Virus record (IMG/VR): IMGVR_UViG_3300040771_000271
Location: 85,236-129,922 of that record
Reading direction: 5' to 3' (one strand)
From: a virus
Length of the DNA stretch: 44,687 bases
Shown: positions 1 through 44,687 of the stretch, one piece after another
Numbering within the stretch: the first letter of the stretch is position 1
How the letters are laid out: each line of letters starts with the position of its first letter
Notes under the pieces: generated by a model
Databases searched by the model: none
What the model was told of the DNA's origin: nothing
Seen by the model: only the letters and a program-made list of their open reading frames with translations
Program-made: the position numbers and the translations under genes

Positions 1-452
1 ATGGTCATAATAATGTTCTTCAGGTAGTGGCTCTAAATATTTTAAAATAGCTCCATGTTTTGATATTAAAATATCTCCTTTTTTACAAATGTTTAAATCT
101 ACTTTTTTCATAATTTTTATTTTTTAATATGCTGTTGTAGCTACTATATCAATAGATTTAGCTGTTTTTAAATATTCGGCAAAAGATTCTATAATTAAAT
201 ATCCATTACAAAAATCTTCTTCTGTTAAATTTCCACTATAGTCATCATCAAAATCAGGCTCTTATTCACTCACATCTAAAAGATAACTACTTTCTAATTC
301 TTTTTTAGTTAATGCTTTAACAATAATATCTTCAAAATAATTTATCCCTGTGTGGTCGTAATAAAAATCTATTGCTTTATTAATGTTTGGAGCACATACC
401 CAATCAGTTTCACCTCCTGGTATATTATGTTCAAATTTGTATATTTTCATAA

Positions 453-716
453 TTAATAATTTCTAACGAAGACGTGAAAAACTAAATAGTCCATAAAAAC
501 AGTATTTATAAATCTACTATTTTCTTCTACAATATTATGCCCTGTACCATATATGTAAACAGTTTGTTTTTTACTATAGTCTTCATCTTTATCAACTAAA
601 ACCCACATACAAAGAGTTTTTCCTTGAAAAGCAGCTGATAATATCATTGCACCTAAAGGAAGATTTAATTCTTGTTCATCTTCAACTTCTATAACGTATT
701 TGTAAATTGTTTTCAT
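453..716 (-). CDS. Conserved phage hypothetical protein (MKTIYKY... family)
   Basis: ORF track 453..755. The likely true start is MKTIYKY at 716, overlapping the upstream stop. The VYIYGTGH and VFHVF motifs recur in small phage proteins. Confidence 0.6.
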   Translation of the reverse strand: MKTIYKYVIEVEDEQELNLPLGAMILSAAFQGKTLCMWVLVDKDEDYSKKQTVYIYGTGHNIVEENSRFINTVFMDYLVFHVFVRNY

Positions 717-1160
717 ATTATTTGTTTTAAATATTCTATAATATCTTTCAAACACTCTTGCTGACCAAATAGTCTACTCTCTGTAAAAGAGTTCATAGCA
801 AAAGGTATTTCAATACATTTTTCTAATTCGGTTATTAAATCATCTCTAAAATCGTAAGCAGATGTATCAACACCTCCACCTAGTTCTATTCCTAATACTT
901 TCATAATTTCTAATTTATTAAATCTAATACTATTTCTTCTTTTAACCTACCTGTACAAATAGCTAGTGCTTCGCTAATAGTAAAAGCATTAACATAATCT
1001 TCACTTAAAGTATCTGCATTTTTCAAATACTCTTTAGCATTATTTATCATCATTTTGTAATATTCCATTTTTTATGTTTATTTTTTGCGCAAAAAAGAAT
1101 AAAAACAGCCTTTTTACTTATTTGAAAAGCAAAGATAAACATAAAAAATGGTTTAAACAA

Positions 1161-1191
1161 CAAAAACCCTCACAAATTTTTGCAAGGGTTT
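1161..1191 (-). terminator. Intrinsic terminator after the A1-like gene
   Basis: Minus strand AAACCCTTGC-AAAAATTT-GTGAGGGTTT followed by a T run. It abuts a TATCTTTG promoter element at ~1130-1137. Confidence 0.65.
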
Positions 1192-1199
1192 AAAATAAT

Positions 1200-2786
1200 T
1201 TAAACTAAGGTAGTAAACTTACCATTAGTAATATGTATGTGAGAAGCTTTACCATTAGGATAAATAACAACATTGGAGTGCAACCAAGCCGAACAACCCT
1301 TATTATAATTTAATCTTAACTTAGTTAAAGTACCTACAGACAATGACCCATCATATCGGTGAGGGACATGACTATGTCCAACTACGCTCTTCATTGGCAA
1401 GTTTTTTAGTTGTATAGGAGAAGACCTGCTCCCATGTACACCAACGTGAGAGTGTATTCCCAGTTCAAAGCCTAAAACATTGTAAGACTCATCTAATCCT
1501 AAAGAGTACAAATGAGGTACATGATTATTTAAATAATAAGCTAATATACCTTTTGGAGCTAATCCTTTAACCACTACATTTGAAAATTCTAAATACAATT
1601 TTTTATTTTTAGTCTTACGCCAATCTTCACTTCGTAACCATCTATCAATAAATTCATTATGATTGGATTGCACGGATACAAAATTATATTGAGGATAGCT
1701 GTTCAACCATTCTACAATATTATCTAATTCTTTTTGTAAGCTCCAGGAACCGTCTTCTTCTCTCTCCAATAATATAAAAGGATCTCTTTGTTCGTGGTGA
1801 GAAACTGAATGCCCATTTCCTAAATCATGTAAGAATATATTTTCAGGCTTTAATAATTCTGCCATTTTAAAAGAAGTTTTTACAGCTTTTTTATCCTCTT
1901 CGTGCAAGTGTAAGTCTCCAAATATTAAAGCAGGTACACCTTCACCACATTCACTAATTTCTCCATTTTTCGCACAAAAAATTAAATCATAAAAATTACC
2001 TTTTTTATCTGCAACGATTTGTCTAATATGGAAATCTTTACCATCTACCTCTACAATTACAAAACCTAATTGATGATGAAACTCACTTTTTTTACCAACT
2101 TTTGTATCTGTATAATTAGGTAAAGTACATGCTCCTGTTGTCACTAACAGTTTATTAGGATAACCTTCCATAACAGGTAAAGATTGAAGTTGTACGCGAG
2201 GATGACCCACAATACAACTTTCTACCCCTGTTATACCATTCATGCCTGATAAAGGAGTAGACGCAGTAGGCTGAATTTTAACATCTGAAAGAACAGCTAA
2301 ATGTTGATGTAAGTTATGACGGTTAGCATCAAGATAAGGTAAAATAGAATTATCCCAAGTGTTTTTAATAGCTTTTTCTTTTGATTTTATAGCTCTGCTT
2401 GCAGATAGAGATGAAGGGTTAGAATATCGTCCAGCAATACATAAAATATCAGCATCAACATATTTAGCATAGGATTCTATATTTTTAAGAAATCCCTTAT
2501 GAACAGCTGTATCTGATTGTGCCCAAGTAACTAAAAACCTTTTCTTTGTGTTATCATGTTGTTTATTTTGCGCTTCTTTAAATACATCGGTATCTTCAAT
2601 AACTTGTACGTTATTAGTTACTTTCATTTTCTGCATCTTATCTCGCATTTTACGCCCAATAGAATCAGTGAAAAACTTTCCAAAATACTCACACATTAAC
2701 CTAGCCGCAGGGGTTACATCACTTCCTTTTTCGACTAAATCCTTTACAAAATTAATCTCTTCTTCTGTATATTTCTTTTTACTCAT
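1200..2786 (-). CDS. T5 A1-like protein with C-terminal metallophosphoesterase/nuclease domain
   Basis: 528 aa. Metallophosphoesterase motifs GDLH, HD, SNHN, H and GHSH. The C-terminal VGT..KL.L.YNKG.S.WLHS.VVIYPNGK resembles T5 A1-family proteins. Confidence 0.7.
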   Translation of the reverse strand: MSKKKYTEEEINFVKDLVEKGSDVTPAARLMCEYFGKFFTDSIGRKMRDKMQKMKVTNNVQVIEDTDVFKEAQNKQHDNTKKRFLVTWAQSDTAVHKGFLKNIESYAKYVDADILCIAGRYSNPSSLSASRAIKSKEKAIKNTWDNSILPYLDANRHNLHQHLAVLSDVKIQPTASTPLSGMNGITGVESCIVGHPRVQLQSLPVMEGYPNKLLVTTGACTLPNYTDTKVGKKSEFHHQLGFVIVEVDGKDFHIRQIVADKKGNFYDLIFCAKNGEISECGEGVPALIFGDLHLHEEDKKAVKTSFKMAELLKPENIFLHDLGNGHSVSHHEQRDPFILLEREEDGSWSLQKELDNIVEWLNSYPQYNFVSVQSNHNEFIDRWLRSEDWRKTKNKKLYLEFSNVVVKGLAPKGILAYYLNNHVPHLYSLGLDESYNVLGFELGIHSHVGVHGSRSSPIQLKNLPMKSVVGHSHVPHRYDGSLSVGTLTKLRLNYNKGCSAWLHSNVVIYPNGKASHIHITNGKFTTLV

Positions 2787-2789
2787 AAT

Positions 2790-3548
2790 TTAATCTGTTA
2801 TTTCTACTTCGTAATTTATTAATGCTTGATAAACTTGCTCAGTTATTTGCCCATTCCATTTGTTAGCTAATTCTTTTGCTAAATTTTCTTTAAAAGTTTT
2901 GTAAACTTGAAAAGCCTTTAATTCTAATGTAAAATAGCCTAAATTTTTAATTTTTTTATTTACATTACAACTTACCATAAATTTACCATCCTTATGTAAA
3001 TATACACCTATTAGGTAATTTCCTCTTCTGCTCTTACCTTTTACAAAAAAGGAATTAACTTCTCTTGGTACAAAACAACAAGTTTCAGGACTGTAAATTT
3101 TATTTCCTTTAACTAGAATGTCTTTATCAAGGTGCCAACCTTGCATTGTTTCAGGGTTGTAGTTTTCTTCAAACCATTTAGCAAAGTTCTGAAAATTATA
3201 CCATTCTTCACAAACACTTGCTTCCTTATAAGAGGTAAATTCTTTTTTATATATTTCACTACAACCTCTTTCTAACATATTTCTCCAAGTTGTATAAGAT
3301 TTAAAATGTTTACCACCGTCTTTTGTTTTATATTTACCAACACCTATAAATCCCACACTAAAAATTAAGGGGTGGTAAGGGTTTTTAACTTTCCCTCTTA
3401 CTAAATGACCATATTGAACAGTAAAAATATGACCACTATCAAGTTTTACATCTGTACCATGAATACCTTTATAGTCTACAACCTTAACTTTATCTCCTTC
3501 AAGAGTTAGATATTCTTCACCTATTCTTTCTAGATTTTTCATAACCAC
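2790..3548 (-). CDS. HNH-type homing endonuclease with C-terminal AP2-like DNA-binding domain
   Basis: W.NM..R, VCEEWYNFQNFAKW, HLDKDILVKGNKIYSPETCCFVP..VN, then GV...LGYF (AP2-like). Confidence 0.8.
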   Translation of the reverse strand: MVMKNLERIGEEYLTLEGDKVKVVDYKGIHGTDVKLDSGHIFTVQYGHLVRGKVKNPYHPLIFSVGFIGVGKYKTKDGGKHFKSYTTWRNMLERGCSEIYKKEFTSYKEASVCEEWYNFQNFAKWFEENYNPETMQGWHLDKDILVKGNKIYSPETCCFVPREVNSFFVKGKSRRGNYLIGVYLHKDGKFMVSCNVNKKIKNLGYFTLELKAFQVYKTFKENLAKELANKWNGQITEQVYQALINYEVEITD

Positions 3549-5575
3549 TTGTTTTTAAGTATTTTAGTCCAATAATCTACTGTTTCTTTTTTATCTCCTG
3601 AGTAAGATGTCCACTTACAAGGATAACGTTTAATACAATCATCTAAACGGGCTCTAACACTTAACTTTTTATTTGTCTCACGAGAGTAAGTAAGCCAACA
3701 TTCCCAAAAGCGATACATATCAACAGCTACAAAAGTTATGGCAATTTGATAACCAAAGAAAACAAAACTCCACATAGGACTCCATTCAAATCTATAGTTA
3801 TCTCTTTCCCATTTCGTTTTCCATCCAAGTTGAACAAAGTCAAAACCTATTTTTTTAGGTTGCGCAAAAGAACCCTTTAATTTCTGTTCATACAATTCAT
3901 CAAAAGTCCTAATTGTACGTTTATAAGTTTGCTCTCTTTCATTATACTCTCTAACTTCTTTAATTTCTTTTAAAGTAGCTTCTATAGCTTTTTTAGGAGT
4001 AGCTTTTTTCCATACACGAGGAAAGAAATAAGGTGTTCCTATGGCAACTTTACCAATATACACTATTGGAATTGGCGGTCTAAAAGGTGAGAAGTATACA
4101 GACATCCACTCAAAGTATCTTAAAAACCAATATAATTTTGAATATTTGTACTTAATCATTATATAATCTTTTTATATATTAAATCCCTTTCTTCCCAAGA
4201 ACTTTCTAAAAATTTTTTAGTTATTTCATCTAACATGCCTTGATGAACAAAGTCGAGACTATCATTTAAAGTATCTTCATTGTCTACAACTTTATATCCA
4301 CAGTCTTGTAGATGTTCAATCATTTCCTCATCTTCAATTTCGCCTAAAAAACTAAAAGAGTTTCTACGACTTAATTCCCAAACTAGATCATCTACAGAAG
4401 CATCTTCAACAGTATCACAGTTGTCAAGATGAATTAAATCTAAATGATACTTCGCATATTTTTCAAGAACATCTGTATCTACTTCATCTAGAAAATCACT
4501 TACATCAACAACTATTTCCACATGACCATCTTCAAGTTCTTCTACATTATCAAAAACTTGCTTACCAACCCATCTAATATCTTTCATAATCCTTCTATTT
4601 CTGATATAAAATCTCCAGAGTTTAGCCTCACTCTTTCTCTAATTAAATCAATAATCATATCTTGTGTAATTGTAAAAACATTTTCAATATCTCCTGCGTA
4701 TTCAAATTCTTCATCAGACCAAGTATTGTTATCTAAATAATATCTTATTTTAATTTCCATAATTTACATTATATTTATTTTTAATTCTATTAAATCACTT
4801 GGTTTTGCCACTCTATACTTCTTTACATTATGCCAAGTAAAAGTATAAGGACAATCATCCATAAATTCATACTCAATTTCAACCATAATATTAAAACCGA
4901 AGAGCCTCTTTTTAATATACCAATTTCCTGTTAATTTTACATCTGTCATAATTAATAACTTTCTAATACTATTGTTTTAAAATCACGTTCTCTTTGCTCT
5001 AACTTAGCTTGTTCTAAAGTATCAAATGTCCCTAAGTGAATACAACAGTTCTCTACAAGTTGACTTCCAACCTCTCCAACATAAGTTAATGGATTAAAAT
5101 ACTTTCTTTCCAATTGAAATAAACTATATCCCATCTTCATATATTTCGAGCAGTTCTTCCGTTGTTTTACATGTAGGTATTAAGTCTCGCGTCCTGTATT
5201 TTCCATCCGAATATGTTAAAGTATTTTCCGCAACAAAAACTGAAAAAGAAACTGCAAATTCCCTAACTATAAGAGAAGCAATAGTAACATCTGTTTCTGT
5301 ATTATCATCTGATAAATGTCCTAATAAACAATGTCTTAATTTGTCTTCTAATTTCATAATTTTTTTATTTTAATTTGATGATTAAAACTGTTTCCATTAC
5401 CACTAGCCATCAAAGAATAATTTTCTTCAAAGGCATTTGTAACTTCACAATAACCTCCGTCTTGTAAAGTGATTTCTACTAATTCTTCCATTTGATTTTC
5501 TAACCAATCATTTAAAGTGAAAGTATTATCATGATGATATTCTTTTGTCTCCCAATAAAAAGTACCTGTTTTCAT
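3539..5575 (-). other. Run of small hypothetical ORFs (3539-4159, 4159-4587, 4764-4949, 4952-5140, 5124-5357, 5354-5575)
   Basis: Tightly packed or overlapping minus-strand ORFs downstream of a TATATTTG promoter at ~5707-5714. No recognisable family. Confidence 0.65.
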
Positions 5576-5812
5576 AAATTATACTAATGTTGTTGCGCCA
5601 AAAATTACTAAACAAATAAAGAATATAATAATCCATATTGGCAATCCTTTATTACCCTCTTCTCCTACGTATGGCATAATTAAATCTCTTTTATATTAAT
5701 AACTTTACAAATATAACGCTTTCTAACTTCTTGTGCAAGTAAATCTGAATATTTTTTTATTTCTAACTTTTTTTCTCGGCAAAGTAAAAAATACTTCTGT
5801 TTAAAATCCTTA

Positions 5813-6817
5813 CTATACATTATCAATAGGTATTGGGTTATTTTTTAACCAAGTCTCAAAATGCAATCTATTAAAATCATTATTTGATTTTATAAACTGA
5901 TTGTACTCACTTGGGAGGAGTTGTAAATTTGTATAATGATTTAACTTATAAATATCGTTTTCAGTTTTTGCTGAGCATAGGGGAATTATATGGTCTACAT
6001 CTATACCCTTAGAATTTATTAAAAATCCATAATTATTATCTTCTAAGTGTAATTTTAAATTTTCCCAAGATGTCCCTAAAATCTCTGAAGTCTTAGACGA
6101 TTTTTTATATCCCTTTGCTTTTATAAAACCTTTAACTCTTCTTCTAACATTATTACATAGATTATCTAATTCTTTTGGTATTTTTCTTAACTTTTTAGAT
6201 ATTACTTCGTTACCACATTTAGGGCAACCACAATAATAATGGACATTAACTATTTGACTAAATTTTCCGTGTATTGGGCATATAATACTAATAATATCAT
6301 CTGTTTTAGAGTCTTCCTCTATTTCATAAGTGTAAAAATCCCCATGTTTTTTAGTAAATAGATTTAAAATATGTACTTTACCAACTCTTCTACTTTTTCC
6401 TGCCTTTATTTTGCCACAATTAACACACCCACCTCCTTGTAGGTGTGTATTAACCAATTGTAAAAATTCTCCATGTATAGGACATATAATTGTGATTTTA
6501 TCGGAGTAATTTTTATATATGGTTTTATCATAGTTATAAAAATTATCATGTATTTTATGAGCTCTTTCTACTAAAAGCTCTTGTGTAAGAGTTAACCTAT
6601 TCTCTATACAAGATTTTTTTCCACATTCCCAGCAACCTCTTCCTAATTTACAATGCTTTTGATATTTTTGTTTAAATACTCCATGCTCTTTGCAGATTAT
6701 TTTTAAAGGGATAGTATAATTAATATATTCAAGTAAGCTATAATCATATTTATTTCCGTGTATAGCCTTGGATTCCTCTATAGCTATCTTTGTATTAATA
6801 ATCCGACTACTTCCCAT
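5813..6817 (-). CDS. Homing endonuclease: three DUF723-like Zn-binding repeats plus C-terminal HNH domain
   Basis: Repeats ICKEHG..GCWEC, ICPIHG..GCVNC and ICPIHG..GCPKC. C-terminal DVDHIIPL...LNHYTNLQLL...N..K. Confidence 0.8.
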   Translation of the reverse strand: MGSSRIINTKIAIEESKAIHGNKYDYSLLEYINYTIPLKIICKEHGVFKQKYQKHCKLGRGCWECGKKSCIENRLTLTQELLVERAHKIHDNFYNYDKTIYKNYSDKITIICPIHGEFLQLVNTHLQGGGCVNCGKIKAGKSRRVGKVHILNLFTKKHGDFYTYEIEEDSKTDDIISIICPIHGKFSQIVNVHYYCGCPKCGNEVISKKLRKIPKELDNLCNNVRRRVKGFIKAKGYKKSSKTSEILGTSWENLKLHLEDNNYGFLINSKGIDVDHIIPLCSAKTENDIYKLNHYTNLQLLPSEYNQFIKSNNDFNRLHFETWLKNNPIPIDNV

Positions 6818-6944
6818 CTCTAACAGCTTTTTTAATTAGCATTCTAACTTGACCTGAAATAGAAATAGCATTTGAATCTGCTAATTCTTTTAACTGATTT
6901 AATAATTCTTCATCAATTCTAATTTGTAATAATTCTTTTTTCAT
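6807..6944 (-). CDS. Small ribbon-helix-helix (Arc/CopG-like) DNA-binding protein, not in the ORF track
   Basis: Manual translation MKKELLQIRIDEELLNQLKELADSNAISISGQVRMLIKKAVRDGK* (45 aa): alternating strand (LQIRI), helix, S.S turn, helix. Overlaps the start of the HNH gene. Confidence 0.75.
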   Translation of the reverse strand: MKKELLQIRIDEELLNQLKELADSNAISISGQVRMLIKKAVRDGK

Positions 6945-7000
6945 TGTAATTAATTTTTAATATGTTTGTAATTACAATATACCAAATACCGTGCCAAAAT

Positions 7001-7912
7001 TTAATCCAATTCTAAAGGAGACAACATGCCTTTTCTTATAAAGCTTGTACCTGTTTTTGAATAACCCCTTATGTCTTTTTGCATATACTTATTATTTGAT
7101 ATTAACTCACAAATTAAATTATCTGCATCTTCTAAGGAAAATCCGTAATAGGAACAAAAACCTCCAAAAATAGTTGCTATACTTCTTATTTTTGGATGTG
7201 CCCCGTCATCAATTCTGTCAACTAAGTATGTTATTTTATTTATTATTCTTTGTTTTACTTCATCATCAATAGTGTTGGGAATTTCAAATTCTCCATGATA
7301 ATTTTGAAAAGCATTTATTTTACCTCCTCGTCGAGTCCAAACTTCTGCATCCTCTCTAATCAATATCTCTTTATCGTAAGACAAGAATAAAGGTAAACAA
7401 CAGTTGAAATTAGCTGGGTCAAAACCCTCATATTGAGATAGATAGTAAGCCAAACCACAATAATATTCTTTATAATTATCAATTGAAGTAGGTTTTTCTA
7501 TACGAATTAAAAGTTTTAATCCTCTACCTGAAGGTGAAATCCAAGCAGCTATAACACATTTTAAATTATTAAAGAGCCTTTCTTTCAATTCTTTTGCGTG
7601 GTCAATTTTATCAAACTCACAAATCATTACGGGATTAAAATCAACAACATTTGAATACGCTCTACCTAAACCATCTAATTTAACAGACGGAACAAAAGAA
7701 TATAGATTATTTTGCTTTAGAGAATCCTTAAGCTTTAAATCATTGTTTTTAGCTGCTTCTTTAATCTCTTCAATAACTTTTACCGTAGATTCTTTTGGCT
7801 CTCTATGAACGTCTAAAAATTGCCTTAAAGTTAATTCTCCAAGAGGAGTAGCATCCCAAATTCGGGCAGGAAAAAACTGAAAAGACACTGAGTCAATAAA
7901 ACTAACGCTCAT
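7001..7912 (-). CDS. BT4734/VirE-N-like primase-polymerase (AEP superfamily), probable primase
   Basis: LK..L.SFVPS, acidic CEFDK, WISPSGRGLKLL, FD...LFLSYD, then a helical C-terminal domain. Confidence 0.7.
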   Translation of the reverse strand: MSVSFIDSVSFQFFPARIWDATPLGELTLRQFLDVHREPKESTVKVIEEIKEAAKNNDLKLKDSLKQNNLYSFVPSVKLDGLGRAYSNVVDFNPVMICEFDKIDHAKELKERLFNNLKCVIAAWISPSGRGLKLLIRIEKPTSIDNYKEYYCGLAYYLSQYEGFDPANFNCCLPLFLSYDKEILIREDAEVWTRRGGKINAFQNYHGEFEIPNTIDDEVKQRIINKITYLVDRIDDGAHPKIRSIATIFGGFCSYYGFSLEDADNLICELISNNKYMQKDIRGYSKTGTSFIRKGMLSPLELD

Positions 7913-8267
7913 GTAATTCCTCTACTATATAATCAACAAAAGTTTCATCTATAACATTTTGCAAATCAATATTACTATCTTGAGCACAAATTGAAATAAT
8001 CTCAATTTCAGCAAATTCCTCTGGGTCTAATTCAGTGGCGGGCATATATTTTCCATGTTCAACATAACAAACAGTTAGTGAAACTCCATAAACTTCTATA
8101 TCTTTAAATAGCATAATTTTTATCTTTTATAATAATATTTACATTCTTTTTTCTCCTGATCATAAGGTGTTTCCACAAAATAACTTTGCCACATATCATC
8201 TGCAGGCGCAGTAAACCTGTAACACATTTCTTTTAGTGGGCAATTTTTCGGATTACACTTTGTTATA

Positions 8268-8669
8268 TCACTCATAGTTTAATGTATTTATATTAATTGC
8301 TAATCCGTTCTCTATTAATCCGTAAATATCGAAGTGCCATTCTAGTAGTTTATCAACTACTCTATATTCCCACTTATCTAAATCATATTTATTTAAATCT
8401 GAATAGTAAAAATCAAAATGACTAATTAATATTTTTCTAGGCACAAACTTTTCTCCATTTACTTCAATCTCTTTTGTAAGGTCTGAAAGTGGGCGTAGGA
8501 TTGGTTTAAAGTACTCTAAATCCATAGGTAGTTTATCAGTTATTAAAAGTATTTGCCTCTTTTTTATTTCTATTCCTAAAAATACTTCTTCGCCTTGCAT
8601 ATCATCTGTGCAATACCCTTTCAATCCATAAGGCAAATAAGGTGCTAAATGTTTTAATTCTAATTTCAT
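8268..8669 (-). CDS. Conserved Bacteroidota-phage hypothetical protein
   Basis: MKLELKHLAPYLPYGLK...KPILRPLSDL...WHFDIYGLIE.GLAI signature. Confidence 0.7.
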   Translation of the reverse strand: MKLELKHLAPYLPYGLKGYCTDDMQGEEVFLGIEIKKRQILLITDKLPMDLEYFKPILRPLSDLTKEIEVNGEKFVPRKILISHFDFYYSDLNKYDLDKWEYRVVDKLLEWHFDIYGLIENGLAININTLNYE

Positions 8670-9164
8670 AATTTAATTATTAGTCTTTTTCTAGTTTTTG
8701 CGCCCTCTTTAGATTTTGCTGAATAAAAAATAAGAAACAGCTTTGGCTCATCTAAATACTGAAATCTAGGTTTAAAATAAATCTCTGTAAGCAGTACAAG
8801 TAATAATGTTAGTATAATCATAATTTATTTAAGTTAAGTAATTTTATTAAATCATATACTTTTTCTAAATCTTTAAAAGACAAACCTTTTAAACTATTTA
8901 CAATTAAGTTATTTAGTCCAGGTTTGTTTAAATGTTCATTATAGGCATCTTCAGATTCAAAAGCTCTCCATTCTGACATAAAATTACCTCCATCACTTTT
9001 TCCATCCTCTAATGAAAACTTCTCTCTTTTTCCTACATAATTTTCTGTATCAACTTCAAACCATTTTCTACCTATCTTGTTTACAAATCCTTTATGTATA
9101 GGAGTAGAATATCTAGCACAGTTTCCAATACCTACTATTATTACTTCTTGATTTAATTTTATAT

Positions 9165-9419
9165 TCATTTTAATAAATTTGTTAGTTCTTTAATTCTATA
9201 TCTAAAGTAATTGTCAACTATACTTGTATCTTGTAACAGTAGTCTCTCCTCCTTTAACATTTCTAATTTAGCTTCTATATTTTTATTTTTCGCCGAAAAC
9301 AAAATTAAAAGAGAATTAATATCTTCTTCCATCTGCTCATGCACTAATTCTCTAGTACCATATAAAGCTACAGTATACCCTCTCTCAAATCTTTATTTAA
9401 TTTTTTCTATTTCTCCCAT
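9165..9419 (-). pseudogene. Hypothetical gene with in-frame TAA at codon 9
   Basis: MGEIEKIK*RFERG...ELTNLLK*. Start and stop overlap both neighbours (TAATG, ATGA). Premature TAA at 9393-9395. Confidence 0.55.
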
Positions 9420-9692
9420 TATTCATCCTTTAATTCTCTGATAAAACCTTGCCCTACTGGAGTCCCCAACCATTGTATGACCCCTAAAACTATTTTTTCT
9501 TCCCTGTCAGTTAAACTATCTTTTGCTTCCATACAAGTTCCATCTTTTTGCCCAAAAACAATTAAGTCCGCATCTTCTAAATAGCCCTTATTAAATATTT
9601 CTAAAGCTTTAATCTCTGTAGCATAGTACTTATCTTCTTTATTCAGTCTATACTCTTTAAATCCACTTGTTTTCATAGTTTCTAGTTTTATT

Positions 9693-9745
9693 TTACAAAT
9701 ATATACATTATTTTTTATTCCCGCAAGAAAAACTTAATAAAAATA
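9693..9745 (-). promoter_or_regulatory. Repeated strong Bacteroidota-type promoter, copy 1
   Basis: Minus strand TTTTTATTAAGTTTTTCTTGCGGGAAT...TATATTTGTAA (TTG -33, TAnnTTTG -7). Near-identical to 14441-14490 and 24481-24530. Confidence 0.75.
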
Positions 9746-9772
9746 AAAAAGAGCCTAATTACTAGACTCTTT
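9745..9772 (-). terminator. Intrinsic terminator after the DNA polymerase gene
   Basis: Minus strand AAGAGTCTAG-TAA-TTAGGCTCTT followed by a T run. Confidence 0.7.
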
Positions 9773-9780
9773 GATATAAA

Positions 9781-11742
9781 TTAATGGACATTTCCATAAG
9801 ATGTTGCAAACTCAGGTTCAGACTCAAATTTTATAGGTTGATTAAAGATTGCATTTACTTTATCCATACTCTCTTTAATAACTCTTCTTGCCCAGTCTTC
9901 TTGCCCTTCGTTAATATAAAAAGATAATTCATCATGTATGTTCATTATAGGTTTAACTCCTGCTTGAATTAAAAACCATAAAAAAGTATCAAACACACAA
10001 GCTCCAAAGTTTTGATTTACAGCAGAAAAACGGATATGATCTGAAGTTAGTAGTAACCAAAGTTTTGTAAAAGGAGAATAAATCCAAGTTCTACCATCAA
10101 CATCTTTTGTCTTTAAATCATTTGCAAATTTTTTAACACTCCAATTTAATTCCCAATAAGTGCTATGTAAAGCTTTTGCATCTTTTTCAGGTATGTCTGC
10201 TGACTCTGCAATCTTTTTGTAAGATGCGCCATAAGTCGCTGAATAATTTGTAGTTTTGGCTGAATGCCTAACTTTAGACAACCGTTTGAACTGTAACGAT
10301 AATTCTTCTTCTGAGTACAACTTAAATGACTCAGGTAAATCTGACTGTTTTTTATCTTTAGTTTTATACCACTTAAAAAACTCAATTTCATCGTCAGACA
10401 TGAAACCTCCTAATTTAGCAATACGCAAGTGGGCATCGTATCCTGGAGTATTTAAAGTTTGAACATAGTCTGGGTCGTAAGGAAATATACAACATTGCTT
10501 AGTTTTATCCTCTAAACTACTCAAATCCGCATTGACAAAAACCTTACCTTTTGGAGCGATTAATACAGCCCTAACTAAATCACCATATTGAGAACCATTA
10601 GAGGGCAAATTAACTATGGGTTTATTATGTTTTACACGAAAGGTTTTTGCCATACCTGACCAACCTGCTTTAACATAACCATTAGTATCTACAGTGTCTC
10701 TAAATGCCTTTAAATATCCAGCCCTATGTTGAGCAACTGAAAGTCCATCAAGAGCCTCTAATTCAGGTACAGTTTTAATTAGTAATTTAATACTAGAGCA
10801 TAACATTTTACTATCATCCCTTAACTGAGGAACTTTACCATTAGCTCCGTCTTTAAACAATTTAGGTTTCCAACCTTTTGAGAAAAGATAATCTTTCATT
10901 TGTTTAGTTGATTGGCAGTTTGGTTCAGACTCTGAAACTACTTCATTAATATCTCCAGAATAATCTTCAGGCAAGCTTAAATATTTAACCATATTTACCC
11001 ACTTTTCTCCAACTACTGAAAGTTGACCATTAGCTTTAAATAAAGTTTTTGGTTTTTTTCTTATAGCTATATTTTTTATTTTAGGAAGTATAGAGTTTAA
11101 TTCAATCTCTTTTTTACTTATAATATCTTCTAAGAATTCTAAATTTTTCTCACACATTTCTAGGTCAAGCTTTATCCTATTATTTTCTTGGATGTGTAGA
11201 AGTTCCATTTTAAAATTACATCTTGCAATGGGAGAATAAATTTCATCATCCGTTTCATATAACTCTCTAAGTAGGGTTAACTGTTTATCCCAAAGTATAC
11301 AGTTTATTTGAACGTCTCTTTCACATCTTTCTTTAGCTTTATCATAGGTAAGATTTTCCCACTCTTCCTCACTAATTTTAACCTTCTCATACCCAAATTC
11401 AACACCATAATCTTCAAGCCCATGCTTCAGTCTATCATTAAATAGATAGTGACTTAAAGCTAATGAGTCAATAATCTTTGCTCTAAAATTAATATTAGGA
11501 AACATTATCTTAAGAGCAGGTAAGTCATAGGCAATAAAAAAATGACCAACAACAGTATTGTTAGGATTTTCAAATATCTTAGCAATATCTTCTTCTCTAT
11601 TTGTAGATTTAATATTCCACTTACCATCAGATTTCCACCCAACAGACATTACATGTAAATCTTCCTTAGACTTTAACTTATCTAAAAGACCTCTAGTTTC
11701 AATATCAATTACAAAAGCTCCATCTAAATTAAACTTACTCAT
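9781..11742 (-). CDS. polA: Family A DNA polymerase with 3'-5' exonuclease domain (T7-like architecture)
   Basis: ExoI DIET, ExoII YDL, ExoIII CERD; motif A ADLSSLE, motif B R.SAKTTNYSATYG, motif C IHDEL. No 5'-3' exonuclease domain. Confidence 0.93.
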   Translation of the reverse strand: MSKFNLDGAFVIDIETRGLLDKLKSKEDLHVMSVGWKSDGKWNIKSTNREEDIAKIFENPNNTVVGHFFIAYDLPALKIMFPNINFRAKIIDSLALSHYLFNDRLKHGLEDYGVEFGYEKVKISEEEWENLTYDKAKERCERDVQINCILWDKQLTLLRELYETDDEIYSPIARCNFKMELLHIQENNRIKLDLEMCEKNLEFLEDIISKKEIELNSILPKIKNIAIRKKPKTLFKANGQLSVVGEKWVNMVKYLSLPEDYSGDINEVVSESEPNCQSTKQMKDYLFSKGWKPKLFKDGANGKVPQLRDDSKMLCSSIKLLIKTVPELEALDGLSVAQHRAGYLKAFRDTVDTNGYVKAGWSGMAKTFRVKHNKPIVNLPSNGSQYGDLVRAVLIAPKGKVFVNADLSSLEDKTKQCCIFPYDPDYVQTLNTPGYDAHLRIAKLGGFMSDDEIEFFKWYKTKDKKQSDLPESFKLYSEEELSLQFKRLSKVRHSAKTTNYSATYGASYKKIAESADIPEKDAKALHSTYWELNWSVKKFANDLKTKDVDGRTWIYSPFTKLWLLLTSDHIRFSAVNQNFGACVFDTFLWFLIQAGVKPIMNIHDELSFYINEGQEDWARRVIKESMDKVNAIFNQPIKFESEPEFATSYGNVH

Positions 11743-12227
11743 TTATAAATAATTTATTAAATTCAGAAACTTCTCTTATATATTTATTACCTGCTTTGTC
11801 AGAATAGTTTACCGCTGTAACCCAACCTCTATTTTCAGGGTGCTTAAAAGAACAGTAATAATTAAAAGTGTAGGTGTTGCCTTTATAAGTGTATCTTTCT
11901 GGTTTTTTATTAAAGATATCTGAAAAATACCAAATTACATTTAAAGTACTTAGTATTCCTATACTCAATCCAATTACATAGTCGTTCAAAGTGAATAAAC
12001 TAATAATCGAAAATATAAAACCTATAAAAAATAACATTACCTCTGTGTTTGTTGCCTTACTTTTCATTTATCAATTTATTTACTGTTAACATATTTCTTT
12101 TTATAATCAACTTTGGTGCACAATCACTTATTTCAGAACACTTTTCCAAGTAACAAGTACAGTTACCATTTTCGTTTAAGTTACATTCTTTTATCTCTTC
12201 CATCTGTTTTTATTTTTTTTGCTGAAA

Positions 12228-12917
12228 TTAAATCCAATTACTTGGCAGTTCTAAATTAAAATCTCTTTTTATATTTTTTATTGCGCCACAAGAAACAGCT
12301 TCAAAAAAGTCTATATGATTTTGACTTGAAGCCCCAACCATGCAATAACTTTTAATCTTAGGTAAATTCTTGTAATTTTTCTTAGAGTTTTCTAAATCTT
12401 CTTGGAACATCTTTCTATATTTCTCTAAACCTTTTATATTGATAGTCCATACTCCTCTACTTTCATCTATAAAAATATCCCACATCCAATCAATAATATT
12501 AATATCTTTAGGTTTATCCTTAAGTATATCATACATTAACCAAAAACATCCCCTATCGTCATCTAGGTATTTAGAATGAGTAATATACCAATAACTAGGT
12601 ATCACATACTCTGTTAAGTAAAAGGTAAATAACTCTCCGTATAGTTGACGTTTTACATATTCTTCCTTTGAGCATTCAGTTTCTAAGGTAAATATTTGAT
12701 GAACTACATCATGAAGCACAAATAGACTTTCTTCCATGTAACGCACATACTCATCTTTGTGATGTGGTTTATGACTTTTACCAATGTTTGTATAACCTGT
12801 CAACCATTTAGGATTCTGTTCTTCTGTAATTTCTATACCTGATTCTAATATAAATTTACCTATATTATCCCATTGTATTGTTTTAGGAAGCCACTCTTCT
12901 ATAAATTTTTCTAACAT
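12228..12917 (-). CDS. Hypothetical protein with HDVVHQ...GE possible metal-binding motif
   Basis: 229 aa ORF. The LHDVVHQ motif with a downstream GE is HExxH-like; function unknown. Confidence 0.55.
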   Translation of the reverse strand: MLEKFIEEWLPKTIQWDNIGKFILESGIEITEEQNPKWLTGYTNIGKSHKPHHKDEYVRYMEESLFVLHDVVHQIFTLETECSKEEYVKRQLYGELFTFYLTEYVIPSYWYITHSKYLDDDRGCFWLMYDILKDKPKDINIIDWMWDIFIDESRGVWTINIKGLEKYRKMFQEDLENSKKNYKNLPKIKSYCMVGASSQNHIDFFEAVSCGAIKNIKRDFNLELPSNWI

Positions 12918-12919
12918 AA

Positions 12920-14427
12920 TTAATTATTTTTATTAAAAGAACATCCCAATCTAAAAAATTTCTCATACTCCCATACATAAGGGAATTGTAACTCTTTTAA
13001 GAATTTTATAATTTCCTCGTATTTTCCCACTCTTTTAAACTCTCTTTTGTCACTATCGTTTAATAACCCCACTTTAAAATAATCTTTATAAACTTCATTA
13101 ACTAAAAATTTATCTGTGATATACATAGAAACTTTAAAACTATTAAATTTTATACATGCTATTTCTATATTTGACATACTTTTTACGAAAGCTCCCAACA
13201 AATAAAATTCAATTAGTTTAGGGCTTTCTATAGCATTTATAAACTCTTGACAAACATCTTCCCACTCTAGCTCATTATTCCTTAAAACTTCTTCATAGTT
13301 TAGTTTATATAACGTGTAAGCCATTGCGTTTAATATATCTTTATCTGTTATTTGTATAACATCCTTAAGAATTATTTGTGTCATTCTTCTACAAGTATTA
13401 AATCACTTTCCGCCAAAGGAAATAAACCACCAAAAATCTCTTCTCCTAATAAATCACCAACTTTAACACATTGAGAGATACGGTTATAATCTTCAGTTTT
13501 AATAAAAAATACTTCTCCTATATTTATAGTTTTAAACCTTACTTCTTTCATAGTTAAGTCTTTATAGTTTTAGATTTACAACACTTTTTACACCTATAAA
13601 CAAATTTTGTCATATGTGGCATTTTATCACTACTAGTTAAATACACATCTTTTTCTGTAAGCAATTCCCAATTATGCTCACATCTGTAAGACTTATTCTC
13701 AATCCATTTTTTAATTAATTCCCACATAATAATTTATTTTAAAAATATTTTAAAACTTTTACCCTCGTCTTGTAATTGTATTTCTCCCGTTATATCTCCT
13801 CTTTTAATGTAAGCTCTACCTTCTCCATTAGGTGTATGATCTATTATTTCTAATTTATCTACTTTAAAGTTTCTAGCATACTCCTCCATCCATTCAGCTA
13901 TCTTACTGTTAGTATCAGCATATACATCAAACTTATTGAAATGCTCTTCTTGCTTACTTTCTAGAAATTGTTTTGCTTTTTCTGTGTAGAGCTTTTCATT
14001 ATTTCTAGCATATTCAAATCCTGCTTTAAATAACTTTTCTTCATTAGCAAGAGTTAATCTTTGCATGTAAGCAGAACTTTGTATGGTTTCCACGTATTTA
14101 TTCCAAGCTGTTTTATAATCCATGAGTCTCATTTAATTCTTTTAACATATCTTTTTTCACATCTTCAGGCAACTTATTAAAGGCTTGCCTTATCAAACCA
14201 TTACTGTCATACTCTTTAACTCTATAATAAAACATATCTTCTAAGACCCTTTCTAGTTGAGTTAAGTATTCATCACTTATATCATAGCCAAATCTTTGAC
14301 TAAAATCTTTAGTGCCGTCCTCCTTTACTCCATAAATAGTTTCACTTATATGTTCTTCTATTCTTACGTTATCTGCTTCTACTTTTAAATAAGCAGAACC
14401 ATGATTTAATTTTAAACTTATCTCCAT
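12920..14427 (-). other. Hypothetical ORFs (12920-13384, 13734-14132, 14113-14427 and smaller)
   Basis: Packed minus-strand ORFs downstream of promoter copy 2. Confidence 0.6.
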
Positions 14428-14440
14428 AATTTTTTATTTT

Positions 14441-14490
14441 TTACAAATATATGTATTATCTTTTATTCCCGCAAGAAAAACTTAATAAAA
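14441..14490 (-). promoter_or_regulatory. Repeated strong promoter, copy 2
   Basis: Plus strand ttacaaatatatgtattatcttttattcccgcaagaaaaacttaataaaa. Confidence 0.75.
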
Positions 14491-14494
14491 AAGT

Positions 14495-15613
14495 TTAAAA
14501 CGGCTTATCATCTCCAAAAGCATCTTCCAAATAAAAGTTAGGAGTTACAGGTGGATAATTAAATACAGGTGTTGAAGTAAAGTTTGGAGTAGGTAAAGAT
14601 AAAGAATTATCCACAACAGATTGTTTCATTTTTTTAAGTTGATCCTCATTTAAATCTAAACGTTTAATAAATAAATCTTTCCAAGCATTATCTGACTCCC
14701 TAGTTTTTGTAACAAAAAAGAACAGATTCCCAACAGTAGAAAACGAAACTCTGTCATTTTTATCTTCTTCACCAAAAAACTCTGATAAATAGTCGTATCT
14801 ATTAATATTAACTTTTAAATATTGGTCAATAGACTGTTTAAAAGGGTTAGTTATAATCACAATGTAAGATGCTAATTGCTCCATAAAGGACGAACCAAAA
14901 AGTAAAGAATTGGTAGGTATCATATCGTTAGATTTAACTTTTATTATAGCATTGTGAGAACGATTTAATTGAGATAAAAGAATAAAATATATATTTTTGA
15001 ATTCTAATTTTAATAAGTTGACAAACTCAGAAATTCTTTCAAGAACAGACTGTTTATCAGAGCCTGAAAAAAGCAACAAGTGGTCAATTGAAAGAATTAT
15101 AGCGTCTTTTGAGGTATTTAGTAAGCAAAACTCTTTAGTCATTTTGTAAAATTCTTCTGGAGTTACAGGAGCTTGTACTACATATCTTCTGTTATCTTTT
15201 AAATTTTCATAATATTCTTTTACTTTTTTCGCTTCATCTTCATTAAAAGGTTCAAATAGAATATCTGATTTTTTCTTTCCTAGTAAAGTGTGAGTAGAAC
15301 GAAGTAATTTATTTAACATCCTCATCTCCATACTAAATTCTAGACTAACAAAATTATCAGCAAAAAAGTTAACTTCTTTACTCATTATTTTTTCAATCAT
15401 TCTATAAAGAGTTTCAGATTTACCTGAACTTGGAGCACCAGCTAATAAAACACAATCTCCTACTAATAACCCACCAATATGGCAGTCTATCATTTCTTCT
15501 CCTGTCTTTAGTATTAACTTCTCTTTTTTCTGTATTTTATTTAATTCACAAAAAGCTTCTGTAGCTGCATCTCCTACTTTTCTTATTCTATTATCTAAGG
15601 TAATTTCTTGCAT
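14495..15613 (-). CDS. DnaB-like (SF4) replicative helicase
   Basis: Walker A GAPSSGKS, FSMEM, Walker B SIDH, LSQLNR, GS..MEQ.A, K.R finger. Confidence 0.85.
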   Translation of the reverse strand: MQEITLDNRIRKVGDAATEAFCELNKIQKKEKLILKTGEEMIDCHIGGLLVGDCVLLAGAPSSGKSETLYRMIEKIMSKEVNFFADNFVSLEFSMEMRMLNKLLRSTHTLLGKKKSDILFEPFNEDEAKKVKEYYENLKDNRRYVVQAPVTPEEFYKMTKEFCLLNTSKDAIILSIDHLLLFSGSDKQSVLERISEFVNLLKLEFKNIYFILLSQLNRSHNAIIKVKSNDMIPTNSLLFGSSFMEQLASYIVIITNPFKQSIDQYLKVNINRYDYLSEFFGEEDKNDRVSFSTVGNLFFFVTKTRESDNAWKDLFIKRLDLNEDQLKKMKQSVVDNSLSLPTPNFTSTPVFNYPPVTPNFYLEDAFGDDKPF

Positions 15614-16204
15614 TTAGTTGTTGTTTATTCTTGTGAAAGCATCTTCAAAAAATTCTTTTCTTTTTTCATAATATTGAAACAGTCGGCTTTGATAAATGTC
15701 AAACTTAGTTTCAAATAAATTAGCCCCCTTAAAAAATAAAAATTCAAGTTTTTGACTGTATTCTATTTCTTTATCATCATTTATAAATGTTTGACAAAGA
15801 AAAGCTAGATGATTTTTACAAATACCTGAATTAGCCCTAAACTGAGCAATAAAATTTTTACATTTTCTTTTATTCCCAGCCTCTTTATCCATAGATTTAT
15901 ATACATTCTCCAACCAAGTAAACAGTTTAATATCATCTTCAGTTATACCTGCTGTAGTAATATCATCAATCCAATCATTACCTACAGAAGATAAACGAAC
16001 AGTATTATATTCATTTTCAGACTTGTTTTTAGCTTTTACAAATGTTATTAGGTTTGTCTCTTTAAACTTGCTTAGAATGTCTTTAAAGTAGTATTCTATT
16101 ATACCTGAATTATCTTCTGTTTTATTTGTTTTTGCCGCCAAAAGAAACATAAATTCATTTGGACTTATTCCTCTACCATTTAATAGTTTAAAATTTACAT
16201 GCAT
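15614..16204 (-). CDS. Hypothetical protein, possibly replication-associated
   Basis: 196 aa, abuts the helicase gene. The N-terminus could form a winged helix (inference only). Confidence 0.5.
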   Translation of the reverse strand: MHVNFKLLNGRGISPNEFMFLLAAKTNKTEDNSGIIEYYFKDILSKFKETNLITFVKAKNKSENEYNTVRLSSVGNDWIDDITTAGITEDDIKLFTWLENVYKSMDKEAGNKRKCKNFIAQFRANSGICKNHLAFLCQTFINDDKEIEYSQKLEFLFFKGANLFETKFDIYQSRLFQYYEKRKEFFEDAFTRINNN

Positions 16205-16818
16205 AGTTCTACTTGATTAATAATATGTTTACCCATATCAGGATGAACACAATTTCTTAATATTTGACCTGGACAATGATTCCCTTTATAATACAAATTT
16301 CCTTCATACTGAATACCTAACCAGTCTTTTAAATGTTGAGTTTCAGCAACTGTACCTTTAGTTATAAATCCTTTTATGTTTGGTAAATCAAAATCAGCTA
16401 TTTCAAAATTACTCCAAATATAATGTCTACCTAAAGTTTTTGTAGGTGGAATTAAGGGTTCGTAGTAAGGCTTTACGTTTTCTACAATCCACTTACCTTT
16501 AAAGAAGTGTTGTAAAAATATAATCTCTTGATACAGACTCATGTCAGAGTACCTTCTCTTTTTATGTCTAGTTGCTTTCATCATTTTACTATGAGTTTGG
16601 CAAGGAGGAGAACTCCAAATAATATCAAATTCATCATAATGGTCTAACAAGTATTGATGAGCATCTCCAACTATTAAAGTATCTTGAGGATACAATTTAA
16701 CATAGACTGATGCAATATTAGGTTCAAGTTCAACAGAAACTACTTCATATAATTCGTCATCCCATTTTTGCCTATTTCCACCTAATCCCGCATAAAGATT
16801 TAAAACTCGTTTTTTCAT
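16195..16818 (-). CDS. C5-cytosine DNA methyltransferase (short type)
   Basis: Motif I LYAGLGG, motif IV SPPCQ, motif VI ENV, motif X-like LRNCV. Confidence 0.88.
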   Translation of the reverse strand: MKKRVLNLYAGLGGNRQKWDDELYEVVSVELEPNIASVYVKLYPQDTLIVGDAHQYLLDHYDEFDIIWSSPPCQTHSKMMKATRHKKRRYSDMSLYQEIIFLQHFFKGKWIVENVKPYYEPLIPPTKTLGRHYIWSNFEIADFDLPNIKGFITKGTVAETQHLKDWLGIQYEGNLYYKGNHCPGQILRNCVHPDMGKHIINQVELCM

Positions 16819-17445
16819 ACCTTACCCTATTAATTCGTCAACATTAATATTCCAATTATCTAATATCTTTTGTATTTCAGAGAAACTTAATTCTATTCCA
16901 TCAAACAAATCGTTATTATTGTCTTGATTTTCAAATTTCTGTTCTAATTTCTTTTTAAGCCGATTTATTTCCCACAAAGCGGTAACTAAATGGTTGGAAG
17001 CTAAACAGCGTTTTAACTGTAAAGCATCATCTGGACTGTCATTATCAAAAATTAATTTAGTTTTCATGTTGTTGTTGCTTTTGTGATTAATTTTACTATT
17101 TCATCGTGTGCAGATTGGCTTATATTTTCCTGTTCTAAAATATCATTCAACATATCAAACATGTTTAGAGACTGTGAAATTAATACAGCGTTGGCTATCT
17201 CTTCTTCTTCATTGTCCCCACTTTGACCTCCAGAGCAATTAGCAATAGTAATTTCTCCACACTTAATATTTCTTAACGCTCTAGGGTTAATGCTCCAATT
17301 ACTTCTTTTACCTTTGAATTCTATTTTCATAACTTTTTATTTTTAAATACCCACCATTAACAGCTTTACTGAATTTTCATTCTTTATCGGGTCTTTCAAG
17401 GGTTCTGATGATGGGTTTTAAGATTTAACTTAGTACAACCCTTTT

Positions 17446-17703
17446 TTAGGTTAAATCTTCTTTATATAAAGGTTTTCCAGTAAAAGGGCAAAATTTTGCA
17501 TGCACCATCATTTCTTTATATTACTTAGAGTAGTTTTCACCTTTTTTAGTTCTATACATTGCGGGAATCATTAAATGACGACCCTCACTTCCAAAAAAGA
17601 AAGTTGATGCATTAAACCCAGCATCAGGATCATTGGTCTGTTCTTTTACTTGTTTTTCAATATCTTCAAGTGCAGTCCAATTTTCTAGTATTTTATTTTT
17701 CAT
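17446..17703 (-). pseudogene. Hypothetical gene with in-frame TAA
   Basis: MKNKILENW...GENYSK*YKEMMVHAKFCPFTGKPLYKEDLT*. The frame continues past TAA at 17521-17523 into a FCPFTGK motif. Confidence 0.55.
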
Positions 17704-18210
17704 ATTGTTTTTATTTTTTACAAATGTATAACTAATTCTCGCCGAAAACAAATAAAAAAGGAGAAACTTTTAAATCTCTCCTATTAAATAAGCAATAACT
17801 CTAAACACTAAGTAACACAACCCATATATAACCATGTAAGGTATAGATCCTAAAATAAAGTCTTTAAATTTCATAGCATATAATCTGTTATTTTTACAAG
17901 TTCTTCAGGTTTTGTATTTAAAAGGCTAATACCTTTTTGGTTAGTATATTTCTTCCAAAGTGTTACATCAAACTCTAAATTCTTGGGTAAAGCTTCTATT
18001 TCTATAACTATCCAATTTCCTAAAAAATCGTATTGTAGCCCTAATATAGGGTCGTAATAGTAATTCATAATTAAGGTTTTAATTTATAAAATAGTACATA
18101 TCCTTCAGAATGTGCACCTGCTGAAGCTATTGATATAATCTGACTAATTTGTATGTTACTGTGAACCCAATCAGTTAAATCGTTTGCGTATTTAAAATGT
18201 TTTGTGTCCA

Positions 18211-18618
18211 TTATAAAAACTGTTTAAGGTTAGGCTCTGAGAAATTTTTAGATTTTAGAATTTTACCTATTGCTTTTTTAGTGTCTAATACCCCATTTTC
18301 TCCATTGATTATAGGTAAACCATTATCATCTAATTTGCTCATATTTGAACGTTGAACTTCTTCAAAGCATTTTTCTATTATGTTCTGCATTCCATGTTCT
18401 AAAATAGTTCCACATAGAATATAGAGCTGATCTGTAAGTGCATCAGCTACTTCTAGTAAATCATTATTTTCAATAGCTTCTAAATATTCTTCATTCTCTT
18501 CCTTCATTAACTCAAAACGTAGATGAGCTGTGTCTTTGGTTATTAAAGTAGGGCTAGGCTCTATATTCTGACCAAAAGCACTTTGGAAAGTTGCAACTTG
18601 TGTTAATTGTTTTTGCAT
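18211..18618 (-). CDS. MazG-like / PRA-PH family NTP pyrophosphohydrolase
   Basis: LMKEENEEY...EVADALTD.LY...EVQRSNMSK...GKILKS.NF. Confidence 0.85.
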   Translation of the reverse strand: MQKQLTQVATFQSAFGQNIEPSPTLITKDTAHLRFELMKEENEEYLEAIENNDLLEVADALTDQLYILCGTILEHGMQNIIEKCFEEVQRSNMSKLDDNGLPIINGENGVLDTKKAIGKILKSKNFSEPNLKQFL

Positions 18619-18846
18619 TTTATTTAAAATTTTTTATTTTGTTAAAACTCTCTTGACTTAAAACTATATCTGCAGTTCTTATTCCCTCCCCTTTTAGAAT
18701 TTTCCAAGCGTATTTAATTCGGCGGAAAAGGGTTAAAGAAGGAAAATAATATTTAAAAACAGTCAAATAATATTCACTTTCATCTTCAAACTTATCTATT
18801 TTTAAAATCTCTCCTTGACATTCACATTGAATAAATAGTTCTTTTT

Positions 18847-19752
18847 TCATATTGCAATTTCTAATTTTTTTGTTAGTGCTTTAATATCTTCTAAATTAGT
18901 AAATTTAAAATCTTCAACTATATGAGAATAAAAATCTTTAGGTTCACAAATCAACTCTATTTTAGGCTGTAACTTTGTAGGCTTTCTTTTTAATACCTCT
19001 TTTGCCGAATCTAAATGTCTATCATATATGTGGCAGTTTTGAACTACATGTAACAATTTACCAACTTCATGTTTAATACCTGTTTTAAATGTCAAGTGGT
19101 TACAGACCATCATAGCAAACATTACGTATTGAGCAGGATTTATAGAACTTGTGACAGCTAAGTCCATTGACCTTTGCATTAAAGTTATATCAAGGTATCT
19201 TTTATTTACCTCAAACTTATCGTAATCTCTAACACTCCAAAACGTAAGTCCAGCACAAGGCTCTAAAGCTTTCGGGTCATCAATAACCTGTTGTTCTTGC
19301 CACAAACTAATTTTATGTCTTCTACCAAACGTATTTTCTTCTAAACCGTTTAACAGCTTATCAACTAACTTATAACGTTTTACTGTGTCTCCGTAAGTTT
19401 TACCTATAGTATTTATATAACTTTCCCTACCTATCCCCGAAGCACAGAACTTTTCTCTCCAACTAAAATCTTTCCACCAACTATAGATACTTGAGTGCAT
19501 TGCTTCTAAATAATTAACCTGTTTAATATAAATAGCTTCAATATCGTGAAAAGCCCCTTTTAAAGCAGTTGTTCTCAAAGTGTTAATAGGAAATTCTCCT
19601 TTACTAATATCGTATTGAAATACTTTTTGAGTTACAAACTTTGAATGTGCAGGCGTACCATCAGCCCAATGTGTTCTAGGATTTTTGTCCCACTGCCCTT
19701 CTTCAAGAATTTCATAAATTGTTTCCTTTAAGTATTTATCTGCTTTTATCAT
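18847..19752 (-). CDS. thyA: Thymidylate synthase
   Basis: RRH, catalytic PC, QRSMD, Asn in SINPAQY (dUMP-type), HIYDRH. Likely start is MIKADKY at 19752 (TAATG overlap). Confidence 0.9.
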   Translation of the reverse strand: MIKADKYLKETIYEILEEGQWDKNPRTHWADGTPAHSKFVTQKVFQYDISKGEFPINTLRTTALKGAFHDIEAIYIKQVNYLEAMHSSIYSWWKDFSWREKFCASGIGRESYINTIGKTYGDTVKRYKLVDKLLNGLEENTFGRRHKISLWQEQQVIDDPKALEPCAGLTFWSVRDYDKFEVNKRYLDITLMQRSMDLAVTSSINPAQYVMFAMMVCNHLTFKTGIKHEVGKLLHVVQNCHIYDRHLDSAKEVLKRKPTKLQPKIELICEPKDFYSHIVEDFKFTNLEDIKALTKKLEIAI

Positions 19753-21104
19753 TACTTTTTTATTAAGCCACAAATATAGTGACTAAGATTATCAATTATA
19801 TTTCCTTTCTTTGTTAAATCTAGATATTGTACTAAGAACAGATAAAAGTCTTCACTTACATTAAAATTCTCATCTATAATTATACAATTATCAAATTTAT
19901 CTGCTATAGCTTTTGAGCCTAATAATTTAGCTTTTTTAACTTCTACATCCAAATCAAAGTTGTAGTATTTTTTTATTTCCGCCGAAAAAGGACATATATA
20001 TTCTACATCTTCAACTATAATAGCAGGCTCAGCATAAGGTTCAGGAACAGACTCAACAGTCACTTTACTTGAATATGACCATACATGATCTCCTATATTA
20101 GACAGAGTTTTTCCAGCAATTTTACAACCTTTCATGCTTTTTATCTTATCCATTAACCATGAATAAGAATTAACTTGACCAAACTCTTCTTGAACTTCAA
20201 AAGCTATCTTATGTAATAAATCAGAAGCTGCAGCATAAGTCCCTCTATCAGATAAAAATTCATTTTCAGAAACTTTAAAATCAGAAGTAATAATTTGTCT
20301 TAAAAATTCTTCATTTGAAGAATACATTATAGCATTACAAACACTACCTTCAACTTCATATACATTAGACAAAATTCTTCTTTCATCTATAGTTCCTAAT
20401 TTAACATTAAAAGCAAATCTACTTACTTTTTTTCTGTCTTCATAAACTAAGATGTTTTGTTTATAGATTCTTAAATAACCTTCAGGGTTTTCTAAAATCT
20501 CAACTTTATCTGAAACTTTAAAAAGAGGCTCTTTTTCGTTAATGTATAGATGCCTATCTTGCCAAATATTATAAAAATCAGAGCCTTCTTCAAACTCTAA
20601 CTCTACTACAGTTCCATATTTAAAAGTTAAATCTTTTTCTAGGCTGTAGTAACCTGCTTCATCAATCATATTACTATAGATTTCCCTAAGTCCCATGTAC
20701 AACTCCCAGTCAATACCTAGGGCTGTACTGAACCCTGTTTCTATGATTTCAGTATCTAAGTCACCTCCACCTAAATCTTCACAATGAACACTAAAAAAAG
20801 ATTCTAGATTAACATCTTTATTAATTTGAATAAGCTCTTTCTCTTTACCTGTTTGTTCGCAACAAGCTACATATTTATTAAAGTTATAATAAGTCTTTCT
20901 TTCTCTATCAAAATTATCAGAGTAAGCAGAGTCTAAAACTTTAATTGACATGTCTACCTTATTTCGCAAAAATAAAGCTATGGCATGTTTTAATCCTGAA
21001 CAATATCTGCCTAATTTAGTTTCATCATAGGCTTTTTCACTTCCTCCCATAGACATTAAATCTATGTGTGATATTAAAGTGGGAGTATAAAAATATATTT
21101 TCAT
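19752..21104 (-). CDS. GHKL/HATPase-like ATP-binding protein with permuted motif order
   Basis: G-box-like KLGRYCSGLK.AIA near the N-terminus. N-box-like REIYSNMIDE at ~aa 140, then GTVV.L. Confidence 0.55.
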   Translation of the reverse strand: MKIYFYTPTLISHIDLMSMGGSEKAYDETKLGRYCSGLKHAIALFLRNKVDMSIKVLDSAYSDNFDRERKTYYNFNKYVACCEQTGKEKELIQINKDVNLESFFSVHCEDLGGGDLDTEIIETGFSTALGIDWELYMGLREIYSNMIDEAGYYSLEKDLTFKYGTVVELEFEEGSDFYNIWQDRHLYINEKEPLFKVSDKVEILENPEGYLRIYKQNILVYEDRKKVSRFAFNVKLGTIDERRILSNVYEVEGSVCNAIMYSSNEEFLRQIITSDFKVSENEFLSDRGTYAAASDLLHKIAFEVQEEFGQVNSYSWLMDKIKSMKGCKIAGKTLSNIGDHVWSYSSKVTVESVPEPYAEPAIIVEDVEYICPFSAEIKKYYNFDLDVEVKKAKLLGSKAIADKFDNCIIIDENFNVSEDFYLFLVQYLDLTKKGNIIDNLSHYICGLIKK

Positions 21105-21120
21105 ATTATTTAAATTTTAA

Positions 21121-21154
21121 AAAATTCCCCTAAGAAAATATTTCAAAGGGGAGT
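21121..21154 (-). terminator. Intrinsic terminator
   Basis: Minus strand ACTCCCCTTTGAAA...TTTCTTAGGGGAAT followed by a T run. Confidence 0.55.
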
Positions 21155-21515
21155 GAACAACTAATTACTTTAAATCTGTAAAATAAGCCTCTTCAAATTC
21201 GTCATACAAATCTAATAGCTTTCTCAAACCTTGTATTTTAGCAAACAACACTTCAACTACTGATTTGTCTAAAGGTACGTTTGAAGATAACCTTTCCTCT
21301 AAAGCTTCGTCTGCTTCATCCAAAGCATCTTCTAAATCTCTTTTAGCTTTACTTAATACTTTAGCATCTTTTTTCAAAGTAGTTGTAACTACTGTTGCTA
21401 CGTTTTTTTCTTCTGTCATTGCTGACTCTAATAATTGTTTTCTGTTCATCTTTATTGGTTTTTATTAAATTTATTTTACAAATGTATTACTTTTATTTTG
21501 ATTGTGCAACTATTT

Positions 21516-21917
21516 TTAAAGTTTTATTTCAAATCTACCTTTCATTTTATCAATACTTTCTTGAGGTACATTGTGTTGATTAATTCCACCATGTCTGTTT
21601 TCAACAATTAAGGAATAAACTTTATAATCAAACTTTTCAGCCCAATCATAATACCACTGCATTTCCCATTCTTGAGTAAAAGTATTACTAACTATAATCT
21701 TAGTTTCTTTATTTACCATCCATTCCCCTACTTGGTTTTGACACCACGAATGAGCGTCTTTAACTTTTTCAGGTTTCCAATTATATATTCCATCTTTATT
21801 AATGTGATACATATCTGCTTCAACGTGTTTTCCACCTAAAGATTTAGCTAGAGTACTTTTACCAGCCCCAGGACAGCCTCTTAGGATATATAATTCTTTA
21901 GTTTTCATGTCTTCCAA
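21516..21917 (-). CDS. P-loop kinase (AAA_33 / polynucleotide kinase-like)
   Basis: LRGCPGAGKST, EAD, AH.WCQ, IVSNTFT, HNVP...I.KM..RF. Confidence 0.85.
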   Translation of the reverse strand: MEDMKTKELYILRGCPGAGKSTLAKSLGGKHVEADMYHINKDGIYNWKPEKVKDAHSWCQNQVGEWMVNKETKIIVSNTFTQEWEMQWYYDWAEKFDYKVYSLIVENRHGGINQHNVPQESIDKMKGRFEIKL

Positions 21918-22521
21918 TAATTAATTTATCTTTTAAAATATCTTTTACCTGTTCAAATGAAAATATACTGTATTCTCCAAACATATTATAGTAAGAATCA
22001 ATTCCAACATCCATAGATTTATATTTATGGATTTCTTTTACTACGTCGCTTTCATCTGCATGTAGATGTCCGTGTAAACTAATAGAACCATCATCTTGAT
22101 AATTCCAGTTAAACATGGGGTAATGAGAGCAACATATAATTTGCCCCTCTATATTTAATTCTAAATAATAGCCAATATACAATAACTTGTCAAACTGACA
22201 ATCCTTTTCTACCTTTTTTAATTTACCTATGTTACAGTGATTACCAAATAAGATGATTACATTCTCGCAAACAATATCACTTAAAAATCTAGCGTATTGT
22301 TTTTCAGCCATCATTGTATCTCCCAATAAAACTAACAAGTCATTCTTACCAACTTTAGCGTTAATTTCATCAGTAATGTATTTATTCATCCACTCTAAAT
22401 TTTGAAAATTGCGTCCAAAATCTATAACCGCTTGATGATCTAAATGTAAATCAGAACTGAAGAAAATATTATTAATCTCTAAAGTTTGTTTTGGATAACT
22501 TGTTAGTATTTTAACTTTCAT
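21898..22521 (-). CDS. Calcineurin-like metallophosphoesterase
   Basis: SDLHLDH, LGD, GNH, HYP, HGHLH, DVGID. Confidence 0.88.
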   Translation of the reverse strand: MKVKILTSYPKQTLEINNIFFSSDLHLDHQAVIDFGRNFQNLEWMNKYITDEINAKVGKNDLLVLLGDTMMAEKQYARFLSDIVCENVIILFGNHCNIGKLKKVEKDCQFDKLLYIGYYLELNIEGQIICCSHYPMFNWNYQDDGSISLHGHLHADESDVVKEIHKYKSMDVGIDSYYNMFGEYSIFSFEQVKDILKDKLIIGRHEN

Positions 22522-22524
22522 AAT

Positions 22525-23787
22525 TTATGATTCTTTTTCTTCTACTTCATTTTCTTGGTCATCACTTTCCATCTTAATAAAATTTGGTGACTTCAATTTA
22601 AATATTTCATCAGTTTCTCTTATTCTAACACAAATACCTTCATCAATCTTACAATCACTGTAACTTTTGTTCAGATAAGTTTGTTGTAAATAGCCTAATA
22701 AACTGCTATCATCTACAACCATTTCTTTAATCTTACCTATAAAATACTCTTGAACATGATTTAAACCATATTTTTCACAGTATTTTTTTACTTGTTCCCA
22801 AGAAAACTCTATAACATTACCATCAATTGAAGTTTGAGTGATTCTATAAATATGAATCCCGTACTCTTGATTGTAAGTAAATTTATCTCCTTGAATACCT
22901 TTACCTACTATTTCTGCATATATTGAAACTCCTTTTTCTACTGTATGTCCAATCTCTTTATAAGCTCTTGCCCAAATATCAGAAGTATAGTAGCTTGGAT
23001 TTGGAGTTTCCCATTTGTTAGTTTGAGATTCAATCCCTTTAGGAAGTCTTCCTCTAGGTTTGCCACTCGACCATATAATACCATATTCTGACGTTGGAGT
23101 TTCCGCACCAAAAAACTTAAAAACTTTTTCTTTAAAAGCCAACTGTTTATTTATTAAAACATTAGATAATATTAAAGAAGAACCATGTAACTTTCTTGTT
23201 ATAACTACTTCAGTTTCTTGTGTAAATTTATCTTGATGCTTTACAAAATGCTCTGTTTCATGGTGAAAACGAAACTGTGACTCTAAAATTAAGTCTTTAA
23301 GTTTATTTGTCTTTACTGTTTTTTGACCGCCTTGACTAGACTCCCTAACTGCAACAACATACTTCTCACAAATAGAAATACCATCAATATCTGTAAACTC
23401 ATCTCCTAATTTTAACCAACTCACATTATTTAAAAAATAAAATAGACTATCTAAAGGAAGTAACATACCATCTGATATAATACCTCTTAATTTTATACTT
23501 TTAACTCTAGACTGCTTAGAACTTATAAAACCACGTTTTGTGGTATCTAAATTGTTTTCTTCTTTATCATACAAATTATTCATTTTACAATAATCAGCTG
23601 ATAATTTTGTGCCACTACAAAAGTAAAGCATTTTAGACCCAACTTGTGTTGTTTTAGGTACGACAACATTATTTCCATTTATCACTGTTCTAACAATCGC
23701 ATCTGCTCCCTCAATAGGAAACAAATCTTTAATCTCTACTACTGAGCAAGCGTAATTTTTACTTCCCTCTTTAATTTCTAATTTCAT
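22525..23787 (-). CDS. RNA ligase (Rnl2/DRB0094-like) with N-terminal OB-like domain
   Basis: N-terminal PIEGAD...RVK.IKLRG.ISDG.L.PL. Motif I RKLHGSS, YAEIVG, EGIC, FKLKS. Confidence 0.85.
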   Translation of the reverse strand: MKLEIKEGSKNYACSVVEIKDLFPIEGADAIVRTVINGNNVVVPKTTQVGSKMLYFCSGTKLSADYCKMNNLYDKEENNLDTTKRGFISSKQSRVKSIKLRGIISDGMLLPLDSLFYFLNNVSWLKLGDEFTDIDGISICEKYVVAVRESSQGGQKTVKTNKLKDLILESQFRFHHETEHFVKHQDKFTQETEVVITRKLHGSSLILSNVLINKQLAFKEKVFKFFGAETPTSEYGIIWSSGKPRGRLPKGIESQTNKWETPNPSYYTSDIWARAYKEIGHTVEKGVSIYAEIVGKGIQGDKFTYNQEYGIHIYRITQTSIDGNVIEFSWEQVKKYCEKYGLNHVQEYFIGKIKEMVVDDSSLLGYLQQTYLNKSYSDCKIDEGICVRIRETDEIFKLKSPNFIKMESDDQENEVEEKES

Positions 23788-24480
23788 AGTTTTTAATATA
23801 TAATTATTTTTTTCTTACTTGTTAAATACCACAACCCATTTTCCTCATAATATCTACATGGTTTTACAGCTTTACATGTGTTATAGTTTGTATTTATTAT
23901 TCTCTCTAATTCCTCTCTAGCTTCCGCTTCAGAATTAAAGGCTCTTTTTTCTTTTCTATCTTCCATTAGCTATCTTCATAATATCATTTTTAAATATTCT
24001 TCAACACTTTCTATGTCTTGGAATGGTGTGTTAATTAAGTCTTGTCCTATTGTTTTTCGACGAAATAAAAAATTAAAATAATAAACTGATTTAACAATAT
24101 AAAACTCAGGTAACTCATACTTATCTCCTAAACAACGATACAAAGGATGTATCTCAAATACTACCCGTTTCATTTATTTTTTACTATTTCTATTAATTTA
24201 TTTAAACAAGTTATTTCAGATTCTTCGTAAGTATCCCAAGAGTCTTTACCCCACTTAAAGTATCTCATTTTCCAAATATACTTACCAGACTTATACCAGT
24301 CTCCTGTCTTAATTTCTTCATCAGAAGTAATATAAATGTTTTGGTTTTTAAAATGCTCACCACCAATAGGTCTATCAGTTATAGTTAATTTATTGTTATC
24401 TACGTCTATAAATAACTTACTCGGTTTATCTGTTGGTAATAAAAATATATTCTTCATAGTGTTATTGTTTTAAATTTCTT

Positions 24481-24530
24481 TTACAAATATATGTATTATT
24501 TTCCATTCCCGCAAGAAAAACTTAATAAAA
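24481..24530 (-). promoter_or_regulatory. Repeated strong promoter, copy 3
   Basis: Plus strand ttacaaatatatgtattattttccattcccgcaagaaaaacttaataaaa. Confidence 0.75.
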
Positions 24531-24532
24531 AT

Positions 24533-24561
24533 AAAAAAGACCCACTTTTTAGGTGAGTCTT
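24533..24561 (-). terminator. Intrinsic terminator after nrdA
   Basis: Minus strand AAGACTCAC-loop-GTGGGTCTT followed by a T run. Confidence 0.75.
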
Positions 24562-24585
24562 AGTCTTGTTGTTTATTTGTATAAT

Positions 24586-26244
24586 TTATCCAGCACAACT
24601 GTCACATTCTAGTATTGACTTTCTTGTAAAGTTTTGAGCCGCATTCTGATTCAATTGATAATACAAAGTTTTTACACCCATTTCATGTGCTTTTAAGTAG
24701 TAATCACTAACTTCTTTAGCAGATGTACCAAAAGGAATCATAGTATTAAATGAAATACCTTGGTCAATAAACTTTGTTCTAGTGGCATTTTGTATTAAAA
24801 GTTCCATAGGACTTACTTCAGGAAAAGTTTTAAAAACAGATCTTTCTATATCAGTTAAAAAACTTAAGTGTTGAACTGAACCATTATTGTTCTTAATACT
24901 TTCCCAAACATGTTCTGTGTTTTTACCTTTACTTTTTAATAACTCTTCTAAGAATACATTTTTTTGAGAGTGTTTTGATTTAGCTAAAGCCTTAATAAAG
25001 TAGTTACTATAAACGGGCTCTATACTTTGAGACCATTGTCCAACAATTTCACTACTTGAAGTGTTAGGAGCAATAGCATTTAAAGTGACATGTCTTCTCT
25101 TGTATTTATCATCTTTTAACATAGGAGCTTTCCCATATTCCAAAGCCATCTTTTCAGAAGCTTTATAAGACATCTCTCTAAGCTTACCAAATATCTCTGT
25201 ATTTTTAAACTTAGCTTCCATACTTTCTAAAGGAATCATATTCATCTGTAAGTAAGAGTGGTATCCACTAGCTCCAATACCAACTGCCATTTGATCCTTT
25301 GCAAATCTAACAGTTCGTTGCATTAAAGGATTGTCTTCATTTTTAGCTATAAAATCTAATAAAAAAGTATCTAAAAGATTAAGTAAAACTTCTACAGCAT
25401 CTGTATCTTTCCACTCATCAAAGTGTACTAGATTCATAGCTCCAATACAACAGACAAAAGTGTTTTTATGATCATTATTTAAAAGTATCTCAGTACATAA
25501 ATTACTGTTATTTACATACTTACCTAATTCTTTGTAAATATCAGGTCTGTTGTTATTAACATTGTCTTTAAACATTATATAAGGAAACCCTGTCTCAAAC
25601 TTCTTCTTAATTATTTTAGCCCAAATATTCCTTTTATCAATATCTCCTTCTTTTAACTGTCTTATCCATTCATCTCCTATTTTTACTGCAAAAGGCACTT
25701 CATGTATATCAGAAGTTTTATCTTTAATAGTCAAAAACTTATCAATGTCTGGGTGTTCAACATCTAAATAAGCTGCAAACTTACCTCTTCTACTTCTTTG
25801 ACTAATCCAACTAGTCGTATCTTGAAGTCTTTTTACATATCTCATAACTCCATCAGCAAAACCTCCGCCCGTTATTGGTGCACCTTCTTTTCTAATGGCA
25901 GAAAGATCTCCTGAAGTCCCTCCTCCAATTTTTGACAGCATTCCAACTTCAGCGTCTGTAAATAATAGCCCTTCTACAGAGTCCTCTGCATAGCTCCCAA
26001 AACAGGAAATCGCACTTTCTTTTTTATCTAAATAATTAGTTATACCTGGCGTAGGAAGTAAAAACCAACCTCTTGATAAATAGTCTAAAAACTTTTCAGA
26101 ATAACCTTTTTTATCTAAAATACCCTCTGCTTTATCCCCTATTTTTTTAAAGTGCTCTATTTCGTCTCCTTTTATGTACCCGTTTTGTAAGAATAATTTA
26201 CTTTGTTCATTTAACCAATACCACTTTTCAAATTCTTTTTTCAT
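24586..26244 (-). CDS. nrdA: Class I ribonucleotide reductase alpha subunit (short, no ATP cone)
   Basis: ISCF, GGG, SNLCTEI, APN.SSS, DQGIS, GVKTLYY, C-terminal CDSC. Confidence 0.95.
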   Translation of the reverse strand: MKKEFEKWYWLNEQSKLFLQNGYIKGDEIEHFKKIGDKAEGILDKKGYSEKFLDYLSRGWFLLPTPGITNYLDKKESAISCFGSYAEDSVEGLLFTDAEVGMLSKIGGGTSGDLSAIRKEGAPITGGGFADGVMRYVKRLQDTTSWISQRSRRGKFAAYLDVEHPDIDKFLTIKDKTSDIHEVPFAVKIGDEWIRQLKEGDIDKRNIWAKIIKKKFETGFPYIMFKDNVNNNRPDIYKELGKYVNNSNLCTEILLNNDHKNTFVCCIGAMNLVHFDEWKDTDAVEVLLNLLDTFLLDFIAKNEDNPLMQRTVRFAKDQMAVGIGASGYHSYLQMNMIPLESMEAKFKNTEIFGKLREMSYKASEKMALEYGKAPMLKDDKYKRRHVTLNAIAPNTSSSEIVGQWSQSIEPVYSNYFIKALAKSKHSQKNVFLEELLKSKGKNTEHVWESIKNNNGSVQHLSFLTDIERSVFKTFPEVSPMELLIQNATRTKFIDQGISFNTMIPFGTSAKEVSDYYLKAHEMGVKTLYYQLNQNAAQNFTRKSILECDSCAG

Positions 26245-26259
26245 TTTTATTATTAATTT

Positions 26260-27243
26260 TTAAAACAACGAATCAGCCGAAATATCTTGCTGACCTATTG
26301 TATAATTTGGAGATTGTACATCAAAAAAATCTACTCTTACATCTAAAATTCTTTCTTCTTCAAACCATTTTGTAGATTCACCTAATTGATTTACATCTAT
26401 TTCAAACATACTTTCTATACCTATAGCATTTAAAGCTTTATTAAAGCGGTCTTGAATAAACAACTCTACATCATTTTTAGATATAAAATCTAAGTCTTCG
26501 CCATCAAATATCCAATCTATAATCTTTAATTCTGCATCATAAGCTTTTTTACATGCTCTTCTAATCTTATTATAGAAATCTTCATTAAACCATTCAGGGT
26601 ATTCTTTCTTAATAATGTTGATAAGAGCCACACCAAACTGAAAATGCACATCTTCTTCTTTAGCTGTAGCCATGATGATATTGTCGATAGTTTTAAGTTT
26701 CTGTCTTTTTTGGCAAAAAGATTTAACAATATAGAACTGACTAAATAAAGAACACGACTCTATAAAAGAACTAAACAATAATAAATTTAATACATAATTT
26801 TCCCTTTTGTTCTCAGAAGCTCCTTTTATATACTTTGTAAGGTATTCTACCCTTCCTTCTATAACAGGTTCTTTTAAAGCTTTTGCAAACTCATTTTCTA
26901 AACCTAATCTCGTAAGTAGCTCACTATAAGCTTCTTGGTGAATAATTTCATTCATAGCAAAGGTGTATCCTACCATATAAACTTCTGGTTTAGGTAAATT
27001 ATCACCAACTTTACCCCAAAAAGTTTTAACAGAAACCTCAATTTGAGAGATAGCTAATAAGGCTCTTTTTATAACTCCTCGTTCTTTATCAGTTAATACA
27101 TTGTGATAATCGCTTACATCTCTATCTAATCTTTCTCTGAATTCATCTACATACCATATAGTGCCTCGAATGGCGTTCATGTAGTGTAGTAATTCTGGAT
27201 ACTCATAGGGCTTAACTGCAACCCTCTTGTCAAAAATACTCAT
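26260..27243 (-). CDS. nrdB: Class I ribonucleotide reductase beta subunit
   Basis: QIEVSVK, E..H..AYS, IE..SLFSQF, EE.VH, DFF.....Y. Confidence 0.95.
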   Translation of the reverse strand: MSIFDKRVAVKPYEYPELLHYMNAIRGTIWYVDEFRERLDRDVSDYHNVLTDKERGVIKRALLAISQIEVSVKTFWGKVGDNLPKPEVYMVGYTFAMNEIIHQEAYSELLTRLGLENEFAKALKEPVIEGRVEYLTKYIKGASENKRENYVLNLLLFSSFIESCSLFSQFYIVKSFCQKRQKLKTIDNIIMATAKEEDVHFQFGVALINIIKKEYPEWFNEDFYNKIRRACKKAYDAELKIIDWIFDGEDLDFISKNDVELFIQDRFNKALNAIGIESMFEIDVNQLGESTKWFEEERILDVRVDFFDVQSPNYTIGQQDISADSLF

Positions 27244-27263
27244 TTATTTAATTGTTTTATAGT

Positions 27264-27380
27264 TATAAATTTGTTATGTCTACTTCGTAATTTATTAATG
27301 CTTGATAAACTTGGTCTGTTATCTTATCCTTCCAAATATTTGCTACTTCTTTTATGTGAGCTCTTTAATCTTTTCATATA
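27264..27380 (-). pseudogene. 3' remnant of an HNH/AP2 homing endonuclease paralogous to 2790-3548
   Basis: Translates as HIKEVANIWKDKITDQVYQALINYEVDITNL*, versus LAKELANKWNGQITEQVYQALINYEVEITD* in the intact gene. Shared exact nucleotide run tctacttcgtaatttattaatgcttgataaacttg. Confidence 0.8.
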
Positions 27381-27391
27381 TTTTTGGTGGT

Positions 27392-27425
27392 AAAAAAATC
27401 CTCAACGAATTAACGTTGAGGATTT
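27392..27425 (-). terminator. Strong intrinsic terminator
   Basis: Minus strand AAATCCTCAACG-TTAATT-CGTTGAGGATTT followed by TTTT. Confidence 0.8.
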
Positions 27426-27495
27426 GTATTTATTTGAACTCTCAGCACTCGTTAAAGTCTACTGTAATTCAGGTGTCTCGGACAACCTCTTATAT
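27426..27495 (-). ncRNA. Candidate small RNA or leader ending at the terminator
   Basis: GC-richer non-coding stretch between an AT-rich promoter-like zone and a perfect terminator. No family recognised. Confidence 0.35.
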
Positions 27496-28644
27496 AATGT
27501 TTTGTAAAAGTACAATATTTATATTGAATTATAAAATAGATTATACTTTAGTTTTTAAATTAAAGTATGTCTAATTTTTTTATAAATCTTGATTACTAAA
27601 CCATCTTAAAAATTTATTTGTAAAACTTATTTTTTTAAAAGGGTACCCAACGATTAAAAATAAAATACCTACAATAAAATTACCAAAAGGAATAAACCAC
27701 AGTATATTTAATTTTACATCTTTTTTAAGCCAATCATGCCAAATATATTGCATTCTAAAAGCATATCGGCAAAGAAAAATAGAACCAATGTAAAATAATA
27801 TTAAAATTGCTATTATCATAATTAAAATATTTTATAGTTCCAATTTATTTTATCTAAAAAGTAAACAAGTGCAATAATTAAGAATACAAGTTTACCACAA
27901 AATATCATCCAATATGAAAAACTTCTACCTATTGAATATTTTTCAAAACCTAACTTTTTAATGTTTATAAAAGCTTCTATTAATATCGCAATCATAATAA
28001 TACCTAATACTAAATCTCCTAATGTCATAATTAAAATTGTTTAAAATTTCTATCTAAATCTTCTATAATACTTAATAGTTTATCTTCCTTACTAATTATC
28101 TCTTCTAAAGTTTTACACTTATTTAAGGATTTTTCTACATAGTATCTTAAAGCTTGCGCTACTCTTGTATGGTATGTTTTACTTTCATATAAGTAGTCTT
28201 CTTTTTCTCCTGTTTTAATTGTTTTGCCGTTTTCTTTTACGGTTTTATCTCTTTGTCTTGTCTCTGAGAAAGTTAGGACTAATCCATAATCCCCATCTGA
28301 GGTTAAATCCCAATTAAGGTCTAACTCTATTTTACTTTTTTGTGTGAAAACTTTATTCATAATGTTTAATTTAAAATGTTAAAATATTTAGCCCAAAATA
28401 AAGATTGATAAAAAAGAGATACATAGACTCCCCAATAACCAACAAACTTTAACCATGTAGGAGTTTTAATAGTAAAGGCTTCTGTAAAAGTCTCTAAACT
28501 TTTTGTAAATAGTGTTGTATGTGATAGTAAGTATATTACTCCAAATACAAATGTAAAACTGAATAAGAATTCTGTTGTTGTCATAGTTTTAAGTTTTTGT
28601 TGTGCAAATATATAATATTAATTTTAATTCCGCAAATAAAAAAT

Positions 28645-28757
28645 AAAGAAACAGAAGATTTTATAACTCTTTAAATTACCTCTCCTAAAATAGTATATCC
28701 GACTTATTCGCTTTGTCCTCTATAAAACCCCTCACGATTGGGTTTATCTGTTTCTTT
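28645..28757 (-). ncRNA. Candidate structured RNA closed by a terminal stem
   Basis: AAAGAAACAGA...TCTGTTTCTTT 11-bp inverted repeat. Internal hairpin AAACCC-AATCGTGAG-GGGTTT. Confidence 0.4.
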
Positions 28758-28832
28758 AAAATACAACTTACAAGACAGCTTCTCTTGTCAATCACTAGGT
28801 TGACACCTCTTTTGCTGAGATATAAGACTGTT

Positions 28833-29327
28833 TTAACTATATTTTGCATTGTTTAGTATAAAGTGTAAAGTCCCTTTAGAGGATATTTCAAAGTTTTCCA
28901 TTGTTTGTTTATAGCTTTTGCAATTTTTGTAAAAATCTTTTACTTCAGTAGCGTTGTACTTTCTCCATTTATCTGTAGCATTTAAAGAGTATTTTAATCT
29001 TTTTTCTGCTGGATTGTCATTTACATTTTCTTTTTGAGTACCTATTAAAATATTGTCCCAACTACAATCTGTTTTTATGTTATTTTTATGTCTTACAACT
29101 GTATTTTTTTCAAATATTCTTTCTCCATACTTTTGATAGGCTTGTAATCTGTGCCAAGATATCGGGAAAGGTTCTCCAAACACCCTAGTTGAGAATATTG
29201 GATACCCATCATTATTTAGTATTCTTAATTCTATTAAATTAAATGGGGTTTGTAGTTTTACACCACATGTACTTATCCTATATCCTAATTTGTATGCCTG
29301 TAATAAGGCTTCATTGCTTTTACTCAT
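28833..29327 (-). CDS. HNH endonuclease (HNH_3-like)
   Basis: GY...WHRL.AY...VVRHKNNIKTDCSWDNILIGTQKEN..D, with a C-terminal HTH-like tail. Confidence 0.82.
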   Translation of the reverse strand: MSKSNEALLQAYKLGYRISTCGVKLQTPFNLIELRILNNDGYPIFSTRVFGEPFPISWHRLQAYQKYGERIFEKNTVVRHKNNIKTDCSWDNILIGTQKENVNDNPAEKRLKYSLNATDKWRKYNATEVKDFYKNCKSYKQTMENFEISSKGTLHFILNNAKYS

Positions 29328-29340
29328 ATTTTAAAAATTT

Positions 29341-29490
29341 ACCGCGATTGTGCGGTCACTATATCATAGTCCGAGGTAGCGTGCTGTTATTCAAATGAAA
29401 ACAGCCTCGTTTCTTAAAACCTTGTAGCCTGACCTTTCAGGCAGTATATGTCGATATTAATTTCACGTGTCGTTACATAGTACAAGGTTT
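29341..29490 (-). ncRNA. Candidate structured RNA(s) upstream of the HNH gene
   Basis: AAACCTTGTA...TACAAGGTTT closing stem with internal GCCTGA-AAGG-TCAGGC. Further hairpins GCTGTT/AACAGC, ACTAT/ATAGT and ACCGC/GCGGT. Confidence 0.45.
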
Positions 29491-29496
29491 ATATTT

Positions 29497-29925
29497 TTAT
29501 TCTACTAAGTGCTGAAAAACTTCAACGATTTTTGTTTCAGAAACGGAGGGAATAGAAAAATCCATTGTTCCTTTCATAGTAATAACAGTATTTTCATAGG
29601 CTTGTTTAGCGTTGTTTGCTTGAACTAGTATATATACATTTTGTCTTTTTTCCTTTCCAGAATCTTCGTCAAAAAACAGTAGTGAAACTTTCGACTTAAA
29701 CCACTTATCAGTATCTTCAAAAGCAGTAATCTCTGAATAGTTGGTGAGTTTAATATTTACTACTTTAAAATCTTCTCCTACATAAATCTTCATTTGTTCA
29801 TTAATATTGCTTTCTGCTTCACTAAATGATAAAGCACTAACTATGTAACTTTCTGTCACTACTTTGTTAACTCCTTGCTCGTCTGTTTTTCTAAATTTTA
29901 CAGAACAATCGAAATATTTATTCAT
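29497..29925 (-). CDS. DUF4494-like protein (Bacteroidota)
   Basis: F.C.V......G..K.VTE.Y.V.ALSF.EAE...WFK.K....DE.SGKEK.....LVQA...ETKI..VF. Confidence 0.8.
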   Translation of the reverse strand: MNKYFDCSVKFRKTDEQGVNKVVTESYIVSALSFSEAESNINEQMKIYVGEDFKVVNIKLTNYSEITAFEDTDKWFKSKVSLLFFDEDSGKEKRQNVYILVQANNAKQAYENTVITMKGTMDFSIPSVSETKIVEVFQHLVE

Positions 29926-30142
29926 ATTTATTGGTTTTTAATTTATTTATTTTTAAATATATTTTTCTTACCTAGGAATTTTTGCTTAACTCCATTTCTA
30001 TCTACACGCCTATTGAAAGCTCTCCTAGCATTTCTTTCAGTCTCACCATCTCCAAACTCTAATTTATCCAGTTGGACAGCTTCATTCTGCATATCATGTC
30101 TCAAGTCTTCTTTCATAATTTTTATTTAATTTATTTTAAAAA

Positions 30143-30411
30143 TAACACACATCCTTCAAGATAGGAATAAATATTTTCAGTATACTAACGTTGTCCATTG
30201 ACATTCTACATACTTATTTATCTTACTCAACAAACTTAACACCTCTTGTAGTGTTGTAATAAATAGTTTTGTAAAGAGGTCATCCAGTGTTGTAGTGTGC
30301 CCCCTTATTTACACACCTTGTTGCAAAGCTTACGGTTATAATCAACTACGGGTTTGCGTTTTACTTTTACAAATTCTATTTACTATTTGTTTGCTTTTCT
30401 ATGCGTGTTTT
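30143..30411 (-). ncRNA. Candidate ~270-nt multibranch structured RNA
   Basis: Non-coding gap closed by AACACGCAT/ATGTGTGTT, which needs a G-U pair available only on the minus strand. Several internal stems. Confidence 0.5.
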
Positions 30412-30620
30412 AAATTTAATCTATTCTTCGTAATGGGTTACAGTTGTTTTTCCTGTTTCTGAATCATAAGAACTGCTTCCTTGTACTTTTTCACTGTAAG
30501 TACTTGCATTGTTTCTACTGTAAAAATCTTTTGACACTTCTTTCATTTTAATTTTTGTTTTAAATTTATTTCTTTAACAAATATACAACTAATGTTTTAC
30601 TCTTGCAAATTTATTTCTAT

Positions 30621-31307
30621 TTATTTTGTAAAAAACTTATTGTAAACTTTATAATACTCGGATATTTGTTCAGCTACTTCGTCAAACTTTTTTAAGAACT
30701 TTTCTGCACGCTCTGTAGAATATGGAGTTTCAATATATTTTACATCTCCTGTAAGCCTTAGTGGGTACTTTTCTTGCCCGTTTCCTTTTCTGTCCAAAAG
30801 TATAACTCTTGAGTTTATGATATTATGACCTTCCACCTCTCTTTGATAAGAGTAAAGTGTTGTCTGTTGATAGTCGTCACTACCATAATAAGAAACTTTT
30901 GAACTTACAGCTCCTGTCTTTAAATCTTCTACTACTAACCCATCTTGGTGAAAATATTCCCTATCTGAAAATCCTTGTATAACATACCAACCTCTGTCAA
31001 CAACTATTTCAGATTCATATCTAGCATTTTCAGGTCTTTTTATAGAGTCAATAACAGAACGATCAAAATCAGTTAACCCTGTATCGGTTTTATCCTCAAA
31101 ATATTGTCCACATTTTGAACCGTATGAAGTGAAAATATTTCCATCATTACTTAAACCTAAAAAATAATTAGCAAACATTTCTCCTCTATACCCATCTTCT
31201 AAAAAACTATTATAAGCAGAATAACTTAACTTAGGCTTTCCTTTATGTTGAGGATAGTTTCCTTGACCATCTTCATATATTTTTGGTAATATTTTATTTG
31301 ATTGCAT
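30621..31307 (-). CDS. PD-(D/E)XK family exonuclease (Cas4/RecB-like)
   Basis: LSYS, E, QGFSD, VEDLKTG, Q..LY motifs. Confidence 0.8.
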   Translation of the reverse strand: MQSNKILPKIYEDGQGNYPQHKGKPKLSYSAYNSFLEDGYRGEMFANYFLGLSNDGNIFTSYGSKCGQYFEDKTDTGLTDFDRSVIDSIKRPENARYESEIVVDRGWYVIQGFSDREYFHQDGLVVEDLKTGAVSSKVSYYGSDDYQQTTLYSYQREVEGHNIINSRVILLDRKGNGQEKYPLRLTGDVKYIETPYSTERAEKFLKKFDEVAEQISEYYKVYNKFFTK

Positions 31308-32262
31308 CTAAAATTTCTTTAATTTCTTGTTTTTTTCTCACTTTAACTTCTACTTTATCTGACGCAAACATAGTGTTGTCAATATATAGACTAACTAATA
31401 TATCTTCTAATATTAATTTCTCTTTTTTAGTCACTTTCTTTTTTGACAATAATTTTTCTAACTTTTCTTTTGTTTTAATATCTAAATTTGTAGCCTTGTA
31501 AATTTTTTCAAGAATTGGTAAATCTTCTGCAAAAGGCTGTACAGTTGTAGTTTGGTTCTTGTCAATAAATACTTCAAATGGTTGTTCAAAACGCATTTTT
31601 TTAAATATATTAATTCCTGCAAAAACATCTTGTTTAACATAAGAATTAATTTTATCTAACCCATTATTCCAATATTCATTTGAAACCATAGAGCCATCTA
31701 AATCTGTTTTAGGACTTGGTATATTAAAATGATAACACATTTCGTCTAAAGAAGTATTTGCATAATGAGTGCCCTTAAAAATATCCATTAAGTCTAAGCA
31801 TCTGTCTAAGTTCCATGATTTTTTCCCACTTGTCAAAAATCTATCAACTAAGTTTTCAGTTACATTGAAATACCTCATGCCATTAACTGCAACCATTGGG
31901 AGGTCATATCCTAAAATATTTGCGCCACAAACATAATCAAAGGTATTTGCAATAGAGCAGAATTGTCTCAAAACGCTCTCTTCATCTCCTTCTAAAGCTT
32001 TTATGTGAACTTCTCCATCTTTAATAAAACCTACACCAACAGATACAATTTTAGTGTAACACATTTTTAATGCAGCTCTTTTATTATATTGTTCTACTAC
32101 TTCATCATCAGGTAATAATTCATCTGTTTCTATGTTTCTAGTTTTCTTTTGAAACAATTCAAATTCCTTAGAGTTTATATCTAAATCCTTGTTACGCCTT
32201 ACTACTTCTAAATCGAAGAATAAGACTTTTTCTTCATTGATTTTTTTAATTGTTTGATTCAT
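31294..32262 (-). CDS. DEDD 3'-5' exonuclease (PolB-exo-like stand-alone)
   Basis: FFDLE, GANILGYDLP, DLMD, SLD...F.IPSPK..LDGS.V, Y...DV. Confidence 0.82.
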   Translation of the reverse strand: MNQTIKKINEEKVLFFDLEVVRRNKDLDINSKEFELFQKKTRNIETDELLPDDEVVEQYNKRAALKMCYTKIVSVGVGFIKDGEVHIKALEGDEESVLRQFCSIANTFDYVCGANILGYDLPMVAVNGMRYFNVTENLVDRFLTSGKKSWNLDRCLDLMDIFKGTHYANTSLDEMCYHFNIPSPKTDLDGSMVSNEYWNNGLDKINSYVKQDVFAGINIFKKMRFEQPFEVFIDKNQTTTVQPFAEDLPILEKIYKATNLDIKTKEKLEKLLSKKKVTKKEKLILEDILVSLYIDNTMFASDKVEVKVRKKQEIKEILDAIK

Positions 32263-32838
32263 TGTTTTTTTCAGTTATTAATAAATACTTATATCCTTGT
32301 GCTCCGCTTTCTAATTCTATTTCTTTTATAGTTCCTTGAGCTACTAAGTTTTGAGTTTGTTCTAAATCTTTTTGCGCCAAAATATTGAGTGTGGCTTCAA
32401 GATAAATTAATTTTTCCATACCTATTTATTTTTGTTTTTTTTAACCCATTGCTCAAAATTTTCTTTTATAACTGTTTCGTTACGAGATATTGGCAACCTA
32501 TTACCAGCTTGAAAAGCTCTTTCTAAATCTTTTTCAGTATACATATTTATTAATTTTTTACAAATATATTACTTTTTCGGCGAGATAAAAAATAAAACAG
32601 TCTTTATTTACTTAAAAACTTTTCAATTAATAACTTCTCTTCACTAATAGACTGTAACCTACTATTAACATTACTTAAAAACAAACTATTAATATCTTCA
32701 AACATATTTAAACTCTCCTCTGTAGTTAAATCATTTAAAAGGTTATACAATATTGTTTCTTTCCTAGTCATTAACTCTCTTTCGTGATTTGACTGTTTTC
32801 TATTTTCTCTCCAACTTTTAATTCTTTGTGTCATAATT

Positions 32839-33099
32839 TTAAAATGGTATTGTATCAGCTTCAACTATTTCTAATTTATAGTCTATACTTTTTGTTAAAA
32901 ATTTTAATTTATTTATAGTTAGTTTTTGTCTTTGAATGTTATATACAATTGTCGCCTTAAAAACATAAAAAGGAATTTCTTTTAAACCGTAAGACCTATT
33001 ATCTTTTAAGTAAGGCAATTTATATAACTTTTTATCTTTCCATCCATAGTTTACATTTTTATATGTAAAACCGTATTTAAATTGTAATGTGGTAATCAT
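32839..33099 (-). CDS. Basic 86-aa hypothetical protein adjoining the attI-like end of the cassette array
   Basis: MITTLQFKYGFTYKNVNYGWKDKKLYKLPY...; starts 51 bp from the first GTTA core site. Confidence 0.7.
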   Translation of the reverse strand: MITTLQFKYGFTYKNVNYGWKDKKLYKLPYLKDNRSYGLKEIPFYVFKATIVYNIQRQKLTINKLKFLTKSIDYKLEIVEADTIPF

Positions 33100-33120
33100 A
33101 GGACTTTATTTTAGTGTTGA

Positions 33121-33163
33121 GTTACCACATTAGTTACGTGTATGCACAAGTTACGGCAAATAC
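33121..33163 (+). other. Putative attI-like primary recombination site
   Basis: gttaccacattagttacgtgtatgcacaa-GTTACGGCAAATAC. Core GTTA at 33150 with no upstream hairpin arm; extra GTTAC direct repeats at 33121 and 33133. Confidence 0.5.
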
Positions 33164-33561
33164 TATGTTTTGTTTTCATAAGTCAATTCAGTTCCTGTGA
33201 GTGCGAAATATAAATTTTGTAGCTGATGAACTGTTTTTATTTTAATAAACTCAAATGATTCAAACATAAATTCCTCTACATCCTCATTACACATATGAAT
33301 TTTTACATCTCCAAATTTAAAAGCTTTGCTCGCTTGTATTTCTTGTGGGTCAGAAGTAAAGTAGCTTTCTGCATTAAATTTGCGTAGCCATTCTTCTGTT
33401 AACGGTATTGGTTTAATATCTTCATATAAAATAATTACTCTACAAGGTCCAGAAGCAACTGCTCTTTTTTCTAATAACTCTAATATTTGTTCAGTTCTTG
33501 GTATTCCGCTTCCTAAGTCTAATCTTGAAATAAAATTCCCAATTCTTAATTCATTTTTCAT
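33163..33561 (-). CDS. Cassette 1 gene: conserved phage hypothetical (ELRIGN...PIPLTEEWL...VHQLQNLYFALTG.EL)
   Basis: ORF track; recurrent Bacteroidota-phage family motifs. Confidence 0.75.
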   Translation of the reverse strand: MKNELRIGNFISRLDLGSGIPRTEQILELLEKRAVASGPCRVIILYEDIKPIPLTEEWLRKFNAESYFTSDPQEIQASKAFKFGDVKIHMCNEDVEEFMFESFEFIKIKTVHQLQNLYFALTGTELTYENKT

Positions 33562-33592
33562 AACAATATTTTTAGTTTAATAATCCGTACTT

Positions 33593-33682
33593 GCCCTAAC
33601 ATACGCTTGTAGCTATATGCAGAAACTCCCTGCTTTTATTCACGATTGCGGTGGCATACAGCTACAAGCTTTTCCGTTAGTA
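33593..33682 (+). repeat. attC-like site 1
   Basis: GCCCTAAC-ATAC-GCTTGTAGCTATATGC...GCATACAGCTACAAGC-TTTTCC-GTTAGTA. Confidence 0.8.
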
Positions 33683-33688
33683 GCAATG

Positions 33689-33937
33689 TTAGAAACCCTG
33701 TTGACGAAGACGATATTCTTTACAAAGCCTACAATATTTATTAAGGAAAATATGACCACATTCTTTTTCTTCTATTTCTTTTTGACTATCTTCTACTTTT
33801 TCGACTACTTTGTAGGTTTCATAATCTAAATTTGTCTCTTTAACTATCTTATTTTTTAAGCTAAAAATAAACACAGCTACTAACAGCACATAAGCGCAAG
33901 CAATTAATTGGGTATTGAATTTAAATTTTGTTTTCAT
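33689..33937 (-). CDS. Cassette 2 gene: hypothetical protein starting inside attC-like site 2
   Basis: 82 aa. The hydrophobic ACAYVLLVAV segment is encoded by the attC arm; C-terminal CGH...C..C. Confidence 0.6.
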   Translation of the reverse strand: MKTKFKFNTQLIACAYVLLVAVFIFSLKNKIVKETNLDYETYKVVEKVEDSQKEIEEKECGHIFLNKYCRLCKEYRLRQQGF

Positions 33938-34013
33938 TTTGTTGTTATTTATAATTAATATAATTATTGTTTTTTGTCAGCAATTGCCTTCGCCTATGTG
34001 CGAAACGTTACCA
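33878..34013 (+). repeat. attC-like site 2
   Basis: TACTAAC-A-GCACATAAGCGCAAGCAATT...AATTGCCTTCGCCTATGTGC-GAAAC-GTTACCA, with an AT-rich loop. Confidence 0.8.
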
Positions 34014-34019
34014 GTAATG

Positions 34020-34244
34020 CTACAGTAGCGGTAAAATATAATCTGATTTATTGAAACATTCACTTATGAATTTCGCATGTCTTAACGCTTCTGATTTTTC
34101 TGTAGTATCAATTATTTCATTACTTGTAGTTAAATATGGTATTCTTGCTATTTTATATTTTGCACCTAAACTTGTGCCTATTATATTCCAAGCATTCTTT
34201 GATTCAGAATGAACAACCTTTGTATTTATATTTGGATTTTCCAT
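34020..34244 (-). CDS. Cassette 3 gene B: hypothetical protein
   Basis: 74 aa ORF; stop codon begins 13 nt after the G of the GTTA core. Confidence 0.7.
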   Translation of the reverse strand: MENPNINTKVVHSESKNAWNIIGTSLGAKYKIARIPYLTTSNEIIDTTEKSEALRHAKFISECFNKSDYILPLL

Positions 34245-34247
34245 AGT

Positions 34248-34544
34248 TTATTTAGTAACATCATTAAAAAAATCAGGATAAATATTTTTTATCATTTCTT
34301 CAGCATCATCTTGCATTTTAGTCCCTTTAACAGCAATCCATAAAGCATTTGATAAATAAGATAAATGATTAACACTGCCTCTTGTTAGTGGATTAATTAA
34401 ACTTTTAAATTCATAATTAAGATTGAACATTTTACCCTCTTTTGTCTTATTAAATTTTGATAGCCAATCATCATGAGAAACACTACTGGTAACACCTGCT
34501 ATACTCAATGCCTCGTTTTCGGTATTATTAACTTCTGTTTTCAT
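34248..34544 (-). CDS. Cassette 3 gene A: hypothetical protein starting inside attC-like site 3
   Basis: 98 aa. EALSIAGVTSS is encoded by the attC arm and TAAC box. Confidence 0.7.
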   Translation of the reverse strand: MKTEVNNTENEALSIAGVTSSVSHDDWLSKFNKTKEGKMFNLNYEFKSLINPLTRGSVNHLSYLSNALWIAVKGTKMQDDAEEMIKNIYPDFFNDVTK

Positions 34545-34615
34545 AAGTTCGTTTTTTTTAGTTAGAATAATTCGTTTTCATAAATCGGCACTAAGTATAG
34601 CACCATCCGTTAGGG
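34487..34615 (+). repeat. attC-like site 3
   Basis: TGGTAAC-ACC-TGCTATACTCAATGCC...GGCACTAAGTATAGCA-CCATCC-GTTAGGG. Confidence 0.8.
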
Positions 34616-34623
34616 ATAACCGC

Positions 34624-34905
34624 CTATTGGAGTAGATTAAAATTACCGATAGACTCTCTTACATCTTTGTAATATGCTTTTTTATCGTGATTTAAGCACC
34701 TTGCATTGTAAGAATCACTACCTTGTTTATTATGAAGTTCTTCTCCTAGTTCCGTGAGTGCTGAAACAACTTCATCCACTATCAAAAATGCTTTTCTTTT
34801 TAAATCTGTTTTAGCATAATTTGAACAATTTTCCCATAATGCTTTTGATATTTTACCGTTGTTGACTTTTTCTAAAATCTCTTTTGCTTTTTCTAAATGT
34901 GTCAT
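34624..34905 (-). CDS. Cassette 4 gene: hypothetical protein
   Basis: 93 aa ORF bounded by GTTAGGGATA and TATCCCTAAC. Confidence 0.7.
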   Translation of the reverse strand: MTHLEKAKEILEKVNNGKISKALWENCSNYAKTDLKRKAFLIVDEVVSALTELGEELHNKQGSDSYNARCLNHDKKAYYKDVRESIGNFNLLQ

Positions 34906-34940
34906 TTTTATAAATTTTGATTGATTAGTATTTCGTGGTA

Positions 34941-35027
34941 TATCCCTAACACACGATAAGGTCTATTTGCCGAATCTACCCGCCACAACCTATAACAGCT
35001 AGTAGCAAGGCTACGATTACGTTATTT
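34941..35027 (+). repeat. Degenerate attC-like site 4
   Basis: TATCCCTAAC box is present but lacks a matching right arm. A second CCTATAAC box, a short GTAGC/GCTAC hairpin and GTTA follow. Confidence 0.5.
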
Positions 35028-35431
35028 ATGATATTTAGATTTTGGTTTTTCAAAGTAATTTCCATTTTTATCAGTAATAGTAATCAATGGCTCTATAACT
35101 TCATTTTTAAGCAACCATTCACTTCTCATTACATCTTTAATTTCGTGATTATTAGTCACTATTTCTATTCCTCTTTCTATTTCTTGCATTGATTTTGCTA
35201 TTTGCGCTCCCATAGGAATATCTGCGCCTACAATTAATACTTTTTTCATTCTTATCTTTTATAAAATTTTATAAAATGTTTCTCCCTCTAAAATAATTTC
35301 TTCAATAATATTTCTGTTTATTAAATTGTAAGTGTCTATTTGAATTCTCCAAAACCAACAGGCTTTATCTGTTGATAGTGTTTTACCTTTATAGTTTTTT
35401 AAGGTGTTTATAACCTCTTGAATATCCATAA

Positions 35432-35860
35432 TTATAATGTAATTTCATAACCTATCATAGCTGAATTTGCACTATCATAAGAGAATATAAATTTTTTATA
35501 TTGGACTTGCACCCCTACACTTCTATAAATATTTTGAGCTTCTTTTTTGCCGTTTATATTTTGTTCAAAATAAGTTGCACCTAATTTACCTGTAATTGTA
35601 ATATCTTCAAAAGTAGCTCCAATTAAGAAAAACAGTGAAGGTGTTAGTTTGTCTTTTGCAATATGTTTATTTGGATGATCCATTCTTGTAGCTCTTTTAG
35701 CAACTTCTTTTGCGTCAGTTATAGAAACAGCAACTCCGTAATTTAAATCTCCCTTCATTTTAAAGTTTACTTCAAATGATTTGTAACCTACTAAGGTTGA
35801 TACTGTATTTTGACTATACCCTAATAAAGGGAATAATAATATTATAATTAATTTTTTCAT
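35432..35860 (-). CDS. Secreted or outer-membrane beta-strand-rich protein
   Basis: Bacteroidota-type signal peptide MKKLIIILLFPLLGYSQ; alternating amphipathic strands; C-terminal IGYEITL. Confidence 0.55.
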   Translation of the reverse strand: MKKLIIILLFPLLGYSQNTVSTLVGYKSFEVNFKMKGDLNYGVAVSITDAKEVAKRATRMDHPNKHIAKDKLTPSLFFLIGATFEDITITGKLGATYFEQNINGKKEAQNIYRSVGVQVQYKKFIFSYDSANSAMIGYEITL

Positions 35861-37629
35861 TTTAAATTTTCTTTTAGTTTAATTAAAACCTTTTTTAGGT
35901 GAGAATCATTTCCATAAACATTAATAAAACTACCTTGTATTTCTGTTGTTGTAAATAATGCTTTAGTTATGTAATTAGTTGAGAAAAACCTGGATTGACA
36001 AACTTCTAATATTTCTGGACAATTTTCTTCTGAAGTTAATAAACCACAAACCCAATCTGTTTTTCTCTTCTTTAAAAGTATGTAAGGGTGCTTAAATACT
36101 CCGTGCATAAGAACATCTCCTGCTTTATATTCAATAGGTTTTCTTTTTTCAGGATTTGCTGGTAAAACTGTTACCCAACTTAATAACTGTTCGTGATTAT
36201 ATTTTTTATCTTTTATTTTCTGTAAAAGTATATCCTTATCCATTTTTTAAGCCTAAATAAATTCCTAAACATAACCATTCAAACTCCAATTCTCTTGAAT
36301 TTATATTAATATTTAAAGCTGGGATAATTGCCCAAAACTGAAAATTTAATACAATATTAATATAGAAGTTTATTTCGTTAATGCTATTCATAATAATTAA
36401 TTTAAATATTCATTCCCTTCTTCATCATAATATTCCTCCTCTACTTCCCATTCTGTCCAATAATACACTTCATCATCAAAAGCTTCATCCATTGTATCAT
36501 AACCTAATTGTTCACATTTATCTAAGGCATCTAATGATGAAGCACAATAAAAATCACCATCATTAAAACAATAACCTTCATTCATCCCCTTTCCCCTAAC
36601 ACTATCTTTTCTTGCAAACTTTTCCATAATATTAAATTTTAGTGTTTTTAATTTTCTCCCCTAAATCCAAATAATAAATTAATTCCAAATAAACAAACTG
36701 TTGTTGAAACAGAATAATACATACATCTATCCAATCTATAAGTGTTTGCTTCAAAAATCCACGCAAAAAAGAATAAAACAGTGAAGAATATTGTTATAAT
36801 AACTGATAATCTAAATAACTTCCTCATAATTACTCTTGGTTAAATTCTACATTATCTTGACAGCCTTCATACCAAAAGTCTGGACAATCACTTAAATCCA
36901 TTTCTTGCTCACAAAAACATTCAATACTTTCATCTTCTATTTCGTGTAAAAGTATATTCCCACAATTACCACAAGTTACTACATTAAAACCTGCATTTTG
37001 CATAGCTTCTTGTATTCTAATTTGATTTTCTGCTAATTCTCTTTTAGTTTTCATAATTAAATCTTTTTAAGTTGTTTTTCGGCGAAATAAATAACTAAAT
37101 CTCTTTCCTTTTTAGATAAATTAGAAGTTCTATTATTAACTAAATCATATAATCTAAGTATTTCTGTTTTACTTAAATTTTCATATTTTCTATATGTTGG
37201 ATTTTTCTTTAAACCTCCTCCAAAGTTTCTTAAATAAAACTGAATTTCTTCTGATTCCATTAGAGTATTCAAGTATGTATTCATAACTATTCTTTATTTT
37301 TAATTCTGCAAAACTCTTCAATTGTATCGTAATACTCTAAATCAACTCCCCACTCAATATTTTCATAATCTCTCATAAAAATATCAACCCACTCTTTTGC
37401 TAATTCATACATTGCACCTCTCCCTTGCTCTTTATATCGTTTTAATATTGTTGACCAAGCATCATCACCTTTCCAAGCTGTTAAATGTTCTGATATAAAT
37501 TCTACTATATCATAATGTACTTCTAGGTATTCTTCTAAGTTTTTCATAATTAAACCTTTTTAAATTAAATAATAACGAGCGTATACATTCCTACCAATAA
37601 TTCCTGTATACGCCATTATTAATATGTAT

Positions 37630-39015
37630 CTAGTTATTATAGTTTTCTAATTCTTTTTTGTTGCACTTGTCAAAACCATAGTATTCGAGAAATAAATTTT
37701 GATTTAATTATTTTGGAAAGAAATCTTCTAACCAATTATTTTTTCTAGCCCATCCAAAAGCTCCGCTCGAACCTATTTTAAATTTAAACCTATTTGTGTA
37801 TTTTTTTGCCTCTGTTTTACAATTCTCGTAATTCCAATAATTTCTTGATTTTCTAGTATCTATCATATGTGAACAAATTTCCTCCGCCCATCCTTTTGCA
37901 AAGGCTTTGCTGTAAATACTATTAGCTTCTTTTATAAATTGAGAACGTAAAGAGTATTTTAATGCTTTTTCATGGCATCTTTCTTTAGTCCAATAATTGT
38001 TAAGTTTTTTAAGTTCAACCATATGAGAACATACCAAACCTATCCATTTATTTTTTAAACACGCATTATAAGCATTTTCATTGTTTAAAATAAATTCTTT
38101 TTTAGTAGTATATTTTAACGCCTCTAATCTACATATTTCAAAAGTCCATTTTATTTTTCCTCCTCCTAATCCCCCTGCTTTATTTTTATTAAGGATGCAC
38201 TTACCTAATTTTTTATATTCTTCGACTATTAAATCCTCCAATTCGGAAGCGTCCTCTTTTGAATAAAGTGTATCACTGATTAACTCAAAAACAGGTTTAC
38301 TGTTAGTTTCTAACATATGTTTATAAACTGAACTTTTTTCATCTGATAAATGGCTATTAAACCTCTTTTCAGGATTACACGTTAAACCAATATAAACACA
38401 ATCATCATAAAAAATTGCCTTATAAATATACCTTTTTTGTATATTACCTAAAGGAATCATATGACTACATATTTCTTCAAGCCATCCACTTCTATGTGCA
38501 ACAACATAAGCAGAAGGGTTGTTTTCTTGAAAATCTTTCTTGTGTTTATACTTACTTGCTTCTTTCGCACAATTTTCTTTGTTCCAATACCTATTAGGTT
38601 TTCTACCTTCAACCATATGAGAACAAATCTCATTTAACCATCCTTTTTTATGAGCTATCCTATAAGCTTGTCCACAAGATTTTAAAAAGTCGATTTTTCT
38701 AGTGTATTTTATAGATTCCTGTTTACATAATTCTAAAGTCCATTCAAATTTTACCATTTTACAATTAGTTTTATTAATATGGGTAAATATAATAAAACTT
38801 TTTTATATATGAAAACTAATTAATTTATATTAAATAATTTTTTATGTTGTTGCACTGTAATACCCGTAAACACTCATTTCATTTGTTAAATGGTTATAAC
38901 TCGCAACTCTTGACTCATAACTGACTAAATCCGAGTAATGGTCGCCTTCACTATTTACGTATTCGTTTACGTGGTGTTTTGCTGTATTGTTTAAATAAAA
39001 TGTTTTATGTGTCAT
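37630..39015 (-). pseudogene. Small phage gene apparently split by the GIY-YIG insertion
   Basis: 5' part 39015-38842 MTHKTFY...LVSYESRVA...YGYYSATT*. 3' part ~37698-37630 NLFLEYYGFDKCNKKELENYNN* has no start codon. Confidence 0.55.
37708..38757 (-). CDS. GIY-YIG homing endonuclease with five tandem ~50-aa repeats
   Basis: YIY...VYIGLT.NPEKRF..H...E...LN. Repeats W..E.C..EA.KY....F......AY..A...GW...IC.HM, two before and three after the nuclease domain. Confidence 0.85.
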   Translation of the reverse strand: MVKFEWTLELCKQESIKYTRKIDFLKSCGQAYRIAHKKGWLNEICSHMVEGRKPNRYWNKENCAKEASKYKHKKDFQENNPSAYVVAHRSGWLEEICSHMIPLGNIQKRYIYKAIFYDDCVYIGLTCNPEKRFNSHLSDEKSSVYKHMLETNSKPVFELISDTLYSKEDASELEDLIVEEYKKLGKCILNKNKAGGLGGGKIKWTFEICRLEALKYTTKKEFILNNENAYNACLKNKWIGLVCSHMVELKKLNNYWTKERCHEKALKYSLRSQFIKEANSIYSKAFAKGWAEEICSHMIDTRKSRNYWNYENCKTEAKKYTNRFKFKIGSSGAFGWARKNNWLEDFFPK

Positions 39016-39208
39016 AATTTTCTGTTTTTAAATGTTTCGTCTTTGTTCTTCATCGATAAGGTTTTCTCTCTCCTTATATAAAATCTCTATAAACTCCCTG
39101 CTTAAATACTGCTCGATATGTTTAAAATCGTCTTCTAAAAGATTTGTAATTCTATAAACAGAGTTTGTTGTTTCTAATAATTCTCTATCTATTTTCATAA
39201 TATTATTT

Positions 39209-39802
39209 TTAAATGGTTTCTCTAATAAACTCTGAATAAAATATATTTTCGTTACAAGTTTCTAAAAAATTTTCTTGATAGTCGTCTATCTCATCTTCAA
39301 AGATAAAAGTCAATACTGCTCCAATACTTTGTACATTATCTGTTGTGAAGTCTTCTAACCATTCTGAATAGTTATTAGCTGTACTGCTTGAAAAACCATC
39401 GTAAGAACTGTAATTGTCTTTTAAGAAACTGTTGAACTCTTCTTTATTTTCTTTTGCGAAATTTAAGATCTCATCTTTGTCATAGTCAACTGTCAATTCT
39501 ACTTGGTCGGTTGCAAAATTGTAAAATCTAGGACTATACAACTCACCAACTTCAATTTTAATTGTGATACCTTCCGCTTCAATTTCTCCGCTTAAAAGAT
39601 TATCTGCTTGATGCTGAATTTCTTTTGTATATTTTTCGTTGTCAAATCTATTCCAATAATCTTCCGCAGTCATATCAAAATCACCATTTTCAAAGTCCTC
39701 GTTAATTTGATAGTCATCAAACATATTTTCGGGTGACAAATAACTATCATACATACCAACTGAAATGATAGGAAACAAGTTTGTGTTTATTGTAGTTTTC
39801 AT
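39209..39802 (-). CDS. Highly acidic hypothetical protein
   Basis: Likely start MKTTINTN; D/E-rich; motifs YSPRFYNFATD and YSSYDGF.S. Confidence 0.65.
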   Translation of the reverse strand: MKTTINTNLFPIISVGMYDSYLSPENMFDDYQINEDFENGDFDMTAEDYWNRFDNEKYTKEIQHQADNLLSGEIEAEGITIKIEVGELYSPRFYNFATDQVELTVDYDKDEILNFAKENKEEFNSFLKDNYSSYDGFSSSTANNYSEWLEDFTTDNVQSIGAVLTFIFEDEIDDYQENFLETCNENIFYSEFIRETI

Positions 39803-40106
39803 ATTTTTAGTTTTTAAGAATAGTATATTTGTAATTCTTTTGGGTTGTCTATTGATATTTGCATACATTCAAAGATATAGCTTTGATTAACTTTGCTGTC
39901 AATATCATAATATAAATCTGCTATAGTAGTTGCTCCTGCATCATCTTTAAAGAATTTAAACCATAAACCTTTTAATGTTTTAGGATTTTTTCTTATCTCT
40001 TTGTCAATTTCTGTTAGTGCAAAGATTAACTCTCTCTTTTCTATTTTTTCCGCCAAAAAAGATTGAAATAAATCTACAACTGTTGAACGGTATTTTTTAT
40101 AATTTC

Positions 40107-40520
40107 TCATCTGTATAAATATGTATTACCATTATAAACAACCTCTGAATAATCTTGTCTCATATCGTATACAACGCCCTCCCAATTAATATTATTTCTA
40201 ATTAAAGAGGGAACATCTTTTAAACCATAACAGTCTTCAACAAATTCCTCACAATAATCTTCAAACTCATCTTCCTCAATCAAAGTTACTCCATACTCCC
40301 ATTCTGAACCAATTTCATATTCTAATTTTTCAATATCTGTAATGGTTACTATCTCATCTAACCACTCTTCTTTCCAACTCTCAATTTCTTCCTCTTCAAA
40401 ACGAATATCTTCAAAGTTATCAGTCATATCTTCATATTGTGGAAACTCTTGTAAAAAACTATCTAAAATCTGTTGTTCTAAATCTTCTCTTTCTGTTTGT
40501 AATTCTCTAGTATCTAACAT
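40107..40520 (-). CDS. Highly acidic protein, antirestriction (ArdA-like C-terminus) candidate
   Basis: Very D/E-rich; F.DY.EE..ED......P....NINWE....D...DY.......Y.YR pattern. Confidence 0.5.
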   Translation of the reverse strand: MLDTRELQTEREDLEQQILDSFLQEFPQYEDMTDNFEDIRFEEEEIESWKEEWLDEIVTITDIEKLEYEIGSEWEYGVTLIEEDEFEDYCEEFVEDCYGLKDVPSLIRNNINWEGVVYDMRQDYSEVVYNGNTYLYR

Positions 40521-41043
40521 AGTATTATTTTTTAAGTGTTATAATTTATTTCTTGTACAAATATACAACTAATTATTGAATAAAAAAATTATTTAAGAGT
40601 ATTTTTTAATTATTTTTTCGTGCATTTGAGAAACTGTTAAACCTATAAACGATACACTCTTACTTTTACCGTTCTTGCCTCCTAAACATTCTCTAATATC
40701 TAAGCGTATTCTATCACCTTTATTTAAAACACTTAAATTAAAGCTATCTATATAGTTTGATAGGTTGTCAATTACTTCTTTGTGTGTTGTATCTTTAAAG
40801 TTAATGTATTGTGTTTTTTCGTTTGCTTTACTTATTGATACTCTAATAAGTTTTAGAGGTTCGGGATTATATATTTTCATAGTTTTAAATACCTATTTAA
40901 ATCTCTTAAATTTCTATCTGATAACTTTTCTACAAATTTTGTATTGCTGTAATTAGTGACTACAAAGTAAGTGCCTTCATTTTTATTAAAGTGTTCAAAT
41001 ACTTTAATATTATTTTTCTTTGACTGTTTTATTAGTTTCATAA

Positions 41044-41643
41044 TTAAAATTGTTTACCATTACTTAAAAATTCATATTCATTAGCTAAAATATCTTCTAT
41101 TATAGCTTCATCTGTAAATCTATAATTAATTTCTGATTCTATTCTTTTTAAAACACTTTGAATATGATTATCAAATTTTAGTTTAGAAAAAGCTAAAACT
41201 GTTTCTTCCTCATTTGTAAAACAATCAAAATCCTCGTCACAAGTAAATTCAATGGTTGTATCTGCATTTATATAATTAGGCGTGTAAATTTCAAAATTAA
41301 TTTTTTGTAAAAGAAATTCATCTATAATACCTAACCACTTGTAAAAATAATCACAGTGTTCAACTTTTAATGCTTCGGCACAATCTAAAAAACTACTCCT
41401 ATCTGTATCAAAGTATATTTTTTTTCTATTATTAGAAATGATAAAATCATTTCCTTTAAAATCTATTAAATCTAATTCCGTTTGTATTGGTTCAAATAAG
41501 GCGCAATCGTCAACTGCCCAACTTGCAAAATCATTATATTCGTAATAATCTTGTCTTACTCTTTCAATTGCAACTTGTTTTGCTTCCTCGTTCAACTCTT
41601 CAAACTTGTAAACCTTTGTTCTAATTGTTCTCATATTTGGCAC
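41044..41643 (-). CDS. Conserved acidic phage early protein
   Basis: VYKFEEL.EEAK..AIE...DEAI.E.I.ANEYEF..NG signature. Confidence 0.65.
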   Translation of the reverse strand: MPNMRTIRTKVYKFEELNEEAKQVAIERVRQDYYEYNDFASWAVDDCALFEPIQTELDLIDFKGNDFIISNNRKKIYFDTDRSSFLDCAEALKVEHCDYFYKWLGIIDEFLLQKINFEIYTPNYINADTTIEFTCDEDFDCFTNEEETVLAFSKLKFDNHIQSVLKRIESEINYRFTDEAIIEDILANEYEFLSNGKQF

Positions 41644-42533
41644 GTCTTTTTTAAAGATAAAAGCGTCTAAATCTATTAGTTATTATTATAATTTAAATTT
41701 CGGCATAAAAAACTGAAAATAAAAATAGGATATTAAAAATTAATTATTTATAAACCTCCATTAAATATTCCTATTAACGCAAACTCTTCGGGACTTACTT
41801 GAATAATTACGTTATCTCTAGTAAATTCACTTGAAGATATATTTAAAGATGGTAAATAATTACGAATTGATTGAACTACTTCGGGTTGTTTTGCATTAAA
41901 CACTCCTTTTAGTGTTTCTAAATCTCTTAATAAAGTTTCTTTCTGTAAATATAGTGTAATTGTCATAGTTATTTGTTTTATTTGTTAATCAAAGATAGTG
42001 TTTTTTGTCTGTTTATACAAACTTTTTTAGTTAAATTTCCGCAAAAGAAAATTAAAAACAGTTATTTCATATCCTCCATAACCATTAACAAACTATCCTC
42101 TAAAGATAAGTACTTAAGTTCAGTGATTTTAAAGTAAAAATCAAAGGGTGCTTTCAAATAAGCTAAGTTATTAATTAAAGTATTTTTACTTCCAAAACAT
42201 CCTCCATTTAAACTAAACCTTTCTCTATTGGCTTGCTTACCACTTGGAAACTTATGCAAGGGAAATTTGCTTTCAAGTAGCTCTAATTGTTTATTTCCAT
42301 CCAATACAGCCCCATCAAAAGTATCATAAACTCCTATAGTTACTGTTCTAGTTTTATAATCGTCTGTTCTTTTATTAGTATATCTAAATTCTATTGTTAA
42401 TAGTTGCTTTGTTTGCATAACTGTTAATTTATGTTAATAATATTTTTATAACGAAACGCCCTCGATTCAGTAATATGGTTTAAGGCTTATTAAGCCCTTT
42501 ATTTACAGTACTTAGTGGTGTCCACCTTATAAA

Positions 42534-42549
42534 GGTTCCACGTGGAACA
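42534..42549. promoter_or_regulatory. parS-like site
   Basis: GGTTCCACGTGGAACA, 15/16 match to TGTTCCACGTGGAACA, with a perfect 14-bp palindrome; intergenic. Confidence 0.7.
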
Positions 42550-43364
42550 CTCATTTTTAAACGTTATCCCAATTAATTTTGTACCTAAAACAATTGATAA
42601 TCAGGGTTTTAGTACCTTTTCGAGGTTGTTTTAGCATACTACTGAAGACTGCTTTTACTTTACCATCTTTATATCTTAGTATAGTTTGTATGTTGTAAGG
42701 ACTCTTTCTTTCTCTAGTTGCGTATAGGGTAATTAGTTCCATTTTTCTTCTGTTTTTTATTGTTTTGCGGATTTTTGTGATTTGTTTTGTTAATCAATAC
42801 ATATCATTTGTCCCTTTAAAGTTGTTTTTACCCCCTCTATTACTCTTTAATAGTATTATTTGAGGGTTATAAATTAAAAACTTGTCAGTTTCCCACCATT
42901 TTAACTCCTTGTTTCTATAAATTGTACTCACACTTTTACCTATATAAGAGGAAACGGCTATTTTTTCTTTGATTATTGCACTTTCTTGTGTTGCTTTGTT
43001 TATGATTATATACATTTTTGACTTGTTTTGATTACCAATAAAAAGCAAAGATAATAATTTTTATTGGTTATTCCTATTCTTTTCTATAAAATTTTGCCTT
43101 ATATGTGTGGCTAAAATTCCGTAGTTATCTAGAGCAAATTGTTTGGCTTCCGTTTCTGTTACTCTTTTGTTAAGTATGTTTGAAACGGTTGTTATTAGAT
43201 TATTCCCTTTTATTTTTTTCTTTTGCGCCAATTCTTCATTTAATGCTTTACCCTCACTAATAACTATAACTGCTTCATTAAACGTTAAACCGTTGTTCAG
43301 TGAAAACTTACCAACTGTTAAATAGTTGTTCACGTAGTCTAAGTACAAATTAACCTTTTCTTTA

Positions 43365-43778
43365 TTAGTCATTTTCTTTATAGTTTATAAGTTCATAAAT
43401 AATTGTTTCAAGAGCGAACCAAGCCAAAGCATTTGTTATACTACTTTGTTCCACCTTCGCACCGCCTAAAAACTTATACAATTCTTTTAAGTCTTCCTTA
43501 TCTAGTTCTAAACATTGAAACTCCTTTACAAAGTCTATTACATTTTCGCCTAAACTATCTGAATACTCTTCTAACAGTTTTACAATTTCCTTTCTGTTTT
43601 TTATTGCGAATTTATGCGTATCAACATAATAAATAAAACCACTCACTCCTCCACTTGCATCCCGATAATCATTTGCATACTGTAACAACTCTTTAAATGG
43701 TAGCCCTATTTGGTTTATAACTGCATTGGCTAATTTTTGACTGCTTACTTCTTTTAAAAATTCTCTTTTACTCTTCAT
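43365..43778 (-). CDS. Conserved phage early hypothetical protein
   Basis: GGVSGFIYY.DT..F...NALAWFALE motif. Confidence 0.65.
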   Translation of the reverse strand: MKSKREFLKEVSSQKLANAVINQIGLPFKELLQYANDYRDASGGVSGFIYYVDTHKFAIKNRKEIVKLLEEYSDSLGENVIDFVKEFQCLELDKEDLKELYKFLGGAKVEQSSITNALAWFALETIIYELINYKEND

Positions 43779-44584
43779 AATACTATTTTTTAGTTTTTAT
43801 TGTCTTTTTATTTGTCCAGCAATTCTACCAAGTTCCGTTAATTCTCTATAAATTTTATTTAATATCTTTGTCATAACTTTTAGTTTTCTAGTTCAGACTC
43901 ACAAATTAATACTATTTTACCGCTTGAAAGTTTAACCCGTAACAAGTCAGTAAATACCGTTTGTTCGTTAACTATCTTTGTATTGTTTGAAGCGTTTTTA
44001 AATACCTTTAAAATTTCGCATTGCATACCGTTGTTTAACATTTTCATAATATTATATTTGATTTGTTAGTGTTAAAAGTAAGTTGAAAAATGTAAGTGAG
44101 AAGACAATAATTAAAACTATTCCAAACTTCACTATAAATTGTTTCTCAGTTTTTTGCGCCAAAAAAGAAACTACAACAAATAAAACTGCTATAAAAATAA
44201 GAAGGTAAACGCTATTAAGTATCATAATATTATTATTTAAAGGTTAAAATTTTCTTTTTTAATTTTGCGCCAAAAAAGAATAAAAAGCAAAGGTTAGTTA
44301 TTCCCAACCACCAACTAAATACTTACCATCAACAAAAGTTGGTTCATATTCTTTATGATCTTCTAACATATCAGAAGTCTCAAAAAATCCGCTATATGAA
44401 GCCAATTTCAATTTATGGCATACGCATATTACTTCGGCTTCATCGCCTTTAAAAGGATGTTCGTAAAATACAATCTCTTGCCCTAAACTGTTTAAAAATC
44501 TTTCGTATTCCGTAGGGTCGTTATCCATTAATTTTTGGTAGTTAAGCATAATATAAGTGTTTAAATGGTTGTTGTTATTTGTTG

Positions 44585-44625
44585 GGTCAAAGATACAACA
44601 ACACTAGAGTAAAACAATACAAAAA
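44585..44625 (-). promoter_or_regulatory. Bacteroidota-type promoter at the right end of the early gene run
   Basis: Minus strand TTTTTGTATTG...GTATCTTTGAC (TAnnTTTG). Similar elements at ~1130, 5707, 17721, 21478, 28605, 30578, 32561, 40558, 41990 and 43046. Confidence 0.6.
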
Positions 44626-44687
44626 AGGTAACTATTTTCAATAAATATTAAGAAGTCAACAAAATCAAGGCTTAACAGAGTTAGTAA

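Follow-up and report, generated by a model that had tools for sequence, protein, structure and literature searches.

The stretch of viral DNA analysed here (the window, 44,687 nt) carries at 33150-35024 an array of four gene cassettes without an integrase, whose five small ORFs all lie on the minus strand. The initial annotation took these units for integron cassettes inserted as circles, which raises the questions of whether an array without its own enzyme belongs to an integron-like system, and of what kind of recombinase would move its cassettes. We put at roughly 80% the probability that the array is a member of an integron-like system that occurs both in Flavobacteriaceae chromosomes and in uncultured phages (probably phages of Flavobacteriia).

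The orphan array and its genes

Sites H1-H3 (Table 1) are strong, clear and strand-specific imperfect hairpins, as the initial annotation had described, and a pattern scan of the 98.5-kb phage record found three such hairpins and no more. H4 did not fold as a site. The lengths measured core to core replace the 90-136 nt first reported. The outer boxes of each hairpin are indeed alike only over TAAC/GTTA, and the eight cassette-end boxes described in the initial annotation were recovered with the complementarity given there (12/14, 9/9, 12/13 and 10/10). The first of these pairs joins the terminal half-site to 33587-33600; as also described, its core is bare: the last cassette's end box stands before it, and no hairpin follows. 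The last pair involves H4, whose 3' core and box (34941-34950) are still complementary to 34609-34618. An ORF at 35022-35249 takes its stop codon from the TAA within the TAAC of H4. H4 looks like a short hairpin fused onto the 3' arm of another site.

Table 1. Features of the cassette array, in window coordinates
Feature	Position	Strand	Description
Terminal half-site	33150..33163	-	bare TAAC on coding strand (GTTA on plus strand, 33150-33153)
ORF of cassette D, 132 aa	33163..33561	-	phrog_10066, function unknown
Site H1 of cassette D	33597..33679	-	short type, 83 nt core to core
ORF of cassette C, 82 aa	33689..33937	-	no Pfam or PHROG family
Site H2 of cassette C	33881..34010	-	long type, 130 nt
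Cassette B, two ORFs	34020..34544	-	98 aa and 74 aa
74-aa ORF, cassette B	34020-34244	-	phrog_38014
98-aa ORF, cassette B	34248-34544	-	start codon inside H3 loop
Site H3 of cassette B	34490..34612	-	long type, 123 nt
ORF of cassette A, 93 aa	34624..34905	-	no family
Site H4, degenerate	34947..35024	-	78 nt; read in the coding direction, the array's first site

A covariance model (R1) built from the sites of relatives, with H2 and H3 in its seed and H1 outside it, matched the window on a single strand, with E values from 1e-18 to 2e-5. On the minus (coding) strand only, the seed members H2 and H3 scored 103 and 84 bits; the non-seed site H1 reached 37.3 bits (E 2e-5) there, compared with 10 bits for its plus strand. 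H4 was weak (15.5 bits, E 0.4, over 34981-35036). The window contains seven GTTA...TAAC pairs with at least five perfect extra bases, against 2.8 on average and at most 7 in shuffled sequence. Isolated complementary pairs are not rare; the signal is the interlocked chain of pairs at the hairpin borders. On the coding strand, the box pairs of cassettes B, C and D have G.T at position 7, whereas the pairing of the cassette A boxes ends after six bases and so lacks it. The full RYYYAAC/GTTRRRY consensus on both sides was found in none of three window sites. No Rfam family or tRNA was matched in the region, and the region had no DNA-level match to cultured phage records.

The initial view that the cargo belongs to phage gene families held up: two ORFs match PHROGs, and homologues occur inside and outside arrays. 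The 132-aa ORF has homologues at 529 or more viral loci; among the best 80 of these, about 11 lie near sites and the rest away from sites, and one homologue is itself a cassette, in contig G004. The 74-aa ORF has a 78%-identical homologue in two contigs (L019 and L020), outside any array. Pfam searches with the cassette ORFs gave sub-threshold noise only, and scans with the 98-aa ORF found no homologue. The start codon of cassette C lies inside the H2 loop, and the H2 3' arm codes for a hydrophobic N-terminus. The scan with the 93-aa ORF of cassette A found a single partial homologue; the C-terminal half of this ORF has 83% DNA identity to a cassette gene in the array of contig L176, where the copy has a different end box, complementary to the start of its own cassette.

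In agreement with the initial annotation, the 98.5-kb record, which represents about 70% of the phage genome, had no match to the tyrosine recombinase family PF00589. The 50 nt past the bare core are unrelated to the leader conserved in relatives, and the 86-aa ORF that follows is not detectably a recombinase remnant (BLASTP E 24; hhalign probability 0.3%). With neither a recombinase nor the conserved leader, the array, carried by a large uncultured phage, is an orphan member. No sign of recent cassette movement was seen in this phage, no near-identical relatives of it were found, and none of its cassette genes was present in five phages related to it through their exonuclease.

Sites and cassettes in related phages

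Related phages, reached through the neighbouring exonuclease gene and the recombinase described below, carry arrays of one to at least 11 sites, and the same architecture recurs in dozens of contigs. On the coding strand, a site runs from a TAAC-G core through a 4-nt 5' bulge and a stem of about 20 bp, in which one G.T pair is invariant, to a loop whose length varies from about 10 to 90 nt, and ends in T-GTTA. A box of some 10 nt comes next, then one or more genes and, last, a second box that is complementary to the first and nearly always has G.T at position 7; the hairpin stands 5' of its gene. The AAC/GTT core and the hairpin are invariant in the family. Matches to GTTRRRY (7/55 sites) and RYYYAAC (4/55) are few, bearing out the departure from GTTRRRY that was first noticed in the window.

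Across 35 adjacent site pairs, the boxes at the two ends of a cassette formed a mean of 5.0 Watson-Crick pairs out of 6, compared to 2.3 within a hairpin's own partners and 2.2 in random pairings, and position 7 was G.T in 28 of the 35. The stems also covary, with compensatory changes in 18 of 24 pairs among the 34 sites compared. The coding-strand hairpin was the more stable one in 46 of 55 sites (p = 7e-8), and the model's 41 hits near homologues of one cassette gene lay without exception on the strand of that gene. Of 36 long sites, 22 have a loop ATG whose reading frame continues through the 3' arm into the gene. The adjacent hairpins of one array have little in common except the core, while hairpins with 90-98% identity recur beside unrelated genes in different phages; near-identical hairpins (97.8%) were found with unrelated boxes as well as unrelated genes, which a single crossover point does not simply explain.

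Two contigs, L138 and L139, show 100% identity over 1434 + 1681 nt and differ by one 748-nt unit, a hairpin plus gene bounded by GGTAACGT; the junction identity is 8 nt, centred on the invariant core, and these bounds place the crossover in the 5' TAAC core. This one-unit, core-bounded difference and the box rule uphold the initial reading of the window as a cassette footprint. Similarly, a homologous unit is internal in contig L021 and recombinase-proximal in L038, with homology spanning one TAAC to the next. Covariation between the base 5' of AAC and the one 3' of GTT is seen across the cassette (24/28) and not within the hairpin (27/40). A cassette ordered gene-then-hairpin, with crossover at the 3' GTTA, was rejected because arrays end in a bare TAAC and because the upstream box of seven first sites is an orphan; both the L138/L139 difference and the L021/L038 homology, running from TAAC to TAAC, also contradict it.

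The linked recombinase and known systems

Arrays on about 15 related viral contigs terminate in a box, a bare TAAC and a conserved ...TATATGTA... leader, typically some 51 nt ahead of a recombinase gene. The ATG of a recombinase gene follows the bare core at 43-53 nt in nine loci and at 92-128 nt in five; in L014 the bare core is interrupted by the contig end. This leader-linked gene is co-directional with the array and encodes a 276-aa Xer-like tyrosine recombinase; contig G004 has two such enzymes (276 and 277 aa), each immediately 3' of an array. The cassette ORFs of relatives point toward the recombinase gene, beside the bare core and leader. It is this layout that sustains the initial proposal of reversed cassette genes; the spacer lengths from which the proposal was made do not. 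Relatives' cassettes include DNA methyltransferases. Many arrays, that of the window included, have no recombinase gene.

The catalytic residues R, K, H, R, H and Y are all conserved in the phage recombinase. Its alignment with VchIntIA falls into two blocks separated by 29 residues where IntI has 71, so that about 42 residues are missing at the position of the IntI insertion, and its scores against TIGR02249 were 154-169 bits (cut-off 265). The IntI-like host enzyme first proposed thus gives way to a small Xer-like cognate enzyme in related phages, with longer homologues in Flavobacteriaceae chromosomes. There, similar arrays lie beside the longer recombinases, and the system was found in 29 of 201 sampled Flavobacteriaceae genomes. 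A profile search of Flavobacteriaceae genomes told more than a pattern scan of bacterial genomes, which gave two relevant small contigs and no more. Among cultured phages, no relative of the recombinase exceeded about 33% identity. A scan with the single protein returned only itself, and relatives were retrieved with an alignment as query.

As in classical integrons and CALINs, the sites are imperfect hairpins with an invariant AAC/GTT core, and the position of the crossover in the core makes the two ends of a cassette complementary. Also shared are arrays of small, mostly promoterless accessory genes, a bare core with a distinct flank directly at the start of the recombinase gene, like attI beside intI, orphan arrays without an enzyme, and the existence of both chromosomal and mobile versions. 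The differences lie in the enzyme, which is a 276-aa Xer-like protein without the IntI-specific insertion, and in the site, where the 7-nt R-box consensus is lost and a cassette-specific box of about 10 nt with a fixed G.T stands instead. In canonical integrons the ORF precedes attC on the top strand and the bottom strand is recombined; here the hairpin is 5' of the gene, the ORFs are on the best-folding strand and point at the recombinase gene, and many sites provide the start codon of the next gene. The unpaired bases are on the 5' arm, the same arm as the proposed cleavage site, an arrangement opposite to that of canonical attC bottom strands. The carriers here are lytic-type phages.

The pdif sites of Acinetobacter plasmids are of the ordinary dif-like kind, 28-bp duplexes that alternate in orientation, and pdif modules are not known to have long folded hairpins with cassette-specific boxes or arrays beside a dedicated recombinase gene. 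The modules are genes flanked by XerC/D sites (PMC7399989), and are alike in being discrete, bounded by Xer-type sites and served in trans by host recombinases. On the folded attP strand of CTX-phi, Xer exchanges one strand pair, with replication resolving the product (PMC3442271); this is a precedent for Xer-like enzymes acting on hairpin DNA without the IntI insertion, although there a whole phage integrates at dif, with no gene cassettes, arrays or cassette-specific boxes. A further likeness is in Polaribacter phage P12002L, whose array, published as a CALIN within the IntI framework (Qi et al. 2023, PMC9892861), also has a bare TAAC end and no integrase. Its site P12002L_attC1 was called by HattCI and not by Infernal, and was not recombined by IntI1; attC2, which was recombined, is the bare terminal core plus flank (PMC9892861). 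P12002L_attC1 is built like the 49-nt short sites found here, including the loop TCGTTTTAATG at L012:7486-7534; it is flanked by methyltransferase cassettes and sits on the strand that encodes them. The P12002L paper mentions neither a cognate Xer-like recombinase nor a box rule nor a family (PMC9892861).

Alternatives, proposed mechanism and meaning

These likenesses could be taken to mean that the array is a canonical CALIN, with true attC sites left by, or served by, a classical host IntI: core, imperfect hairpin, cassette-end rule and site lengths are all attC-like, and HattCI predicted the P12002L family member to be an attC, which the published account assigns to a CALIN. We consider this improbable, since few sites satisfy GTTRRRY or RYYYAAC, the genes are oriented the opposite way, the array-linked recombinase lacks the IntI insertion and falls below IntI cut-offs, and the hairpin-type P12002L_attC1, on which Infernal made no call, is the one site on which IntI1 failed; moreover, IntegronFinder 2.0 reports almost no integrons in Bacteroidetes. 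Shuffling of promoter/stem-loop cassettes by recombination has been proposed in T4-type phages, and homologous or microhomology recombination between repeated intergenic stem-loops, with no dedicated recombinase, would fit both the many arrays without a recombinase gene and the near-identity of some hairpin types next to unrelated genes in different phages. It is nonetheless very improbable here: the L138/L139 junction identity spans only 8 nt with the core at its centre, neighbouring hairpins within an array are alike at the core and little else, and neither the box rule nor the tight linkage to recombinase and leader is expected.

Just as improbable is a role confined to RNA (processing, stability or translational control), in which end complementarity would close mRNA segments with no DNA recombination. 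It accommodates the G.T (G.U) pairs, which favour the transcribed sense, the loop ATGs that read through the 3' arm, and the constant placement of sites on the strand of the genes, but not the difference of identical contigs by one unit exactly at the core, the ending of arrays in a bare core adjoining a tyrosine recombinase gene, the recurrence of whole units at differing array positions or the covariation of the fourth core base across the cassette. An RNA role could exist alongside recombination, and the position-7 G.T bias and loop start codons would also fit one. Chance palindromes between small genes would supply about three complementary GTTA...TAAC pairs per window, but the comparative data already refute them: model matches are on one strand only, stems covary and the architecture recurs among contigs. 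Intrinsic terminators were ruled out by the absence of T-runs at the hairpins.

The comparisons establish how the sites are built and covary, the box rule, the linkage with the recombinase and the exact difference of one cassette between identical relatives. For the integron-like system itself, we infer which strand is recombined, by what chemistry, and that the window's array can be a substrate. The small Xer-like tyrosine recombinase would excise and insert hairpin-plus-gene units as circles, working on the folded coding strand with crossover in the 5' (T/C)AAC core; in the excised circle the two boxes would pair and lengthen the hairpin stem. New cassettes would enter at the bare core and conserved leader, just upstream of the recombinase gene. 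The window's phage record has either lost or never possessed recombinase and leader, and one of its sites has decayed. Further exchange at its array would then need a recombinase in trans, from a co-infecting relative or a host homologue of roughly 380 aa, and such action of an Xer-like enzyme is plausible. That the system is distinct and currently active, a gene-capture system parallel to integrons in Flavobacteriia chromosomes and phages in which an Xer-like enzyme recombines coding-strand hairpins at the AAC core, we hold to be slightly better than an even bet. To our knowledge there is no experimental precedent for a recombinase without the IntI insertion acting in this way on folded DNA, and our literature search found no paper describing phage cassette arrays with an Xer-like recombinase; the locus has the look of a phage equivalent of the bacterial integron that is largely undescribed and, in this case, lacks the enzyme.

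Integrons are seen as belonging to bacteria and as dependent on the special IntI insertion. If the proposal is true, the logic of the integron (folded hairpins, circular cassettes, an insertion site beside the enzyme gene) would operate with a plain Xer-like enzyme, offering a testable intermediate for the origin of integron recombination from Xer-type enzymes, and a class of cassette arrays missed by standard tools would become visible. Lytic phages would have a site-specific route for swapping accessory genes, and even those without the enzyme would gain and lose genes, such as anti-restriction methyltransferases, via recombinases acting in trans.

The array in the window and its phage setting

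The window belongs to an IMG/VR record of 98.5 kb that is ~70% complete and has ~28% G+C; the phage has no close relative among cultured phages. All sizeable ORFs of the window lie on the minus strand and include DNA polymerase A, both ribonucleotide reductase subunits, thymidylate synthase, a DnaB-type helicase, an RNA ligase and a GIY-YIG endonuclease; the window covers the part of a large lytic-type phage genome that encodes replication and nucleotide metabolism. At 37708-38757, a few kilobases upstream of the array, a 349-aa ORF carrying a GIY-YIG nuclease domain likely encodes a homing endonuclease.

Sites of the cassette array in the window
Feature	Position	Strand	Description
H1	33597-33679	minus	intergenic TAAC...GTTA hairpin, clear
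H2	33881-34010	minus	intergenic TAAC...GTTA hairpin, clear
H3	34490-34612	minus	intergenic TAAC...GTTA hairpin, clear
H4	34947-35024	minus	no single-hairpin fold
Bare core	33150-33153	minus	no hairpin

The eight boxes (cassette ends of ~10 nt beside the cores) listed in the initial annotation were all recovered where it had placed them, with the complementarity it had reported (12/14, 9/9, 12/13 and 10/10). For H1-H3 the better fold is that of the minus (coding) strand; H4 looks like a short hairpin joined to a 3' arm from a different site. R1, a covariance model built from the hairpin sites of relatives with H1 outside its seed, matched H1 on the minus strand only (E 2e-5).

GTTA...TAAC pairs with at least 5 extra complementary bases numbered 7 in the window against 2.8 expected by chance. 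Single pairs of this kind are not unusual in random sequence; what carries the signal is their interlocking into a chain at hairpin borders. Further pairs, at 308-993, 22231-22664 and 29472-29849, show perfect complementarity over 6-8 extra bases but have no family hairpin beside them and may be due to chance because the pair count falls within the shuffle range. A second small array was seen in the same virus record outside the window, on the opposite strand (G000:C1:1-1083). R1 matched it at 957-1083 (58 bits, CAAC...GTTA) and, with 38 bits, at 1-120, where the contig end truncates the site; the upstream box of the latter site (...gctatcataTAAC) is identical to that of the first site in the second array of the related phage G004.

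Site structure and the cassette unit

Phages sharing the neighbouring exonuclease gene show 60-64% identity there, and none of them carries the window's cassette genes. The related phage G001, a complete genome of 130.6 kb, carries no fewer than 11 sites built in the same way, in the corresponding position. In coding-strand order, a site consists of box, TAAC-G, 4-6 unpaired bases, 5' arm, loop, 3' arm, 1-3 bases, GTTA and box. Alignment of 34 long sites gave 24 consensus pairs, 18 of them with compensatory changes, and one invariant G.T in the stem. The coding-strand fold was the more stable in 46/55 sites (p = 7e-8); GTTRRRY was satisfied in 7 of the 55 and RYYYAAC in 4. In 35 pairs of neighbouring sites, the six bases past GTTA paired with the six ahead of the next TAAC at a mean of 5.0/6 positions, versus 2.2/6 for random pairings and 2.3/6 between the two sides of one site. 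Position 7 was G.T in 28/35 site pairs, with three or four further pairs beyond.

The window's hairpins are not terminators; T-runs are absent from them. A second role in RNA is possible: the loops of 22/36 long sites, H2 and H3 among them, contain an ATG whose reading frame continues across the 3' arm, GTTA and box to the cassette gene. Either of two frames is in use, yielding ...V-S-G-S... or ...L-L-x-A-V..., and in a G004 homologue of the 132-aa ORF the loop-ATG frame adds ~24 residues that are absent from the window's copy.

As to the mobile unit, four observations all indicate that a cassette comprises a hairpin and its downstream gene on the coding strand, with crossover in the 5' core. 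Arrays end on their recombinase side in a bare TAAC, and an orphan upstream box stands at seven first sites. A homologous unit is internal in locus L021 and recombinase-proximal in L038, with homology spanning TAAC to the next TAAC. Loci L138 and L139, from different samples, show 100% identity across 1434 + 1681 nt; the surplus in L139 is one 748-nt unit (hairpin, GTTA, box, gene, box), and the sole sequence repeated at both of its ends is GGTAACGT. At variant cores (CAAC/GTTG, found in chromosomes and in phage P12002L), the base beside AAC/GTT covaries across the cassette (24/28) rather than within the hairpin (27/40). From TAAC to GTTA, the hairpins at L010:1636-1725 and L021:5500-5589 share 97.8% identity, but their boxes differ and their genes are unrelated, a combination for which one crossover point does not account.

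The associated recombinase and its chromosomal counterparts

No tyrosine recombinase was found in three complete relatives of the window's phage. G004 encodes two (276 and 277 aa), each immediately following an array and sharing its direction, and a profile of these found 27 viral loci. Nearly all recombinase loci having upstream DNA carry same-strand arrays. In ~15 loci the array finishes with a box and bare TAAC, and a conserved leader (...TATATGTA...) comes next; the recombinase start codon (ATG) lies 43-53 nt past the core in nine of these and 92-128 nt in five, the core of L014 being cut by the contig end. The layout relative to recombinase gene and bare core matches intI-attI-cassettes, but the ORFs point toward the recombinase, which supports the earlier description of the genes as reversed.

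The recombinase keeps all of the catalytic R, K, H, R, H and Y, and is nearest to the XerA and XerC/D models, yet under their cut-offs. It aligned with Vibrio IntIA in two blocks separated by 29 residues versus 71 in IntI, and therefore lacks the IntI-specific insertion. In G001 (L010:4539-5768) a 105-aa N-terminal ORF is what is left of the array's recombinase gene, and a 278-aa ORF for an HNH-type endonuclease comes after it; a recombinase catalytic domain was not found anywhere in this complete genome. L047 (an Aequorivita MAG contig) and L049 have phage-type recombinase homologues (E ~1e-88 to 1e-90) with one in-frame TAA each, and in L043 and L047 the leader comes after CAAC with no cassette directly before it.

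Integrase-less attC clusters have been reported in 17 phages, among them Polaribacter phage P12002L, whose attC1 was detected by HattCI only and was the sole site that IntI1 failed to recombine (Qi et al. 2023, PMC9892861). The sequence in the primer table of that paper identifies P12002L_attC1 as a 49-nt member of the present hairpin-site family; it lies between methyltransferase cassettes in an array that ends in a bare TAAC. Integrons are almost absent from Bacteroidetes according to IntegronFinder 2.0, and a full-text literature search found no description of an Xer-like recombinase together with such arrays. Recombinase matches at E <= 1e-60 were present in 29/201 sampled Flavobacteriaceae genomes, mostly as ORFs of ~380 aa. 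Beside chromosomal recombinase homologues (10 kb or less away), the phage-derived site model detected arrays with as many as nine sites; their cores are mostly CAAC/GTTG, and the cross-cassette box rule is valid there also. In the two chromosomal loci worked through (L086 and L094), the ~380-aa recombinase gene is convergent with the sites, whereas the two are co-directional in phages.

Cargo and orphan status

Two of the window's five cassette ORFs have PHROG matches, of unknown function. The 132-aa family occurs at 529 or more viral loci; of the top 80, ~11 are close to sites, and R1 matches near its homologues were on the gene's strand in 41/41 cases. The 74-aa ORF has a homologue of 78% identity outside any array. 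The C-terminal half of the 93-aa ORF shares 83% DNA identity with a cassette gene in L176; the end boxes of the two copies differ, each pairing with the start of its own cassette, which points to selection for end-to-end pairing. Cassettes of relatives include DNA methyltransferases of C5- and N6-type. Two of them have ~80%-identical 5' and 3' untranslated ends (L010:2637-2723 and 3523-3594; L012:7530-7614 and 8450-8520) and the same boxes (cctgct/gcagg), and encode unrelated methyltransferases (N6-type, 262 aa; C5-type, 293 aa). In the G001 copy, a direct repeat, TTGATACGAAGAACGAA, also lies close to each end. These features suggest that the gene was replaced within a cassette frame.

The window's array is an orphan. 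Its 98.5-kb record has no tyrosine recombinase gene, the array lacks the conserved leader, and the 86-aa ORF after the bare core is not detectably a remnant of the recombinase. H4, the first site, is decayed; H1-H3 are still well formed and could be recombination substrates. The record holding L139, rated complete, has no recombinase homologue, so that cassette gain or loss with the enzyme supplied in trans seems possible.

Follow-up and report, generated by a model that had tools for sequence, protein, structure and literature searches.

Integrons are the textbook bacterial system of gene capture, and the array described here touches on two of the questions surrounding them: the way in which cassettes are built, and the reason for the uniform direction of their genes. 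The PeSL 'mobile regulatory cassettes' of T4-type phages, which consist of a promoter and a terminator, are recombined by homology; as in the present case, these stem-loops flank small accessory genes in a plastic region of the phage genome and mediate their shuffling, but the family described below differs in having core boxes, covariation between boxes and a dedicated tyrosine recombinase. CALINs have been reported in virulent phages, including the Polaribacter phage P12002L (Qi et al. 2023, PMC9892861), where sites were detected by IntegronFinder and HattCI and tested with IntI1, and where attC1 of P12002L was the one site without verified IntI1 junctions. That study describes no Xer-like recombinase, extended boxes, gene-orientation rule or stop spacing. 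The attC1 sequence itself (NC_028924, 30005-30056, minus strand) has the same build as the sites studied here (TGC-TAAC-G, spacer, stem, GTTA) and follows a methyltransferase gene on the same strand; in P12002L, gp53 and gp54 are flanked by two further sites of this kind, and methylases are recurrent cargo in the present family too. The failure of IntI1 on attC1 fits a different enzyme, although it is not positive evidence for one. In inverted-integrase ('reverse') integrons, found in Treponema and others and described in PMC4889954, the recombinase and cassette genes are co-directional, as they are here; however, the integrase lies upstream and the canonical relation between cassette and attC is kept, whereas in the present family the recombinase lies downstream and the genes are flipped relative to the site. 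Literature searches for an Xer-like platform or inverted phage cassettes found no description of either.

Taken as a whole, positions 33100-35010 of the window (the entire 44,687-nt stretch of viral DNA analysed) quite probably represent an integron-like array, with four gene cassettes and one decayed site, carried by a crAss-like phage whose host belongs to the Bacteroidota. The features are as follows.

32839..33099, minus strand: 86-aa gene, occupying the position of the recombinase in relatives
33100..33149, minus strand: attI-like end of the array, as read from the sequence; no hairpin; two further GTAAC repeats, then CACTAAAATAAAG directly before the ATG of the next gene
33150..33162, minus strand: lone stop-proximal box, gene strand TATTTGCCGTAAC; the first core listed in the earlier note
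33163..33561, minus strand: gene of cassette 1, 132 aa, phrog_10066 (function not assigned)
33597..33679, minus strand: hairpin 2, 83 nt, gene strand TAAC-GGAAAA-16 bp stem-loop-stem-GTAT-GTTA; start-proximal box 33588-33600, stop-proximal box of cassette 2 33676-33688
33689..33937, minus strand: gene of cassette 2, 82 aa, hydrophobic N-terminus; ATG (33937) inside the loop of hairpin 3
33881..34010, minus strand: hairpin 3, 130 nt; boxes 33872-33884 and 34007-34019
34020..34544, minus strand: cassette 3, two genes, 34020-34244 (74 aa, phrog_38014) and 34248-34544 (98 aa)
34490..34612, minus strand: hairpin 4, 123 nt; boxes 34481-34493 and 34609-34621
34624..34905, minus strand: gene of cassette 4, 93 aa
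34939..35010, minus strand: hairpin 5, decayed; stem weak, stop-proximal box mutated (TAGC, 34998-35010)

As in integrons, sedentary chromosomal integrons and CALINs in particular, mostly single-gene cassettes lie between imperfect palindromes with TAAC/GTTA cores, of which the structure is conserved and not the sequence. With four hairpins or boxes, one further decayed site and no integrase nearby, 33150-35010 can be classed as a CALIN (at least two attC, no integrase nearby), its sites being attC-like and at most putative IntI substrates. Hairpins extend into genes: the loop of hairpin 3 comprises the start codon and first 15 codons of the cassette 2 gene, with the 3' arm running from codon 16, and the ATG of the 98-aa gene of cassette 3 is inside the loop of hairpin 4. 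A blastn comparison of 32500-35500 with cultured phages gave no match.

The strict site pattern led to 24 IMG/VR contigs, 23 of which have the same build. An energy-based search for TAAC...GTTA hairpins returned mostly noise and missed real sites, and a stem-counting scanner was used instead; this demanded spacer asymmetry and TAAC/GTTA cores and hence passes over atypical members. The sample comprised 106 unique oriented elements from 25 viral contigs, falling into length classes of approximately 48, 70, 88 and 126 nt. On the gene strand, the site consists of ATTGC-NNN-TAAC, a G and about 4 unpaired nt, a stem of 12-22 bp, a variable loop, 1-2 unpaired nt and GTTA-NNN-GCAGT. The stem sequences are unrelated, yet the paired positions of the extended stems comprise 1574 Watson-Crick and 178 G.T pairs against 182 others. 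All 106 elements are palindromes with the R''(..AAC) and R'(GTT..) cores of attC, but differ from the classical site in box length and spacers: the boxes are 13 nt long, one triplet in them covarying and one position being a constant G.T, and the spacers are 5 versus 1-2 nt. The covarying triplet and fixed G.T position of the 13-nt box are precise, testable features. In about 45% of hairpins the loop contains the start codon of the next gene, and the reading frame through GTTA varies among elements. A GCGGTTTAATTAAAC-like motif is located after the start-side box.

The variable triplet on the stop side is fully complementary to the start-side box of the previous hairpin in 63 of 80 pairs, a level reached by none of 10,000 permutations, while the two boxes of the same hairpin are complementary in 4 of 80. 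That the boxes flanking one gene match each other indicates that these are real cassettes, the gene and its two box halves forming one unit whose ends would pair once circular, as the ends of integron cassettes do when circularised to give a complete site. No circular cassette or excision product was seen. In the window, flanking boxes are complementary for hairpins 5 to 4, 4 to 3 and 3 to 2; decayed hairpin 5 retains an intact start-proximal box, GTTAGGGATATAC (34939-34951), which is complementary to the one at 34609-34621. Between the start-proximal box of hairpin 2 and the lone box at 33150-33162 the match is imperfect: of the 9 positions that lie outside the 4-nt core, 7 are complementary. 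A search for lone complementary boxes at array ends found them downstream in 15 of 20 cases and upstream in 8 of 17, although these are inseparable from missed hairpins and a relaxed stem score does no better than background (mean 7.4 of 9). Counted on one and the same strand of the site, G.T outnumbers A.C by 150:41 in viral and 38:14 in bacterial elements; the TAACG strand tolerates G.T pairs in phages and bacteria alike. This strand may be the one that, in single-stranded form, folds in the manner of the attC bottom strand, integrons likewise having one strand favoured for folding.

The relationship between cassettes and stop codons is regular. Read directly, the GTTA cores of the window have their G at 33150, 33676, 34007 and 34609, and the minus-strand stop codons (CTA or TTA on the plus strand) start at 33163, 33689, 34020 and 34624, closing the ORFs 33163-33561, 33689-33937, 34020-34244 and 34624-34905, all on the minus strand. 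This reading bears out the distances of 13, 13, 13 and 15 nt from the core G claimed in the earlier note. The tails quoted there also match the sequence, their similarity being the conserved extension of the 13-nt box, and these are indeed the stops of the last gene in each cassette, as the second ORF of cassette 3 (34248-34544) is upstream of 34020-34244. A fifth, decayed site was absent from the earlier list: its core is GCTA at 34998 (box 34998-35010), the CTA 13 nt further on is out of frame and the true stop is at 35022. Elsewhere in the phage record, 0.7% of 146 other ORFs have TAAC 9 nt past the stop; from this background, the chance of at least three of five sites lying at 9 nt is P = ~3e-6. 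The 13-nt box on the gene strand is ATTGC-NNN-TAAC, and the stop is just outside or within it: directly before the box (9 nt before TAAC), in the ATTGC part, or as the TAA of TAAC. Such placement is the whole reason for both the near-fixed distance and the similar tail, and is shared with integrons, in which stops occur at or in the inverse core.

In the wider sample, a same-strand ORF ends near 104 of the 106 viral elements. The gap between stop and TAAC is -3 nt in 25 elements, which use the TAA of TAAC, 9 nt in 24, and 4, 7, 8 or 10 nt in 23; it falls between -3 and 14 nt in 77%, with a tail beyond 100 nt. On the opposite strand, any ORF at all was found for just 22 of the 106, at no preferred distance. 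The logo of the box reads A-T-T-R-C-NNN-TAAC, with T-A-R enriched at -12 to -10. The claim of a near-fixed distance is thus upheld insofar as the distribution is narrow across 106 elements, but it is two-peaked and not fixed. The comparison that had been proposed, of stop distance and gene orientation in more phage arrays and in hosts, favours the earlier note and its proposal that the cassettes follow a common rule and are not hairpins placed by chance: in place of the broad distances and mixed orientation expected were it wrong, viral gaps are narrow and two-peaked and the orientation is 90:0, as detailed below. The spacing does not, however, show how cassettes are created, a question on which the earlier note thought it to bear. 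The stops of bacterial cassettes are packed equally tight against the other box, which implies that the spacing reflects packing against a required box. The tight spacing presumably results from selection for compact cassettes against a box that must stay, and is not a trace of their birth; taken by itself, it is accounted for by compaction.

In 90 of the 106 viral elements, an ORF of 50 aa or more on the same strand stops at the TAACG-side box, while an opposite-strand ORF stopping at the other box is found in none. Bacteroidota loci with the same site family show the reverse, with 16 opposite-strand and 4 same-strand cases (viral 90:0 versus bacterial 4:16, Fisher p = 7e-16), in a small sample of 29 elements at 11 loci, several of them on MAG contigs that could be prophage; three of the four same-strand cases are on one 1.8-kb MAG contig that may be phage. 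The earlier description of the phage genes as inverted is supported by this contrast. From 39 pattern matches on genome contigs, 8 loci were judged real by the scanner, 7 of them labelled Bacteroidota, while the strict pattern gave 12 matches in 401 Bacteroidota genomes against 9 for the reversed control, most of them due to chance, with three loci being real. The cargo of the bacterial cassettes includes GNAT, AraC/DJ-1, PhzF and DUF5063 proteins.

Relative to the polarity of the site, then, the phage genes would be inverted compared with bacterial cassettes, an inversion that would give them the same direction as the recombinase gene and the remainder of the phage genome. This implies that site and gene orientation are separable, such that orientation may follow the transcription or replication of the replicon rather than the chemistry of the site. 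In contrast to integron genes, those of the phages run towards the attI-like site and hence cannot be read from a Pc-type promoter, and many loops carry the start of the next gene; promoterless genes pointing away from attI and read from Pc were not found in the viral arrays. Virulent phages use this kind of site together with a simpler recombinase, their genes being reversed.

The candidate recombinase is seen in relatives of the window. Six encode a small Xer-like recombinase of 266-280 aa, 34-55% identical to one another, and in all six a lone, hairpin-less box lies 40-65 nt before its ATG, on the strand of the cassette genes. The crossover core proposed in the earlier note is the core that stands alone at these array ends, beside the recombinase. 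This resembles the integron arrangement, in which a hairpin-less site adjoins the gene of an Xer/IntI-branch tyrosine recombinase and this gene is read in the direction leading away from the array. Several of these relatives' array ends have a motif in common (ATATATGTA; AATAAAATCAATACT), and other arrays end as the window does: a T replaces the G after TAAC, the hairpin is missing, and a AATAAAATCAATACT-like motif precedes the ATG. No insertion at such an end was seen. In the window, the lone box is present at 33150-33162, but the gene following it is the unrelated 86-aa gene, which shows no similarity to recombinases and is also found after the array end in L021 (75% nucleotide identity). 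Unlike integrons, the window lacks any recombinase; across the 98.5-kb record, which is approximately 70% complete, there was no PF00589 match and no remnant by tblastn for a tyrosine recombinase, nor was a recombinase found in the complete relative L001.

The recombinases of the phage relatives differ from those of integrons in being short and below the cut-off of the IntI model, and an IntI with the additional domain in the sense of IntegronFinder was not found. The one relative enzyme scored, that of L030, aligned to TIGR02249 in two stretches and scored 124 bits, the cut-off being 265. The two bacterial homologues of the phage enzyme also align in two parts, G031 matching 2-183 and 244-315 and G028 matching 30-179 and 242-313, with approximately 184-243 missing; these model positions we take to be the IntI-specific insert. 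None of five bacterial genomes that carry the sites has a canonical IntI (TIGR02249) above the cut-off, and a tblastn search of cultured phages with one of the recombinases found integrases at most 33-38% identical, such as that of Polaribacter phage Leef_1. An Xer-like tyrosine recombinase without the IntI-specific insert, encoded beside the array in relatives, may be pictured as exchanging strands mainly at the stop-proximal box, which would also join the array to the hairpin-less attI-like site.

Metagenomes indicate that the cassettes are mobile. Runs with a 5-7% word share were aligned before use, uncovered parts not being counted as absence. Nearly all of the stretch is present in one run only, an ice metagenome that was flagged as its possible source, while copies of cassette 1 with hairpin 2, about 95% identical and in other flanks, occur in four wastewater or aquatic runs from four studies, which implies that cassettes move between phages on short time scales. 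The cassette 1 matches begin at 33150, 33155 or 33167 and end at 33669-33679; pieces of hairpin 2 in other metagenomes are 100% identical, with the sequence differing beyond 33669-33679. Gene and upstream hairpin also travel together in the methylase cassettes of L007, L016 and L029, which are alike from one TAAC to the next, although this linkage rests mostly on that one methylase family. Hairpins alone are also common to different arrays, the homology ending 0-44 nt past GTTA at 34 block ends: hairpin 4 is 89% identical to a hairpin of L017 with unrelated flanks, and its arms recur in metagenome contigs where the match ends at 34490 and other gene bodies then follow. In the metagenome runs X3 and X5, in one contig each, the leader of cassette 4 (34906-34943) is joined to hairpin 2 via a shared GTTAGGG. 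These joins and the shared hairpins place exchange outside the stop-proximal box as well; since metagenome contigs show it at the start-proximal box too, exchange is probably not limited to the stop-proximal core.

Such junctions would also suit a canonical layout, in which crossover occurs at the GTTA box by the start of the following gene (as R'), the hairpin belongs to the preceding gene, the genes are not inverted and R'' has been read on the wrong strand. Junctions at the GTTA box appear both in metagenome contigs, one of which passes from 34943 to 33594 across 8 letters common to both places and others of which join hairpin 4 to other gene bodies, and in comparisons between arrays, and the gene-strand order of gene, ...TAAC, hairpin and GTTA... 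resembles ORF-R''...R'. This layout is nevertheless unlikely, because an array's last gene ends in a box that no hairpin follows, beside the recombinase, because the same sites in bacteria bear genes on the other strand, and because gene and upstream hairpin move together in cassette 1 and the methylase cassettes. Furthermore, the start codons held in hairpins and the varying frame through GTTA mean that excision at GTTA would split genes. An initial canonical ORF-attC reading of the array was dropped after consideration of array ends, recombinase positions and bacterial arrays.

It is highly improbable that the hairpins are RNA-level or transcription signals after stops (terminators, stabilisers or translation controls) with no DNA recombination. 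No T-run follows the stems, and although their position between genes and the G.U-compatible pairs on the mRNA strand in phages would suit such a role, and start codons in loops could couple folding to translation, the same strand bias is present in bacterial arrays, where it is the antisense strand of the genes. The complementarity of boxes on either side of each gene would be left without a reason, and the recombinase at array ends and the identical hairpins or cassettes in unrelated flanks also argue against such signals. The equally remote idea that the hairpins are self-transposing MITE- or REP-like palindromic repeats tending to land just after genes draws on hairpins alone being about 90% identical between arrays with unrelated flanks, but insertion of a palindrome would not make the boxes either side of a gene complementary, and the hairpin-less terminal boxes beside a tyrosine recombinase and the uniform polarity within arrays are left unexplained.

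Within the preferred reading of the locus as an integron-like array, a broader proposal can be made that is at present doubtful: phages and their Bacteroidota hosts may load one family of folding sites in opposite directions, with both boxes exchanging, so that arrays shuffle genes together with 'leader' hairpins (the start codon and first 15-17 codons) and the box supplies the stop for about a quarter of genes. Were this true, the site would serve to assemble reading frames and to end them, besides moving them, and the stop-codon rule would be part of how new cassettes become expressible. As regards cargo, homologues of the cassette 1 protein number at least 529 in IMG/VR, and approximately 6 of 80 fetched are near such sites, most lying outside arrays; the recurrent methylase cargo points to anti-restriction traffic.

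The minus-strand stop codons of the last genes in the window's four cassettes begin 13, 13, 13 and 15 nt from their GTTA cores, the positions and distances given in the earlier note being confirmed by reading the sequence. TAAC is found 9 nt past the stop codon of just 0.7% of the 146 other open reading frames (ORFs) in the same record, a background against which the probability of this spacing at three or more of five sites is 3 × 10-6; the pattern is genuine and lies well outside what chance would give. That note's list lacked a decayed fifth site. The five successive intergenic regions between 33100 and 35021 have a G+C content of 0.29-0.39, above that of most other gaps. The features concerned are:

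33150-33162: lone box, without hairpin
33163-33561, minus strand: cassette 1 gene
33597-33679: hairpin 2
34490-34612: hairpin 4
34624-34905, minus strand: cassette 4 gene, with its leader at 34906-34943
34998: GCTA, the decayed fifth site

Read along the gene strand, a site comprises the stop codon, approximately 9 nt, TAAC, G, about four unpaired nt, a long stem-loop, one or two further unpaired nt and GTTA. L001, a relative whose exonuclease is 60% identical, has around ten such sites at the same genomic place, and a strict pattern derived from it retrieved 24 IMG/VR contigs, 23 of which share the architecture with unrelated stems. Scanning for TAAC and GTTA cores, each separated by a spacer from a stem with 10 or more of 12 positions paired, yielded 106 unique oriented elements (269 raw matches, versus 40 in mononucleotide shuffles). 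Their spacers are asymmetrical, the one next to TAAC measuring 5 nt and the one next to GTTA 1-2 nt, and element lengths group around 48, 70, 88 and 126 nt; elements of the last class, including hairpins 3 and 4 of the window, hold the ATG and first 15-17 codons of the next gene in the loop and 3' arm.

Among 82 elements not selected by pattern, the stop-side logo is A-T-T-(G/A)-C-NNN-TAAC-G and the start-side logo T-GTTA-NNN-G-(C/T)-(A/T)-G-T. The similar tails previously remarked upon (GCAAATA, GCAATG and GTAATG) correspond, once reverse-complemented, to the ATTGC part of the box. In 104 of the 106 elements, an ORF of 40 aa or more on the same strand ends within 200 nt upstream of TAAC, at the following distances:

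Gap from stop codon to TAAC
-3 nt: 25 elements, the stop codon being the TAA of TAAC
4 nt: 6 elements, with TGA or TAG within the ATTGC position
7-8 nt: 13 elements, the stop codon touching or overlapping the box
9 nt: 24 elements, the box beginning right after the stop codon
10-14 nt: 11 elements
Remainder: scattered up to 166 nt

Hence the near-fixed distance originally proposed is narrow across this set, but two-peaked, at -3 and 9 nt, rather than a single value. The distance is set by a 13-nt box that has to be retained, with the reading frame ending at its edge or inside it.

The stop-side box of each element complements the start-side box of the preceding element, with the gene in between. 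The variable triplet is fully matched in 63 of 80 consecutive pairs, versus 4 of 80 for the two boxes of the same hairpin, and none of 10,000 permutations (mean 7.8) reached the observed value. One start-side position is systematically G where strict complementarity to the stop-side box calls for A, so that the gene strand has a G.T pair there. Within the window, hairpins 5 and 4 (GTTAGGGA / TCCCTAAC), 4 and 3 (GTTACCAG / CTGGTAAC) and 3 and 2 (GTTAGTAG / CTACTAAC) all obey this rule, as do hairpin 2 and the lone box with one mismatch. This implies that a gene and its two half-boxes form one unit, the ends of which would pair upon circularisation, as those of integron cassettes do.

A search of species-representative genomes with the same strict pattern gave 39 matches, and a second search added three loci. 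The scanner found real elements at only eight loci of the 39 matches, seven of them labelled Bacteroidota (Maribacter, Paenimyroides, Pedobacter and MAGs). The genes between these sites are cargo of an ordinary bacterial kind (a GNAT acetyltransferase, an AraC/DJ-1 regulator, PhzF and DUF5063), and they sit on the strand opposite that reading TAACG:

Orientation of ORFs ending at the boxes
Viral elements: same-strand stop at the TAACG box, 90; opposite-strand stop at the GTTA box, 0
Bacterial elements: same-strand stop at the TAACG box, 4 (three from one 1.8-kb MAG contig); opposite-strand stop at the GTTA box, 16

The contrast is significant (Fisher p = 7 × 10-16), and the suggestion that the cassettes follow a common building rule with inverted genes withstands the test that the note set for it. 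As bacterial stop codons lie -3 to 15 nt from their own box, tight packing is general and not tied to one box; with bacterial cassettes packed alike at the opposite box, the spacing is of little help in explaining how cassettes arise, a question on which it had been thought to bear.

When elements were selected on Watson-Crick pairs alone, G.T pairs on the TAACG strand exceeded A.C pairs in both the viral (150:41) and the bacterial (38:14) elements, A.C pairs on this strand being G.T pairs on the opposite one. Since the TAACG strand is the sense strand of the phage genes but is antisense to the bacterial ones, this bias tracks the site and not the mRNA. It argues for one defined strand folding as single-stranded DNA, as a putative counterpart of the attC bottom strand. 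In the folded bottom strand, IntI cuts at the 5' box, and by analogy the phage exchange point would be the stop-proximal box.

Four further lines favour this box. Hairpin-less terminal boxes adjoin the recombinases; homology blocks between arrays start at TAAC 37 times versus eight times at GTTA; and, between one TAAC and the following one, the methylase cassettes of three fetched arrays (L007, L016 and L029) resemble each other, with upstream hairpins 94-97% identical and downstream hairpins at background. Lastly, cassette 1 (33150-33679 with hairpin 2) is present at approximately 95% identity in contigs of four wastewater or aquatic metagenome runs from four studies. These matches begin at 33150, 33155 or 33167, span the gene and hairpin 2, and stop at 33669-33679, beyond which lie other spacers, boxes and neighbours; the only run with nearly the whole stretch is an ice metagenome, a candidate for its source. 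Exchange at the start-proximal box is indicated by hairpins that alone are common to arrays, with blocks ending 0-44 nt beyond GTTA in 34 cases. One contig from each of two metagenome runs (X3 and X5) joins hairpin 2 to the cassette 4 leader via a common GTTAGGG, and in metagenome contigs the sequence that follows hairpin 4 is a different one, starting at 34490. Taken together, the stop-proximal box is probably the main cassette boundary, with the start-proximal box treated as a second junction. The commonest cargo of the fetched arrays is an N6/N4 DNA methylase of approximately 265 aa (PF01555; L017:7533-8342, with homologues in L007, L016, L021, L023 and L029), the final codons of which run through the box to a stop at the TAA of TAAC.

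Six fetched records encode small tyrosine recombinases (266-280 aa, mutual identity 34-55%), in each case directly after the array and on the strand of the cassette genes. Both of the two scanned against Pfam have Phage_integrase and SAM-like N-terminal domains, and the top NCBIfam model for the one scanned was XerA/'integron integrase', with a score under the cut-off. A stop-side box without a hairpin lies 40-65 nt ahead of each of the six genes, several sharing a motif. Recombinase-less arrays end alike (window 33150-33162, L001, L020, L021, L022, L027 and L029); at these ends T follows TAAC in place of the G found at hairpins. The recombinase position is occupied by the same Lys/Tyr-rich 86-aa gene in the window (32839-33099) and in L021 (6565-6814), an unrelated 81-kb viral contig, at 75% nucleotide identity; no similarity between this gene and the recombinases was found. 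In a Bacteroidota MAG (L077; G031:C103:346-2777), a 382-aa homologue of the phage recombinases lies upstream of, and co-directional with, a cassette of canonical orientation, a single example of a platform with geometry different from that of the phages.

The window covers positions 5790-50476, on the minus strand, of a 98.5-kb IMG/VR virus record of estimated 70% completeness, in which neither a tyrosine recombinase nor any remnant of one was found. It has a G+C content of approximately 29%, carries every gene on its minus strand and encodes a DNA polymerase, DnaB, ribonucleotide reductase, RNA ligase, an exonuclease and homing-endonuclease-like genes, with Bacteroidota-type promoters (TTG...TAnnTTTG) in many intergenic regions.

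Clusters of attC sites that lack an integrase have been reported from virulent phages, Polaribacter phage P12002L among them (Qi et al. 2023, PMC9892861). The attC1 of P12002L (NC_028924 30005-30056, minus strand), the sole site lacking a verified IntI1 junction in the published assay (PMC9892861), belongs to the present site family, as do two further sites flanking gp53 and gp54; all come after same-strand genes. Literature searches turned up no account of the Xer-like platform, of gene inversion or of the box rule. The system as a whole is a variant on the integron principle with no earlier description in the literature searched.

A motif (..AGTACGG / GCGG-TTTAATTAAAC..) that may be a promoter or other protein-binding site recurs between the start-side box of short hairpins and the ATG (L001:1812-1850, 2318-2350 and 4827-4862; window 33561-33596). 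At 5813-6817 and 37708-38757, the replication module of the window includes an HNH endonuclease-like gene and another that weakly matches GIY-YIG homing endonucleases. The 170-nt intergenic region at 29325-29499 (G+C 0.36) has a strong fold (approximately -28 kcal/mol as DNA) with several hairpins, of a type different from the cassette sites. Elsewhere in the record (G000:C1:1-1218), two more hairpins have the same build as the cassette sites but the opposite-strand reading, one being truncated by the contig end and the other having CAAC instead of TAAC. The stretch separating the two contains start codons on the reverse strand (CAT), a hint of small genes there, and the region may represent a second mini-array of opposite orientation.

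Follow-up and report, generated by a model that had tools for sequence, protein, structure and literature searches.

The window analyzed here, i.e., the whole stretch of 44,687 nucleotides, has a G+C content of 28.7%, carries nearly all of its genes on the minus strand, and belongs to an IMG/VR phage record of 98.5 kb that is approximately 70% complete. The product of one gene of the region shares 59% identity with a Cellulophaga phage protein and 42% identity with a protein of Maribacter phage Molly, thus indicating a Flavobacteriaceae host. A blastn search of positions 31000 to 38000 against GenBank phages returned only 2 short, weak matches, and neither Rfam at the gathering threshold nor a tRNA scan gave any match in the window. 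Identical copies of 2 proteins described below, ORF98 and ORF82 (P0001 and P0006), are encoded on a public contig of 129,922 nt, and public data therefore include a more complete genome of this phage.

Sites were searched for with the pattern TAAC, arm, loop, arm, GTTA, and the TAAC and GTTA boxes are hence invariant by design of the search. Exactly 3 such sites were found in the window (33597–33679, 33881–34010, and 34490–34612), all within approximately 1 kb. A looser scan for AAC and GTT across the whole 98.5-kb record returned the same 3 sites and a single unrelated match outside the window. The features of the array, all of them on the minus strand and given in sense-strand order, are the following.

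34947–35024, minus strand: site 4, the first of the array, degenerate as judged from its sequence, with both boxes kept and no stem left
34624–34905, minus strand: 93-aa cassette gene (ORF93), with its start 41 nt past the box (start-downstream class)
34490–34612, minus strand: site 3, long type, consisting of 5′ box (34609–34612), 5′ arm (34587–34602), loop (34513–34586), 3′ arm (34497–34512), and 3′ box (34490–34493)
34560–34583, minus strand: 7-codon mini-ORF that opens the site-3 loop, the first of 2 ATGAAAAC repeats
34248–34544, minus strand: ORF98, with its ATG at 34542–34544 and residues 1–22 encoded by the loop, arm, and box of site 3
34020–34244, minus strand: 74-aa gene, phrog_38014, in the same cassette as ORF98
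33881–34010, minus strand: site 2, long type, consisting of 5′ box (34007–34010), 5′ arm (33982–34001), loop (33906–33981), 3′ arm (33886–33905), and 3′ box (33881–33884)
33689–33937, minus strand: ORF82, with its ATG at 33935–33937 in the site-2 loop; the rest of the protein is an orphan
33597–33679, minus strand: site 1, short type, with a 33-nt loop without a start codon inside and arms at 33605–33620 and 33654–33669
33163–33561, minus strand: 132-aa cassette gene, phrog_10066, with its start 36 nt past the site-1 box
33150–33163, minus strand: terminal flank and box closing the last cassette, complementary to 33585–33598

Site 4 does not fold as DNA (z = +0.13) and was counted as decayed; the flank beside 34947 is complementary to the flank beside 34612. 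Pfam and PHROGs provided no function for ORF82, ORF93, or ORF98. The ORF at 35022–35249 ends with a TAA stop codon that forms part of the first TAAC box in the array (35021–35024). Past the terminal flank at 33150–33163, relatives carry an attI-like junction and a recombinase gene, both of which are absent in this phage. Just past this flank, at the place of the junction and recombinase of the relatives, a perfect 11-bp hairpin with a 26-nt loop (33085–33132), which has no TAAC/GTTA boxes, encloses the ATG of the ORF at 32839–33099.

The inverted repeats of sites 2 and 3 are bracketed by TAAC and GTTA and consist of 20-nt arms (33886–33905/33982–34001; 85% complementary, 76 nt apart) and 16-nt arms (34497–34512/34587–34602; 88% complementary, 74 nt apart), respectively. 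Compared to shuffled sequences, the 2 sites fold with z = −3.7 and −3.6 on the gene-sense strand, versus +0.5 and −1.7 on the opposite strand, and the fold energies of the 3 intact window sites are −38.2, −32.2, and −29.7 kcal/mol on the sense strand, versus −29.1, −21.7, and −23.4 kcal/mol on the other one. They are members of a family that occurs in Bacteroidota-phage contigs and is built from a TAAC box, a 16–22-bp stem with its loop, and a GTTA box, with asymmetric spacers (5–6 nt versus 1–4 nt); shuffling of related loci yielded 0 sites in 303 kb. Among unique arm pairs (n = 115), the identity between sites is only 33%, each arm pairs with its own partner, and swapped partners pair at 4.9 of 16 positions. 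The family is conserved in structure, not in sequence.

Mismatches within the stems, read on the gene-sense strand, are G.T in 175 cases versus A.C in 56 (p = 2e-15). Turned around to match a canonical integron, the array has its gene-sense strand in the position of the canonical bottom strand, and the wobble bias favors the strand equivalent to the latter. This provides only indirect evidence, and recombination of a folded strand remains an inference. Moreover, since the gene-sense strand is also the mRNA strand, neither the wobble bias nor the better folding can separate a role of the DNA from a role of the RNA.

Between successive sites, the right-hand flank of one and the left-hand flank of the next are complementary at approximately 13 of 15 nt, which applies to all 4 junctions of the window. 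At least 12 of 16 positions are Watson–Crick in 22 of the 27 neighboring flank pairs, compared to 3.4% of random pairs; the N5 part covaries, and the resulting outer stems have a length of 14 bp. Position 11 of this outer flank stem is G.T in 24 of the 27 pairs, counted across all arrays (in the window, e.g., 34478–34493 with 34007–34022), and such a fixed wobble implies strand-specific recognition or folding.

A preliminary description of this region, made from sequence alone, had proposed that the ORFs 33689–33937 and 34248–34544 start in the AT-rich loops of sites 2 and 3 and read through the hairpin arm and the TAAC box. This held for both minus-strand ORFs, the first starting at 33937 in the site-2 loop (with ..ACAYVLLVAV.. 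encoded through arm and box) and the second at 34544 in the site-3 loop (..EALSIAGVTSS..). It also held that the site-3 loop contains 2 A-rich starts, with TTATGAAAAC copies at 34537–34546 and 34574–34583, the upstream copy of which opens the 7-codon mini-ORF only. A further proposal, that each cassette carries its own start in the loop, held only in part, i.e., for about half of the sites and for none of the short ones. This was determined on an unbiased set of 46 sites from the window, a complete 130.6-kb relative (G001), and 19 of 26 recombinase-bearing IMG/VR loci. Twenty of these sites have a loop ATG that opens a frame of 49–464 aa through arm and box, and the genes of the remaining sites start 17–86 nt past the box, typically at approximately 34 nt, a class that includes 2 of the 4 window cassettes. 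In a larger, biased set of 143 unique sites, loop starts were found in 0 of 25 short and 66 of 118 long sites; the box is read in phase 0 in 49 of these 66 and in phase 2 in the other 17, with no other phase occurring. The same test on the antisense strand was passed by 7 long sites.

The 20 start-holding loops have a length of 66–77 nt and consist of 69–84% A+T and 42–60% A, with the ATG located 28–53 nt after the 5′ arm and 22–44 nt before the 3′ arm (42 nt and 32 nt, respectively, for ORF98). Such a spacing would leave room for an unstructured initiation region. The SD-less initiation region of Bacteroidota is A-rich and unstructured, with the start codon in an unpaired stretch of approximately 30 nt or more (compare Baez et al. 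2019). In composition and spacing, the start-holding loops meet this criterion, being A-rich and unpaired. The suggestion that the variable loop is a portable, SD-less initiation signal in the style of Bacteroidota is thus supported by comparison, while initiation itself is inferred.

Evidence for the translation of a site-encoded N-terminus (hereafter, the head, as opposed to the body of the protein) was obtained from the ORF98 family. Four homologues of ORF98 were identified (43–68% identity by MAFFT; 49–67% by BLASTP), all of which came from the large protein collection, and no relatives were found in the viral-contig scan or by tblastn against phages. Residues 24–38 of ORF98 are conserved in the homologues, including 8 invariant positions, and the window sequence contains no ATG between the loop ATG and residue 39. 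Since the loop ATG is the sole ATG upstream of this conserved block, translation of ORF98 has to start before residue 24 and has to include the head. True starts downstream of the TAAC box, which would have refuted the preliminary description, are therefore argued against for ORF98, as conservation begins upstream of any alternative ATG. Furthermore, ORF98 and 3 of its homologues harbor 4 unrelated arm sequences and arm-encoded peptides, joined to the body through the same V-x-x-S-V-S-H junction, and the flank that follows the GTTA box (flank X) is identical in 2 of these bodies and nearly so in the others. The fourth homologue, which is distant and located outside any array, starts 8 residues before the conserved block and has no head.

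Common heads were also found on unrelated bodies. An exact-pattern scan of IMG/VR for site-3-type heads revealed 33 copies, including that of the window, 27 of which were analyzable. All 27 are in frame at the GTT (valine) codon of the box, and they are followed by bodies from 19 unrelated clusters, including C5 and N6/N4 DNA methyltransferases as well as PAPS-reductase-like and HAD-like proteins. Where the body is a methyltransferase or a PAPS-reductase-like protein, its Pfam domain starts immediately behind the head, at profile positions 1–3, and no significant match was obtained when the tagged proteins, with their heads removed, were compared all-against-all by BLASTP. The site-2 head is joined to 4 unrelated bodies, being nearly unchanged in locus L086 and present in a diverged form in G001 and L022; an exact variant of the site-2 head pattern recovered only already known loci. 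In ORF82, for the body of which no homologue was found, the arm and box of this head encode the hydrophobic core of an N-terminal signal/anchor segment. In L086, G001, and L022, i.e., 3 of the 4 partners, the head together with a lipobox cysteine encoded by the body is predicted to form a lipoprotein signal peptide, with export and lipidation being inferred.

Thus, 2 additional claims of the preliminary description held: unrelated phage proteins have common short attC-derived tags (19 bodies for the site-3-type head and 4 for the site-2 head), and L.I..V..S and ...LL.AV-like segments map onto TAAC hairpin arms. Both motifs correspond to the box GTTA-N5-AGT in 2 frames, with phase 0 resulting in V..S and phase 2 in LL..V. 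The term "attC-like" is justified by architecture and logic alone, since the recombinase that accompanies the sites is not an IntI.

Relatives of the locus were obtained via a neighboring exonuclease gene. The complete relative G001 carries at least 11 sites in a single orientation, which obey the flank rule, and site 3 matches its positions 113934–114051 with 72% identity, from box to box only. Recombinase genes were found in 26 IMG/VR loci and 5 MAG contigs, the latter labeled Flavobacterium, Chitinophagales, Saprospiraceae, Calothrix, and an uncultured bacterium. Wherever upstream sequence exists, the sites are located upstream of the recombinase gene and co-oriented with it; in G003, for example, a 276-aa tyrosine recombinase is encoded just downstream of a site. 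An attI-like junction, consisting of a variable flank and TAAC followed by conserved sequence, precedes every recombinase ATG by approximately 60 nt. The recombinase is Xer/IntI-like, and its alignment to VchIntIA (2A3V) matches residues 18–176 with 17–179 and residues 195–272 with 241–318, the gap indicating that approximately 43 residues of the IntI-specific insert (I2 helix domain) are missing. Its TIGR02249 score is 169 bits, in 2 pieces, compared to a cut-off of 265, and it remains below the cut-offs of both IntI models. No tyrosine recombinase was found in the window's own record (98.5 kb, approximately 70% complete). In G001, the recombinase gene is cut down to the N-terminal SAM-like domain (105 aa), with an HNH/NUMOD4 homing-endonuclease gene directly after it (L016 14538–15767, corresponding to G001 114538–115767); since only this remnant is left, the array of G001 has lost its enzyme.

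High-identity matches between contigs begin exactly at TAAC. While 34 matches span the hairpin from box to box only, 14 continue from TAAC into the following gene, none extends from a preceding gene to end at GTTA, and 1 extends from GTTA across a gene as far as the following hairpin (98% identity). Together with the junction on the recombinase side, these limits place the cassette boundary at TAAC, so that a hairpin and the gene behind it form one unit. A second sharp boundary, that between head and body, is located at GTTA.

It is likely, in our view, that Bacteroidota phages carry an integron-like system of gene cassettes and that sites 2 and 3 are its recombination hairpins, with the recombination as well as the initiation within the loop being inferred. 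The anatomy of the sites, the complementary flanks, the association with recombinase and junction, the in-frame fusions of heads and bodies, and the headless homologue are shown. In this model, a cassette on the sense strand would consist of the TAAC box, 5–6 unpaired nt, 5′ arm, loop, 3′ arm, 1–4 nt, the GTTA box, flank X, the gene, and flank X′, followed by the next TAAC. Flanks X and X′ are complementary to each other, and this layout would be a mirror image of the classical integron, the site being placed 5′ of the gene to which it belongs. Since the mRNA has the same foldable strand, a start codon could sit only where it is single-stranded. In short sites (loop of approximately 20–35 nt), the start would be located approximately 34 nt past the box, and in long sites, the entire SD-less, A-rich initiation region would lie within the 66–77-nt loop. 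From there, the ribosome would read on through the 3′ arm and box, resulting in a site-encoded head of 15–27 residues, in which arm-encoded residues would be unconstrained as protein and box-encoded residues fixed by the DNA. Some heads may have been recruited as signal peptides. That the recombinase moves the cassettes, which strand it would use, and that initiation actually occurs in the loop is inferred from comparison, without experiment.

Several findings speak against this model. The recombinase is devoid of the insert thought to be necessary for recombination of folded single-strand attC sites, the record of the window has no tyrosine recombinase and the complete relative only an N-terminal remnant, and a GTG just after the box is a possible alternative start for some bodies (L026). 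Furthermore, unrelated bodies can have identical heads and homologous bodies different ones; this second boundary is not explained by a single crossover at TAAC, which counts against what we consider the best explanation. The literature that was searched, which was not exhaustive, gave no account of sites of this kind that contain start codons, nor of a system combining this recombinase with an array.

The likeness to integrons comprises arrays of small cassettes separated by imperfect palindromes, which are conserved in structure rather than sequence and have AAC/GTT cores, with the rest of each outer box complementary to the far end of the same cassette. It extends to a unique junction beside a tyrosine recombinase of the Xer/IntI group, which is present in relatives and not in the record of the window, and, especially with respect to sedentary chromosomal integrons with uniform attC sites, to homogeneous site cores combined with unrelated cargo. 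However, the recombinase lacks the IntI-specific insert, scores below both IntI cut-offs, and is co-oriented with the cassettes; all genes are reversed compared to the canonical layout, with the site 5′ of its gene; the outer stems are 14 bp long with a variable N5 and a fixed G.T; and many sites contain a start codon and encode a protein N-terminus. Moreover, the full RYYYAAC/GTTRRRY agreement of attC was not seen in the present sites. The system thus works like an integron, as far as can be inferred for its recombination, and fails the test for integrase membership.

Clusters of attC sites without an integrase (CALINs) have been reported in phages (Qi et al. 2023, PMC9892861), and methyltransferases are part of the cargo there as well as here. 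A pattern scan of Polaribacter phage P12002L, which harbors a published phage CALIN, revealed no site of the present type, and its experimental IntI1 result therefore cannot be carried over. Effects of integron sites on translation have been described, attC hairpins affecting the translation downstream of them (Jacquier et al. 2009, cited in PMC11511950). A short ORF in attI1 likewise affects translation in classical integrons. In those systems as in the present one, the sites are transcribed and their structure interacts with the translation of cassette genes; however, the classical site modulates a gene that starts outside of it, whereas here the initiation region and 15–27 codons lie inside.

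PeSL modules of T4-type phages reportedly consist of an early promoter joined to a stem-loop and flank mobile ORFs (Arbiol et al. 2010). As with the present sites, their stem-loops recur on either side of small accessory genes within hyperplastic phage regions and indicate where genes are exchanged. PeSLs are thought to act via homologous recombination. Unlike the system described here, they are not known to have an associated recombinase or complementary cassette flanks, or to encode N-termini. The pdif modules of Acinetobacter plasmids are formed by XerC/D sites in alternating orientation, which are 28-bp duplex sites acted on by the host XerC/D. Recombination of the Xer type is implied in both cases, and both kinds of modules are bounded by inversely oriented short sites, but pdif sites are not known to have a hairpin core, a dedicated adjacent recombinase, or a coding role.

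Among the alternative explanations, head donation survives best and remains possible. In this scenario, the crossover would occur at GTTA, and the mobile unit would be a startless body together with the next hairpin, such that a hairpin would provide start and leader to any body landing behind it, i.e., an in-frame fusion by site-specific recombination. This is supported by the single head found on 19 unrelated bodies with a sharp boundary at the GTT codon, by homologous ORF98 bodies carrying 4 unrelated heads on identical or near-identical flank X, by the one 98%-identical match from GTTA through a gene into the next hairpin, and by the occurrence of 2 reading phases only. However, the recombinase-side end of the array consists of a flank and TAAC, not of a hairpin and GTTA, and similarity past the hairpin runs downstream from TAAC in 14 cases versus 1 in the opposite sense. 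Furthermore, the phase in which the box is read differs between sites 2 and 3 of the window, and half of the hairpins lack an ATG; free shuffling would therefore often silence genes.

We consider it unlikely that the hairpins are modules of RNA only, i.e., mRNA elements that would present the start, stabilize or process the cistron, or act as PeSL-like promoter–stem-loops, with shuffling caused by homologous recombination between hairpins and the recombinase being a bystander. In favor of this explanation, the sense (mRNA) strand folds best and has G.U-compatible mismatches, start codons are kept out of the stems, no segment is more conserved between phages than the hairpin cores, and an intact recombinase is missing in this phage and in the complete relative. 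However, it leaves unexplained the one-sided adjacency of an Xer-like recombinase and the conserved junction after the last TAAC, as well as the complementary flanks with their covarying N5, unless long-range RNA pairing over 200–900 nt is assumed; in addition, the arms are too diverse (33% identity) to be general substrates of homologous recombination.

It is very unlikely that loop ATGs are unused, with the real starts downstream and the open frames through the arms incidental: while approximately half of the cassettes do start around 34 nt past the box and some tagged bodies have an in-frame ATG or GTG soon after it (L025 residue 23, L026), in one subfamily, all 27 analyzable heads form open frames that continue into 19 different bodies, whereas only 7 long sites pass on the antisense strand; ORF98 is conserved at residues 24–38 and has no ATG other than that of the loop before residue 39; and lipoprotein signal peptides would make no sense without translation of the head. 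IS200/IS605-type ends, invertons or shufflons, and RNase III processing stems were set aside in view of the single hairpin in each unit, the absence of inverted genes, and the recombinase and junction located at the end of the array.

If the integron-like cassette system is accepted as the preferred reading, its relevance derives from the fact that integrons are the textbook device of gene capture, the sites of which are treated as non-coding, and that the present system would be a mirror-image relative in Bacteroidota phages. The recombinase without the insert resembles the Xer-like ancestor proposed for integron integrases and bears on their origin. A single stretch of DNA would be subject to 3 constraints, namely folding, SD-independent initiation, and coding. 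The model would also account for N-terminal peptides that are common to many unrelated small phage proteins and that otherwise mislead homology clustering and the calling of start codons, and it offers a testable route by which phages may swap methyltransferases and other likely anti-defense genes.

A bolder reading regards the heads as exchangeable expression modules: recombination at GTTA, or the genesis of cassettes, would fuse a start and leader, in 2 fixed phases, to bodies without a start, the leader sometimes being a signal peptide. We regard this reading as possible but less likely than not. If true, one short DNA element would combine a recombination site, a translation initiation region, and a protein-sorting signal, and a phage could capture and express gene fragments that have no start of their own.

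Additional observations concern the loops and individual arrays. The mini-ORF (MKT....*) begins the loops of site-3-type sites, 5 nt after the 5′ arm, and is also present in L016 (around 13960) and L032 (around 4880). Most of the 33 IMG/VR copies, for which the search pattern itself required the mini-ORF ATG, preserve its length, and 1 copy has it joined in frame to the main ORF; a leader ORF is one possible interpretation, the remnant of a duplicated start another. The long loops (L019–L041, G001) have a common A/T-rich TTAAATTAATAACTAA-like motif, irrespective of whether they hold a start, which is placed just before the 3′ arm or before the start region and could be a promoter element or a protein-binding site. 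In L033 (133–1527), a 464-aa frame from a site loop joins the N-terminal part of a C5 methyltransferase to the recombinase catalytic domain, which looks like a deletion fusion, an inference from sequence alone. Finally, 2 consecutive cassettes of L049 (942–1837) have near-identical hairpins and identical flanks, indicating a tandem duplication of the cassette.
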